Assembly (NCBI GenBank): GCA_047602425.1
Contig: JASGHG010000001.1
Span: 2,976,001 to 3,040,000 of the forward strand
Length of the DNA: 64,000 bases
Source: Nibricoccus sp.
GTDB taxonomy: Bacteria; Verrucomicrobiota; Verrucomicrobiia; Opitutales; Opitutaceae
Direction of reading: 5' to 3'
Part shown: in pieces, positions 1 to 64,000 of the stretch
Numbering within the stretch: position 1 is the stretch's first letter
Layout: the number at the start of each line of letters is the position of its first letter
Program-made: the position numbers and the translations under genes
Notes under the pieces: generated by a model
The model's database searches: none
The model's input: the letters and a program-made list of their open reading frames with translations, nothing else
What the model was told of the DNA's origin: nothing

Positions 1-34
1 CGGGGCAGGGCTGACAGGCTCTGCCCCGCTTTTT
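1..34 (+). terminator. Rho-independent terminator-like hairpin
   Basis: CGGGGCAGGGC-tgacag-GCTCTGCCCCG followed by CTTTTT. Confidence 0.5.
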
Positions 35-63
35 CCGACCGAAAAAACCAATCCCAGCTCACC

Positions 64-363
64 ATGAAAAAACCGGTCACACGCTCGCCGCTCGATTTGC
101 TGCCGCTACATCAGAAACAGGCTGTCATGGCCTGGCTGACGACGGGTGGTAAGCACGGCCAGGGCATGAGCTACGAGGACGCCAGCGCGAAGCTGAAGGC
201 TGAGTTCGGCGTGCGTGCCTCTGCAACGGCTCTGCATGCCTTCTACCACCGCCATCGCGGCGCGCCGACTACGCCGCAGGTGCAGACCGCGTTCGATGCC
301 AAATCGAACGTACTCACAATTTCGATACAGATAAACCTCAACCTCAATCCCCAAAAAACATGA
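64..363 (+). CDS. DUF3486/Mu gp27-like HTH protein (short, 99 aa)
   Basis: RSPLDLLP...AWL...SYEDASAKLKAEFGVRASATALHAFY resembles the N-terminal HTH of DUF3486 proteins; ATGA overlap with next ORF. Confidence 0.55.
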   Translation: MKKPVTRSPLDLLPLHQKQAVMAWLTTGGKHGQGMSYEDASAKLKAEFGVRASATALHAFYHRHRGAPTTPQVQTAFDAKSNVLTISIQINLNLNPQKT

Positions 364-926
364 ACCCTACGACTGAAACAGCGACTGCTCCCACCCGTGC
401 CCCCGAATGCGATGGCGACTGGAAACACCTCGAATTCAATGCCCGCCAAAAAATCGAGACACGCCTATTAATCGGCGCGCATCTGTTCAACGAAGCATTG
501 AAAGGCAGTGTCGCAGACATCCAGAGCGCTGCTTTTAGAATTGAAGAAGCCGGGCTTTTTGAGGGCACGTATTACGCTGGCGACAGTTGCACCATCAAAA
601 ATATTATACGGTTGGTAGAAACGCTGAATGGCGGATTGAACGAAGCCTTTCCCCTCTGCTACGCCGCACTGCCCGCGCATCTGAATGTCAATTTTATGCC
701 GTTCGACCAGGCGGTTTCCTTTTTTAGGCAAGAGGTATTTTGGACAACCAAAGGTGTCGAACACATGCACCGGTGCGAGGAGATGATTTCCAAGATGCGT
801 GAAGTCTACGCTTTGGTTCGTAGGGTGATCGATGAAATCGATCACTCGACGGACGATGGAATTTACCAGGTGCGCAACAGTGTACCTGCGATCCCGGCGA
901 ATCTATTCTTCGAAAAAGCTGTGTGA
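360..926 (+). CDS. hypothetical protein (188 aa)
   Basis: ORF coupled by ATGA overlap to the upstream gene; no recognised motif. Confidence 0.65.
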   Translation: MNPTTETATAPTRAPECDGDWKHLEFNARQKIETRLLIGAHLFNEALKGSVADIQSAAFRIEEAGLFEGTYYAGDSCTIKNIIRLVETLNGGLNEAFPLCYAALPAHLNVNFMPFDQAVSFFRQEVFWTTKGVEHMHRCEEMISKMREVYALVRRVIDEIDHSTDDGIYQVRNSVPAIPANLFFEKAV

Positions 927-927
927 C

Positions 928-1164
928 ATGCCTCAACCGCAACCAGACACCGAGATCGTGACCCCGTGGTTTATCTTCACGCATGAGCGTGGCTACGTGG
1001 TGAACGCCGAGACCGTGACGAAGGCCATTTCGCAATGGCGAAAGAGTCACAAAATCGGCTATATCTGCGGGGTGATTCGCGGTGCGGTTGCGGAGGGGCA
1101 GCTGGGGGCGGTCAGCGCCACGGCAATTTATGGTGTGATTTGCTGCGGAGGAAAAACGCCATGA
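928..1164 (+). CDS. hypothetical protein (78 aa)
   Basis: ATG 1 nt after the previous stop; its TGA overlaps the next ATG (ATGA), filling the operon exactly. Confidence 0.55.
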   Translation: MPQPQPDTEIVTPWFIFTHERGYVVNAETVTKAISQWRKSHKIGYICGVIRGAVAEGQLGAVSATAIYGVICCGGKTP

Positions 1165-2723
1165 GCGAACCAGGCCTAAACTACAAAGTCACGGTGTCCG
1201 GTGCGTCGCAAGGCGCGGCCGATGTCAGCAAGCTCGCTGACGCCTCCGGCAAAGTCGCTGACGCCACCGGCAAGGCTGCGCCGCAAGCGAAAGGCCTTGC
1301 CGATGCGATCTCTTCGCTCGGTAGCCGTAACAACCCCGCGAAGGACGCCCTTGAGGGTCTGAGCAGCGCTGCCCGTGGTGGAGAGGGGTCAGTCTTCGGC
1401 CTCACGAAGGCCTTCCGCGCATTTCGGGAACTCATCAACGGAGGCTTCGCGGCCCTCGGCCCTGGTGGTATTCTAGTTGCCGGATTGGGTCTGGTGATCG
1501 GTTTGCTACCGAAGATCATCGAGCTGTTTAAAGGTACGAGCAAATCAGCCGAAGAACTTGCCGCGGAGTCGAAGAAGGCAGCCGACGAGGTGAAGGAACT
1601 GGGCCAGCAACGAATGGAGGCGTTGGCCGCTGGTTTCGCCGCCGCCAATGAAGCGGCAAAGAAGGCAAACGCGGAGTTCGAACGCGCACTTAACCTTCAG
1701 AAGCGTCTAAACGAGGCTGCCCGTAATGCAGAACTCGCCGAAAATCCCGATAAGGCCAAAGAGATCAACGCGAAATACGATCAGAAAAACAAGGCGCTTA
1801 CCCTCACTGCAAAAGAATTTGCAGCCTCCCAAGCAGATGAGGTGGTCAAAGCTGCCGCTTCAAATCAAGAGGATGCTTTCAACGCCGAAGTCAGGGCTAA
1901 AAAAGAACTCATCGAACTGCTAAAAAAAGAGGGTGAGTTAAAAAAACTGAATGCCCTTATTGAGCAAAATAAGTATACATCCGAACTCTCGAAGGAGAGC
2001 GTAGCCGAGCAGAAAAAGCGCGAGGATCAAGCGAAAGCGTTACAAAATCAAATCGCCAAAAAACCGGAGATTGAAGCGGAAGTGGCGGCTCGTATAAAAG
2101 AGTCCCAGCGAGCCGCCGACAACCTCACCAAAGCCAAGGATACCCAATCCACCGCACGAGCGGAATTGAAGACTGAGGAAATTGGTCAGAAGGCTGAAGC
2201 GGACAGCAGCCGTAGAATAGAAAATGTGGAGGAAAAAAAGCGAATCAGCGAACAACTCAGCGATGCCACAAAGCGCAGGCAGAATGCCGGAGATCGGTCT
2301 GAGTTCCTTGCGGCAGCTCAGGATGAAATTGCGGCGCGCAACGCGCTGAAGAAACCTGCTGGGAGAGGAAAGTCTGAAGCGGCGAACGCAGAGCAAGCGC
2401 CCGCACTCGAAAAAGCAGCTGAGGAAATTGCAGATAAAAAAGTTGATGACAGACCGCTGAAAGAGGCCGCGAGTGCTATCTCAACGGCAATCGAACAGAG
2501 CGTGAGCGATAGTAATCGAGCCATCAGTGAGGGTGCTCAAGCCATTCGTGCCGCAGTGGGCGAAAGAATGCAGGTGCCAGATTTAGAGCCGTTGGTGAGC
2601 ACCGTGAAACAAGGTTTTAGCACGGTAAATAATGCGATGCGTAATATGCAGCAGCAGATAAACCAGAATAGCTATGCCATCAGGGAGATCATCAATCAGA
2701 TGTCATCGGCGAGGAACAAATAG
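1161..2723 (+). CDS. tape-measure-like coiled-coil protein (520 aa)
   Basis: Ala/Gly-rich N-terminus, hydrophobic GPGGILVAGLGLVIGLL segment, long Ala/Glu/Lys helical region; start taken at the ATGA overlap at 1161. Confidence 0.55.
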   Translation: MSEPGLNYKVTVSGASQGAADVSKLADASGKVADATGKAAPQAKGLADAISSLGSRNNPAKDALEGLSSAARGGEGSVFGLTKAFRAFRELINGGFAALGPGGILVAGLGLVIGLLPKIIELFKGTSKSAEELAAESKKAADEVKELGQQRMEALAAGFAAANEAAKKANAEFERALNLQKRLNEAARNAELAENPDKAKEINAKYDQKNKALTLTAKEFAASQADEVVKAAASNQEDAFNAEVRAKKELIELLKKEGELKKLNALIEQNKYTSELSKESVAEQKKREDQAKALQNQIAKKPEIEAEVAARIKESQRAADNLTKAKDTQSTARAELKTEEIGQKAEADSSRRIENVEEKKRISEQLSDATKRRQNAGDRSEFLAAAQDEIAARNALKKPAGRGKSEAANAEQAPALEKAAEEIADKKVDDRPLKEAASAISTAIEQSVSDSNRAISEGAQAIRAAVGERMQVPDLEPLVSTVKQGFSTVNNAMRNMQQQINQNSYAIREIINQMSSARNK

Positions 2724-4906
2724 TGAACACTGAGCGAGCAACGATCATCCCCGCCTCTCCGGCTTGGAATCGGCTAAACGCCCGAACCAAGCAACAGGCG
2801 CATAAGTTGCGGCAGGCGCTTGCGTCTGCACTGGAGTTGCACCGCAGTGGCCGCTGGGGGCGCGCTGAAATCGAATCTGCGGGGCTTCGTGACTACCAAC
2901 AGGTATTTGGGCATGCCATCACGCCTCGGCATTTCTGGAGGCTTTTGGATCTCGTGGTCGAACGCGATGCTGGTCGCAACCAGTTCGATAATTTGGGGTT
3001 TTATTTGCCCGGCCGCATTGTCCGCAAGCGCCCGGCCGATTCGCTCGACCGCTATGCAAAGCAGCTGCCGCGACTCTGCACCACGGTTGCAGGGTGCGCA
3101 AATATTGCGGAGCCCACCGCGCAGGAAATCCTTTTGGTGTGGGATGCGGCCTGTTCTGAATATCAGGCGATGATCGCTGTAGGGATGACTGACGGGAAAG
3201 CCCGCCGCCTCGTAGTTGCTGCGCTTGATGTCAGCGGGCTGCCGCTGGCTCTGACGAGGGCCGCACTCAGGCGCAGTTTCTGCCGCAAGCTCGATCGCTG
3301 GATTGAGGGCGGGCGCAAACCAGCCGCCATCCGCGATCAGCGGGAGTTGAAGTGCGGCCGTAAACTTCAAGCAGTGCCGACGCCTGAAGATTTGAATTTG
3401 CTGACGGCGCGAGCCCTGCACCTACGCAGCGTGCCAGCGGCTTGGCGTGAGTTGCTCCATGCGGGGGAATTGTCTCCAGCCGTGACACAGAGCTACATCA
3501 GCCAGACGGCGAGCAAGTCCTATTGTCCGGAGTCGATCCGAAGGGTGATTGTTCATCGCATTGGCCTCGTCGACGACATTCACCACGGCCCAAGGCAAGC
3601 CACATTGAACGGGGCGCATATCACGCGCGATTGGTCGGATGTTGCGCCTGGGGATTGGCAGCAAGCCGACGACGTGACGTTGGAGGTATACTATTGGTTT
3701 AAGGACGTCAGCGGCGTGCCGCAGGTTCTGCGCGGGCAGTTCCTTTTGATGATCGATCTTCGCAGTCTACGGATTCTGAATTTCGCCCTGCACGCGGAAA
3801 ACAACTACAATGCCAAGGTGATTCGTGGCCTGATGTTGCGTACGCATGACGCTTACGGTCTACCCCGGCGAGGCTATGCGTTTGGAAAAGGAATTTGGAA
3901 AAGCTCGCGACTGGTTAAGGGCCGTGAACTTCCGAAGGGAGACGAAATCCCCAACGAAGAAACCGAACTGGGCTTCCGCGATTTCGCGTTGGAGTTTAGG
4001 CACGCCAAGCTCCCTAGGGCGAAGCCAATCGAGCGCGTAATTGGGCTGTTGCAAGCCAGACTGCGCGATCAACCAGGCTGGGTTGGTCCAAACGAAATGA
4101 AGGAAAAATTTGAGCGAGTGCAGGAGCGTCTGCTCGCTGCCCGTGGCGGTTCGGTGCATCCCTCGAAATTCTTTTTGCATCGCGATGAGTGGTTTGAGCG
4201 GCTTCAGGAAGTTTGCGATGAGTACAACAATGAGCCGCAGCAAGGCCGCATGCTCAATGGGTTGTCTCCCCGGCAATATTGGGAGGCCAATTTTGACTAC
4301 GCCCGTCCGTTGGTGAAACTGGGGCAGGGTACTCGCTACCTTCTGGCAAATCATCGTCGCCCTGAAAAGGTCACGCGCAACGGAATCCGGATCGTCGTCG
4401 GCAAAGAGATCTGCAATTTCAAGAGTCCTGAGCTGGGCCATCACGTTGGGAAAATTGTCCAAGTGTACTTCGATCCTGAGGACATGAGCAGCGTATTTGT
4501 AATGGTAGATTGTGAGGGCAAAAGTGCGTTGGTTGTACCACGTGAAAAGGGTGTTCCCGCCATGGACGCGACGGATGAGCAACTACGCACTGCTCAGGGA
4601 ATTAATGAGGCGATGAATCAACCTGCTCGCACCCTGTATGCTGAGATAAAAACATATTTCCCGAAAAATGGTCCGTCACTCTTCCGCCGGGAGATCGCTG
4701 ACGCTGTGACCGTTGAGCTGGGTCAGGACATCGCTGCCGAACAAGACGCTATCCGCCGTGAGAAAACGCAACAGGTGCAGGACGCACGTTCGCTGAAACG
4801 GCGCCGGCGTGAATTGGGGCTTCGCCCTCAGTCAGAACAGATCTCTACTGAGCGGCAGTTGGCTGCGCTAAAACTTTTTGAGGAGGCTCGCCGTGACGAC
4901 ACGTAA
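2723..4906 (+). CDS. Mu-type DDE transposase/integrase (727 aa)
   Basis: WQQADD, LMIDLRSLRILNF, YGLP, PRAKPIER, YNNEP..GLSP, and a C-terminal KVTRNGIRI...VYFDPED Mu-like barrel; GTG overlaps the upstream TAG. Confidence 0.85.
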   Translation: MNTERATIIPASPAWNRLNARTKQQAHKLRQALASALELHRSGRWGRAEIESAGLRDYQQVFGHAITPRHFWRLLDLVVERDAGRNQFDNLGFYLPGRIVRKRPADSLDRYAKQLPRLCTTVAGCANIAEPTAQEILLVWDAACSEYQAMIAVGMTDGKARRLVVAALDVSGLPLALTRAALRRSFCRKLDRWIEGGRKPAAIRDQRELKCGRKLQAVPTPEDLNLLTARALHLRSVPAAWRELLHAGELSPAVTQSYISQTASKSYCPESIRRVIVHRIGLVDDIHHGPRQATLNGAHITRDWSDVAPGDWQQADDVTLEVYYWFKDVSGVPQVLRGQFLLMIDLRSLRILNFALHAENNYNAKVIRGLMLRTHDAYGLPRRGYAFGKGIWKSSRLVKGRELPKGDEIPNEETELGFRDFALEFRHAKLPRAKPIERVIGLLQARLRDQPGWVGPNEMKEKFERVQERLLAARGGSVHPSKFFLHRDEWFERLQEVCDEYNNEPQQGRMLNGLSPRQYWEANFDYARPLVKLGQGTRYLLANHRRPEKVTRNGIRIVVGKEICNFKSPELGHHVGKIVQVYFDPEDMSSVFVMVDCEGKSALVVPREKGVPAMDATDEQLRTAQGINEAMNQPARTLYAEIKTYFPKNGPSLFRREIADAVTVELGQDIAAEQDAIRREKTQQVQDARSLKRRRRELGLRPQSEQISTERQLAALKLFEEARRDDT

Positions 4907-6383
4907 ACAAGACCCAGCAACAAAAGAATTCCGGCAAGACGCCTATGCGTCGTCAGCCGAGTACGAACGCGGCATCCTCGGAAACCGGGTGGCCGCGCGG
5001 TGCCAGAAGCTTACCGATCCCGAAGAGATCGCCATGCTTTGGTGGTTGCAGCAGGTTTCATGGAGAGACGGCGGTATTGAGAAATTCACAGAGCAGTTTC
5101 TGGTTGAAAATGAAACCATGCTCGGGACGCCATCGATGCATCGATTTGGGATGAAAAAAGGGCAGGTCTACAACGCTGCCCAGGTGCGCAAAGTCCGGTC
5201 GGAACTAGGGGCGCCTGAGTGCATGGAGTTCCCATTGAGAGACGATAAAAGGGCGGATCGCCTAGCAGATTTTCTAGACTTGCCGGACTACGAGGATTTG
5301 ACGGTGTACCCGGAAAGTTACCCAGCATCGGAATTTCTGGATGTTTGTACAGGTTCGCTGCGTCAGTTTTCCAACTGGCTCAAGGGAATGTTGGTCGATC
5401 CCCAAAGTGGCAGCCTTCGGAGTGGATATTGGAGCATGTCTGGTTTCTGGGATGCGCTCTGCAAATGGCGGGATCGCGAGCGTGAAGTTGCGCGAGCCGC
5501 CATTGTCGAAACCGACGTTACGCGCCGGGTATTCGAAGAGTTGGATTTCGCTTACGAGACGCGGAGTTTTGTTCTGATCGAAGGCCGTGAGGGAATCGGC
5601 AAGAGCGAGGCGGCGCGTTGTTGGTGCGACCAGCGGCCCGGCCAAGCCATCTACGTTCGGTTGGAGTCAGGCAGCGATGAGACGACGCTTTATCGCTCGA
5701 TTGCCCGCGAGATCGGAACGGCGTGCAGCTACCAACGAAAAGCCGTTGAGATGCGAGCCCGGATTCAAGACGCACTGCAACCTGGTCACCTGATGCTCGT
5801 GCTCGACGAAGCGCATTTTCTGTGGCCAACCAGTGCCCGCAGTGAACGCACCACGCCCAAGCGCCTGGACTGGCTGAGGACGGCATTGATCGATTTTAAC
5901 GTCCCGATTGCGCTCGTGAGTACACCGCAATTTTTCACGCAACAATGCGACCGATTTAGAAAGGCGGGATGGAATTCGAATCAAATCCAGCGCAGGCTCA
6001 CTCGTTTGGTTCGGTTGCCTGAATCTCTGAGCAAGGAGGATGTTCTCGGCGTTGTCGCGCGCAACTTCCCGGAGGTCCCTCTACGTACAGCCAAAGAGAT
6101 TGCGGCAGTTGCCCTCTTGAGCGTCGGTTATCTCACGACCATCGTGAGCCTGCGAAAGCGATTTGATTTTCTTAGTTCGCGCCGGCCGTCAACCGCGCCA
6201 GCCGATCTATTGCGCGAGATTCTGGATGAGAAATCCGCTGAACTTGATTTGGCCGTGCAGCCCGTCGAAAAACCCGTTGCAACGCCAACGCAGGCCATTT
6301 GCAGGGTGCGTCCAGGGGCCCCGCAGGGCCGTGGAAACTTTGCGCCTCCGCTGATTGTTCAGCCTGAGTTGAGCGTCGTTTGA
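4893..6383 (+). CDS. MuB/TniB-like AAA+ ATPase with N-terminal extension (496 aa)
   Basis: Walker A GREGIGKS, Walker B MLVLDEAH; SD AGGAGG at 4881-4886 before GTG 4893; overlaps the transposase stop. Confidence 0.85.
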   Translation: MTTRKQDPATKEFRQDAYASSAEYERGILGNRVAARCQKLTDPEEIAMLWWLQQVSWRDGGIEKFTEQFLVENETMLGTPSMHRFGMKKGQVYNAAQVRKVRSELGAPECMEFPLRDDKRADRLADFLDLPDYEDLTVYPESYPASEFLDVCTGSLRQFSNWLKGMLVDPQSGSLRSGYWSMSGFWDALCKWRDREREVARAAIVETDVTRRVFEELDFAYETRSFVLIEGREGIGKSEAARCWCDQRPGQAIYVRLESGSDETTLYRSIAREIGTACSYQRKAVEMRARIQDALQPGHLMLVLDEAHFLWPTSARSERTTPKRLDWLRTALIDFNVPIALVSTPQFFTQQCDRFRKAGWNSNQIQRRLTRLVRLPESLSKEDVLGVVARNFPEVPLRTAKEIAAVALLSVGYLTTIVSLRKRFDFLSSRRPSTAPADLLREILDEKSAELDLAVQPVEKPVATPTQAICRVRPGAPQGRGNFAPPLIVQPELSVV

Positions 6384-6456
6384 CTTTTGTTTTCGAACCA
6401 CTCCCGGTTTGCGTTTTTTCACGCAATCGCCGGGAGTTACCTCTTACCCTGATGTC

Positions 6457-6504
6457 GCGGACATTTTGCTATTAAAAAGCGGACAGAATCAAAACGAAGA
6501 TACA
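6457..6504. repeat. candidate transposon right end: two 22-bp units starting GCGGACA, then terminal ACA
   Basis: GCGGACA at 6457 and 6479 (22-bp spacing), followed by TACA (TGTA on the - strand). Confidence 0.45.
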
Positions 6505-6553
6505 GAGCTCCAAGTGGACCTTGTACAATGCCCCATATGCGGTAGGCTGTTTG

Positions 6554-7066
6554 GTGAGCAAAGCTTTCACTAAAGAAGACGACGGGGGCCAACCGCCACT
6601 CGTAGCACGGCTTCAATCACCACTGAGGTCAGGCGAAAGAAATTACCTGACTCCGGCGGGTGCAAAGAAACTACGCGAGGAACTGGAGCAATTAGCCCAC
6701 GTAGAGCGTCCTTTCCTCCTGGCGGCTGCACGCACGGACGATCAGGCCAAGCAGCAGCTTGCGGTGCTGGACCAACGTCTCGCCTATCTGGAGGAAAGTC
6801 TGCGGACTGCCGAAGTGCAGCCGGCGCCGGTGGGGGAAGAGAACCGTGTGCGGTTTGGTGCGAGTGTAACGGTTAAGGAGAATTCCGGCGAAACAACGAC
6901 CTATCGTCTGGTTGGGGTCGATGAAACGGATCTAGATCGCAACTGGGTGAGCTGGCAATCGCCGTTGGCGCGCGCGCTACTTAACCGGCAGCTGGGTGAA
7001 CGTGTGACTTTCACCTTTCCCGCGGGAAAGTCAGAGCTTGAGATTACGAAGATCGAATACTTGTAA
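6554..7066 (+). CDS. GreA/GreB-family transcription elongation factor-like protein
   Basis: NYLTPAG..L.EEL N-terminal helix; C-terminal VRFGASVTV...YRLVGVDE...SWQSPLARAL. Confidence 0.85.
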   Translation: MSKAFTKEDDGGQPPLVARLQSPLRSGERNYLTPAGAKKLREELEQLAHVERPFLLAAARTDDQAKQQLAVLDQRLAYLEESLRTAEVQPAPVGEENRVRFGASVTVKENSGETTTYRLVGVDETDLDRNWVSWQSPLARALLNRQLGERVTFTFPAGKSELEITKIEYL

Positions 7067-7102
7067 CATCACTTCTCACTCAAACATATACAAACGGTAA
7101 AA

Positions 7103-7190
7103 GGTAGGGACGACCCGCCGGGTCGTCCGTCAACGTTGTTCCCCGATGGCTCGTGCACAACAGCGGTCGGCCCGGCGGTCCGACCCTACC
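7103..7190. repeat. GTAG-type REP doublet (REPIN-like)
   Basis: GGTAGGGACGACCCGCCGGGTCGTCCG and an inverted GGTAGGGTCGGACCGCCGGGCCGACCG, each a GTAG foot plus hairpin. Confidence 0.7.
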
Positions 7191-7411
7191 CATCGAACAC
7201 CGGCATTATTATACGTTGGAAGGAGAAACTCTATTAGCCATCGTTGTAACGTCCCACCCGAGATGAGTGCGACGTGTGATCTTAGCGAAAGCGGGATAAA
7301 TCCGGAGCAAGCTGGTCGCGTTGCACCAATCGGGCTCTGCAGACTTTTCCCGTATAGGGGCACCTTGCGTCGACTCATTGCAACCGGACCGTCTCATTTC
7401 GGTCTATCGCA

Positions 7412-8509
7412 ATGATGCCCTCCGAGCACGCTGCCACTTTGGAAAAAATTCCTGTCGCCGACGGAAAACTAAGCGCTAAGGAGGCGCATCTTCGGTACGT
7501 GTCGGACCGCGCAGCGGGATTTTCGCGGCGAAAGCAAGGAGACCGGATCACCTATTTTGACCAGCACGGGCGGCGGTTGACAGATGCAGCGGAAATTTCG
7601 CGGATCCGTGCACTGGCCATTCCACCGGCTTGGGATGGGGTCTGGATTTGCCCGCATGCGCACGGGCATGTACAGGCGACCGGGCGCGATGCGCGGGGGA
7701 GGAAGCAATACCGTTACCATCCCGAGTGGCGGCGTGTGCGGGATCATGCCAAATATGATCACCTCCTAGCCTTCGCTCATGCGCTCCCCAAGATCCGGCG
7801 CCGGGTCGCAAATGATCTCCGTCGTCGCGGTCTTGGGCGGGACAAGGTCCTTGCGGCGATGGTCCGTTTGCTTGAGACAACGCTGATCCGTGTCGGGAAT
7901 GAGCAATACCTCAAGCAAAACCATTCAGTTGGACTAAGCACCCTTCGCGACCGACACGTGCGGGTGAGCAAGGGCACGGTGCATTTCTCGTTTCGTGGCA
8001 AGAGCGGCAAGGAACATGAGATCGACCTCGACGACCCAGGCTTGGCGCGCATCGTGCGGCGGTTACGGGAAATTCCCGGTCAGGAATTGTTTCAGTACAT
8101 TGACGAAAACGGAACGTCACAAAAAATTTCTTCGACCGACATCAACGCCTACCTCCACGAAATAGCGGGGGCGGAGTTTTCCGCGAAGGATTTCCGGACC
8201 TGGGCGGCGACCGTACACGCGGCGCGCGCGCTTGCAGCCACACCAGCTTTTCGCACGGATCGCGAAGCGCGGCACAATGTTGCAGCCGCCATCCGGAGCG
8301 TCGCCGAACAGCTGAGGAATACCCCGGCAATCTGCCGGAAATCCTACGTGCATCCGGCAGTGGTTGAAGGCTATCTCGCCCGGCGTATTCTAAAACTGGT
8401 TACAAACAATACCGAATCCGCGAAACCAGCCCCTCGTTTCGGTCTCAGTGCCGAAGAACGAGCCTTGTGCACATTTCTCCGAGCGGCTGCTCGCTCCGCG
8501 CAGAGATGA
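7412..8509 (+). CDS. DNA topoisomerase IB (bacterial/poxvirus-like)
   Basis: GRDARGRKQYRYH, IRVGNE, FRGKSGK, KDFRTW, NTPAICRKSYVHP (catalytic Tyr). Confidence 0.92.
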   Translation: MMPSEHAATLEKIPVADGKLSAKEAHLRYVSDRAAGFSRRKQGDRITYFDQHGRRLTDAAEISRIRALAIPPAWDGVWICPHAHGHVQATGRDARGRKQYRYHPEWRRVRDHAKYDHLLAFAHALPKIRRRVANDLRRRGLGRDKVLAAMVRLLETTLIRVGNEQYLKQNHSVGLSTLRDRHVRVSKGTVHFSFRGKSGKEHEIDLDDPGLARIVRRLREIPGQELFQYIDENGTSQKISSTDINAYLHEIAGAEFSAKDFRTWAATVHAARALAATPAFRTDREARHNVAAAIRSVAEQLRNTPAICRKSYVHPAVVEGYLARRILKLVTNNTESAKPAPRFGLSAEERALCTFLRAAARSAQR

Positions 8510-8575
8510 AAGCGGTGTTTACTCTCCAACTCCGACTTGTCGCACACCGAACTCGTGGTAAATGTGATTACTATC

Positions 8576-8956
8576 ATGGTCAAAAAACTTATCCACACGC
8601 GCATGCGCGTAAACGACATCGAGCGCACGGTTAAATTTTATCAGGACGCGCTGGGACTTACCGTCGCCCGCCGCAGCGTTTCGCCGCGCGGCGCGCAAAT
8701 CGTCTTTCTCGCCACGCCCAACAGCGACGAGGAAATCGAAATCTGCCAGTTGCCCAATAGTCCCTCCGTGCAGGTGCAGCCTGACCTGATGCATCTCGCT
8801 TTCGAGGTGGACAGTATTGAAAAATACGCCGCGGAGATTGCGAAGAAGGGCTTCAAGCTCAGCGACGGTCCAACCAAGACGGGCAGCGGCGCAACTATCG
8901 CCTTCATTGACGCCCCCGAAGGCTACGAAATCGAATTGATCGAAAAGGCGCGATAA
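8576..8956 (+). CDS. VOC family protein / lactoylglutathione lyase-like
   Basis: HTRMRVND..FYQDALGL, HLAFEV, AFIDAPEGYEIELIE. Confidence 0.85.
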   Translation: MVKKLIHTRMRVNDIERTVKFYQDALGLTVARRSVSPRGAQIVFLATPNSDEEIEICQLPNSPSVQVQPDLMHLAFEVDSIEKYAAEIAKKGFKLSDGPTKTGSGATIAFIDAPEGYEIELIEKAR

Positions 8957-9061
8957 GAGCGGGCATTTTGTCCGTCGTAAGGGCCGCAATTTTATTGCAC
9001 CCGGTTTGGTTGTGCTCGGAGAAGGCGCAACGGGATTGCGCCCTGAAAGCTGCGTTCAAAT

Positions 9062-11995
9062 TCAGGGCGAAATTTCGAAGCCGCCGATATCGAGCGTTTC
9101 CTTGTTTTCCTTCAGGCGAACGGTAATGCGCTCTTCTTTTTGCTCCCTGGTGCCGAAATGGGTGATCAGACGGACTTGCGCGGTGACGGGGCCGAGCGCG
9201 TTTTGCCGGCGATCGCCGAAATAGTTGATTTGGACTTTGTATTTCCCGGGCTTCGGCGTGCGGAGAATAAACTCCTCGGGTCCGTAGCCGCCGGTGAAAT
9301 CGCGCGACATATGGCCGCCTTGGTAGGTGAGCGGATGGTTGTACATGGCGACTTCGCCGTTGGGATCGGTGACCCAGAGGTCGATATCGCAGTCATTGGC
9401 ATCCCACGTGAGAATTACCCGCGTGGTAACGGGAAGGTTTTTCAGCAGGCGGCGGTCGATCTTGCTGAGGTCGAGTTTCGCATCGCAGGTCGAGACGATG
9501 GCGTTGAGTTCGGCTAACGCCAGCTGTTCGATCTCGGGAAAACGGCCATCCCAAGGTTTGAAAACGATGACCCAGAGCAAATCGACGGCGCGCTGGTATT
9601 CCTTCGTTGCGGCGCAGACGAGCGCGAGGTCGCGGTGACTCTGAGGTTCGTCGGGACGCAGGATCAGCACACGCTCAAAGAGCGGTTTTGCGAGATCGGG
9701 GCGGTCGGCCTGCGTCAGGCGATGGGCGAGCACGCGCAGCAGGGCGACGTCTTCGAGTTCCATTTCGGCCAGGTTCGAAAGGATCCGAAGCGCCAGTTCG
9801 GGTTGCTTTACCTCAAAGAAGTAGTTGGCTACGTCGAGGAAAAAACCGGGCTGTTCGGTGTGGTCGGCGCGTTCTTCGAGGTAGATGGTGTAGGCTTTTT
9901 CAGGCGATGTCCGGCGGAGGTGATCGAGGTAACCGGCATTGGGTTTCCAGCTTTGCAGCGAAATGGTGGCGGTGGGTGTGGAGGCGTCGTCGGCAGAATC
10001 GCCTTTGCGTTTTGCTTCCAAAGCAGTGATTCGGCCCACGGCTTCGCGACGTTCGCGTTGGGTATCCTGTCTGCGGCCTGCCGGCGCTTGGCTGACCGAA
10101 AACGAATTTAGCACAATCACATCGTCCGAACTTCCTGCTCTGACTGAAGCTGGTGCGGCCATTCTCTCCGCATCTCCATAAATAACTTTGTCGAAGTTAG
10201 TCGTTTTAGGCGGTTCGTCTTTGGGAAATTTCTTTTCCCACCAAGCGACCCGATCCTTGAAAGCTCGGAGCACAGCATCGAAGTGGATATCGAAGGAGTT
10301 TTTGCGCTCAGCCTCGGTTCGATTCTGCACGGTGCGCCATTCGTTTCGGAGTTCGGCGGGTGGCGTGATGTTGTAGCGCACGTAATCAGCCAGCGTTTCG
10401 AGCACGATCAAGGAGGTATTCGCGGTGACGATTCCAAAATCCTGGCTCGTGCGGCGAATATCTTCGCGGTTGGCCGTGGGATTGAGGGATAAAAGGTTGA
10501 GCTTGGTCGTAGCCCAGGCGCGCGCGGCGAGACGGCTCGGATTTTCGCCGGAGCAAAGGACGAGTTCATGGTCGCGGGCGTCGCTGTTGTTGTGTCCGAT
10601 GCGGACGCGAATGCTCGTCTGGGGAACGCGCAAGAGGCCGGTCACAACCAATGACTCAGCGGTAATCGGCGTACCCGGTTCGGGGAAAATTTGCGCGACG
10701 GTTTCGGGGTCGTAATTGACGGCAATCACACGGAGCGATTCGGCGCGAAGTTTTTTGGCCGAATCGGCGGACTCGGTTTCAAGCAAATTCACAAATTCTC
10801 CATTGTGGCGTGCGGCGATGCAGCGTAGCTGGGCTGGATCGGCTTTGCCGCACGCGAGAATTGCGTGCACCGAGCCTTTGAGCGGAAGCGGGGTTTGTGC
10901 GGATTGGCTGCCATAGTTGAAAAGCCCGTCGGAAAAGAGCAGCCATTCGTCCATGGGCAGATTGTCGGCAAGACCGTCGAAGGAAGTCGCGCCATCGTAC
11001 ACGGTTTTCTTGAGCTCGGCTTTGAGTGCGGACCATTTTCCATCGCGAATGGCGAACGAGACCGGAGCCTCGGCGCGATCGCGAAGGCGGATGAGCTGCA
11101 CATCGACGTTTTTCACCAGCGCAAACCATTCGTCGAGCAAGGCGAACTCCTTGTCATGATCGCGTTCGCGGCCCGAACCGGAGCTGTCCCAAAGCAGTCC
11201 GACGGTCCGCGGAGCGGGACGAGCCTTGGACGAACCAGTTGCTTGAACCTCGGCGTAAAAATATTCCTTGTCCTCCTGTTTTCCGGTAATGACGCGGGCG
11301 TGTTCAGATGGCGGCAGCATCAGTTCGAAAAGTCCACGCGCCTTAAAATCGGTCTTTTCGACGTCGAGGAAGCGGGCGTCGCGCCAAGCGGGCAGATCAA
11401 GGCCGAGCGTTGTGCGGGTTTTGGGCTCTTTCGTGCCATCAGAAAAAGCCACAACGGAAAGACGGAAGGTTTTGAGCGGCTTTTCGAAATTTAGGTTTAT
11501 ACGGTAGATCGGCTCGCCGGCGTTGCGGACGAGATCCTCCTGGTACGCGAGCACGATTCGACGAGTGCCGTGGGCAGGAATGGGAAATACGCGGGCTCGG
11601 TAGTTGTTGCCCTCGGTCTGTTCGAGAAGTCCCGGATCGACACGGCGGCGTTCAATCTCCTCGAAGACGACGCGGCCCTGAGTTTTTTCAACCGGCATGG
11701 CCTCGCGGAGGCTGCCGTTAATATCGAGGGCGAAGCGAACGACGCTCTGACCATCGAGCAGGGGAAAAACAAAATTGCCCTCAAGGACGCGCGCATTGGG
11801 ATTTTTGAACACCAAATCGAAAGTGGTGACGGCGATGCGGCCGGTGACCTCGGTGGAGATGACGGCGGATTCGACGACCACGGGTGAAACATTTTTTTCA
11901 GTCAGTTCCATGCGTTGCGCGCGAACGGGAACGGGTCCGATGGAAAAAATGCCGAGCAAAAGGAAACGTTGGAACAGCATGAGAGGGATCTTCAT
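9062..11995 (-). CDS. exported VIT-domain / vWA-like / TPR / DUF2135 protein
   Basis: Signal peptide; VIT motif (FKNPNARVLEG..FPL, DPGLLE); LLWDSSGS; C-terminal WDANDCDIDLWVTDP...DFTGGYGPEEF. Confidence 0.8.
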   Translation of the reverse strand: MKIPLMLFQRFLLLGIFSIGPVPVRAQRMELTEKNVSPVVVESAVISTEVTGRIAVTTFDLVFKNPNARVLEGNFVFPLLDGQSVVRFALDINGSLREAMPVEKTQGRVVFEEIERRRVDPGLLEQTEGNNYRARVFPIPAHGTRRIVLAYQEDLVRNAGEPIYRINLNFEKPLKTFRLSVVAFSDGTKEPKTRTTLGLDLPAWRDARFLDVEKTDFKARGLFELMLPPSEHARVITGKQEDKEYFYAEVQATGSSKARPAPRTVGLLWDSSGSGRERDHDKEFALLDEWFALVKNVDVQLIRLRDRAEAPVSFAIRDGKWSALKAELKKTVYDGATSFDGLADNLPMDEWLLFSDGLFNYGSQSAQTPLPLKGSVHAILACGKADPAQLRCIAARHNGEFVNLLETESADSAKKLRAESLRVIAVNYDPETVAQIFPEPGTPITAESLVVTGLLRVPQTSIRVRIGHNNSDARDHELVLCSGENPSRLAARAWATTKLNLLSLNPTANREDIRRTSQDFGIVTANTSLIVLETLADYVRYNITPPAELRNEWRTVQNRTEAERKNSFDIHFDAVLRAFKDRVAWWEKKFPKDEPPKTTNFDKVIYGDAERMAAPASVRAGSSDDVIVLNSFSVSQAPAGRRQDTQRERREAVGRITALEAKRKGDSADDASTPTATISLQSWKPNAGYLDHLRRTSPEKAYTIYLEERADHTEQPGFFLDVANYFFEVKQPELALRILSNLAEMELEDVALLRVLAHRLTQADRPDLAKPLFERVLILRPDEPQSHRDLALVCAATKEYQRAVDLLWVIVFKPWDGRFPEIEQLALAELNAIVSTCDAKLDLSKIDRRLLKNLPVTTRVILTWDANDCDIDLWVTDPNGEVAMYNHPLTYQGGHMSRDFTGGYGPEEFILRTPKPGKYKVQINYFGDRRQNALGPVTAQVRLITHFGTREQKEERITVRLKENKETLDIGGFEISP

Positions 11996-12131
11996 GGGGA
12001 TGAAAAAAGGATGACGAAAAACGGCCGTCCGACGAGCTGATAGTCGAACAGTATCATCCCTACAACGACCTGGCTGCCGTTTTATTAGCCGCGAAGTGTT
12101 TTCGGCGTACTCCAAGAATCGCCAGAGACGT

Positions 12132-12152
12132 TTGTCATCTAATAGATGACAA
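12132..12152. repeat. palindrome TTGTCATCTA-N-TAGATGACAA (copy 1)
   Basis: Perfect 10-bp arms; same core as 25935-25975. Confidence 0.7.
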
Positions 12153-12190
12153 CGGCATTGGTTGCCGGCGGACGTTTCTATTGTCGCCGG

Positions 12191-13069
12191 TCAAATCTGT
12201 TTTGCGGCGCGGCGCTCGTAGGCGAAGAGATATTGTTGGGCAAGTCCGGCCAGTGGGCCGAAATGGACACGGCCGAAATGGGCGGCTTGGGCGGGCTTCC
12301 AATCGTCGAGACCGTAGCGGCGAGCCATGGTTTTAAGAATCCAAGTATCGACGGGAAACGCTTCGAGGCGGCCGGCGCCGAAGAGCAGCACGCAGTCCGC
12401 CACTTTTTCGCCGACACCGGGGAGGGTGCAAAGACGTTCCTTTGCCTGGTTGTAGGGAGCGGTTTCGGTGGTGTCGAGCCAGCCGGGGTTTTTTGCGAGG
12501 AATTGCGCGGTTTCCCGTATATGTTTGGCGCGAAAACCGAGCTTGCACGCCCGTAAGGAGATTTCGGATACGCGGGCAAGTTCATCCCATGTTGGCAGAC
12601 GATGAATGCCCGGCGCGATTTCGGCACCGTGGCGCTCGGCGAGAAGGGCGATCATTTGTTTTATCTGCACAATTTGTTTCGTGGCGCTGCACAGGAAGCA
12701 CAGCAGCGTTTCGCCGAATGGCTGGCGAAGAATGCGCAAGCCGGGAAACGTATCGAGGCAAATGGCGAGATGGGCATCGCTGCGCCAGGGGAGGGCGTCG
12801 ATTCGGGCGTCGTGGAGGGAGCTGAGGTTAAGGTAGTCCGCTAAAGCGTGCGCGGTTCCGTTGGCGCGGTCACAAGGCGCACTCCAGAGGACCTTTTCGT
12901 CGCCTGCGACGGAAAGCCGGGCGACGTTCTCGCCCCAAATGCCGATCCAAGTGCCATCGACCTGGCGGTGCCAGCGGAAACTTTGGCCGCCATCGAGTAG
13001 TTCGGCGAGGACGTCCGTCTTGATTTTCAACTGAAGCGGTTCCCATTTGTTCCAGAATGACACGGGCAT
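12191..13069 (-). CDS. 8-oxoguanine DNA glycosylase (OGG, HhH-GPD family)
   Basis: GQSFRW, GLRILRQ, LGFRAK, HhH LPGVGEKVADCVLLF, FPVDTW, AGLAQQYLF. Confidence 0.88.
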   Translation of the reverse strand: MPVSFWNKWEPLQLKIKTDVLAELLDGGQSFRWHRQVDGTWIGIWGENVARLSVAGDEKVLWSAPCDRANGTAHALADYLNLSSLHDARIDALPWRSDAHLAICLDTFPGLRILRQPFGETLLCFLCSATKQIVQIKQMIALLAERHGAEIAPGIHRLPTWDELARVSEISLRACKLGFRAKHIRETAQFLAKNPGWLDTTETAPYNQAKERLCTLPGVGEKVADCVLLFGAGRLEAFPVDTWILKTMARRYGLDDWKPAQAAHFGRVHFGPLAGLAQQYLFAYERRAAKQI

Positions 13070-13157
13070 GCCGAACAAAGGAGCAGGGCTTCCAAAAAAG
13101 TCCAGCGGGGCCCCCAGGGAAACCGCAAGGTGTGCGCGCATTTTTTCGGGCGAAACC

Positions 13158-13171
13158 TTGACGCGAATCAA
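13158..13171. promoter_or_regulatory. FNR/CRP-family binding site upstream of nrfH
   Basis: TTGAC-GCGA-ATCAA versus the consensus TTGAT-N4-ATCAA, 58 bp before the nrfH start. Confidence 0.6.
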
Positions 13172-13229
13172 ACTCCGTTTGAACTGTGATGGTCAACCCG
13201 CCGCCTGACTTCACCTTCGCGAGTTTACT

Positions 13230-13706
13230 GTGCCCACGAACGCCCACAAAACCCGTCTCATTCTTGGTCTGATCCTTGCCTCGACGATCGGGCTTTTCGC
13301 TGGCGTGGGCGGGTACACGTTTTATTACGGTCAGGGTTTTTCCTACCTCTCGAACGACCCGCGGGCCTGCGTGAATTGCCACATTATGCGTGAGCAGTAC
13401 GACGGCTGGCAAAAGGCGGCCCATCACGCCGTGGCGACCTGCAACGACTGCCATACGCCGCACGATCTCATCGGCAAGTACATGACCAAGGCATCGAATG
13501 GCTACCATCATTCGAAGGGCTTCACGCTGCAGGATTTTCACGAGCCAATCATGATCAAGCCCTCCAATTCGGCCGTGCTGCAAAAAAACTGCGTGGCCTG
13601 CCATAAAGGAATCGTCGACGGCATCAATACGCACCCGGGCGATCCGAAGAAGATGCTCAATTGCGTGCACTGCCACCGCGAAGTCGGGCACGGGCCGGTG
13701 CGCTGA
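13230..13706 (+). CDS. nrfH: cytochrome c nitrite reductase small subunit (tetraheme, NapC/NirT family)
   Basis: N-terminal TM helix, SYLSNDP, four CxxCH (CVNCH, CNDCH, CVACH, CVHCH). Confidence 0.92.
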
Positions 13707-13755
13707 AAAAAGCGAAACTATTTAACAACGCCAAAATATCCACCCCATTTCCGCC

Positions 13756-15257
13756 ATGAAATCCAATCCTCTTCACCGCCAGCGTGGCCTTGCTCTTATG
13801 GGCTATGTGCTTGTCATTTTTCTCGTGGCTGCCGCCGCCTTCGGCGTGTTTCTGCTCTATCAAAACATTGTTACACGCAAAGCCGAAGCCACTCAGCACG
13901 CCTTCAAGGTGGTCGAACTCGACGAGACCACGGTCAATCCCGCGAAGTGGGCCAGAATTTTCCGCGTCAATACGACAGCTACAAACGCACGGTGGAAAAT
14001 TACGGCACCAAATACGGCGGTGCCGGCAGCGAGGCGGCTCCGATCAGCAAGCTCAAGGCGGACTCGCATCTGCCCGAGATTTTTGCCGGTTACGCTTTCG
14101 CAATCGACTACAACCAACGTCGCGGCCATGCGCACATGCTCGAAGACCAGCGCACCACCAAGCGCGTGACCGAGCGTCCACAAACCGGCGCCTGTCTGCA
14201 TTGCCATGCGAGCAACACCGTTCTCTACCGCCAGGAAGGCCTCAAGCAAGGCGCCGCTGGCACAATTGACGAACCCATGGACTCCGCCAACGGACGCGCC
14301 CAGTTGATGGCCGGCTTCGAAGCGGTCTGCAAGATGCCTTACAATAAAGCCACTGAGCTAGCCCAGCATCCCGTCGCGTGCATCGATTGCCACGATCCCA
14401 AGTCGATGGAACTGCGCGTGACCAAGCCTGGCTTTATTCGGGGCATCGACGCCCTGGCTCGCAGCTCCGAGCCGGTGGCGCATCTGCCTTCGATTGAGCG
14501 CTGGCGCATGGGCAATCGCAAAGAGCCCTACGAACCCAACCGCGATGCTTCCCGCCAGGAAATGCGCTCGATGGTCTGCGGCCAGTGCCACGTCGAATAC
14601 TACTGCGGTCCCAAGATGACGCTCTTCTTTCCTTGGGGCAAAGGCCTGAAGGTCGAACAAATCGAGGCGACCTACGATGAAACCAAGTTCTCCGATGGGC
14701 ACCGCTTCTTTGATTTTGCACACGCCAAGACCGGCGCAGAGGTCCTAAAAGCGCAGCACCCTGAATTTGAACTGTGGAGTCAGGGTATTCATGCCCGCAG
14801 CGGTGTAAGCTGTGCCGATTGCCACATGCCTTACGTTCGCGAAGGCGCGATCAAGGTCAGCAGCCACCACGTTCGCAGCCCGCTCATGAACATCGCGCAG
14901 GCCTGCCAGACCTGCCATCGCTATCCGGAGTCGGAAATCAAGGCCCGCGTGGAAGCCATCCAAGATCGCACTGCGGCTCTGATGGATCGTGCGGAAACCG
15001 CGGTGGTCGGACTCATCCGCGCGCTTGAAACGGCCAAGAAACAAGGCGCCACGCCGGAGCAACTCGCACCGGCTTATGAGCTCCAGCGCAAGTCCCAATG
15101 GCGCGTCGACTTCATCAACGCGGAAAACTCCATGGGCTTCCACGCTCCGCAGGAAGCCGCGCGCATCCTCGGCGAAGCGATCGACTATGCCCGTCAGGGC
15201 GAATTGCTCGTCCTCGGACTCAAGACGGCGACGACGGCCGCCGTCACCACACCGTAA
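13756..15257 (+). CDS. nrfA: ammonia-forming cytochrome c552 nitrite reductase (one base missing at ~13949-13951)
   Basis: Two ORFs join as ..[12 protein letters not shown]; five Cxx[19 protein letters not shown]. Confidence 0.9.
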
Positions 15258-15283
15258 ACGGTCCACCGAACTACATTGAAGCG

Positions 15284-15312
15284 CCAAAGCCCGCGTTCAA
15301 CGCGGGCTTTGG
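15284..15312. terminator. bidirectional terminator-like hairpin
   Basis: CCAAAGCCCGCGTT-c-AACGCGGGCTTTGG between convergent genes. Confidence 0.65.
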
Positions 15313-15334
15313 TGTCCAGTTGTCGGATGAAATC

Positions 15335-15694
15335 TTACTCCAACTTGTTCGCGAAGAGAGGCGCGTACATCAACAAGACCGTGACGGTGGCGACGAAATA
15401 GGTGCGCGCATCACCAACTGACAGGAGAAACGTCGCGATGATGCCGGACCCTTCCGCGAGCGACAGGCCGACGATGAATACCGGCAACACCTTGGTCAGG
15501 GATTTGAACTTTGGCAGCAGGATGAAACGTACGGCGATCGAGCTGACGAGCGTGACGAAAGGGAACCAGCGCAAAACCGATTCGGGCGCGGACGCTTCCG
15601 AATTTTTGGCCGGGGCTAAAAACAAATAGACCAGGCAAAAGCCGGAAACGATCGCGAACCAGATGATCCAAAGAATGAGCCGCCGGGAGTGCAT
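15335..15694 (-). CDS. hypothetical membrane protein (about 4 TM)
   Basis: Four hydrophobic segments in 119 aa. Confidence 0.7.
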   Translation of the reverse strand: MHSRRLILWIIWFAIVSGFCLVYLFLAPAKNSEASAPESVLRWFPFVTLVSSIAVRFILLPKFKSLTKVLPVFIVGLSLAEGSGIIATFLLSVGDARTYFVATVTVLLMYAPLFANKLE

Positions 15695-15928
15695 GAACGT
15701 GGATTGTTTTAGGATGATCAAGGGACTGGGCACAGCACATTGGCCCCAATGCGCTGGGATGAGAGCGACTTGCCAAGCGCGTTGAAGCCCAGAGTGCTTC
15801 ACCTAGGACTTTGCTTTTCTCCAAGCGAATTTCAGCCAATCGCACGGTTGTGGCGAACCAATTTGTTCACACACAGAAAACCTTCCAAGCCGTTGGCCGA
15901 ACTCGGAAGGGAAGGGGACGATTACCGC

Positions 15929-16222
15929 TTAGGCTGCGGGAGCCAGCAAATCGGCGAACTCCGGGTGGCGCTCGATGAAACGCGCGGTGTAGGAGCATTG
16001 CGGGACCACTTTGAGTTTCTCCGCGCGGGCCCACGCGAGGGCGGACCGAACCATTTGTTCGGCGAGGCCGTGTCCACGCAGTGCGGGAGGAACGTACGTA
16101 TGAATAATGGTCACGCGTCCGCCGGCACGCACGTATTCGATGAGCGCGGTATCTGTGCCCGTGTTGATTTCGAAACGGCTGGCGGCGATGTCGTGGTGGA
16201 TGGTTTCGGGGTTGCTGGTCAT
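15929..16222 (-). CDS. small GNAT acetyltransferase (YjdJ-like)
   Basis: IIHTYVPPALRGHGLA...VVPQCSY. Confidence 0.85.
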   Translation of the reverse strand: MTSNPETIHHDIAASRFEINTGTDTALIEYVRAGGRVTIIHTYVPPALRGHGLAEQMVRSALAWARAEKLKVVPQCSYTARFIERHPEFADLLAPAA

Positions 16223-16366
16223 GGCTGGGGCAAGTTGCTGGGGGTTGTCAGTTGCGCAAGGGAAGCAAAGAGATTTGTGCAGATTTTGCCACTCTTATGT
16301 CATAGCTGCGTCCGGTCTTGACCGCCTTCGGCCGAGGGCGCTTTTTGGCGAAATCCTCTTTTCGTT

Positions 16367-17602
16367 ATGTCCTCCTCCAAACCACGTAAAGTAGCCCTTC
16401 TCACTGCTGGCGGTCTTGCGCCGTGCCTCAGCTCCGCCCTTGGCGGCCTGATCGAACGTTACACGGAGATTGCCCCTGAGATCGAAATTATCGCCTACCG
16501 CGGCGGTTACAAAGGCCTGCTGCTTGGCGACAGCTACGCGGTGACGCCGGAAGTTCGCGCCAACGCGCACATTCTCCATCGCCATGGCGGCAGCCCGATC
16601 GGCAACAGCCGCGTGAAACTCACCAACGTGAAAGACTGCGTGAAACGTGGTTTGGTGAAAGAAGGTCAGGACCCGCAAAAAGTCGCGGCCGACCAACTCG
16701 TCAAAGACGGCGTCGATATTCTTCACACCATCGGCGGCGACGACACCAACGGTGCCGCAGCCGACCTCGCGGCGTTTCTCGCGAAAAATAATTACAACCT
16801 CACCGTCATCGGTCTGCCCAAGACGATCGACAACGACGTGTTTCCCATTCGCCAGTCGCTTGGCGCGTGGACCGCGGCCGAACAAGGCGCGCGCTATTTC
16901 CAGAACGTCGTTGCCGAACACGGTGCGAATCCCCGCATGCTCATCATCCATGAAGTGATGGGCCGTAACTGTGGCTGGCTCACGGCCGCGACCGCGCAGG
17001 AGTACCGCAAGCTGCTCGACCGTCAGGAATACGTGCCGGGACTTGGCCTCAGTCGCGACCGCCTCGAAGTGCATGCTGTTTTCATCCCCGAGATGGCGGT
17101 CGATCTTGCGGCCGAAGCCGCGCGCCTAAAAGGCGTGATGGATCGCACGGGCAACGTGAATATATTCATCTCCGAGGGCGCCGGCGTCGAAAGTATCGTC
17201 GCCGAAATGACTGCCAAGGGCCAGGAAGTGCCGCGCGATGCGTTTGGCCACGTGAAACTTGATGCTGTTAATCCTGGCAAATGGTTCGGCGAGCAGTTTG
17301 CCAAGATGCTCGGCGCTGAAAAAACGCTCGTGCAGAAGAGCGGTTATTTCGCCCGCGCTGCCGCAGCCAACGTCGACGATCTGCGCCTCATCAAAAGCTG
17401 CACCGACCTGGCCGTCGAATGCGCATTGCGTCGCGAGAGCGGCGTGATCGGCCACGACGAAGACAAGGGCAACATTCTTCGCGCCATCGAATTCCCGCGC
17501 ATCAAGGGCGGCAAGCCGTTCAATGTCGATCTGCCCTGGTTCGGCTCGCTCCTAGCCGCCATCGGCCAGCCAAAGGGCGCGAAGGTCGACGTGAAGCATT
17601 GA
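16367..17602 (+). CDS. pfp: pyrophosphate-dependent phosphofructokinase
   Basis: TAGGLAPC, GGDD (PPi-type Asp), PKTIDND, EVMGR. Confidence 0.9.
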   Translation: MSSSKPRKVALLTAGGLAPCLSSALGGLIERYTEIAPEIEIIAYRGGYKGLLLGDSYAVTPEVRANAHILHRHGGSPIGNSRVKLTNVKDCVKRGLVKEGQDPQKVAADQLVKDGVDILHTIGGDDTNGAAADLAAFLAKNNYNLTVIGLPKTIDNDVFPIRQSLGAWTAAEQGARYFQNVVAEHGANPRMLIIHEVMGRNCGWLTAATAQEYRKLLDRQEYVPGLGLSRDRLEVHAVFIPEMAVDLAAEAARLKGVMDRTGNVNIFISEGAGVESIVAEMTAKGQEVPRDAFGHVKLDAVNPGKWFGEQFAKMLGAEKTLVQKSGYFARAAAANVDDLRLIKSCTDLAVECALRRESGVIGHDEDKGNILRAIEFPRIKGGKPFNVDLPWFGSLLAAIGQPKGAKVDVKH

Positions 17603-17629
17603 GAGCGCGACCTGTTTTTTGACTTCCAT

Positions 17630-17659
17630 GCCCGGAGCTCCTGCTCCGGGCTTTTTTTT
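17630..17659 (+). terminator. Rho-independent terminator
   Basis: GCCCGGAGC-tcct-GCTCCGGGC followed by T8. Confidence 0.85.
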
Positions 17660-17863
17660 GGCGGTTGGGAACGATGGAAGCACGATGATGCCGTCAAATT
17701 GTGCGACTTTCGATTGCAGAACTCGGCGGTTGGCACTCGCGTCCAATTCGCTGGCAGCCATGCGAGCGAAAGCGGTCTGCCACGAATGGCGTCTGTTCCC
17801 GTCTCTTGACCCCGCCGAGCGATTGCGATCATTGTGCATTTGTTACCCTCCCCACATCACCGA

Positions 17864-19288
17864 ATGGAAAACGTACCCCCTCGATCCGAGATTGCTCCAC
17901 CTGAACCTGAACGCGCGCAGGAGCCTGTTGCCGGCGTTTTGACCCGCTCCACGTTTCGTCTCGATTGGATTTTTTATGTGCTGATTGCGGCCGGTTGCAT
18001 CCTTCGGATGACTGAGGTCTTTCGGCATAACCCGCTCGATCATCTTTGGAGCGATCCCATGCGGCACTGGGAACATGCCAGCAAGCCATTGGAGCCATCG
18101 CCGATGTCCTTGTTCGATCCACCGGTTTATCAAGTCTGGCTGAGCATCGTGCAGCGTGTCACGATGGGAATACCAGCGTTGATCGCGGTGATCGTCGGTG
18201 CCCTGTCGATTGTTGGTCCTTGGTGCTGGTATCGGTTTTTGCGTGAAACAATCGCCTCACGGACATTCGCGCTGGCGGGGTGGGCGATTCTTGCACTGCT
18301 GCCCTCGTGGATCGGTATCTATAGCTATTTCATGACCGAGACACTGCTGATCCCGATGATCGGGCTGAGCTTGTGGATGACGCAACGCGCTCGGCGACGG
18401 AGGACGCTTTCAACCTTCTTGGCGATGGTTGTTGTATGGACATTAACGGGACTGACCCGGGGAATCACGATCCCTTGGGCTGGCGTGGCCTGCCTGCTTG
18501 TTTGGATCACGCATCCAAAAAAAATCAGCACGGCATTTTATTCCATAATAATACTCGCCGTCACCTTGGTCCCGCTCTCCATTCGCAATCATCATTTTGT
18601 TTATCTATGGCCGCCCTATGGCAACGGGTGGATAGCGAAGATTTATAGCGAGTCCGGCAAACGCGAAATCATGCTCCACTTCGAACGCGAGGGAGCCCGA
18701 TGGGTTTACGGCTTCACTTCTCCGATGGTGGACGAGCGGCCATTTGATTTCACCCAAGATTGGAAGAACACATTTCTTTCCTCTTTTGGCGAATGTCCCG
18801 ACTTTCTTAAATCCGACTGGAAATCAAGTCGTGAAGGAACCGTTACAGTAAACGTCGATTTTACGCACGGCACGCAGGATTGGAAAAACAGTTTGGAGAA
18901 AAATGCGATTCACGGCGCCGCCCGCTGGAAGATGCATTTGGAAAATCTCGTATTTATATTCTTCGGGAATTCGTGGCCCGATAACGATAATTCGGTATTT
19001 GTCTGCAGAATGTCCAACCTGTCGCGGTGGTTGTGGCTTCCGTTTTTCGTGGCGGTCGTTGCGATAGGCGCGGCTAGATGGAGAATCCTTCTGCGTTATC
19101 CTCTGCTTCCGCTGCTCATTGCCACCTGGCTTTTTTTCCAAGTCGGCATGTTGGTGTCCGGGAGCGAAGGCCGCTACCGGAAGCCCTTTGAGGGATTGCT
19201 GATCGCTCACGCGGTGATTTTGGCTGCGGCTATTTCTGAGAAGCGAAAATGCGCAGAGAAGCAGCCCGGCGCTCTTGAAACCGTATAA
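17864..19288 (+). CDS. polytopic membrane protein, GT-C (ArnT/PMT-like) glycosyltransferase candidate
   Basis: Many TM helices; WSD loop, PPVY, YFMTETL, C-terminal RY motif. Confidence 0.6.
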   Translation: MENVPPRSEIAPPEPERAQEPVAGVLTRSTFRLDWIFYVLIAAGCILRMTEVFRHNPLDHLWSDPMRHWEHASKPLEPSPMSLFDPPVYQVWLSIVQRVTMGIPALIAVIVGALSIVGPWCWYRFLRETIASRTFALAGWAILALLPSWIGIYSYFMTETLLIPMIGLSLWMTQRARRRRTLSTFLAMVVVWTLTGLTRGITIPWAGVACLLVWITHPKKISTAFYSIIILAVTLVPLSIRNHHFVYLWPPYGNGWIAKIYSESGKREIMLHFEREGARWVYGFTSPMVDERPFDFTQDWKNTFLSSFGECPDFLKSDWKSSREGTVTVNVDFTHGTQDWKNSLEKNAIHGAARWKMHLENLVFIFFGNSWPDNDNSVFVCRMSNLSRWLWLPFFVAVVAIGAARWRILLRYPLLPLLIATWLFFQVGMLVSGSEGRYRKPFEGLLIAHAVILAAAISEKRKCAEKQPGALETV

Positions 19289-19354
19289 AATTACCGCCGA
19301 ATCATCGCACCGTTGAGTGAGTATATAAACTCAGTCGCCCCGCGCTATATTGAA

Positions 19355-20065
19355 ATGACTACCCCCGAATTCGATTCATACTCGCAAGACTACGGAGCCG
19401 GGATGGAAGACCCGCTCAAAAAGGCGGCGGGCGCATCTGCCTACGCTTTCCTCGAGGCCAAAGTCCCGACCATCAGGCGTATTCTTTATAAAACCGACAT
19501 CCCTGCACTTTCGAATCCTGCGATTCGTTGGCTCGACTTTGGTTGTGGAGCGGGCGACTTCATCCACGTCATGAAGGCCCAGGGAATCCCGTGGCAATCT
19601 GAAGGCTGTGATATATCGACGGGCATGCTCGACGAAGGACGCAGACGGCATCCTTCGTTCGCTCAGAACCTATGGGAAATTTCGGCGGATTCATTTCCGA
19701 AGGCAAAATACGATATTATTACCGCGGTTTGTGTCTTTCATCATATTCCACCTTCGGCTTGGGCGGCGACGGTGGACATGCTCAAGCAAGCGCTGAAGCC
19801 GCTCGGCCAATTGATCATAATCGAGCATAATCCGTGGAATCCAATCACACGTCTATTGGTGAAACGTGCGCCGATTGATCAAAACGCCATCCTGCTTTCT
19901 TCTCGAAAAACAAAAAATCTTCTCGCGTCCGTTGGCCTTGTGAACGTGGCAAGCCGGCACTTCCTGTTTTTTCCCCCGCGCTTCAAATTCCTGCAGTTTC
20001 TTGAAGGGCTTTTTTCAAAGATTCCACTCGGAGGCCAATACGCAATCCGTGCGATAAACGGATAA
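19355..20065 (+). CDS. class I SAM-dependent methyltransferase
   Basis: LDFGCGAG, CVFHHI, EHNPWNP. Confidence 0.85.
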   Translation: MTTPEFDSYSQDYGAGMEDPLKKAAGASAYAFLEAKVPTIRRILYKTDIPALSNPAIRWLDFGCGAGDFIHVMKAQGIPWQSEGCDISTGMLDEGRRRHPSFAQNLWEISADSFPKAKYDIITAVCVFHHIPPSAWAATVDMLKQALKPLGQLIIIEHNPWNPITRLLVKRAPIDQNAILLSSRKTKNLLASVGLVNVASRHFLFFPPRFKFLQFLEGLFSKIPLGGQYAIRAING

Positions 20066-20072
20066 ACCCTGT

Positions 20073-21053
20073 TCAGCGTGCCGATGGCGGCTTGTTCGTC
20101 ATTTGGGTATCGTCTTGCACGATATAGAGCGGGCGACGTTTAATTTCCTCGAAGATACGGCCAACATATTCGCCGATCACGCCGAGGCTCACCAGAATCA
20201 TGCCGCCGATGATGCCGAGGATCACGACGAGGCCTGTCCAGCCGGGTACGGTTGCTTGAAAGAAGTATTTTTCAACGATGGCAAAAATGCCATAGGCGCA
20301 CGCAAGCAGTGCGGTCAGAAATCCGCCCGCCGTGATCAGCTTGATGGGAAACGTCGAGAACGACAAAGCGGCATCCCACGCGAATCTCATCATTTTGAGC
20401 AGGGGATATTTGGTTTTTCCATGTAAGCGGGCATTGCGCTTGTAGCGAACCGCCACTTGGTGAAATCCCATCCAGGCAAACATGCCTCGCAAAAAACGAT
20501 GCTGCTCCGGCATTTTTAAAATGGCGTCGAGGCAGGAGCGCGAAACCAGGCGAAAATCTCCGGTATCTTCGGGGAGATCTTTGTGAACGAAGCGCCGCAT
20601 GATCCGATAAAATACCCACGCAGTTGTTCGCTTGAAAAAGGTTTCTCCCTCCCGCTCGGCTCGCTGTCCATAGACGACATCGTAGCCCTCGCGATAACGA
20701 AGGAGCATCTCGTCCACGACCTCCAGCGGATCTTGAAGATCGGCATCCATGATCACAACGGCGTCGCCCTTCGCGAGAGCCAAACCAGCAGAAACCGCCA
20801 TCTGGTGGCCGAAATTTCTGCTGAAGGAAACGCCGTGAACGCGTGCGTCCTCTTTGGCCCATTCTTGAATTAACCGGTAGGAATCGTCGCGGGAACCATC
20901 GTCCACCAGGATGAATTCCGCGGCCCCGGGATTTTTTTCCTGCCACTCGTTTAGCGCGTTGCGCAGGTGAGGGAGACTTTCTGATTCGTTGAAAACCGGG
21001 AAAACAAAACTAAGGAGTTGCGGGGTCGTGCGTGGTTGAAGCGGCGCGCTCAT
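20073..21053 (-). CDS. GT2 polyprenol-phosphate glycosyltransferase (GtrB-like)
   Basis: PVFNE, VDDGSRD, SRNFGHQ, MDADLQDP, GDFRL, two C-terminal TMs, GEYVGRIFEE. Confidence 0.9.
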   Translation of the reverse strand: MSAPLQPRTTPQLLSFVFPVFNESESLPHLRNALNEWQEKNPGAAEFILVDDGSRDDSYRLIQEWAKEDARVHGVSFSRNFGHQMAVSAGLALAKGDAVVIMDADLQDPLEVVDEMLLRYREGYDVVYGQRAEREGETFFKRTTAWVFYRIMRRFVHKDLPEDTGDFRLVSRSCLDAILKMPEQHRFLRGMFAWMGFHQVAVRYKRNARLHGKTKYPLLKMMRFAWDAALSFSTFPIKLITAGGFLTALLACAYGIFAIVEKYFFQATVPGWTGLVVILGIIGGMILVSLGVIGEYVGRIFEEIKRRPLYIVQDDTQMTNKPPSAR

Positions 21054-21415
21054 GCTGAGTGGGGTTTCGGAAGGTTCAGCTGGGGTTTGTATCTGGCCGA
21101 AATGAGGCTGTGATGCGAAGGTTTGAAATTGGGTGGAAGTTATTTTGGCCGCGAGAAGGATTTCAGCCAAAGAAACGGGGAAGTTTTTCTGCAACCATGA
21201 CGGAATGGATCGGGCGACGAGGGAAGGGCAATGCGGCGAAACTATAAGGGGTGGGATAACATGCCGATGTTCGGACTTTGCGCGGACGAGCTGCCGCGAA
21301 GAATCAGGATTTGTTGACGGGAAGAATTAACAGGAGGAAATGCAGCTTGCACTTCATGCGGACACCTGTCCGGATGCAAGCACGTCCCGCTTCCTTAGCT
21401 TTCCGTTGGTTTCCC

Positions 21416-22939
21416 ATGTCCTCCTCCGCCGGTTCATCCGCGAATAAATCGAATGCGTCGCTCGGTCGTCGCTCTTTTGTGAAAGGCCTTTCCCTCGCCG
21501 GCCTCGGCTTGGCGATGGGCGTGCAAACTGCGTCCGCCGCGAGCGCTTCAGCTTCAGACTCTGCGTCTACGCCCGTGACCCGTCGGCGTCGCTTCGCGAT
21601 TGTCGGCACTGGCCATCGCCGCGAAATGTTTCAGAACGCGATCGAGGTCGATTTCAAGGACACCGCCGAGTTGGTCGGCATTTGCGACAAAAACCCGGGC
21701 CGCATGAAGGTCATTCAGGAAATGGCGGCGATGCATGGCGCAAAAGTGCCGCCGGCTTACCTCGCCGCCGATTTTGACAAAATGCTCGCTGAGACGAAGC
21801 CCGACGTCGTCATCGTCACGACCGTCGACGCTTTCCATCACGAGTACCTCGTGCGGGCGATGAAGCAGGGTTACGACGTCATCACCGAGAAACCGATGAC
21901 GACGCGCGCGGACTCTTGTCAGCAGATTTTGGATACAACGGCGGAGACGGGTCGCAACTGCCGCGTTACTTTCAACTATCGCTATTCGCCGCCGCGCACG
22001 CAGGTGAAGGAAATCCTGATGAGCGGCGAGATTGGCGACATCCTTTCGGTGGATTTTCACTGGATGCTCAACACCTTTCACGGCGCCGACTATTTCCGCC
22101 GCTGGCATGGCCAGAAGCGCTTTTCAGGCGGCTTGATGGTGCACAAGGCCACGCATCATTTCGACCTGGTGAATTGGTGGTTGGGAGCGGTTCCTGTCAC
22201 GGTCTCCGCCGTGGGCAAGCGCGAATTTTATACGCCGGCCATGGCAAAACGCCTGGGACTTTCCGGGCATCATGAGCGCTGCCATACGTGCCCGGAAAAG
22301 AACAAGTGCGGTTTTGTGCTCGATTTGGAAAAATCGCCGCGCCTCAAACAACTGTATCTCGATCAGGAAAAGCATGACGGTTATTTCCGCGATCGCTGCG
22401 TGTTTCGTCCGGAGATCGACATCGAGGATACGATGAACGTCATCGTGCAATACGACACGGGCGCGACCCTCAGTTATTCGCTCAACGCCTTCAATTCCTG
22501 GGAAGGCTACACCATCGCATTCAACGGCACGAAAGGCCGGCTCGAACACACGATTGTGGAAAGCATCTACGTCAACGGCACCGACACCGTTCAGGGCGGC
22601 ATCAAACCCGGTGGCGTGACAACAAAAGTATTTCCGCTGCGTGGTCCGGTGCGCGAAGTCGAGCCATGGACCGGCACGGGCGGACACGGTGGCGGTGACA
22701 CCGTGATGTTGAGGGAAATTTTTGGCGCTGCGCCCGAGGCGGACAAATACCTGCGCGCCTCCAACGAACACGCTGGCGCCTATTCCTGCCTCGTCGGCAT
22801 TGCGGCCAACCGCTGCTTCGAGACGGGCCAGCCGGTGCGCATTGAAGATTTGGTGAAAGGCCTGAAAAAGCCGAACTACGCGCCCATGCCTAACCACGAA
22901 CAGTCATTGCCGATGCCCCCGGCTCAAAGAATTTCTTAG
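21416..22939 (+). CDS. Tat-exported Gfo/Idh/MocA oxidoreductase
   Basis: GRRSFVK twin-arginine signal; AIVGTG, EKPM, HKATHHFD, GHGGGD. Confidence 0.88.
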   Translation: MSSSAGSSANKSNASLGRRSFVKGLSLAGLGLAMGVQTASAASASASDSASTPVTRRRRFAIVGTGHRREMFQNAIEVDFKDTAELVGICDKNPGRMKVIQEMAAMHGAKVPPAYLAADFDKMLAETKPDVVIVTTVDAFHHEYLVRAMKQGYDVITEKPMTTRADSCQQILDTTAETGRNCRVTFNYRYSPPRTQVKEILMSGEIGDILSVDFHWMLNTFHGADYFRRWHGQKRFSGGLMVHKATHHFDLVNWWLGAVPVTVSAVGKREFYTPAMAKRLGLSGHHERCHTCPEKNKCGFVLDLEKSPRLKQLYLDQEKHDGYFRDRCVFRPEIDIEDTMNVIVQYDTGATLSYSLNAFNSWEGYTIAFNGTKGRLEHTIVESIYVNGTDTVQGGIKPGGVTTKVFPLRGPVREVEPWTGTGGHGGGDTVMLREIFGAAPEADKYLRASNEHAGAYSCLVGIAANRCFETGQPVRIEDLVKGLKKPNYAPMPNHEQSLPMPPAQRIS

Positions 22940-23011
22940 TGCCCCCAAAAAGCCGGCGCGCCGTTTTTTTGTGGGCGGCGCGCCGGTATTCATTTACGCC
23001 TTCGTTCACCC

Positions 23012-23728
23012 ATGCCATCGCGCGTTGTCCTGAAGGCCGTTTTATTCGCTCTGATTGTGTTTCCCGGTGGGGGCGCGATTTTCGGGGCAGGTAACGAAAA
23101 AACGAATACAAGAACTGCCTCTGTGCCCATGGCGTCGGCGGTTTGGAAGCTCGACGGCGTCTCAGACATCGGCGGCTTCAAGCCCGAGGTGCTCGGCTCT
23201 CCCCAAGTCGTCGAAGAGGACGGTTGCAAGGGACTGGTTTTCAACGGCCGCGACGATGGCTTGATCCTGCCGGTCAACCCGCTCGCAGGCTGGCCGCGTT
23301 TTACCATTGAAATATTAATCAAACCCGATCCGACCGGCGAGGAAGAGCAGCGGTTTATCCACATTCAGGATACGCAAGGCCGTCGCGCCATGGTCGAGAC
23401 GCGCATCACCCGCGACCGCCAATGGGTGCTCGATACTTATCTCCGCGCCACCCTGGATCACAACCGGACCTTGATCGACCGGACCAAAAAGCATCCGACC
23501 GGCCAGTGGCACTGGGTCGCCCTTGTCTACGACGGCGAAGTCATGACGAACTATATCAATGGAGTAAAAGAACTCGAAGGAGAGGTCCTAATGCCGCCGA
23601 TGACGGAAGGATCCATTTCCATCGGAGTGCGCCAAAACCGGGTTTACTGGTACAAAGGCGCCATTCGTGAGGTGCGTTTTACACGCGAGGCGCTCAAGCC
23701 GGCGTCGTTGCAACGCGTGGCTCGCTGA
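23012..23728 (+). CDS. exported LamG/concanavalin-A-like domain protein
   Basis: Signal peptide; WHWVALVYDG...YING, IREVRF. Confidence 0.8.
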   Translation: MPSRVVLKAVLFALIVFPGGGAIFGAGNEKTNTRTASVPMASAVWKLDGVSDIGGFKPEVLGSPQVVEEDGCKGLVFNGRDDGLILPVNPLAGWPRFTIEILIKPDPTGEEEQRFIHIQDTQGRRAMVETRITRDRQWVLDTYLRATLDHNRTLIDRTKKHPTGQWHWVALVYDGEVMTNYINGVKELEGEVLMPPMTEGSISIGVRQNRVYWYKGAIREVRFTREALKPASLQRVAR

Positions 23729-23790
23729 AGCGGCCGAACTTTGAGGGGAACGGCTTTGACCGTTCAGCCAGTTCTTATTTATCTTTCAGC

Positions 23791-24924
23791 ATGCGTCAGC
23801 GCGCGCTCCATGCATTCGTGGCCCTGGGCTTGAGTTGGCCGCTTGCCTTTTTCGCGGCCGACAACGTTCCGACTGCGAATGCGCCGACGCCAAAAGCCGT
23901 CCTGCGTGCCATGCACAAGGTCGGCCGCTGGCAGATGAGCCAGCCGATCAAGGAAAAACCGACAAGCTGGCCCATGGGCACCTTTTTCGCCGGGGTGTCG
24001 GCGCTCGCTGTCACGACGAAATCGGTCGAATACGAGCAGTGGTTGATCGACACCATCGACAAGGTCACAAGTTGGGAAATGGGACGCCACCGATACTACG
24101 CGGACGATCAATGTGTTGGCCAGGCCTACCTCGAACTCTACCTGCGCCACCGCGAGCCGCGCATGATCGCGGATATTAAAAAGCAATTCGATGCCATCTT
24201 GAGGCGGCCGCCCAATCACGGCCTTGAATTTCAAACGGATGTCGCGCGACGGGACGAGTGGTGCTGGTGTGACGCCTTGTTCATGGCTCCTCCGGTTTGG
24301 ATGCTCCTCTACGCGGCGACGGGCGACAAGGCTTACATGGAATTCGCCGTCGAACGCTGGTGGAAAACCTCCGACTATCTCTACGACAAGGAAGAGTCCT
24401 TGTATTTTCGCGACAACAGCTACTTCAAGTCACGCGAGCGCAACGGTCGCAAAATTTTTTGGAGCCGCGGAAATGGTTGGGTCATGGGAGGACTTGTGCG
24501 TGTGCTGCAATTTCTTCCCGCCGACCACCCGTCTCGTCCGCGTTTCGAGCAACAGTTTCGGGAAATGGCGGGAGCGTTGGTGAAATGCCAGCAACCCGAC
24601 GGACTCTGGCGCAGCAGCCTCCTTGATCCGGAAGACTATCCTATTCCCGAGACGAGCGGCACGGGATTTTATTGTTACGCGTTCGCCTATGGCGTGAACG
24701 AAGGAATTTTGCCAAGAGAACTTTATGAACCGGCCGCGATCAAAGCGTGGCAAGGCCTATTGGGTTGTGTGACGCCGCAGGGCAAACTCACCAACGTGCA
24801 ACCGGTCGGGGCGGATCCAGTGAAGTTCGACACATCCAACACCGAAGTCTATGGCGTCGGCGCCTTCCTTCTTGCCGGTAGCGAAATGTTCAAGTTGGCC
24901 GAGCGGATCGAGTCCGGGCAGTGA
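23791..24924 (+). CDS. GH105 (GH88/105) unsaturated uronyl hydrolase
   Basis: ADD, WCDALFMAPP, WSRGNGW, ETSGT, YGVGAFL. Confidence 0.88.
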   Translation: MRQRALHAFVALGLSWPLAFFAADNVPTANAPTPKAVLRAMHKVGRWQMSQPIKEKPTSWPMGTFFAGVSALAVTTKSVEYEQWLIDTIDKVTSWEMGRHRYYADDQCVGQAYLELYLRHREPRMIADIKKQFDAILRRPPNHGLEFQTDVARRDEWCWCDALFMAPPVWMLLYAATGDKAYMEFAVERWWKTSDYLYDKEESLYFRDNSYFKSRERNGRKIFWSRGNGWVMGGLVRVLQFLPADHPSRPRFEQQFREMAGALVKCQQPDGLWRSSLLDPEDYPIPETSGTGFYCYAFAYGVNEGILPRELYEPAAIKAWQGLLGCVTPQGKLTNVQPVGADPVKFDTSNTEVYGVGAFLLAGSEMFKLAERIESGQ

Positions 24925-24933
24925 CCGCCTCTG

Positions 24934-25782
24934 TCATTGGCCGAAGAGGCGTTGGAAATTTGCTGCGACCGTTGTGGCCAGCTCTTCGACTGTCACGCCA
25001 AGCAGCCCGGCCAGACCTGCATAAGCAGCTTCAATGTTGCCGGGATGATTAATGGTCTGGCCTCCGGGGGCCGGTGGAAGTTTGTAGGTGCGCCACGGTT
25101 GTGGAAGCGGCATGGCTGGGGCATCGGTCTCGACCAGGAGGCGGTCGCGCGGAACATGTTTGAAGGTTTCACGATGACGGGCGTGGCGGTCATCGAGAAA
25201 GGATCCATTGAAGGAAAAATACGCGCCGCGATCGGCGAGGCCGCGAATCATCTCAGCGGGGCCGGAGTACGCGTGAAGTAAGAACCCGCATGCAGGGAGG
25301 GCGGCAGTGCGAAGCACGTCATTGAGTGCACCCCATGCTTCCAGGCAATGGACCGTGGCAGGGCGATTAGCGCTGGCAGATAGTTCGAGTTGAGCGCGGA
25401 AAACTTCGATCTGTTCCTCCAGCGGCGCCCTGCGTAGTCCCGCCAGTCGCGGATCGTCGGGTTTGGCCCGGTCGAGAATCCAGCGGTCGAGCCCAATTTC
25501 GCCGATTCCGGCGCGAGGATGCTCGGCCAGGACCGTGGTGAGTTTTTCGATCCACGTGGGAGAACGATTGCCGACATCCCAAGGATGCAGGCCGAAGCTG
25601 GGTGCAATCCATGGATATTGTCGCGAAAGTTCGGATACACGCCCCCAATCGCTTTCACAGGTGCCGTTGACGACGGCGGAGCGCAGCCCGAGGGCGTTGA
25701 GTTGGCCTGCGATCTTCTCGAAATGCGGAGCGAGCCACTCGTCCTGCAGGTGATTGTGCGCATCGTAATAGGCGAGAGGCAT
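24934..25782 (-). CDS. tatD: TatD family hydrolase
   Basis: DAHNHL, GLHPW, GEIGLD, HC, LH, LLVETDAP. Confidence 0.88.
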   Translation of the reverse strand: MPLAYYDAHNHLQDEWLAPHFEKIAGQLNALGLRSAVVNGTCESDWGRVSELSRQYPWIAPSFGLHPWDVGNRSPTWIEKLTTVLAEHPRAGIGEIGLDRWILDRAKPDDPRLAGLRRAPLEEQIEVFRAQLELSASANRPATVHCLEAWGALNDVLRTAALPACGFLLHAYSGPAEMIRGLADRGAYFSFNGSFLDDRHARHRETFKHVPRDRLLVETDAPAMPLPQPWRTYKLPPAPGGQTINHPGNIEAAYAGLAGLLGVTVEELATTVAANFQRLFGQ

Positions 25783-25934
25783 GGTGAAAGTGAACGATAG
25801 TTAAAGTTCGCGGAAAAGCTGAAAGCCACCGTCGAAAAATGCGCGCGGGCAGTCCTCTCACCGCTCCCACGCTCACCTGTGACAAACGACCCAGCTACAC
25901 GCCTGTGCGGGGTTGGAGGCGGGCGGGACGGACA

Positions 25935-25975
25935 CCCAGAAAGTTTGTCATCTATTAGATGACAAACTTTCTGGG
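25935..25975. repeat. 41-bp perfect palindrome (copy 2 of the TTGTCATCTA-N-TAGATGACAA core)
   Basis: CCCAGAAAGTTTGTCATCTA-T-TAGATGACAAACTTTCTGGG. Confidence 0.8.
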
Positions 25976-26147
25976 ATTGATGGAACGGTCAGACCGTGTT
26001 CGGGAGCGGAGGGAGAGGGCTTCGACGAGAAGGTGAGGCGATGACGAGAGGCCGCGGGTTCGACGACGGGGACAGGCGCGGGCGGACGACGCGAGGAAGG
26101 GAGGAGGAGATGAGAGGCCGGGTTTTCAGCGGCCGGGGGCGGGACGG

Positions 26148-26579
26148 TCAGGCTAGGTTTTGTGCGGCGAGGGCGGTTCGAGCGAGGGTCTTGATGCGGG
26201 CGTGGACGGCGGCGACGCCGTTGCGGCGGGTGGGGGAAAGGTCGCGCAGGAGTTCAAGTTGGTCGATAAAGGTCGGTTCGGTCGCGAGGATTTCGGCGGG
26301 CGTCGCACCGGTGTAGGCTTCGCAAAGCAAGTTGACGAGGCCCTTGACCATAGGGGAATCGGTATCGGAGCGCAGGCTGAGCGTGCCGTTGGGTTGAAGT
26401 TCGCCAATGAGCCAGACGGCGGACTGACAGCCTGGGACGCGATGATTTTCGAGCCGTTCCGCAACAGTAAAAGGCGGGAGCCGGCGTGTCCGATCCACAA
26501 TGACCGCGAGTCGCTCATGGCGGTCGGGAATGAGACTGAGATCTTCGAAAAGTTGCCGGTGCCGGTCAGCGAGAGACAT
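26148..26579 (-). CDS. sufE: SufE family sulfur acceptor
   Basis: VPGCQSAVW, LSPTRRNG. Confidence 0.85.
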   Translation of the reverse strand: MSLADRHRQLFEDLSLIPDRHERLAVIVDRTRRLPPFTVAERLENHRVPGCQSAVWLIGELQPNGTLSLRSDTDSPMVKGLVNLLCEAYTGATPAEILATEPTFIDQLELLRDLSPTRRNGVAAVHARIKTLARTALAAQNLA

Positions 26580-26603
26580 GCTCGGGAGCACAGCGATATT
26601 CAG

Positions 26604-26647
26604 AAAAAACGCGAGCCGGCGTCGCGCATCAAGCAACGCCGGCTCGT
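26604..26647 (-). terminator. terminator-like hairpin after the NERD gene
   Basis: On the - strand CGAGCCGGCGTTGC...GCGACGCCGGCTCG followed by a T-run. Confidence 0.55.
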
Positions 26648-26669
26648 TAGTTCCCCTAAGCAATTCAGG

Positions 26670-27554
26670 TCAAAATTCTACGTCGCGGCAGCGGCTCTCG
26701 AGCTGTTTGGTGACCAAATCCACCTGTTCTTCGGTCAACATGGGCGTATTGCGGCTTACGACGGCGAGGATCTGTTTGGGATTTAGAACGCGAACGGTGT
26801 TGATCGCGTGTTCCTCGACCCACCAGCCCGGGAAAACAAGGATCGGTTGCACCGGGACCTGACGGCCGAGGACTTGGGCAATCCAGCTTTCGAGCCAGAT
26901 GGCGCGGTCGCGGGCGAACTCGAGGCCCTGAAAATCGTCACCCCATGGATAGACGAGTTTTTGTCCATCAAAGATAATCTTGTGCTCAGCGAAACCCGGA
27001 CGGGGAGTACCGCGGGTGCGTGCTTTAGTTTGAATGGCAAAAATTCCCGTCGAGCCCACGACGACGTGGTCGAGATGGAAAATTGGCTGGGCTTCGCTCG
27101 CGGGAACATTGTGGAAGACCTGAAAGCCTTTCATGCGCAGGGCTTCGACGGCTTCGCCGACTTCGCGTTCGCCAAAATAGCCGATGCGATATTCGTAGCG
27201 CTCGTCGAGGATTTTGATCAGCCACTTCGCGGCGAAGTAGAGCGCGGTCGCGAGCACGGCGAGCAGGAGGATCAGGCCGAGGGTTTGATAGGGACCGGCC
27301 AAACCACTGATAATCCACAAGCCAACCACCATCAACAGCAGCGGGATGAGCGCGGTGCCCGTCAAATGAAGGAGAAGCAGGTCGTCAAACGCGGAGAGCT
27401 TGCGGCGAAAGCTTTCACCGGGCGTGCGCAGAAGTTTTTCAACGACAGGGGAGCGTTCGTTGCGGCGTTTTACCCGCCACACCCAAATGCCACCGACAAC
27501 TCCGAAGTAGATCAGGATGTAGACCACCAAATACGCGAAACTTAGGGAATTCAT
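26670..27554 (-). CDS. membrane-anchored NERD (nuclease-related domain) protein
   Basis: Three TM helices, then G..GEREV, LDHVVVG..GIFAIQTK. Confidence 0.8.
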   Translation of the reverse strand: MNSLSFAYLVVYILIYFGVVGGIWVWRVKRRNERSPVVEKLLRTPGESFRRKLSAFDDLLLLHLTGTALIPLLLMVVGLWIISGLAGPYQTLGLILLLAVLATALYFAAKWLIKILDERYEYRIGYFGEREVGEAVEALRMKGFQVFHNVPASEAQPIFHLDHVVVGSTGIFAIQTKARTRGTPRPGFAEHKIIFDGQKLVYPWGDDFQGLEFARDRAIWLESWIAQVLGRQVPVQPILVFPGWWVEEHAINTVRVLNPKQILAVVSRNTPMLTEEQVDLVTKQLESRCRDVEF

Positions 27555-27735
27555 AGAGCGTTAAAGGGCTGGCAGTAACGTGCGAGGCTCCGCCGCCTGA
27601 GTCGAGGCAAGTGACGATAGCGGTGGGTTTTTCACCAGGCTTTGACGTTTCCCTGATAAGTTTTTGCCAAGCCGCATGGGCAATTCCCCCGCCGGGCGAA
27701 ACAACCGCCACCGCTATGCGAGAGTATCGTAAAAC

Positions 27736-29754
27736 TTACGCGGCCTCTTGACTGGCACCGAGCGCGGGCATCGGACAATCGAGACAGGCGGCGAAAGCGC
27801 GCAAGAGTTCGGCTTCGCCCACCAGGATTTGACCGTCAACACTGGCGGCTTGGGCGCAAGCTTGGAGCAGGCGTTGTTTGATTGGGCCGGCGGCGTGCGC
27901 CAGTTTATCGAGCGCCGGATCGAGATGCCGCGGATCGCAAGATTCGAGCGTGAGAAGTTCGGGCAGCGGCGAAATGGTTTTCAACAAATTCGCACCCGCG
28001 GCGAAGGCGCGTTCGGCCTGGCCTGGTTCCTGGGTCGAGGCATGGGCGACGGCCGAAAGGACGATGGTGATTGGTTCGCTCATCGCCTGGAAAGAGAAGA
28101 TCTGCGAGCCGAGGGAAAGCTTGGGCTTTTTGCTCAGCAGAAGCTGGTGGTGCAGGAGCTTTTGCAGGGCGAATTCGAAGAGGGTGACCCGGGCATCCGC
28201 TTTTATCAGGGCGTCGAGCGTGGCGAAGAAATCCGCGAGTTCGCTATCGCTGAGTTCGCGCAGCGCGGGCTGGGCGAGCTGGCAAAGGGGAATCTTATGC
28301 CGTTGCTGAAGACTGGCGAGTGGTTCGGCCAGCGCATGCAAAATAGTAACCGTCGCAGTCGGCAGGAGCGCAAGTTGGCGGTTGCGAAGCTCGGCATGGC
28401 TGTCGAGCAACAGGCTGTAGATCAATGCGGGCGCTTCGCCGCTCAGTCGCGCGGCCTGCCGGAGGCGTGCGGGAATTTCGTCGAGCAGCGTTTGTGCATT
28501 GGAGACTTGTTCGGGTGTGAGAGTGCCGATCGACGCAAGGGCCAGGGCGGGTGCCACGGCCCCGAAGACACGCAGCGCGGGATCGGAGGATGGCTGGTCC
28601 TGTTGTCGTTTGATCGGAGGTGGAACGAGGCCGGCGCTGACAAAACTCTCCTTGGTGATGTCGATTGTTTCAGTGGGTTCGAAATATTTGCCGTCGAACT
28701 GCGGGTCGATGGCCAGAATCCGTTTATCGAGAGGCGGGTGTGTGGCGAGCAAACCGGTAAGACCGGAGCTCATGGCCTCAGCGAAGAAGAAATGGCTGAT
28801 GGCGGCGGCGCGGGCGTTGTGGATGCGTCCGCCGAGGGCGTAACCGCCAATTTTCTTGAGGGCGCCGGTGATGCCGCCGGGGTTGCGGGTGAATTGCACG
28901 GACGAAGCATCGGCGAGGAATTCGCGCTGACGCGAAACGGCGGCTTGGATGAGGCGCCCGAAAAAGTACCCGATATAACCGATGACCATGAGAACGACAC
29001 CGATCACGAGGATAACGACCACGATGCGGCCATCCTTTTTGCTGCGATTGCCCCCGGTGAAACGAATGCTGCGGATGAGTCCGCGGCCGATGATTGTGAG
29101 CACGAAAATTCCGAAAAGCACGGACACGAGCCTGATGTTCAGGCGCATGTCGCCATTGAGAATGTGGCTGAACTCGTGGGCGACGACGCCTTGGAGTTCG
29201 TCGCGGTTGAGTTTATCGAGGGTGCCTCGCGTGACGGCCACGACTGCGTCGTTCGTCGTGAGTCCGGCGGCGAAGGCATTCAAGCCTGGTTCGTCGTCGA
29301 GCACGTAGACTGCCGGTACGGGGATGCTCGAAGCGATGGACATTTCCTCCACGACGTTGAGCAAGCGTTTTTCCTTCAAGTCAGTGGTTTGGGGATCGAC
29401 CGGGCGTCCGCCTACCATTTCCGCCACCGCGGGCCCGCCGCTGCGCAACTGAAACGTTTTAAAAATCGAAGCGCCGGCGATGACCAGAATGGTGCCGCCA
29501 GCGACCAGAACGAAAAGTTGCGGGTCCCAAAGTTTAAGCGCCGCTGGCGCGGTGGCGGACGGCTGCTCGTAATAATAGTCGTAGCTGTGCTGCCGGTACC
29601 TGCCGTGGCGCGAATATTTTGCGGGCAACTGCCCGAGAGCAACCACGAGTAACAGGTAAATCGCCGCAATGGTGGCGGCGACCGCAATGACAAAGAGTGC
29701 AATCAGCTTCTTCGTCCGCTTTTGCGCGGTGGCTTGGGCTTGGAAAAAATCCAT
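27736..29754 (-). CDS. M48 (HtpX-like) zinc metalloprotease, long form
   Basis: MDFFQAQ, NAFAAG, HEFSH, SRQREFLAD, THPP. Confidence 0.9.
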   Translation of the reverse strand: MDFFQAQATAQKRTKKLIALFVIAVAATIAAIYLLLVVALGQLPAKYSRHGRYRQHSYDYYYEQPSATAPAALKLWDPQLFVLVAGGTILVIAGASIFKTFQLRSGGPAVAEMVGGRPVDPQTTDLKEKRLLNVVEEMSIASSIPVPAVYVLDDEPGLNAFAAGLTTNDAVVAVTRGTLDKLNRDELQGVVAHEFSHILNGDMRLNIRLVSVLFGIFVLTIIGRGLIRSIRFTGGNRSKKDGRIVVVILVIGVVLMVIGYIGYFFGRLIQAAVSRQREFLADASSVQFTRNPGGITGALKKIGGYALGGRIHNARAAAISHFFFAEAMSSGLTGLLATHPPLDKRILAIDPQFDGKYFEPTETIDITKESFVSAGLVPPPIKRQQDQPSSDPALRVFGAVAPALALASIGTLTPEQVSNAQTLLDEIPARLRQAARLSGEAPALIYSLLLDSHAELRNRQLALLPTATVTILHALAEPLASLQQRHKIPLCQLAQPALRELSDSELADFFATLDALIKADARVTLFEFALQKLLHHQLLLSKKPKLSLGSQIFSFQAMSEPITIVLSAVAHASTQEPGQAERAFAAGANLLKTISPLPELLTLESCDPRHLDPALDKLAHAAGPIKQRLLQACAQAASVDGQILVGEAELLRAFAACLDCPMPALGASQEAA

Positions 29755-29790
29755 AGCGAAAACGCGAACCTGCGTTGCAAGAGCGCAGGC

Positions 29791-30159
29791 TTATTTGATC
29801 AATCGCAACGTGAGCGGGTACTGGTAACAACCGTTGTCCGAGGCCTTGATCGCGGCGATGATGGAAAAAACCAGCGAGCCCAAACCAATGAGAATCATGA
29901 TTGGGATTCCGACGATGACAAAGGCGAGCGGGATGCAGCAGATTACATAAATCAGAATGGAGATATGAAAGTTCAACGCTTCGCGGGCGTTGGCTCGCAC
30001 ATATTCCGATTCACCTTTCATCGCCAAATAAACGACCAGCGGCAGGATGAATCCTACGCCGAGAAACGACGAGAGGTGGCAGAGGATGCTCCAGATCTTG
30101 TCGCTCCCGCTCGGGGTCGGAACCGGCGGGGGCAATTGCGATTCGTTCACGGTATTCAT
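29791..30159 (-). CDS. DUF4870 membrane protein
   Basis: LCHLS, AREALNFHIS, YQYPLT. Confidence 0.8.
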   Translation of the reverse strand: MNTVNESQLPPPVPTPSGSDKIWSILCHLSSFLGVGFILPLVVYLAMKGESEYVRANAREALNFHISILIYVICCIPLAFVIVGIPIMILIGLGSLVFSIIAAIKASDNGCYQYPLTLRLIK

Positions 30160-30178
30160 GAGATTTCGAATATCTCAA

Positions 30179-30781
30179 TCAGGTGAATTTGACCTGCGGA
30201 GCATTGCGCTCGGAGGGATCTTCGATCTTGAAAAGCTCGGCGGGCAGGAAGCCAAACATCCCGGCGAAAACGACATTGGGGAAAGTCTCGCGGGTCGTGT
30301 TGTAGGTCATCACGGAGTCATTGTAAGCCTGGCGGGCGAAAGAAATTTTGTTCTCCGTCGAGGTAAGCTCCTCGGTGAGCTGCATCATGTTCTGGTTGGC
30401 CTTGAGTTCGGGGTAGGCCTCGGTGACGACCATCAAACGACTGAGAGCGCCGGCGAGTCCCGACTCGGCTCCAGCCAGACTGCGCACGGCATTCGCGTCG
30501 GCGGGGTTTGCGGCGGCGGCCTGGGCGGCCGAGGCGGCGATGTTGCGGGCCTTGATGACGGCTTCGAGGGTCGAACTTTCGTGTTTGAGATAACCTTTGG
30601 CGATTTCGACTAGATTGGGAATCAGATCGTAGCGGCGCTTGAGTTGTACGTCGATCTGGGCGAAGGCGTTTTTGAAGCGGTTGCGAAGGGTGACGAGGGT
30701 GTTGTAGATGCCCACGACCCACAGGGCGAGGCCGATGACAACGATGGCAAGGATGCCGAGGACAATGAGAAGTATGCTCAT
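30179..30781 (-). CDS. lemA: LemA family protein
   Basis: IDVQLKRRYDLIPNL, EAYPELKA, ENKISFARQAYND. Confidence 0.93.
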   Translation of the reverse strand: MSILLIVLGILAIVVIGLALWVVGIYNTLVTLRNRFKNAFAQIDVQLKRRYDLIPNLVEIAKGYLKHESSTLEAVIKARNIAASAAQAAAANPADANAVRSLAGAESGLAGALSRLMVVTEAYPELKANQNMMQLTEELTSTENKISFARQAYNDSVMTYNTTRETFPNVVFAGMFGFLPAELFKIEDPSERNAPQVKFT

Positions 30782-30921
30782 AGATTGGGATTGGTTCGAC
30801 TTGGGTAGTGTGGCGATTACGGGCGGTTCTACGAGAAGGAAGTGATTACATTTGCGAAGGATTTTTCCAACCGGCCACGGGCTTGCGTCCGGCGGCTTCC
30901 CTGCACAACGTGCGTCCAGAC

Positions 30922-33570
30922 ATGCGCCAACCGTTTCGCCCGTTTGCTGTAATCCGTTTGTTTTTGCTTTTGCTGCCCGCCGCCCTTCTGGCGCAGGACA
31001 TTGTGTTGCCCGCTCCGTTCGCGGGCAGGAATACCGAGGCCCCAGCTGGGGATTTCGCCCTGCAAATCGCCGCCGAACGGGCGTTGCAGATGGGTTTCCC
31101 CTCGGCGGCGGTCGATCTTTATCAAAAGCTTATCGACAATCCTGCGCTCAAGCCCGACGACCGCAACAAGCTGCTCGTGGCCCAGGCCACCGCGTTGCTG
31201 GAGGATAATCGGACGGACGAGGCGGCGGCGGCTCTGAAAAAATATGTCGGCTTGCCGACGGCGGCCTGCCAGCTGCGGCTCGCGTTAATCGCTTTTCGCG
31301 AACGACGTTTTGACGATGCCCGACGGCAGGTCGGCGGCATTACTCCTGACCAATTGCCGGAGGACGATCGGAGCTGGTGGTATTATTTAAACGGCAAGCT
31401 GGCCGAGACGGTGCGGGATTTCACCCACGCGAACATCTTTCTTCAACAAGCCGTCGACGTGTCGAAATCCGAGCCGCAACGCGTGCATTTTTCCCTGGCC
31501 CAGGAACTGGCCAGACTGAGCATGGGCGAATTTTCCGAAGCGAGGGCAACTGAACTTCGGCAGGGTGTGGAGCGCTTTCAAGGCCGGCCATTGTACGCTG
31601 CCGTTACGTCATACGTAATCGTGTTGAACCAACTCGGGAGGAAAGCCGAGGCGATCGCGGTTCTTCAGCGTCAGTTGCAGGCCCTGCCGCTCGACGAGCG
31701 CGCGGTGAGCGATGAATGGCGTTTGATACTGGGATTATTGAGCGGTGCGGAGGAAGGGGTGGGGCGCAACGCCATTGGCGCGCTGATTGCGACGGGCGTC
31801 GACCGCGGCAAGCAGCGTGTTGCCCTGCAATTTCTGGCACGCGCCTCAGGTTCGGTCGCGGCTCGCGACGATTTTCGCCGCCGGCTCGACGAACTCATCG
31901 GCGCGCCCGCCCCGCATCCATTGCTGGAGGACCTTTTGATTTTCCGCGCACAAGTGGCACTGGCCGAAAAAAACTATGGCCGCGCCGAGGGCGATGCGAC
32001 GCGGGTGCTTGAGCAGTATCCAGGATCTCAATACCGCGGACACGCCTTGGGCGTGCTCACCGGCGTGAATTGGGAGCAGCTTCGCTACCGCAGCGCCGCC
32101 AGTCAGGCCGCCAAAGCCCGCGAAGCTCTGCAGCCGGGCGAGAGCCGCGCGCAACTCGGCGTGCTGCTGGCTGAGGCCTGGTTTCGAGCGGGCATGGCTT
32201 CCCACGCCGCGGCCGACTATCGTACCGCGGCCGATGCTTATGCCGCCACGCTCAACGAAGTGCCATCCAGCGTGGAACCCGGGGTTTTGATGTTTCAACG
32301 CCTTGTCGCCGAGGTCGAAGTCGCCAACGCGGAAGAAGGGAAAGCCGATCGTTTTGCCCGCGCGCAAATGCTGCTCGATCAAATGGGAGCCGATCCGCGT
32401 TTCGATGCGGTAAATCGTTGGAAAGCGGAGTGGAACCTTTCGCGCAGCCTTGAGGCAGCCGGTGAAATCGCGAAGGCCTACGAGCGCGTCAACAAATTGC
32501 TCGGAGCCAACGGCGACACCTCCAAATTGCCGGCCGACCTCAGGGCTCAACTGCGCTGGCTCCAAGCGAGCCTTTCCTTCAAAGCCGGCGAACCCGCCCG
32601 CACGCTGACGCTCGCTAACCAATTGCTTGATGCCTTGGACGGCGTCGAGACAGGGCTGCGTTCGCAGATCGCCAGCATGACGCTGTTGCTTCAGGCTCAG
32701 GCCAATTTCACGCTCACGCCGCCGCGACCGGACGACGCTTCGGAACGCTTGCGCAAACTCCGCGCCGAATATCCCCGCGCCGACGCCACGATTTACTCCT
32801 ACCTCGTCGAGGCGGAGGAGAAGGCTCACAAAGGCCAACTCGTTGAGGCTCAGGCCACATTGCAAACTCTCGCCGACAATCCCGAGTACGCCAACAGTTC
32901 TTACGTGCCCTATGCCCTTTATCAAGCGGCTCTCTATGCTGAGCGTCGCGCCCAGGAAAAATTCCTGACCGAGGCTTTCAACATCCTCGATCGGCTCGTT
33001 AAAAAATATCCCAGCAGCGAACTTCAATTTTATGCCCGCATGAAACAGGGCAACCTTCTGCGGCAGACCAGCGATTATCCAGGCGCCCAGAACCACTTCG
33101 CTCTGCTGGTGAACGACTTTCCCCAGCACCAAGACGTCTCAGCGGCCCGGCTGGCTCTGGCCGATTGTCACGCGGCGCAGGCTGCTTCCGACATATCGCA
33201 CCAGGAACGGGCCGCGACGATTTATGAATCGCTCGTCGTTTCATTGAGCACGCCCACCGATATCCGCGCAGAGGCCGGGTATAAATATGGCTTAAACCTC
33301 GCCCGGCGCGGCAACGGCGACCGGGCTCGTGAAGAATGGGTGCGGCTCATCACCAGTATCCTGCCCGACGACAGCAAAGCGGAAGCTCTCGGCGCCAAAG
33401 GACGTTTTTGGGTTTCCAAAACGCTTTTCGATCTCGGTGATCTGCTCGAACGCCAGCATAAACCCGAGGAGGCCCAAGTCGCTTATGACAAGATCATCAC
33501 CAAGGCCTTGCCCCAAGCCGCCTTGGCCAAAGAGCGGCTCGCTAACCTTCGTTCGCAAAAAAACCCGTAA
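30922..33570 (+). CDS. large exported TPR-repeat protein
   Basis: Signal peptide; repeated helical TPR-like units ending in YP/FP. Confidence 0.75.
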   Translation: MRQPFRPFAVIRLFLLLLPAALLAQDIVLPAPFAGRNTEAPAGDFALQIAAERALQMGFPSAAVDLYQKLIDNPALKPDDRNKLLVAQATALLEDNRTDEAAAALKKYVGLPTAACQLRLALIAFRERRFDDARRQVGGITPDQLPEDDRSWWYYLNGKLAETVRDFTHANIFLQQAVDVSKSEPQRVHFSLAQELARLSMGEFSEARATELRQGVERFQGRPLYAAVTSYVIVLNQLGRKAEAIAVLQRQLQALPLDERAVSDEWRLILGLLSGAEEGVGRNAIGALIATGVDRGKQRVALQFLARASGSVAARDDFRRRLDELIGAPAPHPLLEDLLIFRAQVALAEKNYGRAEGDATRVLEQYPGSQYRGHALGVLTGVNWEQLRYRSAASQAAKAREALQPGESRAQLGVLLAEAWFRAGMASHAAADYRTAADAYAATLNEVPSSVEPGVLMFQRLVAEVEVANAEEGKADRFARAQMLLDQMGADPRFDAVNRWKAEWNLSRSLEAAGEIAKAYERVNKLLGANGDTSKLPADLRAQLRWLQASLSFKAGEPARTLTLANQLLDALDGVETGLRSQIASMTLLLQAQANFTLTPPRPDDASERLRKLRAEYPRADATIYSYLVEAEEKAHKGQLVEAQATLQTLADNPEYANSSYVPYALYQAALYAERRAQEKFLTEAFNILDRLVKKYPSSELQFYARMKQGNLLRQTSDYPGAQNHFALLVNDFPQHQDVSAARLALADCHAAQAASDISHQERAATIYESLVVSLSTPTDIRAEAGYKYGLNLARRGNGDRAREEWVRLITSILPDDSKAEALGAKGRFWVSKTLFDLGDLLERQHKPEEAQVAYDKIITKALPQAALAKERLANLRSQKNP

Positions 33571-33644
33571 AGAAAATATAAACCTGCTCGCTGTTTCTGG
33601 CGTTTCCGCCCTAGCTTCATGTCCATTGAGACCGTGCCAATCTA

Positions 33645-34373
33645 ATGTCCGCCTTTGATTTCAGTTTTTTTTCCGATGGTGGCCCGATGATGATCGTCGT
33701 GCTGCTCGTCGCGCTCGTGTCGCTCGTGATCTTTATCGAGCGGACGCTCTTCCTGCACCGCAGCCAGATCCGCTCCAAGCAGTTCATCGACGGCATTAAA
33801 AACGCCCTCGCCAAACGCCGCGTGGTGGAAGCCCTTACGCTTTGTGAAGAAGCGCCCGGCCCTGTGCCCTCCGTTGTCAAGGCGGCCTTGCTCAACGCCT
33901 CCGAAGACGCGGACGCGATGCGTTTTGCCGTCCAAGAGGCGGCCGTGGTCGAAATTCCCTCGCTTGAACGCCGCTTGGGTTCGCTTGCCGCGCTCGCGCA
34001 AATTATGCCTTTGGTCGGCCTCCTTGGGACCTTGCTTGGCATGATCTCGACCTTCCACGCCTTTATGCAAGGCGGACAATACGCGACTGCGCACGCTCTC
34101 GCCAGCGGCATGTGGCAAGCGCTCATCACGACGACCGCCAGCCTCATCGTAGCCATACCGATCCACCTTGGTTATCATTTCCTCAGTGGAAGGGTTCGGG
34201 CAATCGTGCGCGACGTCGAATGGTCCGGCAACGAGATCATGCAGTACCTCCTGACGGACTATCGCGATGGCGGTTCTTCCAACGGTGAACCCGCGAAGCC
34301 CGCTCCGACTCCCTCGCCGGTCGAACCGAAAATCCTGCCGACCATCACTGCCCGTGATCACGCGTCCGCTTGA
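33645..34373 (+). CDS. MotA/TolQ/ExbB proton channel protein
   Basis: GGPMM, PLVGLLGTLLGMI..F, LASGMWQALITT. Confidence 0.88.
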   Translation: MSAFDFSFFSDGGPMMIVVLLVALVSLVIFIERTLFLHRSQIRSKQFIDGIKNALAKRRVVEALTLCEEAPGPVPSVVKAALLNASEDADAMRFAVQEAAVVEIPSLERRLGSLAALAQIMPLVGLLGTLLGMISTFHAFMQGGQYATAHALASGMWQALITTTASLIVAIPIHLGYHFLSGRVRAIVRDVEWSGNEIMQYLLTDYRDGGSSNGEPAKPAPTPSPVEPKILPTITARDHASA

Positions 34374-34824
34374 TCTTTTGTCGAAGTTGCGGTCGCCGCC
34401 GCGGAATTACGACGTCCTGTTCCTCGTGAACGGCGCGTTGATCGCATTGTTTTTCTCCATCTTTGGCTCGCGCTTCATCCTGTCGCCGGGCCTGAGCGTG
34501 GACAATACGGAGTTCACGCTGCGCAAAACTCCCAACGCCATGGGGGACCTCGTGGCCACACGCGTCACCATCAGCGTCAACGCCAACGGCCAGATTTGGG
34601 GCGACACTGGTTTGATCAACGAATCGAACCTCAAGGAATGGCTGACGCAACAGGCCAAGCGCGCTCCGGGTTCGATTCTGCTCATTATTGGAGATAGCCG
34701 CGCCTCCGTGGACGTTTGTGCCAACATCGCTGAAACCGCCGTCGCGGTGGGTTTTGCCGGAGTGCACATTGCCGCCCAGCAAGCTTCGGCCGCACCGGCG
34801 CCGGAAGTGACATTCCCGAAATGA
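34354..34824 (+). CDS. ExbD/TolR-like protein
   Basis: Single N-terminal TM, LLIIGDSRA periplasmic motif, position after exbB. Confidence 0.7.
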   Translation: MITRPLDLLSKLRSPPRNYDVLFLVNGALIALFFSIFGSRFILSPGLSVDNTEFTLRKTPNAMGDLVATRVTISVNANGQIWGDTGLINESNLKEWLTQQAKRAPGSILLIIGDSRASVDVCANIAETAVAVGFAGVHIAAQQASAAPAPEVTFPK

Positions 34825-35555
34825 GCGCTGCGAAAGGGCAGGGGAATACGCTGTGGATAGCCATTGGTGTGGCCTTGGTGCTGGCGGGGGTCATCCTTTT
34901 CACCCTCACGCAGGTGCGGCTTCCGAAAACCGTCGCGGTCAAACCAATACCAACCGCCACGCCCAAACCGCCGGTCGCGATAACGCGAATCGGAGCCGAC
35001 GACAATTTCCTGTTCTACGATCCGAACATGCTCTTCCGGCCCACGGCGATCAACAACAGCGACCCCGCGTTGCCCGCCAGCTTTCGCCGTGAACCTGGAC
35101 ATGCGCTCAAGGCCATTCCGGAAAAGCTCACTTTCGCCCAGTACGAAATGAAAATCGTGCTGCCGGAACCAATTCAAACCCCTACAGACGCGGTGCAAGC
35201 GGTGCAGGTGGGGGAGGCGCCGAATCCCTTCTTCGCTTTCGGTCGGGTCAATTTCCCCTTCACGCCCCTCAGTCCCCGCCTCGCGTTTCTTGAAGTTTTG
35301 CAGACCCGCACTGGCCGCCTTGTGCTCTCCGCGCCCCTGAAGGCTTCGCCGGAGGAAAAATTTCCCGCAGTCGATTGGCAGCCGCTCGAAATGGTCGTGG
35401 CTGTAGAACCGGCCGGACTAATTGGTGAACCGGCCGTTACCAACGGCTCGGGCTTTGAAGAAGTGGATCGTTATTTTCGCGATTTGCTCTTGCGTCAGTT
35501 CCGCCTTGGAGCACGGTTGCCGCCCGGATTTTATACGTTGCGCATAGGCCCATAG
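34821..35555 (+). CDS. hypothetical protein, TonB-like (TM, Pro-rich, C-terminal domain)
   Basis: N-terminal TM, Pro-rich linker, VEPAG..GEP.VTNGSGFEEVD. Confidence 0.5.
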   Translation: MSAAKGQGNTLWIAIGVALVLAGVILFTLTQVRLPKTVAVKPIPTATPKPPVAITRIGADDNFLFYDPNMLFRPTAINNSDPALPASFRREPGHALKAIPEKLTFAQYEMKIVLPEPIQTPTDAVQAVQVGEAPNPFFAFGRVNFPFTPLSPRLAFLEVLQTRTGRLVLSAPLKASPEEKFPAVDWQPLEMVVAVEPAGLIGEPAVTNGSGFEEVDRYFRDLLLRQFRLGARLPPGFYTLRIGP

Positions 35556-35583
35556 GAATTTGCGAAATTCATCATAATTTCAG

Positions 35584-35612
35584 TTGACGGGTGAAAATGC
35601 GACCTTCACGTT
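35584..35612 (+). promoter_or_regulatory. putative sigma70 promoter of the tRNA-Thr/tuf operon
   Basis: TTGACG-17 bp-CACGTT. Confidence 0.4.
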
Positions 35613-35652
35613 CTTCGCTCTTTTTCATGTTTTTTGATCCAACCCTTAGTCT

Positions 35653-35728
35653 GCCCAGATAGCTCAGTTGGCAGAGCACGTCCTTGGTAAGGACGAGGTC
35701 GCCGGTTCAAATCCGGTTCTGGGCTCCA
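35653..35728 (+). tRNA. tRNA-Thr(GGT)
   Basis: 76-nt cloverleaf, anticodon loop TT-GGT-AA, GGTTCAAATCC, CCA end. Confidence 0.97.
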
Positions 35729-35799
35729 GGGTCAGCGTCGGTGACTTCCCGACGTTAAAACGAGGTCAATCAACATCTAACTCACAACGTCTAAACTCC

Positions 35800-36990
<1,191 letters not shown>

Positions 36991-37071
36991 GGTCGTAACA
37001 TTGTCCAAATTCCGACCGCCGAGGCCTCCCAAAGGGGCCTCGGCTGCGTCGTCTAAAAACCATAATATCAC

Positions 37072-37147
37072 AGGCGTGTAGCTCAATTGGTAGAGTAGCG
37101 GTCTCCAAAACCGTTGGTTGGGGGTTCGATTCCCTCCGCGCCTGCCA
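37072..37147 (+). tRNA. tRNA-Trp(CCA)
   Basis: 76-nt cloverleaf, anticodon loop CT-CCA-AA, CCA end, canonical position before secE. Confidence 0.97.
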
Positions 37148-37158
37148 AGTTTCCCACC

Positions 37159-37374
37159 ATGAAAAACCCTTTCCGCAGCACCCGCATTTTCTTCGGCGAA
37201 ATGGTCGACGAATTGAAGAAAGCCACTTGGCCCACCCGCCAGGAGCTGCGCGATTCCACGATCGTTGTCATCGTGGCGGCGGTCATTCTCGGCCTGTTCA
37301 CCAGCATTAGCGACTTCGCCCTCTACCAAGTCGTCGACCTTTTCACCGGCCTCGTGACCAAGCTGGCCAGCTAA
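37159..37374 (+). CDS. secE: preprotein translocase subunit SecE
   Basis: ELKKATWPTRQE plus TM; synteny. Confidence 0.93.
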   Translation: MKNPFRSTRIFFGEMVDELKKATWPTRQELRDSTIVVIVAAVILGLFTSISDFALYQVVDLFTGLVTKLAS

Positions 37375-37384
37375 AACCTAACCT

Positions 37385-37964
37385 ATGTCCGCTCAAACGA
37401 CAGTTCCCGCCGACGCCCAGTGGTTCGCCGTCCACACGCTTTCCGGTCAGGAAAACAAGGTTAAACTCTACATCGAGAAGTTCAAAAAGCAGGAAGAACT
37501 CGAAGACTACATCTTTGAAATCCTCCTCCCCACCGAGGTCGTTTCCGAGGTCAAAGGCGGCAAAAAGACCACCAAGACCCGCAAGCTCTACCCGGGCTAC
37601 GTCTTCCTCCAGATGAAGCTCTATGGCGAAGACAAAAAGGTCATCAACAAGCCGTGGTACTTCGTCAAAGAAGTTGCCGGCGTGATCGGCTTTGTCGGCG
37701 GTGATCATCCTGCGGCCCTTCGTCAGTCCGAGATCGACGAAATTCGCTCCCGCATCGAAGCCGCCAGCGGCAAGGAAGTGCCGAAAGTTCAGTACGAAAC
37801 CGGGGAGGAAGTTAAAATCAACGACGGCGCTTTCGCCAACCTCACCGGACCGCATCGACGAAATCGATCCTGCGCGCGGCAAACTCAAAATCTCCGTCTC
37901 CATTTTCGGCCGTTTCACCCCGGTCGAACTCGAATACTGGCAAGTCCAGCGCATCACCGATTAA
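37385..37964 (+). CDS. nusG: transcription factor NusG (one extra base at ~37849-37850)
   Basis: WFAVHTLSGQE, YPGYV; the KOW tail SIFGRFTPVELEY lies in the +1 frame. Confidence 0.93.
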
Positions 37965-38076
37965 TTTTTCGACTGGTGATATACGATTTCTGATTTCCTG
38001 CGCCTCTCTCGAAATCCGATCGGAATCAAAGGTCTCAAATCACAAATCATAAGTCCCAAGTCACAAGGTTCCTAAC

Positions 38077-38502
38077 ATGGCCAAGAAGATCCAAGGTTAC
38101 ATCCGTCTCCAGCTTCCCGCTGGCGCCGCCAATCCCGCTCCTCCCGTCGGTCCCGCACTCGGTGCCCAGGGCGTCAACATCATGGCGTTCTGTAAGGAGT
38201 TTAACGCCAAGACCAAAGACCAGAACGGCATGATTCTGCCGGTCGTCATCACGGTCTACTCCGACAAGAGCTTCACTTTCATCCTCAAGTCCCCGCCGGC
38301 TTCGGTTCTTCTCAAGAAGGCCGCCAACATCGCCGCTGGTTCCGCCAAGCCGAATCAAGATAAGGTCGGCAAGGTCACCAAAAAGCAGCTCGCCGAGATC
38401 TATAAAATCAAGATCAAGGACCTCAACGCCAAGGACGAGGCCGCTGGTATCAAGATCATCGCCGGCACCGCCCGCAACATGGGCATCGAGGTCGTCGACT
38501 AA
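38077..38502 (+). CDS. rplK: 50S ribosomal protein L11
   Basis: [19 protein letters not shown]. Confidence 0.98.
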
Positions 38503-38554
38503 ACCTTTTGGGACGCCGGCCCCGTCGGCGTCTCGTTCTCAACCCTAACTCACC

Positions 38555-38585
38555 GCGGGAGTCTCGCCCGAGACGTTCGCACCGC
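38555..38585 (+). promoter_or_regulatory. putative L1-binding mRNA autoregulatory site
   Basis: GCGGGAG-hairpin-CG..ACCGC abutting the rplA SD. Confidence 0.5.
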
Positions 38586-38597
38586 AAGGAGTCATAA

Positions 38598-39296
38598 ATG
38601 CCAACAAAAGCCAGTAAACGTTATCGCAGCGCCGTTCAGGTCGCTGATCTCACCAAGGACTATCCGCTCAAGGAAGCAGTGGACATCCTCGCCAAGTTCC
38701 CGAAGGCCAAGTTCGACGAGACTGTTGAACTCTCCTTCTGCCTCGGCGTGGACGCCGCCTCCGGCGACCAAAATGTGCGCGGAACCACGCCCCTGCCGAA
38801 TGGTTCGGGTAAAAAGGTCCGCGTCCTCGTCTTCACTGACAACGCCAAAGCCGCCCTCGATGCTGGCGCTGATTACGCCGGTCTTCAGGACATGATGACC
38901 AAGATCAACGAAGGCTGGCTCGACTTCGATGTCGCCATCGCGACGACCGAAGCCATGAAAACCGTTCGTACGCTCGCCCGCGTCCTCGGTCCCAAGGGCC
39001 TCATGCCCAACCCGAAGTCCGGCACCGTCACCGACGACATTCCCGCTGGCATCAAGGCCGTCAAGGCCGGCCGCGTGGAGTTCAAGATGGACAAGACCGC
39101 CAATATCGGCGTCGGCATCGGCAAACGCTCTTTCACCCCCGCGCAGATCGTTGAAAACGCTGCCGCTGTGATCGACGCGATCGCAAAGGCCAAACCCGCC
39201 TCCTTCAAAGGTGGCATCTTCATCAAAACCGTCGCCCTTTCGTCCAGCCAGAGCCCGGCGGTCCACATCGCTTCGAGCGAATTCAACCAAGCCTAA
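38598..39296 (+). CDS. rplA: 50S ribosomal protein L1
   Basis: KFDETVE, LGPKGLMPNPKSGTVT. Confidence 0.98.
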   Translation: MPTKASKRYRSAVQVADLTKDYPLKEAVDILAKFPKAKFDETVELSFCLGVDAASGDQNVRGTTPLPNGSGKKVRVLVFTDNAKAALDAGADYAGLQDMMTKINEGWLDFDVAIATTEAMKTVRTLARVLGPKGLMPNPKSGTVTDDIPAGIKAVKAGRVEFKMDKTANIGVGIGKRSFTPAQIVENAAAVIDAIAKAKPASFKGGIFIKTVALSSSQSPAVHIASSEFNQA

Positions 39297-39310
39297 ACGA
39301 CCTCCCGACC

Positions 39311-39802
39311 ATGAGAGCCGAAAAACAATATTTGATCAGTGAGGTCGAGACCCACCTCAAGAAATCCGACTACGTCATCCTCGCGAACTTTTCCAAAGTC
39401 ACCGTTTCTGACGTCGCCGAACTCCGCAACAAACTCGCTGCTGAAAAAGCCGAGTTCCACGTCGTCAAGAACAGCTCGTTCCGCGTCGCGGCCAAGGCCC
39501 TCGGCCTGCCCGATCTCGGTACGCTGACTGGCCCGACCGCCGTCGTCGTCGGTGGCAAAAACCCCGCTGGCGTTGCGAAGATCCTCAAAAAGTTCATGGA
39601 GGAAAAGCAGAAGCTCGAAGTGAAGATTGGCGTGATCGAAAAGAAAGCGATCAGCGCCGCCGACCTCTCCAAGATGGCCGATCTTCCTTCGATGGAAGCC
39701 CTCCGCTCCCAGCTGCTCGGCCTGTTCTCGCAGAACGCCGCCGCCTTCGTCCGCGTCCTCGACGCGAAAGTCAAAAAAGAGCAACCCGCTCCCGCCGCCT
39801 AA
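39311..39802 (+). CDS. rplJ: 50S ribosomal protein L10
   Basis: VVKN, LTGPTA; synteny. Confidence 0.95.
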   Translation: MRAEKQYLISEVETHLKKSDYVILANFSKVTVSDVAELRNKLAAEKAEFHVVKNSSFRVAAKALGLPDLGTLTGPTAVVVGGKNPAGVAKILKKFMEEKQKLEVKIGVIEKKAISAADLSKMADLPSMEALRSQLLGLFSQNAAAFVRVLDAKVKKEQPAPAA

Positions 39803-39942
39803 CCAACTTAAACCCTTTTCGAAGGCGTGGCGTCCATCGGCGCGTCTTCGGATCCCAACCATCCACCGAGGTCCTGACTAGAAGATACGTCTTTTAAACG
39901 CGTTTCACTCCCGAAACCGCTAGCCACCTCAAGGAGAAAATC

Positions 39943-40329
39943 ATGAGCACCATCACTAAAGACCAAGTCATCGAGTGGCTGTCCAGCCAGTCGGTCATCG
40001 ACCTAGCCGCCCTTGTTAAAGACCTCGAAGGCAAGTGGGGCGTTTCCGCCGCCGCTGCCGTTGCCGTCGCCGCTCCTGGCGCCGCCGCCGCTGGCGCAGC
40101 TCCCGCTGCCGAAGCGCAGACCGAGTTCACCGTTATCCTCAAGGAAAGCGGCGCGAACAAGATCGGCGTCATCAAGGAAGTCCGTGCCATCACCGGCTTG
40201 GGCCTCAAGGAAGCCAAAGACCTCGTCGAAGGCGCACCGAAGCCCGTCAAGGAAAACGCCCCGAAAGCCGAAGCCGAAGAAATCAAGAAGAAGCTCGAGG
40301 CTGCCGGCGCCAAGGTCGAACTCAAGTAA
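39943..40329 (+). CDS. rplL: 50S ribosomal protein L7/L12
   Basis: [24 protein letters not shown]. Confidence 0.98.
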
Positions 40330-40368
40330 GCGCTTGGCGATCAACGTCGCACACCGTTTTAACTTTTC

Positions 40369-40411
40369 AGGACAGGCCGTGTCTCTACGCGGCCTGTCCT
40401 TTGCCTTTTTT
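40369..40411 (+). terminator. terminator/attenuator between rplL and rpoB
   Basis: AGGACAGGCCGTGT-ctct-ACGCGGCCTGTCCT followed by a T-rich tail. Confidence 0.7.
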
Positions 40412-40528
40412 CAATTTTGTTCTTTGTTTGTTAACTCAGCCCCTGCTGGCCACGACCAAAACAGCAACCCGGCTGAACTTTTCGCGCTCCCGCGCACACG
40501 CTTTTCACTCAATTAACCGGGAACTCCC

Positions 40529-43500
40529 ATGTCTGATCGCGCAAACTTCGGTAAACTCCGTGAAGTCATCCAACCGCCAAATCTGATCGAAATTCAGATC
40601 ACGTCCTACCTGGACTTTTTGCAGAAAGGCGTTCCAGAAAAGCAGCGCAAGCCGCAAGGTCTTGAAGCCGTCTTCAAGGAAGTTTTCCCGATCGAATCCT
40701 ACGACGGACGTCTCGTCCTCGAGTACGTTTCCTACACCCTCGGCGAGCCCAAGAACACCGAGATCGAGTGTATCCGTGAAGGCATTACCTACTCGGTTCC
40801 CCTCTATGTGAAGCTCCGCCTCCGCGAAGAGGACTTCATCAAGGACGAGGAAATCTACATGGGCGAAATCCCCATGGTTACGGAGCGTGGTTCGTTCATC
40901 ATCAATGGCGCCGAGCGCGTCGTTGTTTCCCAGCTCCATCGTTCCCCCGGCATCGCGTTCGAAGTCACTCCGCACCCGAACGGCAAGCCGCTTCATTCTT
41001 TCCGCATCATCCCCGACCGCGGCACCTGGCTCGAAGTGCAGTTCGACAACAACGACCTGCTCTACGTCTACCTCGACCGCCGTCGTCGTCGCCGCAAGTT
41101 CCTCATCACGACCTTGCTTCGTTCGATTGGTTATAGCTCCGACATCGATATCCTCAATCTCTTCTACGAGATCAAGGACCTCAAAGTTTCCAAGGCCCTC
41201 GACATGGAAAACGTGTCGACCCTCGTGCTCGTTGAAGACGCCATCGACGCCCAGAAGGGTGTCGTGCTCGCCCGTGCGTTCGAACCCCTGACCAAGGCCG
41301 TCGTCCGCACCTTCGAGAAGCACGACATCACTACGATCCGCGTGATCGACACCGCGGTCGACGAAGGCGCCATCATCCGCGCCCTCAAGAAAGATCCGAC
41401 TCGCAACGAAGAGGAAGCGCTGAAGGAAATTTACAAGCGCCTCCGCCCAGGCGAACCACCGACCACCGCCAACGCCAAGGCGCTCCTCAAGCGTCTGTTC
41501 TTCGATCCGAAGCGTTACGATCTCGGTCGTGTCGGCCGCTACAAGATTAACCAGAAGCTTGGTCTAAAGGTCGATATCGAACAACGCATTCTCGAGAGCG
41601 GTGATGTTACCGCCGCCACCAAGTACCTCGTTCGGTTGAAGAAGGGTGAGGGCGTGGTCGACGACATCGATCACCTCGGCTCCCGCCGCGTCCGTACCGT
41701 CGGCGAACTGCTCGCCAACCAGTGTCGCGTCGGCCTCAGCCGCACCGAGCGTCTCGTTCGCGAACGCATGACGATGTATGACCAGAGCGTTGATTCGATC
41801 ACGCCGCAAAAGCTGATTAACCCAAAGGCTCTCACGACCGTCATCCGCGACTTCTTTGCCCGTTCGCAGCTGTCGCAGTTCATGGACCAGATCAACCCGC
41901 TCGCCGAGGTCACGCACAAGCGTCGTCTCTCCGCCCTCGGGCCTGGCGGTCTTAACCGCGAGCGCGCTGGCTTTGAAGTGCGCGACGTTCATCCGTCGCA
42001 CTACGGTCGCATTTGCCCGATTGAAACGCCTGAAGGTCCGAACATCGGCCTTATCAACTCCCTCTCGACCTACGCCCGCGTCAACGAATTCGGCTTCATC
42101 GAAACGCCTTACCGCGTGTGCAAGGAAGGTCGCGTCACCGACAAGATCGAATACCTCACTGCCGACCAGGAAGAAGGCAAGATCATCGCCCAGGCCAACT
42201 CAGAGCTCGACGAAAAGAATCATTTTGTCGGTAAGGTAACGGTTCGTCAGCAGGGCAACTTCCTCGAAGTTCCCGCCGCCGACGTCAACCTGATGGACGT
42301 TTCGCCCAAGCAGGTCATTTCGATCGCGGCCGGCATGATTCCGTTCCTTGAGCACGACGACGCCAACCGCGCGTTGATGGGCTCGAACATGCAACGCCAA
42401 GGCGTGCCGCTCCTTCAAGCCGAAGCTCCTTTCGTGGGAACCGGCATCGAGGAGCGTGTGGCCCGCGACTCCAAGATCGTCGTCGTCGCCGACGAAGCTG
42501 GTGTTGTCGCCTCCGCCGATGCCAAACGCATCGTTATCACCAAAGACGGCGAGCTCCCGAAGAATTTCGACAAGAGCCCGAAGAGCGATCCCAAGAGCCA
42601 CGTATTCGTTTACGAGCTCCGCAAGTTCATGCGCTCGAACGCCGGCACCTGCTTCAATCAGCGCCCCATCGTCAAGAAGGGCCAGAAGATCAAGGCCGGT
42701 GAAATCCTCGCCGACGGTCCTTGCACCGACAAGGGCGAGATGGCTCTCGGCCGCAACGTGCTCGTCGCGTTCATGCCTTGGAACGGTTACAACTTCGAAG
42801 ACGCCATCCTGATCTCCGAGAAAGTTCTCAAGGAAGACATCTTCACCTCGATCCACATTCAGGAATTCGAGGTCACCGCCCGCGACACCAAGCTCGGGCC
42901 TGAGGAAATCACGCGCGACATTCCGAACGTCGGTGAAGAGGCGCTCAAGAACCTCGATCATAACGGCGTCATCCGCGTCGGTGCCGAGGTCAAACCCGGC
43001 GATATTCTCGTCGGTAAGATCACGCCGAAGTCGGAAACCGAACTCGCTCCCGAAGAAAAGCTGCTCCGCGCCATCTTCGGTGAGAAAGCTGCCGACGTTA
43101 AGGACACCTCGCTCGTGGTTCCCTCCGGCGTCACCGGTATCATCATGGATGTGAAGGTCTCCAGCCGTATCGATTTCGAGAAGGAGAAACTCTCTCCCTC
43201 CGATCGCCGCCGCCAGACCAAGCAGATCCAGGAAGATTACAAAACTCAGATGGACAAGTTGCGCGAAGGACTCACCGAGGCCCTCTCCAACATCCTCCTC
43301 GGCGAAAAAATTCCGCTCGATGTCGTCAACGGTCAGTCCGGCGAAATCATCATCCCCGCCAACCGCAAGATCACCAAGACGCTCCTCCGCAAGCTCGCCG
43401 CCGTCTCCAAGCACGTCGAGATCGACCCGTCCCCGGTTCGCATCAAGATCATGGAGATCATCGGGTCCTACCAATCGAAGTTCGACGAACTCGAACAAGA

Positions 43501-44305
43501 TCGCGAGCGCAAGATCTCCGGCATCGAAGCCGGTGAAGACGCTGGCAACGGCGCCATCAAGCAGGTCAAGGTCTACGTCGCCACCAAGGAAAAACTCCAG
43601 GTTGGTGACAAGATGGCCGGCCGCCACGGTAACAAGGGCGTCGTCGCCAAGATCGTTCCCGAGGAAGATATGCCGTTCCTTCCGGACGGCACTCCGATCG
43701 AAATCTGCCTCAATCCGCTGGGCGTGCCTTCCCGCATGAACGTCGGTCAGGTTCTCGAAACGCACCTTGGTTGGGCCTGCAAAAAGCTCGGCCTCAAGGT
43801 TGCGACGCCGGTGTTCGACGGAATTCCTGAAAAGAAAGTCCGTGAATACCTCAAGGACGCCAAACTACCCAGTACCGGCAAGAGCCCGCTCTTCGACGGA
43901 CGCACGGGTGAGAAGGTCGATCAAGAGGTCGTTGTTGGCTACATCTACATGATGAAGCTGAACCATCTCGTCTCCCACAAGATCCACGCCCGCGCCGTCG
44001 GTCCGTACTCGCTCGTCACGCAGCAGCCGCTGGGTGGCAAGGCCCAGTACGGCGGTCAGCGCTTCGGCGAAATGGAAGTGTGGGCGCTCGAAGCCTATGG
44101 CGCGGCGCACACCCTCCAGGAGCTCCTCACCGTCAAGTCCGACGACGTCCAGGGACGCACCAAGATCTACGAATCGCTCGTCAAGGGCGACAACACGCTG
44201 ATCGCCGGCACGCCGGAATCGTTCAACGTCTTGATCAAGGAAATCCAGTCCCTCGGCCTCGACATCAAGCTCAACAAGCGCGACGCGCTGGGCTTCGGCG
44301 CCTAA
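40529..44305 (+). CDS. rpoB: RNA polymerase beta subunit
   Basis: [35 protein letters not shown]. Confidence 0.99.
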
Positions 44306-44355
44306 TCCGCCAAACCACGCGAACCCTTTAACAAAACATTCAGGGAAATATCTCA

Positions 44356-48508
<4,153 letters not shown>

Positions 48509-48555
48509 GAACTGATTTCTCGACCCACAGAAGCCGTTCGATCCAAACAAACTTC

Positions 48556-48591
48556 AAAGCCGTGAGCCAAAACTCACGGCTTTTTCATTTT
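48556..48591 (+). terminator. rpoC terminator
   Basis: AAAGCCGTGAG-ccaaaa-CTCACGGCTTT followed by T-rich sequence. Confidence 0.8.
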
Positions 48592-48689
48592 ATTACCGAA
48601 GAAAAAGCATGCCTTCAGTTTCCAAAATTTACGTCAATTGGGTAAAATTTTCGCTTGCAATTTCTCCTGAAAAAAAGAGTCTTTAATTC

Positions 48690-48767
48690 CCTCCCGCCAA
48701 AAACCGCAACGTAGAGCTTAGCTCCGTTCGGTTTAATCGCCCGGCCTCGTGCCGGGCGATTTTTTTT
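48690..48767 (+). ncRNA. candidate small RNA (bulged hairpin plus intrinsic terminator)
   Basis: AAACCG.AACG..GAGC-tta-GCTC-CGTT-CGGTTT, then AATCGCCCGGC-ctcgt-GCCGGGCGATT and a T-run; TTGCAA upstream. Confidence 0.4.
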
Positions 48768-49774
48768 GCCCATTTTACTAACGCCCCAAGAAGTGGTTAT
48801 GACAATACGGGGTGTCCGTCATTCACGAAATTCGACCACAAAACGCTTGGCCTAAACTTCGTTACACCGGGTCAAAATCGTGTGCTGCAGAAGGCTGACG
48901 GCCTCTTAGACAAATTTCTTCGGAGCTATTTTGTGCTCCGCCTCTCGTTTGGCCCGTGAATATGCCTCGGTTAAAGGCAAAGTTTAGCCAGGGAAGAATC
49001 GTCGGACCGACCAATGACGCTTAGCGTTTACGATATTCTTTTTGGACTGGCGCCTTTCGTCCAGCGATCCGCGCTCAAAAATGAATTATCGAGTCAAATG
49101 GTCGCCTGGGATAATTGGCCCAAGTCTCGGTTTGTTTTAACTCAGCTTAAAATAGCGGTAATAAAAGGTTAGTGAATTCCCGGGATTCGCAACATGCTTG
49201 GTTCTTTCATGTAGTTTCTGTTTTTCCTTGGCAGAGGCACGGGCCGCGTCTGCGGCGCGAAATTCCCCTGGGAAACAATCGATTTCTTCCGTTGGGTCAC
49301 GCGTGCGTTCAGGAATACTTGGATGACGAACTTTTATATAGAGGTAATTGCCGGGTGAAATCGGGAGCCTTGTTTGGAGGAATTGATGCCCGAGTCCGCA
49401 CAGGCCTCTTTGGGCATGGTTGATTTTTGGGGAAAGCGGTTCGCGTCGTCACCTTAGCCGGATTGCCTTGATGAGCGCACGGGAACGAGGGGAGTAAAAC
49501 GAGTATGTTTGTTTTTTAGGCAGCTTCTCGGTGAAACGTTTTTCCGTTCGTTATGACGAGATTGAGCTGCAAATACGTTTCTTTTTCAGAGGAGAAAGAG
49601 AAGGGCAGGGGATTTGGGCTTGCATAGAGGATATGGGACATGGTGTTCTGACCCTCCCTATTTTTCGCTCAGTCTTGCGCGTTGTCTGCTCCCGGGTGGA
49701 TGACGCTTTTATTACCGAAAATTCGCGACGACCTCGCCGAATCTTCACGCAGTTTACTTTTCTCGAAAAAGTGC

Positions 49775-49802
49775 TTGCCGACAATTTGGCGGCTGGTACT
49801 TT
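49775..49802 (+). promoter_or_regulatory. putative rpsL (str) promoter
   Basis: TTGCCG-16 bp-TACTTT with extended -10 TG. Confidence 0.45.
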
Positions 49803-49837
49803 TCGCGTCTTTTCCTCATTTCAGACCCTTTTCCGAT

Positions 49838-50218
49838 ATGCCGACCATCAATCAACTCGTTCGCAAAGGCCGCCGCAAGGTGACGGCCAAGTCCAAGTCT
49901 CCGGCCTTGGCTGGCAACCCCTTCCGTCGTGGCGTTTGCGTGCAGGTCATGACCCGCACGCCCAAGAAGCCGAACTCCGCCATCCGTAAGGTCGCGAAGG
50001 TTCGTCTCACGAACGGCAACGAGGTGATCTCCTACATCCCTGACGAAGGTCACAACCTCCAGGAGCACTCGATCGTGCTCGTACGTGGTGGCCGTGTTAA
50101 GGATCTCCCCGGCGTTCGTTACCATATCGTCCGCGGTACGCTCGACGCCACCGGTGTTGAGAAACGTCGTCGCTCCCGTTCCAAGTACGGCGTCAAACGC
50201 CCGAAGGCCGCCAAGTAA
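49838..50218 (+). CDS. rpsL: 30S ribosomal protein S12
   Basis: [27 protein letters not shown]. Confidence 0.99.
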
Positions 50219-50250
50219 AAACCGTTCTTTTTAATTAATCCTATTTCGTC

Positions 50251-50724
50251 ATGTCACGCCGCCACAGAGCCGAAAAACGTCAAGTTGTCCCCGACATTCG
50301 CTACAGCAGCCCGCTCGTAGCCCATCTCGTCAATGTCATCATGAAGAGCGGCAAGAAGAACCTTGCCCAGCGCATCGTTTACGGTGCCTTCGAGAAGGTC
50401 TCTGAGAAACTCGGCAAGGGCGACCCGGTCGACCTGCTGATTGGCGCGCTGGAAAACGCCCGCCCCCGCCTTGAAGTCAAGAGCCGCCGCGTTGGTGGTG
50501 CGACCTATCAAGTCCCGGTTGAAATTTCGTACGAGCGTCAGGAAAGCCTCGCGCTCCGTTGGATCGTTGACGCTGCTGGTTCCCGCAAGGGCGTGCCGAT
50601 GCGCGAAGCTCTCGCCGCCGAAATCGTCGATGCCTATAACAATACGGGCACCGTGGTGAAGAAGAAGGAAGATACCCACAAGATGGCCCAGGCCAATCGC
50701 GCCTTCGCCCACCTTCGCTGGTAA
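50251..50724 (+). CDS. rpsG: 30S ribosomal protein S7
   Basis: [19 protein letters not shown]. Confidence 0.99.
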
Positions 50725-50748
50725 CCCTCAACGCCGGTCCCATCCAAC

Positions 50749-52944
50749 ATGTCCGACGCCGCCACACCTACTATTACTGTCGTTACCGACAAGGCCAAGA
50801 TTTCCTCGGTCAACGCCAAGGATCGTCCGTTCCCGCTCGAATGGACGCGCAACATTGGCATTGCCGCGCATATTGACGCCGGCAAGACCACCTGCACCGA
50901 GCGCATTCTTTTCTACTCGGGCGCCGTCCACAAGATGGGCGAAGTGCACGAAGGCACCACCGTCACCGACTGGATGGAACAGGAGCGCGAGCGTGGTATC
51001 ACGATTACCGCCGCCGCCATTTCCTGCGCTTGGAACTCCTCGTGCGGTCCTTGGAAAGGCATCAAGCAACGTATCAACATCATTGATACTCCCGGACACG
51101 TTGACTTCACCGCTGAAGTCGAACGCTCCCTCCGTGTGCTCGACGGCGCGGTCGCCGTTTTCTGCGCCGTTGCCGGTGTGCAGCCTCAGTCTGAAACCGT
51201 TTGGCGCCAGGCCAACAAGTACCGCGTTCCCCGCCTCGCGTTCATCAACAAGATGGACCGCGTTGGCGCCGACTTCTTCCGCGCTGTCTCCGAAATGCGC
51301 GAAAAGCTCAAGGCCAACGCTCATCCTCTTTTCATTCCGATCGGCAAAGAAGAAAACTTCTCCGGTGTGGTCGATCTTGTGCAGAACGTCGCTTATTCCT
51401 TCGCGGAAGACCCGGCCGATGTCCTTGGTCTTAACCCCAAGACGATGCCGATTCCGGACGACATGGCTGCGCAGGCCAAGGAATACCGCGACAAGCTGAT
51501 CGAAGCCGTTTCCGATTTCGACGACGTCATTGCCGAAAAATATCTCGGTGGCGAAGAAATCAGCGTTAACGAGCTCATGCTTGGCGTCCGCAAGGCCACC
51601 ATTTCGCTCAAGTTCACGGGCGTCATTCCTGGTTCTGCCTTCAAGAAGAAGGGCGTTCAGCGCCTCCTTGATTGCGTCGTCAACTACCTCCCAAGCCCGA
51701 TCGACGTCCCTCCGATGAAGGGTCAAGATAGCGATGGCAAGGAAGTGGAAGCCGTTGTCAGCGATTCCGCCAAGCTTGCCGGCCTCGCCTTCAAGCTTTG
51801 GAACGATCCTTTCGTCGGCCGCCTGGTTTTCTACCGCGTTTACACCGGCCAGATCAAGAAGGGCATGACCCTCTACAATCCGCGCACCCGCCGCACTGAG
51901 CGCCTCAGCCGCCTCGTGCTCATGCGCGCCGTTGATCGCGAAGAAATCGAACTCGCTTACGCGGGCGACATCTGCGCGCTCGTCGGTATCAAGGACGTCA
52001 TCACCGGCGACACGCTGTGCGACGAAGATTTCGACATCCGTCTTGAACCACCGTCCTTCCCCGAGCCTGTTATCTCGATGTCCATCGAGCCAAACTCGAA
52101 GGGCGATCAGGAAAAGATGGGCACCGCTCTTCAGCGTCTCGTGGCGGAAGATCCGACCCTCCGCGTCAAGACCGATCCGGACACCGGCCAAACCATTCTC
52201 GCCGGCATGGGCGAACTCCACCTCGACATCATCCGCGACCGCATGAAGCGCGAGTTCAAGGTTGAGGCGACCGCGGGCAAACCGCAGATCGCTTACCGCG
52301 AAACCATTTCCAAGCCTGCTGACGGTGAAGGTAAATTCATCCGCCAGTCCGGTGGTAAAGGTCAGTACGGCCACGTCGTGGTCAAACTCGAACCAAACGA
52401 AAAGGGCAAAGGCGTCGAAGTCATCAACGAAATCGTTGGCGGCGTCATCCCGAAGGAATTCATCAAGCCCGCGACCGAAGGTATTCTTGAAGGTGCGAAC
52501 AACGGTGTCGTTGCCGGATATCCGGTGGTCGACGTCAAGGTGCGCATTGTCGACGGTTCCTTCCACGAAGTCGACTCGTCGGAACTCGCGTTTAAGATGG
52601 CTGGTATCTTCGGCTTCAAGGAAGCGATGAAGAAGGCCAATCCGATCCTCCTTGAACCCATCATGGGCGTCGAAGTCACCACGCCTGAAGATTACCAAGG
52701 CGATCTCATGGGCGACATCAACCGTCGTCGTGGCACCATCCAAGGCATCGAAAACAAGGGCGGCGCCTGCATCATCAACGCAGCCGTTCCGCTCGAAATG
52801 CTCTTCGGCTACGTCACCGACATTCGTTCTCTCTCGAAGGGCCGTGCCAGCGCCGGCATCACGCCGTCGCACTTCGAACAAGTTCCAAACTCCCTCCTCG
52901 CCAAGATCGTCGAGACTTCCTCGAAGGCTCCGGCTCGCAGCTAA
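50749..52944 (+). CDS. fusA: elongation factor G
   Basis: AHIDAGKTT, RGITI, DTPGHVDF, GMGELHL. Confidence 0.99.
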   Translation: MSDAATPTITVVTDKAKISSVNAKDRPFPLEWTRNIGIAAHIDAGKTTCTERILFYSGAVHKMGEVHEGTTVTDWMEQERERGITITAAAISCAWNSSCGPWKGIKQRINIIDTPGHVDFTAEVERSLRVLDGAVAVFCAVAGVQPQSETVWRQANKYRVPRLAFINKMDRVGADFFRAVSEMREKLKANAHPLFIPIGKEENFSGVVDLVQNVAYSFAEDPADVLGLNPKTMPIPDDMAAQAKEYRDKLIEAVSDFDDVIAEKYLGGEEISVNELMLGVRKATISLKFTGVIPGSAFKKKGVQRLLDCVVNYLPSPIDVPPMKGQDSDGKEVEAVVSDSAKLAGLAFKLWNDPFVGRLVFYRVYTGQIKKGMTLYNPRTRRTERLSRLVLMRAVDREEIELAYAGDICALVGIKDVITGDTLCDEDFDIRLEPPSFPEPVISMSIEPNSKGDQEKMGTALQRLVAEDPTLRVKTDPDTGQTILAGMGELHLDIIRDRMKREFKVEATAGKPQIAYRETISKPADGEGKFIRQSGGKGQYGHVVVKLEPNEKGKGVEVINEIVGGVIPKEFIKPATEGILEGANNGVVAGYPVVDVKVRIVDGSFHEVDSSELAFKMAGIFGFKEAMKKANPILLEPIMGVEVTTPEDYQGDLMGDINRRRGTIQGIENKGGACIINAAVPLEMLFGYVTDIRSLSKGRASAGITPSHFEQVPNSLLAKIVETSSKAPARS

Positions 52945-52965
52945 ACCCTCGTTCTTTTTATCGCC

Positions 52966-53274
52966 ATGAAAGGCCAACGCATTCGCATCAAACTCCAAGG
53001 CTTCGACTATCGCGTGATCGACCAGTCCGCTTCGGAGATTGTCGAGACCGCCAAGCGCTCCGGCGCCCGCGTGTCCGGCCCGATCCCGCTCCCGACCCGC
53101 GTCGAGAAGCTCTCGGTCAACCGCTCGCCGCACGTCGACAAGAAGTCGATGGAGCAGTTCGAGACCCGCACGCACAAGCGTCTCATCGACATTATCGAAC
53201 CCACCGCCCAGACCGTGGACGAGCTCAAGAAGCTCAACCTCCCGTCCGGCGTCGACATCACCATCAACGTCTAA
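52966..53274 (+). CDS. rpsJ: 30S ribosomal protein S10
   Basis: [16 protein letters not shown]. Confidence 0.99.
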
Positions 53275-53398
53275 CACGCACCCATTTTAGTATCCTAACA
53301 GTTCATACATAGCAGTTGCTCATGTGCGCCCCGCGCACCGCTGAGTCCCTCGCTAATGTAGGTACCAAACGGAAAACCTTCCACCTACCACTTAGCCC

Positions 53399-54046
53399 AT
53401 GACCTCTACGCTCCTAGGCAAAAAAATCGGAATGACGCAGGTCTACGACGCTCAAAACGTCCTAGTTCCCGTCACCGTGGTTGAAGCCGGTCCCTGCCCG
53501 GTCGTCCAAGTCAAGACGACCCAGACCGACGGCTACAACGCCGTTCAACTCGGCTTCTCCAAGAAAAAGGAAAAGAACACCGCGAAGGCCGAACAGGCTC
53601 ACGCCAAAAAGGCCGGTCTCGAAGAGACGCCCCGCGTGATCAGCGAACTTCGCTTCGATGGCGAGCCCACCCTCAAGGTTGGCGATGTCGTAACGGTTTC
53701 GGTTTTCGCCGAAGGCCAGTTCGTCGACGTCATCGGCATCACCAAGGGCAAAGGCTTCCAAGGTGTCGTCCGCCGCTTCCGCGTCGGCGGCGGTCCCGCC
53801 TCCCACGGTTCGATGTTCCACCGCCGCATCGGCGCCATCGGTCAACGCCAGACTCCTGGCCGCACCTGGCGCAACCAGAAAATGCCCGGTCACATGGGCA
53901 GCGAAAAACGCACCGTGCAGAATCTCCGCATCGTGAAGATTCTCCCGGAAAAGAACCTCATCCTCGTGAAGGGTGCGATCCCCGGCGCCAACGGCGACGA
54001 CGTCATCGTCCGCTCCGCCATCAAGGGTCAGCCCAAAAAAGCCTAA
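53399..54046 (+). CDS. rplC: 50S ribosomal protein L3
   Basis: GKKIGMTQ, KGKGFQG. Confidence 0.98.
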   Translation: MTSTLLGKKIGMTQVYDAQNVLVPVTVVEAGPCPVVQVKTTQTDGYNAVQLGFSKKKEKNTAKAEQAHAKKAGLEETPRVISELRFDGEPTLKVGDVVTVSVFAEGQFVDVIGITKGKGFQGVVRRFRVGGGPASHGSMFHRRIGAIGQRQTPGRTWRNQKMPGHMGSEKRTVQNLRIVKILPEKNLILVKGAIPGANGDDVIVRSAIKGQPKKA

Positions 54047-54066
54047 CCACCCGGAGGAACTAGCAA

Positions 54067-54702
54067 ATGAAACTTAAAGTTTTCACATCCGACGGCACGT
54101 CCTCGAGCGAACAAGATTTCGCCGGATTCCCGACCTTCGAAGGCGATCGTGGCCTTCAGGCAGTCAAGGAAGTCATCGTCGCCATCAACGCCAACAACCG
54201 TCTCGGCACGCATTCCACCAAGACCCGCGGCGAAGTCCGCGGCGGTGGCAAGAAGCCCTGGAAGCAAAAGGGCACCGGTCGCGCCCGCGCCGGCTCCATC
54301 CGCTCGCCCCTTTGGGGTGGTGGTGGCGTCGTGTTCGGCCCGAAGCCCCGCGATTATTCCAAGAAGATCAATTCCAAGGTCAAAGCCCTCGCTTTCAGCC
54401 GCGCGCTCTTTGATCGCGCCACTGCAGGTGACATCGATGTCATTGAAAGCTTCGTTTCTTCCACGGCCAAAACCAAGGAAGTGAACCAAGTGATCGGTCG
54501 CATCGCCCCGAAGGGCAAGGTCCTCGTCGTCGACGCTGCCTTCGCTCCCGAAGCCACCCGCGCCGCGCGCAACATCGAACGCGTCAGCATGCAGGAAGCG
54601 TCCAAGCTCAACACCCTCGACCTGGCCCAGTACCAGAAGATCATCGTCTCCTCGGTCGCCCTCGAGAAAATCATCGCCCGCGTCAACGGAGGTCAGTCAT
54701 GA
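54067..54702 (+). CDS. rplD: 50S ribosomal protein L4
   Basis: KPWKQKGTGRARAG. Confidence 0.98.
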   Translation: MKLKVFTSDGTSSSEQDFAGFPTFEGDRGLQAVKEVIVAINANNRLGTHSTKTRGEVRGGGKKPWKQKGTGRARAGSIRSPLWGGGGVVFGPKPRDYSKKINSKVKALAFSRALFDRATAGDIDVIESFVSSTAKTKEVNQVIGRIAPKGKVLVVDAAFAPEATRAARNIERVSMQEASKLNTLDLAQYQKIIVSSVALEKIIARVNGGQS

Positions 54703-54983
54703 ACAAAACCGACAAAGTACTGAAGCTCGTCCGTCTCACGGAAAAATCGAACAAGCTCTCGGCCGAACTCGGCCAGTACACGTTCGAAGTTTTCAAGGAC
54801 GCCAACAAGCACTCCATCGCCGCAGCGGTTGAAAAGGCCTTCAAGGTCACCGTCACCCGCGTTAACACGCAAAATTACCGCGGCAAAAACAAACGCAGCC
54901 GCCAGGGCCAGCCCAGCACGACCTCCGACTACAAGAAGGCGATCGTCACGCTCAAGGCCGGCGACAAGATCGAACTCGTCTAA
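54699..54983 (+). CDS. rplW: 50S ribosomal protein L23
   Basis: TEKS, YKKAIVTL. Confidence 0.96.
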   Translation: MNKTDKVLKLVRLTEKSNKLSAELGQYTFEVFKDANKHSIAAAVEKAFKVTVTRVNTQNYRGKNKRSRQGQPSTTSDYKKAIVTLKAGDKIELV

Positions 54984-55008
54984 CCGACGTCTACCGGAAA
55001 ATACCAAC

Positions 55009-55878
<870 letters not shown>

Positions 55879-55896
55879 CCCCGAACCTTTCGCACC

Positions 55897-56172
55897 ATGG
55901 CACGTTCCATCAAAAAAGGCTTTTTCGTTGATCTGCACCTCCTCGAAAAAATCGAGAAGGCAGTCAAAACCGGCGCCAAGAAGCCCATCCAGACTTGGTC
56001 GCGTCGTTCGACCATCACGCCCGACTTCATCGGCCACACCTTCAATGTTCACAACGGCAAGGCGTTCGTCGCCGTGTACGTCACCGAGAACATGGTCGGC
56101 CACAAGCTCGGCGAATTCGCTCCGACCCGCGTCTTCAAGGCGCACGGCGGCATGACCCGCAAAGAAATCTAA
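55897..56172 (+). CDS. rpsS: 30S ribosomal protein S19
   Basis: TWSRRS, GHKLGEF. Confidence 0.98.
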
Positions 56173-56252
56173 CTTTTAACCAAAACCAAAAGGGCAGGGT
56201 GCCGCTCGCGCGACGCTGCTGCCGCCTCCGAAAACGAAGGAATCCCGCACAC

Positions 56253-56594
56253 ATGGAAATCCAAGCCCTCACACGCTACGCGCGCATGTCTCCTAAAAAG
56301 ATGCGCGAAGTCGCTCGCACCGTTCAAGGCCGCAAGGCCACCGAGGCGGTCGATCTGCTCACGCTCATCCCGCGCAAATCCGCGCGTCTCATCGTCAAGA
56401 CGCTCAAGAGCGCCATCGCGAACGCCGAGAACAACAACAACCTCTCCGCCGACTCCCTCGTCGTGAAGAGCGCCATCATCGAAAACGGCCCGGTCCTGAA
56501 ACGCTTCAAGGCCGCCGCTCGCGGTTCCGCCGCGCCCCGCCGCAAGAAGATGTCCCACATCCGCATCGTCCTCTCGGACGGCAACACCAACTAA
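56253..56594 (+). CDS. rplV: 50S ribosomal protein L22
   Basis: [16 protein letters not shown]. Confidence 0.97.
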
Positions 56595-56602
56595 CCTTCG
56601 CC

Positions 56603-57235
56603 ATGGGCCAAAAAACCAATCCTACAGGTTTCCGTCTCGCCGTCCGCCGCAACTGGCAGTCCCGCTGGTACGCGACCAAAAAAGATTTCGGCAAGCTCCT
56701 CGCCGAAGACCAGCTGATCCGTGAGAAACTCATGGAAAAGCTCAAGCAGGCCTCCGTGCCGCGCATCTTCATCGAGCGCGCCTCGAACCGCGTCCGCGTC
56801 AAGATCTACACCGCCCGTCCCGGCATCGTCATCGGTCGCAAGGGCCAGGAAATCGAGAAGATCAAGGAAGAGCTCGCGAAGCTCACCGGCAAAGAAATCC
56901 TTCTCGACATCCAGGAGGTCAAGAAGCCCGAGATCGAAGCCCAGCTCGTCGCTGAGAACGTCGCTCTCCAGCTTGAACGCCGCATTGCTTTCCGCCGCGC
57001 CATGAAGAAGGCCGTTGAAATGGCCATGACCCTCGGCGCCGAAGGCATCCGTATCCAATGCTCCGGCCGTCTCGGTGGCGCTGATATCGCCCGCCGCGAA
57101 TGGCAGCGCAAAGGCCGCGTGCCGCTGCACACCCTGCGCGAAAACATCGACTACGGATTCTCCGAGGCGAAGACCGTCTACGGCAAGATCGGCGTCAAAT
57201 GCTGGATCTGCAAAAAAGAAGCCGACAACAACTAA
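56603..57235 (+). CDS. rpsC: 30S ribosomal protein S3
   Basis: [16 protein letters not shown]. Confidence 0.98.
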
Positions 57236-57275
57236 TCCGCCCCTCCAAGGCACAAGACTTTAGGAGAATTCCTCC

Positions 57276-57698
57276 ATGGCTCTCTCACCCGCACGCACCA
57301 AATATCGTAAATCGCAGAAAGGCTCACGCGCCGGAAATGCAAAGCGCGGCAATACGCTCGCCTTCGGCGATTTCGGCCTGCAATCCCTCACCCGCGGTCC
57401 CATGACCGGCCAGCAGATCGAGGCCGCGCGCGTCACCATCTCGCGCCACCTCAAACGCAAGGGCAAACTCTGGATCCGCGTGTTCCCGCACAAGCCCGTC
57501 ACCAAGAAGCCCGCCGAAGTGCGCCAAGGCCAGGGTAAGGGTCCGGTCGAGTTCTACATCGCCCAGATCCGCCCCGGCGCCGTTCTCTTCGAACTCGCCG
57601 GCGTTCCTGCCACCATCGCCAAGGAGGCCTTCCGCCTCGCCGACGCGAAACTGCCCTTCCACTGCCGTTTCATCGTGCGTGAAGGCATCGCCACCTAA
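57276..57698 (+). CDS. rplP: 50S ribosomal protein L16
   Basis: QIEAAR, WIRVFP. Confidence 0.98.
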
Positions 57699-57724
57699 CT
57701 GTAACCGCCAAACGGATACGCAAC

Positions 57725-57919
57725 ATGACTTCCAAAGAAATCCGCGACCTCTCGGTTACCGAGATTGAAACCAAGCTCCGCGAAGCCCGCGAGCAGCTCC
57801 TCCAACTCCGCCTGCGCAAGAACACCGGCCAGGTCGAAAAGACCCACGAGATCCGCGTGCTCCGCAAGGACATTGCCCGCCTCGAAACCGTCCGCACCCA
57901 GAAAAAGGCCGCCGCCTGA
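57725..57919 (+). CDS. rpmC: 50S ribosomal protein L29
   Basis: RKDIARLET; synteny. Confidence 0.96.
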
Positions 57920-57952
57920 ACCCAGGTCCACCGCCAATAACCTTTAAAGACC

Positions 57953-58306
57953 ATGTCCTCTCCGACACGTAACAAACGCAAAGACCTCATCGGCTTCGTC
58001 ACCAGCCGCTCCGGCGACAAATCGATCAAGGTGACCGTCCCCTTCAAGACGCCGCACCCGCGTTACCACAAGGTCGTCAATCGCAAGACCGTCGTGCACG
58101 TTCACGACGAGAAGAACGAGACCAAGGTCGGCGACAAGGTCGAGATCATGGAATCCCGCCCGATCAGCCGCCTCAAGCGTTGGCGCGTCATCCGCGTCAT
58201 CGAGGCTGCCGTCGTCGCCAGTGCCGCCGTGACCGAGGCCGACGTCGCCGAAGCCGTGCCCACCAAGACCACCCAGAGCAACTCTGCTCCGGAAACCTCC
58301 GCCTAA
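57953..58306 (+). CDS. rpsQ: 30S ribosomal protein S17 (with C-terminal extension)
   Basis: [14 protein letters not shown]. Confidence 0.96.
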
Positions 58307-58332
58307 CCAATCAACATCAGGAGGCTCCCGCC

Positions 58333-58698
58333 ATGATCCAACTACGTTCCATTCTCGAAGTCGCCGATAACACCGGCGCCCGCAAGGCCGCCTTCATCAG
58401 CCGCAAAGGTCAAAACACCGACACCGCGGCCGTGGGCGACATCATCACCGTTCACATCAAGGAAAGCACCACCGATGCCACCGTGAAGAAGGGCGAGGTC
58501 GCCAAGGCCGTCGTCGTTCGCACCAAGGCTCCGGTTCGTCGCTCCGACGGCAGCTACCTTCGCTTTGACAGCAACGCGATCGTCATCCTCGGCACCGACG
58601 GCAATCCCAAGGGCACCCGCATCTTCGGCCCGGTCGCTCGCGAACTGCGCGCGAAAAACTTCATGAAGATCATCTCGCTCGCTCCGGAGGTCCTCTAA
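58333..58698 (+). CDS. rplN: 50S ribosomal protein L14
   Basis: [18 protein letters not shown]. Confidence 0.98.
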
Positions 58699-58699
58699 C

Positions 58700-58966
58700 A
58701 TGGCTACGAAATTTCACGTCAAACGCGGCGACCAAGTCGTCGTCATCGCCGGCTCCCACAAGGGCAAGTCGGGCAAAATCCTCGAAGTGCTGCCCTCGAA
58801 AGAGCGCGCCGTCGTCGAAGGCGTTGCGATGATCAAGCGGCATCTCAAGAAGTCGCAGGAGCATCCCAATGGCACGATCTCCGAACGCGAAGGCTCGATT
58901 CACATTTCGAACCTCATGAAGCAGGCCGACTTCGACAGCAGCAAACGCGCGAAGAAGACTGCCTAA
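58700..58966 (+). CDS. rplX: 50S ribosomal protein L24
   Basis: GDQVVVIAG, IHISN. Confidence 0.97.
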   Translation: MATKFHVKRGDQVVVIAGSHKGKSGKILEVLPSKERAVVEGVAMIKRHLKKSQEHPNGTISEREGSIHISNLMKQADFDSSKRAKKTA

Positions 58967-59148
58967 CCGAAAGCGAAGGAATAAATTTCAAGGTTCAAGT
59001 CACGAGTCATCAGCCCTGTTCGCAGTTTTCTTGGCCCTCGCCACTTGGTTCTTGATCCCTTCTTCGCCAAAGCACAACGTCGACCCTTTTCACCTTTAAA
59101 ACACAACTCTCCATGCCTCCGGGTCGGAAATCCGGTGGCCTCGCACCA

Positions 59149-59730
59149 ATGAGCAGTTACACACCCGTCCTCAAAAAACTCTACACCGAGCAGGTCGTTG
59201 CCGAGCTCGTGAAGAGCCGCGGCTACAAGAACAAGCACCAGATCCCGAAGATCACCAAGATCGTGCTTAACACCGGTATCGATGCCGATGCCGACAAGAA
59301 CCAGATCGCCGACGCCGCTCGCGACCTCGGCCTCATCGCCGGTCAAAAGCCCGTGCTTACCCGCACCCGCAAGGCGATCTCGAACTTCAAGCTGAAGCCC
59401 AACCAGGTCGTTGGCGCTTTCGTTACCCTCCGTGGCAATGCCATGTGGGAATTCCTTTACCGCCTCCTCGCCGTCGCTCTCCCGACCATCCGCGACTTCC
59501 GCGGTGTTTCGCCCAAGCTTGACGGCCAGGGCAACTACAACCTCGGCGTCACCGACTTCACCATCTTCCCCGAAATCACCGTGGAAAACGTGAAGAAACA
59601 AATGGGCCTCGACATCACCATCGTCACCACCGCTGAGACCGACGAAGAAGGTCGCGAACTACTCAAGCTCCTCGGCATGCCCTTCCGTCGTTCGGAAGCC
59701 GCTCCGGCCAAAGCCAACAACGCCGCGTAA
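59149..59730 (+). CDS. rplE: 50S ribosomal protein L5
   Basis: GQKP, VTLRG, RDFRG, IFPEI. Confidence 0.98.
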   Translation: MSSYTPVLKKLYTEQVVAELVKSRGYKNKHQIPKITKIVLNTGIDADADKNQIADAARDLGLIAGQKPVLTRTRKAISNFKLKPNQVVGAFVTLRGNAMWEFLYRLLAVALPTIRDFRGVSPKLDGQGNYNLGVTDFTIFPEITVENVKKQMGLDITIVTTAETDEEGRELLKLLGMPFRRSEAAPAKANNAA

Positions 59731-59750
59731 TTTCAAAATAGCTCATCGCC

Positions 59751-60056
59751 ATGCCGAAAACCTCCGCCATCGAACGCAACAAGAAGCGCATCCGCCTCGT
59801 TGAAAAATACAAGGTCAAGCGCGCCGAGCTGAAAGCGATCCTCGCCAACCCCGCCACGCCCGACGAAGAGTTCTTCGCCGCGCAGAAAAAGCTGGCCAAG
59901 CTCCCCCGCAATTCCTCGGCCGTCCGCGTCCGCAACCGCTGCTCGCTCTCCGGCCGCCCTCGCGGTTTCAAGCGCAAGTACGGCGTCTCCCGTCTCACCT
60001 TCCGCGAACTCGCGCTCGCCGGCAAAATCCCCGGCGTCACGAAATCCTCCTGGTAA
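59751..60056 (+). CDS. rpsN: 30S ribosomal protein S14 (long, Zn-free type)
   Basis: [21 protein letters not shown]; no CxxC pairs. Confidence 0.97.
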
Positions 60057-60109
60057 ACTTTTTAGCCGGGAGTCGGATATGACCCGGCGACAACCAACCA
60101 ACATCCACC

Positions 60110-60502
60110 ATGACCGATCCAGTCAGTGACTTCCTCACCCGCCTCCGCAATGCGTCGAAGGCCGGACTCGCCGAATGCGTTTGCCCGCATTCCAAACTCA
60201 AGGAAAGCCTCGCCGGCATCCTTGCCGCCGAAGGCTATGTCTCCGGACACAGCAACGGCACCGACGAACTGGGCCACAAGACCCTCGTCGTGAAAATGAA
60301 GTACGTCGATAACGCTCCCGCGATCACGAACCTCACCCGCGTTTCCACGCCGGGCCGCCGCCTCTACTACCGCTACACCGAAATTCCGCGCGTCCTCAAC
60401 GGCCTCGGCATCAGCATCCTCTCGACTTCGAAAGGCCTGCTGAAAGACCAAGACTGCCGCCGCCAGAAGCTGGGTGGTGAACTCGTCTGCAACGTCTGGT
60501 AA
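60110..60502 (+). CDS. rpsH: 30S ribosomal protein S8
   Basis: TDPVSDFLTRLRNA, ILSTSKG, GGE. Confidence 0.98.
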   Translation: MTDPVSDFLTRLRNASKAGLAECVCPHSKLKESLAGILAAEGYVSGHSNGTDELGHKTLVVKMKYVDNAPAITNLTRVSTPGRRLYYRYTEIPRVLNGLGISILSTSKGLLKDQDCRRQKLGGELVCNVW

Positions 60503-60519
60503 CCGGAGATCGAATACAC

Positions 60520-61056
60520 ATGTCCCGCATCGGCAAAGTTCCCGTTCCCATTCCTGACAAAGTCAAAGTCGCCATCACCGATGGCACTGTTCTTGTTGAA
60601 GGACCAAAAGGAAAAGTTTCCAAAACGTTTTCTCCCGTCGTGAAGATCACCGTGGCCGACAAAAAGGTCACCGTGGCTCCCCTCGAGGAAACCCGTTTCG
60701 CCGGCGCCATGTATGGCACCGCGCGCTCCATCATCGCCGGCATGGTTAAAGGCGTGACCGAAGGCTACACCAAGGAGCTCGAAATCCAAGGCGTCGGCTT
60801 CAAGGCCAACCTCAAGGGCAAGCAGCTCGACCTCGCGCTCGGCTACTCGCACCCGATCCTCTTCGACATCCCGGAGGGCATCAAGATCACCGTCACCGAC
60901 CAGACCAAGCTCAAGATCGAAGGTGCTGACAAGCAGCTCGTCGGAGCCGTCACCGCCAACATCCGCGCCTACTATCCGCCCGAGCCTTACAAGGGCAAAG
61001 GTGTCCGTATCGTTGGCGAACGCGTCCGCCGCAAGGAAGGCAAGACCGTCGCTTAA
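60520..61056 (+). CDS. rplF: 50S ribosomal protein L6
   Basis: MSRIGK, PEPYKGKG. Confidence 0.98.
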   Translation: MSRIGKVPVPIPDKVKVAITDGTVLVEGPKGKVSKTFSPVVKITVADKKVTVAPLEETRFAGAMYGTARSIIAGMVKGVTEGYTKELEIQGVGFKANLKGKQLDLALGYSHPILFDIPEGIKITVTDQTKLKIEGADKQLVGAVTANIRAYYPPEPYKGKGVRIVGERVRRKEGKTVA

Positions 61057-61109
61057 TCGCGAACCGGTTGCTCCTCCTAAATCGCAAACTTTAAAACACA
61101 GATTCCAAA

Positions 61110-61472
61110 GTGAACACTATCCGCAAAGCAGACCTGCTCCAGAAACGCCGCTGGAGAATCCGCAAGAAGGTCAAAGGCACCGCCGAACGTCCGCGCCTCG
61201 CCGTTCGTTTCTCCGGCAAGCACATTTACGCCCAAGCCATCAACGACGACACCGCCAAGACCCTCGTCTTTCTGTCGAGCCTCGACGCCGAACTTCGCAA
61301 AAAGAAGCTCGCCGCCAACCTCGCCGGCGCGAAGGAACTCGGTGCCGCTTTCGCCTCCAAGGCCAAGGCCGCCGGTGTCAACACCGTCGTCTTCGACCGC
61401 TCTGGCGCTCCCTACCACGGTAAAGTTAAAGTATTCGCAGAAGCCGCTCGTGAAGGCGGTCTCGTATTCTAA
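61110..61472 (+). CDS. rplR: 50S ribosomal protein L18
   Basis: GTAERPRL, FDRSG.YHG. Confidence 0.97.
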   Translation: MNTIRKADLLQKRRWRIRKKVKGTAERPRLAVRFSGKHIYAQAINDDTAKTLVFLSSLDAELRKKKLAANLAGAKELGAAFASKAKAAGVNTVVFDRSGAPYHGKVKVFAEAAREGGLVF

Positions 61473-61478
61473 TCACAC

Positions 61479-62087
61479 ATGAGCACCGAAACCAATTCTC
61501 CGACCTCCCCGGAAGCCGCTCCTGCACCTTCTGGCCAGCCTCGCGAATCCTATCGCGGTGGCGGTCGCCGTGATTCCAATCGCGGACCCCGTCGTGACAA
61601 CCGCAGCCCTGAAAAGGCCGAGGGCGAATCCGACATGGTCGAAAAAGTCGTCTTCATCAACCGCTGCGCCAAAGTCGTTAAAGGCGGCCGTCGTTTCAGC
61701 TTCTCCGCGCTCGCCGTCGTCGGCGATCGCAAGGGCAACATCGGCATCGGCTACGGCAAGGCAAACGAAGTGCCGGACGCCATCAAGAAGAGCACAGAGC
61801 ACGCCAAGAAGCACCTCGTCAACGTCAAGCTCAAGGGTGATACCATCCCCCACGACGTTCTCGGCGAATACGACGGTGGCCGAGTTCTCCTCAAGCCCGC
61901 GTCGCCTGGTACCGGCCTCATCGCTGGTGGCGGTGTGCGTGCTGTGCTTGAAGCTGCTGGCGTCAAGAACGTGCTGACGAAGTCGATGGGCTCGAACAAC
62001 CACATTGCCGTGGTTCACGCGACCCTCAACGGTCTCCGCCAGCTTCGCCTCGCCGAGCAGATCAAAGCGACCCGCCAAGCCTCTTAA
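61479..62087 (+). CDS. rpsE: 30S ribosomal protein S5
   Basis: [20 protein letters not shown]. Confidence 0.98.
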
Positions 62088-62148
62088 TTAAAATCATCCG
62101 AGTCCTGCCCGCATAACCAAGCGGGTAGGGCGCTATCGAGGAACACAA

Positions 62149-62595
62149 ATGAAACTTCACGAACTCAAGAACGTTAAAGGTGCTGTGCACCGCAAGAAGC
62201 GCGTAGGCTGCGGCGAAGGCAGCGGCCACGGCAAGACCTCGGGCAAAGGTGGCAAAGGCCAGACCGCCCGTTCCGGTGGCTCCATCCGCCCCGGTTTTGA
62301 AGGCGGCCAGATGCCCCTTTACCGCAAGCTCCCGCACCGCGGCTTCAACAACTACAACTTCCGCACCAGCTACGCCACGATCAACGTTGGCGACCTCGCG
62401 GCGCTCGATGCCTCGGTTTCCGAGGTCAATGCCGAGGTTCTCAGCCAGGCCGGTCTCATCCGGGCTGACGGTGCTCAGCTCAAGATTCTTGGCACGGGAG
62501 AAATCAGCCGCGCGCTGAAGGTCACCGCCGCCAAGTTCTCCGAGTCCGCCAAGGCGAAACTCGAGAAGGCTGGTGGCCAGGCTATCGTCGCCTGA
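62149..62595 (+). CDS. rplO: 50S ribosomal protein L15
   Basis: GFEGGQMPLYR. Confidence 0.98.
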   Translation: MKLHELKNVKGAVHRKKRVGCGEGSGHGKTSGKGGKGQTARSGGSIRPGFEGGQMPLYRKLPHRGFNNYNFRTSYATINVGDLAALDASVSEVNAEVLSQAGLIRADGAQLKILGTGEISRALKVTAAKFSESAKAKLEKAGGQAIVA

Positions 62596-62700
62596 GCCCT
62601 TCAAATCTGGAATTCGAAATCGGAATTTAACCAATTCATACTGGCTAAATCCGATTTCGAACTCAAAGATCGTCCTTTTTCAATCTGACCACATAACCCC

Positions 62701-64000
62701 GTGCTATCCGCATTCACGAACTCGATGAAGATTCCCGAGCTCCGCTCGCGAATTTTCTACACCTTGGCACTGTTGTTCATTGCGCGTGTTGGCGCGCATA
62801 TCCCGCTCCCGGGTATCGATCCCGAACCACTCGCGACCTTCTTCGCGACGCAGTCCGGCGGCGTGGGTGGCAACATGGCCGCCATGTACAACATGTTCAC
62901 GGGTGGCGCGCTCATGAAAGGTGCGATCTGCGCGTTGGGCATCATGCCTTATATCAGTGCGTCGATTATTTTCCAGCTGATGGCGGCGGTTGTTCCGGCT
63001 CTTAGTCGTTTGCAGCAAGAAGGCGACGTCGGTCGTCAGAAGCTGACGCAGTACACCCGTTATGCGACGGTGATCATCTGCGTTGTGCAGGCTGTTTTGT
63101 TGATTCTCACGCTCGAAAATCCCGCCAAACTCTTCGGTCAAGGGTTCTCCGGAACGATTGTCATCATGCCCCATTGGAGCTTCCTGATGACGTCGGTTAT
63201 TTTCCTGACTGCCGGCACGATGCTCTTGATGTGGCTCGGCGAACAAATCACGCAGCGCGGCATTGGCAATGGCGTCTCGCTCCTGATCACGGTCGGCATT
63301 TTGGCCGACATCCCGGGTGCAGCCAGCGCGACTTACCACCTCTTCTTCGGTGCGATTGGCGTTAAAAAATTGAATGCCCTTCACGCCTCCGTGATGATCG
63401 CTCTCTTTGTCGCGGTCATCGTGTTCATCATCCTGATCGTGCAGGGTCAGCGCAAAATTCCGGTTCAGTATGCCAAGCGCGTCGTCGGCAACAAAGTCAT
63501 GGGCGGCCAGAGCTCATTCCTCCCGCTGAAGATCAATTACTCCGGCGTTATGCCCGTCATCTTCGCCAGCGCGATCCTGATGTTCCCCCAGCAGATTTTC
63601 TCTTGGTTGGGTTCGATCATGGATTGGAAGTGGATGGTTGAATTTTCGGCCAATCTTCTCCGCGGTCACTGGACCTATTACACCGGCTATACATTGCTCA
63701 TCCTTTTCTTCAGCTATTTCTGGGTCTCGGTTATGTTCAAGCCGATCCAGATCGCCGATGATCTCAAGAAATACGGCGGCTACATTCCCGGCGTTCGTCC
63801 CGGTGAACCGACTGCTAGTTTCCTCGATTTCATCATGACCCGCATGACGCTGGCCGGCGCCATCGCGCTCACCGCCATCGCGGTTACTCCCGATATTCTC
63901 CTCTTTGAACTCAACGTTCCGCAGCGCGTCGCCTACTTCTTCGGTGGCACGGGTATGCTGATCACCGTGGGCGTCATCCTCGACACCATGCGCCAGGTTG
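62701..64000 (+). CDS. secY: preprotein translocase SecY (runs off the window end)
   Basis: GTG start, IPELRSRI, LGIMPYISASII, WLGEQIT, GYIPGVRPG, FGGTG; no stop within the window. Confidence 0.97.
   Translation, partial: MLSAFTNSMKIPELRSRIFYTLALLFIARVGAHIPLPGIDPEPLATFFATQSGGVGGNMAAMYNMFTGGALMKGAICALGIMPYISASIIFQLMAAVVPALSRLQQEGDVGRQKLTQYTRYATVIICVVQAVLLILTLENPAKLFGQGFSGTIVIMPHWSFLMTSVIFLTAGTMLLMWLGEQITQRGIGNGVSLLITVGILADIPGAASATYHLFFGAIGVKKLNALHASVMIALFVAVIVFIILIVQGQRKIPVQYAKRVVGNKVMGGQSSFLPLKINYSGVMPVIFASAILMFPQQIFSWLGSIMDWKWMVEFSANLLRGHWTYYTGYTLLILFFSYFWVSVMFKPIQIADDLKKYGGYIPGVRPGEPTASFLDFIMTRMTLAGAIALTAIAVTPDILLFELNVPQRVAYFFGGTGMLITVGVILDTMRQV

Follow-up and report, generated by a model that had tools for sequence, protein, structure and literature searches.

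A compact element of 8,740 bp, bounded by terminal repeats and a 4-bp duplication, has been inserted behind a tRNA gene of Nibricoccus sp. by a MuA/MuB-type pair. It belongs to a family in which the distance of insertion from the T-loop motif is nearly fixed, whatever the anticodon. This site-specific insertion behind tRNA genes, apparently achieved without TniQ, is the most solid new feature of our analysis. The element is probably a phage satellite that transposes, and can be seen as nature's version of a site-specific mini-Mu.

Boundaries of the element

The window, the whole stretch of 64,000 nucleotides that was analysed, holds six coupled ORFs that make up the right three-quarters of the element, which starts 2.2 kb upstream of the window and ends at window position 6504 (Table 1). 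All six are co-oriented and joined as the earlier note had described. The element end towards which they were said to read is a true one, with a terminal CA at 6503-6504. The same note had proposed looking upstream for a left end with a target-site duplication and, as the mark of an ordinary or decayed prophage, for a complete head/tail module. The 26-bp repeat and GAGC were located there; no head/tail module was present in the upstream DNA, where nothing but the left end, two small ORFs and the genes of a repressor switch was seen.

Table 1. Features of the Nibricoccus element. Positions marked L003 follow the numbering of that locus (window position = L003 minus 10000); all others are window positions.
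Feature	Position	Strand	Remark
Target tRNA-Leu(TAG)	L003 7665-7748	+	
Left target-site duplication	L003 7761-7764		GAGC
Left-end 26-bp terminal repeat	L003 7765-7790		first letters TA
Second repeat	L003 7879-7904	+	
Third repeat	L003 7962-7985		inverted
cI-like HTH repressor	L003 8066-8776	-	
cro-position ORF, 76 aa	L003 8748-8978	+	
72-aa ORF	L003 8968-9186	+	
229-aa ORF	L003 9222-9911	+	no assigned function
Terminator-like hairpin	1-35		
ORF1, putative HTH, 99 aa	64..363	+	then ATGA overlap
ORF2, 188 aa	360..926	+	no assigned function; then 1-nt gap
ORF3, 78 aa	928..1164	+	no assigned function; then ATGA overlap
ORF4, putative tape-measure-type virion protein, 520 aa	1161..2723	+	by homology; then TAGTG overlap
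MuA-like transposase, 727 aa	2723..4906	+	14-nt overlap with ATPase
MuB-like AAA+ ATPase, 496 aa	4893..6383	+	
Right-end 26-bp terminal repeat	6479..6504	-	plus-strand terminus CA
Right copy of target-site duplication	6505..6508	+	GAGC

The two terminal inverted repeats match at 20 of 24 positions beyond the first two, and the insertion point lies 16 nt behind the tRNA gene. The element is present once in this genome. Host genes were said to follow directly; greB-like and topoisomerase IB genes are indeed there, but they do not belong to the core neighbourhood of the tRNA gene, since in the empty sites of two congeners (G133 and G159) the same tRNA gene directly precedes the gene found at window position 8537. 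Because the left end begins with T, this locus also allows a duplication of 5 or 6 bp (GAGCT, AGAGCT), and L024 and L026 allow one of 5 bp. We rejected these readings, as 4 bp are in register elsewhere (L069, L071, L070, L092, L097, L147, L175 and G181).

A MuA/MuB-type pair and its tRNA targets

The last two genes encode a MuA/MuB-like pair. The transposase matches phrog_310 of PHROGs (E 6e-24), Mu-transpos_C (E 2.7e-7) and PDB entry 1bcm (E 9e-5). The ATPase matches phrog_296 (E 5e-18), AAA_22 and TniB, and its residues 202-454 match MuB, with structure 8xvb its top match by profile (E 5.5e-9), by Foldseek (rank 1) and by structural comparison (VIA Z 19.5, rmsd 3.4, 232 aligned); ShTnsC is weaker (Z 16.5). 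MuB thus ranks above TnsC in three comparisons, but at an identity of only 16-20%, so that the choice of MuB over TnsC is tentative. Residues 1-190 form a conserved extra helical domain for which no match was found. A profile of this domain gave nothing significant against PDB sequences or prophage MuB N-termini, fold searches with the full ATPase model barely probed it, and its single-sequence fold was discarded (pLDDT 38.5).

In this copy D316/D317 and E437 of the transposase are intact, and codon 388 (3884-3886, GGA) encodes Gly where all 70 of 70 homologs have Glu. From its conservation and from the MuA structure, position 388 is probably that of a catalytic Glu. Gly388 is therefore a probable active-site lesion, and the Nibricoccus element is unlikely to be active by itself. 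Since, in addition, the genome yielded no helper, the copy is probably stranded.

The transposases of 29 elements form one clade in a quick tree (SH-aLRT 100), apart from five more distant transposases, three of which lie in evident Mu-type prophages. Both ends were found for 18 elements of 8.7-15.5 kb, spread across several families and classes. An exact 4-bp duplication flanks 11 of the 18 and is lacking from seven; one element (L028) has an in-register 5-bp duplication. Family members carry a repressor switch.

Twenty elements adjoin tRNA or tmRNA genes of six kinds. The tRNA-linked end lies 37-40 nt from the G of the T-loop motif GTTCRA in 19 of these 20, and at exactly 38 nt in ten, a spacing that also holds at tRNA genes without an encoded CCA; the distance behind the tRNA is 13-16 nt in most elements. 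By comparison, windows of 7 nt behind each of the 85 tRNA/tmRNA genes would together cover 5.8e-5 of genome positions. The tRNA stays intact on insertion, with 4 bp being duplicated. Five of the 18 complete elements are not at tRNA genes, and Rfam gave no match at 16 loci lacking an adjacent tRNA call. In two genera a second site was found, which lies upstream of mraZ. Two further elements, L106 and L097 (the latter upstream of nrdR), are likewise not at tRNAs, though they keep the N-terminal motif of the ATPase.

Pfam scans of the element ORFs and of 148 family ORFs gave no TniQ match. A genome-wide PF06527 search was also without a match, but its control went unmatched too, and a very divergent TniQ could escape. 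The extra ATPase domain of some 190 residues is a candidate selector of the target site; we lean slightly towards a model in which the MuB-like ATPase recognises T-arm DNA through this domain and sets the spacing, and the transposase or a host factor could do so instead.

No scan of the element ORFs matched a tyrosine or serine integrase, primase, Rep, recombinase or TnsA. Copying by Mu-type transposition is proposed because no TnsA, primase or recombinase was detected. It is conceivable that the transposase serves integration and excision alone, the satellite being copied by helper or host machinery or by products such as ORF2, ORF3 or the 229-aa ORF, whose lack of an assigned function would leave room for such a role. 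The single copy and the strict tRNA targeting would suit this arrangement. Replicative transposition is not easily reconciled with such strict choice of site. The arrangement is very improbable, however, given the absence of replication and recombination genes from every scan and given L104 and L105, which are identical over 13,918 bp but whose flanks differ from the very end of the element on its right side, so that a single element is seen with two flanks there.

Virion cargo and the helper phage

The earlier note had staked its reading on homologous transposases being found beside tape-measure-like or gp27-like genes, and tape-measure-type genes occur in 15 of the 18 complete elements. At least one virion-type gene is present in 17 of the 18, the exception being L107, with no recognised virion gene. 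The subset differs in each element and is nowhere a full set. No large terminase was recognised in any of the 18, and none was found with phrog_2 in eight of nine element-bearing genomes, that of Nibricoccus included; the same search was positive in prophage-bearing G822 and in 11 of 14 controls. In the 8,740-bp element, scans of ORFs and alternative frames found no whole head-plus-tail set between the ends. In gene content the elements thus resemble satellites, with small genomes, some virion genes and no set for an independent virion. A 132-aa ORF of L108 was rejected as a terminase, being too short and too weak a match (GpA_ATPase, E 0.0088, below cut-off). A tblastn search of prophage proteins against the 18 elements found no terminase and also missed their known portals and proteases; it is therefore too insensitive to count.

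In the Nibricoccus copy, ORF4 would be a tape-measure-type virion protein, a label that it takes from its homologs in prophages of the family to which the host belongs, where they occupy the place of the tape-measure gene. The label given by the earlier note holds to that extent, but ORF4 itself has no direct tape-measure match in Pfam or PHROGs and none against a canonical tape-measure alignment. Tape measures are among its nearest annotated clusters in the ESM Atlas (0.89, a lead only), and a Pfam match to CoV_S2 (E 7e-4, below cut-off) was taken as coiled-coil noise. The gp27 label of ORF1 is weaker: ORF1 has homologs of 42-51% identity in four other elements and one of seven family members matches PF11985 (Mu gp27; E 2.5e-4), but ORF1 itself has no direct gp27 match in Pfam or PHROGs and its profile matches no gp27-position protein of the prophages. 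Weak similarity to Mu gp27 or a small terminase is confined to a single homolog (phrog_426, E 1e-4 for L025). For ORF2, which has no usable match in the ESM Atlas, L033 and L092 hold weak homologs in the corresponding place, and ORF3 has homologs in L033 and L175.

Cargo genes share 30-51% identity with their counterparts in full prophages that related hosts carry. Mu-type portal and protease genes are among the relatives' cargo, and homologs also come from HK97-type prophages. Mu-like prophages that decayed independently, keeping their ends and whichever late genes happened to survive, would account for such cargo as well as for the MuA/MuB-type pair, the probable catalytic lesion and the existence of decayed members (L032 and L151). 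This origin is nonetheless improbable. No full phage was seen among the 29 clade loci, and the complete members keep to their small size across several families and classes. Gene order is reshuffled across elements, Mu-type and HK97-type genes are mixed, and the A/B genes lie at the right end. Full Mu-type prophages do exist in the same order as the host, but those of related hosts have a separate transposase clade and a short ATPase. Furthermore, the cargo frames are open, with pN/pS of 0.38-0.67 for six gene pairs (uncorrected, near saturation).

Alternatively, a tRNA-targeting transposon may carry phage genes that shield its host as decoys against phages, in the form of a dominant-negative tape measure, portal or protease, and may spread otherwise and without specific packaging. 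The differing cargo subsets, the ABC-three-component-type defence pair also carried by L071, the HTH-only homologs at the gp27 position in L029 and L030 and the scarcity of large terminases in carrier genomes would all be in keeping with decoys, and defences by tail interference are known (PMC11364771). We give this explanation a small chance. The cI/cro-type switch and the coupling of virion and transposase genes in one operon suggest induced co-expression with mobilisation; the contiguous module of tape measure, distal tail and tail tip in G181 exceeds what a decoy needs; conjugation genes were not found in element scans; and ORF1-ORF4 have no match among PADLOC defence models.

In the transposing satellite that we prefer, packaging and travel would proceed via a helper phage, and copying by Mu-type transposition. 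Repression would be lifted by a helper arriving through infection, ORF1-type HTH proteins may guide packaging or act in regulation, and the helper's tape measure would be displaced by the one that the element encodes, giving chimeric tails as shown for PLE11. After delivery the element would integrate behind a tRNA gene of the new host. Candidate helpers are prophages of related hosts that carry homologous genes, both of the Mu type proposed in the earlier note and of the HK97 type. A genome search for Portal_Mu is discounted, its control having gone unmatched. The variation of cargo from element to element counts against a satellite, as no common hijacking kit beyond the tape measure is evident. 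The missing helper in the Nibricoccus genome, the seven elements that lack an exact duplication and the five that are not at tRNA genes also count against our reading. Four scans of viral_contigs (transposase, ATPase, alignments A2 and A5) yielded no confirmed relative, although such scans need short exact peptide patterns, so that absence is not demonstrated; tblastn of INPHARED matched neither transposase nor ATPase.

Relation to known systems

To our knowledge, the integrative satellites described so far rely on a tyrosine or serine integrase, and the known transposase/ATPase systems with site-specific insertion depend on TniQ/TnsD or Cas. The element family seems to break both rules. It is tempting to speculate that it could represent an undescribed class of satellite, a tentative proposal that we would stop just short of favouring, with Mu-type amplification, a MuB-like ATPase that itself targets the T-arm (or, in a sister lineage, the mraZ promoter) and helper piracy mainly through the tape measure and variably through portal, protease, capsid and tail tip. 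If true, this would be the natural equivalent of the mini-Mu used in the laboratory. It would also be a system of two proteins that delivers 9-15 kb of cargo, 37-40 nt from the T-loop, to a harmless site that every bacterium has. How target selection arose between Mu and Tn7 would then become directly testable.

Phage Mu is the closest parallel in its MuA-like transposase, the MuB top match for the ATPase, repeated end sites, repressor switch and, in relatives of the Nibricoccus element, portal and protease cargo. Mu makes a 5-bp duplication and inserts nearly at random, whereas the element has a 4-bp duplication and the family fixed tRNA-linked sites; its members also differ in their size, the lack of a large terminase or full morphogenesis set, the A/B genes at the right end and the longer ATPase. 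PICI, cf-PICI and P4 have a divergent repressor switch, tRNA/tmRNA sites and, in some members, head genes, all of which recur here, as does a size of a third to half of a 30-kb helper; in contrast, no tyrosine/serine integrase, primase-replicase or att repeats were detected here and the tRNA is left intact. IS21 makes a duplication of about 4 bp. The IS21/Tn552-type shares a two-gene core without TniQ, multiple end repeats and a short duplication, but the element ORFs have no IstA/IstB family match in Pfam or NCBIfam, and the element is site-specific with phage cargo. According to the available part of PMC10293859, no target selector has been reported for IS21.

Small elements with their own tape measure are already on record, compared here by description only: PLE11 of Vibrio cholerae, which according to the portion of PMC12987554 at hand encodes a tape measure, chaperone and baseplate hub that yield chimeric tails, and the 11-kb EPIPs of Mycolicibacterium (PMC12822802). 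PLE and EPIPs use integrases (a serine integrase in EPIPs), unlike the MuA/MuB pair, terminal repeats and target duplication found here; if our reading is true, tail piracy by a satellite tape measure, as in PLE11, would extend to an unrelated type of element.

Tn7-like transposons (CAST I-D, I-B2 and V-K, and archaeal clade VII) likewise combine a DDE-type transposase with an AAA+ ATPase and insert behind tRNA genes at a fixed distance and with biased orientation. The Tn7 clade is characterised by TniQ/TnsD in the available part of PMC10293859, whereas neither TniQ/TnsD, TnsA nor Cas was found here, and virion genes take the place of Cas. In that same part of the paper CyCAST inserts 30-33 nt behind the tRNA, against the 13-16 nt of most members of the Nibricoccus family.

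Structure and site of the element

Re-examination of the sequence matched exactly the six coupled ORFs and junctions first described (ORF1-4, transposase and ATPase), and these belong to an element measuring 8,740 bp from end to end within the single 5.16-Mb contig of the host genome, on which the window spans G000:C1:2976001-3040000. Upstream of the window lie a gene that we take from its sequence to be clpB, a phosphatidylserine decarboxylase gene and tRNA-Leu(TAG). The left end and target-site duplication that the earlier note had proposed to locate there are indeed present: a 26-bp repeat just past the tRNA gene is the inverse of that at the right end, GAGC borders both ends, and two further repeat copies lie approximately 115 and 200 bp inward of the left end. 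Between the ends, the order is a cI-like repressor (minus strand), a divergent 76-aa ORF, a 72-aa ORF, a 229-aa ORF, ORF1-4, transposase and ATPase. A hairpin ahead of ORF1 could gate the ORF1-ATPase operon.

We found neither a second copy in the host genome nor element ends behind its other 84 tRNA/tmRNA genes. Among four congeners, the tRNA-Leu(TAG) site is empty in two, carries a different island in one, and has no tRNA call in the stretch covered in one. In G133 and G159, both congeners, the DNA directly following the element is missing from the site, and hence represents accessory DNA at the same hotspot.

The description of a MuA/MuB-like pair has held. The transposase matches phrog_310 and Mu-transpos_C, with the MuA core the sole PDB match to its family profile under E 0.01. 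The ATPase, for which structure prediction was confident (pLDDT 85.5), matches MuB best and TnsC second over residues 202-454; a conserved helical domain occupies residues 1-190, and searches gave no match for it. Transposase residues D316, D317 and E437 are invariant across 70 homologs, whereas position 388 is Gly in the window copy and Glu in all 70. Since this position presumably lies at the end of the strand bearing MuA's second acid, Glu388 is probably catalytic, and the window copy is thus likely dead unless complemented.

Coordinates of features in and around the element and its relatives (window coordinate = L003 coordinate minus 10000)
Feature	Coordinates	Observation
Left end	L003, from 7765	26-bp repeat, 16 bases past CCA of tRNA-Leu(TAG)
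Hairpin	L003 9994-10035 (to window 35)	GC-rich, then T run; terminator-like; just ahead of ORF1
Six coupled ORFs	window 64-6383	
Right end	window 6479-6504	inverse of left-end repeat
Accessory DNA	window 6521-8509	greB-like gene, palindromic repeat, bacterial topoisomerase IB, before conserved neighbour gene
REP-like repeat	window 7077-7221	~140 bp, palindromic; many copies genome-wide, 72-85% identical
Nitrite reductase-like pair	window 13230-15257	cytochrome c type; haem motifs presumably NrfH/NrfA-type
tRNA arrays	G000:C1:2388522-2391778; 2425174-2431080	16 and 22 genes, outside window, near-duplicate, 34 kb apart, order kept; probably a mobile tRNA array
Congener island	L125 (G056), after 2675	at tRNA-Leu(TAG); first frame integrase-like by eye
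Second left end	L028 15364-15440	directly after right end; flanks fit 5-bp duplication; suggests repeated insertion at this mraZ site
Defence genes	L071 14865-17790	ABC-three-component/PDC-M68-like, in element's left arm
Identical stretch	L104 and L105, 1-13918	13,918 bp, then differing sequence directly past right end; either recent movement or assembly effect
Protease gene	L106 11990-13036	Mu-type, between transposase and ATPase; transposase split over two frames
Mu-type prophage	L159 4007 to L160 ~14400 (G822)	seemingly complete, ~30 kb; terminase over two ORFs; head genes divided between both arms

The family and its insertion behind tRNA genes

At E 0.001, 830 cluster representatives are related to the transposase. 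Of 200 genomes in the host's family, 14 carry homologs (three being weak, distant matches), as do 15 of 400 in its order, distant matches included; 26 metagenome loci have them too, several being duplicates. In a quick tree, 29 element transposases form one clade (SH-aLRT 100) separate from five distant ones. Three of these five (L152, L155, L159) lie in evident Mu-type prophages; L159 with L160 carries terminase, portal, Gam, protease, capsid, TMP and fibre genes. For 18 distinct elements, spanning 8,740-15,486 bp, we could place both ends. Of these, 11 have an exact 4-bp duplication, and a twelfth such duplication (GGAC) comes from contigs L033 and L037 of G184. Loci with one or no end in reach and no adjoining tRNA (L030, L031, L035, L038, L090, L094, L099, L102-L105, L108, L109, L111-L113, L146, L148-L150) were left out of the counts. 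Right ends begin TGT in all 18 complete elements, while left ends (L003, L024, L026, L095, L114, L151, L175) often start TA, TT or TC: relaxation of the second base is confined to one side.

Twenty distinct elements have one end behind the 3' end of a tRNA or tmRNA gene, although ends were in part sought there, which biases the count; a matching far end and duplication confirm 10 of 13 tRNA-linked complete elements. Targets are Leu (11, five anticodons), Arg (3), Met (2), Ser (2), Gly (1) and tmRNA (1), two of them 3' fragments (L107; L095, at a contig start), and the facing end is left in 17 and right in three. The distance from the G of T-loop GTTCRA to the element end is 37-40 nt in 19 (38 in 10) and 43 in one. 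Because this spacing persists without an encoded CCA, and 67%-identical transposases (L026, L175) use Leu and Met genes, the likely signal is the shared T-arm and not the isotype.

Five of the 18 complete elements lie away from tRNA genes: two, from different genera, upstream of what we take from its translation to be mraZ (L027, L028), one upstream of a presumed nrdR (L097) and two at unassigned sites. The mraZ pair, L073 and L148 make up a basal branch (support 86), in three aligned members of which the first 30 ATPase residues differ.

Of 351 ORFs called across the family, 162 were selected, passing over repressors, transposases, ATPases and short frames without a cluster; no TniQ was detected in the 148 that were scanned. 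Scans also covered most remaining family ORFs and the alternative frames of the window element. As transposase and ATPase alone are shared by every locus, the ATPase N-domain is the best candidate for target selector, though L097 and L106 are imperfect fits.

Virion cargo and a possible satellite lifestyle

A tape-measure-type gene accompanies transposase and ATPase in 15 of 18 complete elements: 11 match PHROGs tape-measure models, and four (the window element, L092, L175, L070) carry an ORF4-type protein. The tape-measure label for ORF4 itself comes through homologs. ORF4 matches neither TMP models nor the canonical TMP alignment, yet it does match proteins at the TMP position in other elements (97%, E 7.5e-11), and a search with its profile recovers homologs from 7 of 300 genomes in the host's family. 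Homologs in L170-L173 sit within prophage late operons downstream of head and tail genes, and the gene directly after them belongs to the same family as that following the PHROGs-confirmed TMP of prophage L155. ORF1, a putative HTH protein, is conserved among several elements, its similarity to gp27 being weak.

Further cargo comprises Mu-type portal (L027, L073, L092), HK97-type portal (L097), Mu-type protease (L026, L073, L106, L114), major capsid (L114, L147), scaffold (L025), tail chaperone (L114) and a tail-tip module (G181); in L107 no virion gene was recognised. Cargo genes are 30-51% identical to genes of Mu-type as well as HK97-type prophages in related hosts, and have uncorrected pN/pS values of 0.38-0.67.

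We consider it fairly probable that the element is a phage satellite; a transposon acting solely as a defence decoy appears unlikely, and decayed prophages decidedly improbable. The transposable satellite originally proposed is supported in part, and tRNA site choice extends it: gene content, ends and insertion site are established, and for induction, replication, packaging and selector identity we rely on inference. The integrated element would be kept repressed until induced by a helper phage. Since scans detected no further gene for replication or recombination, copying would proceed through Mu-type transposition, and a satellite replicating by other means seems very unlikely. Helper parts and the element's own tape measure would serve packaging, and the ATPase may steer the delivered element to a tRNA site. 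No large terminase was found in eight of nine element-bearing genomes, the host's included (positive controls were detected; those besides the host's are drafts, 96-99% complete), so a helper would arrive by infection.

Searches of a literature in which subscription papers are few turned up no relevant account of satellites built on a transposase or of tRNA targeting without TniQ. According to published accounts, the Tn7 clade is characterised by TniQ/TnsD, with tRNA-Leu homing via TnsD (PMC10293859), and archaeal tRNA targeting likewise uses TniQ (preprint 10.1101/2025.07.27.667033). PLE11 has been shown to assemble chimeric tails around a TMP that it encodes itself, in a study that also mentions tmp genes of further satellites (PMC12987554), and EPIPs of 11 kb have been described that encode a TMP together with a serine integrase (PMC12822802). 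The element falls outside Mu-like phages, Tn7, IS21 and integrase satellites as classes, yet probably operates as a satellite that combines a Mu engine with a Tn7-like choice of site.
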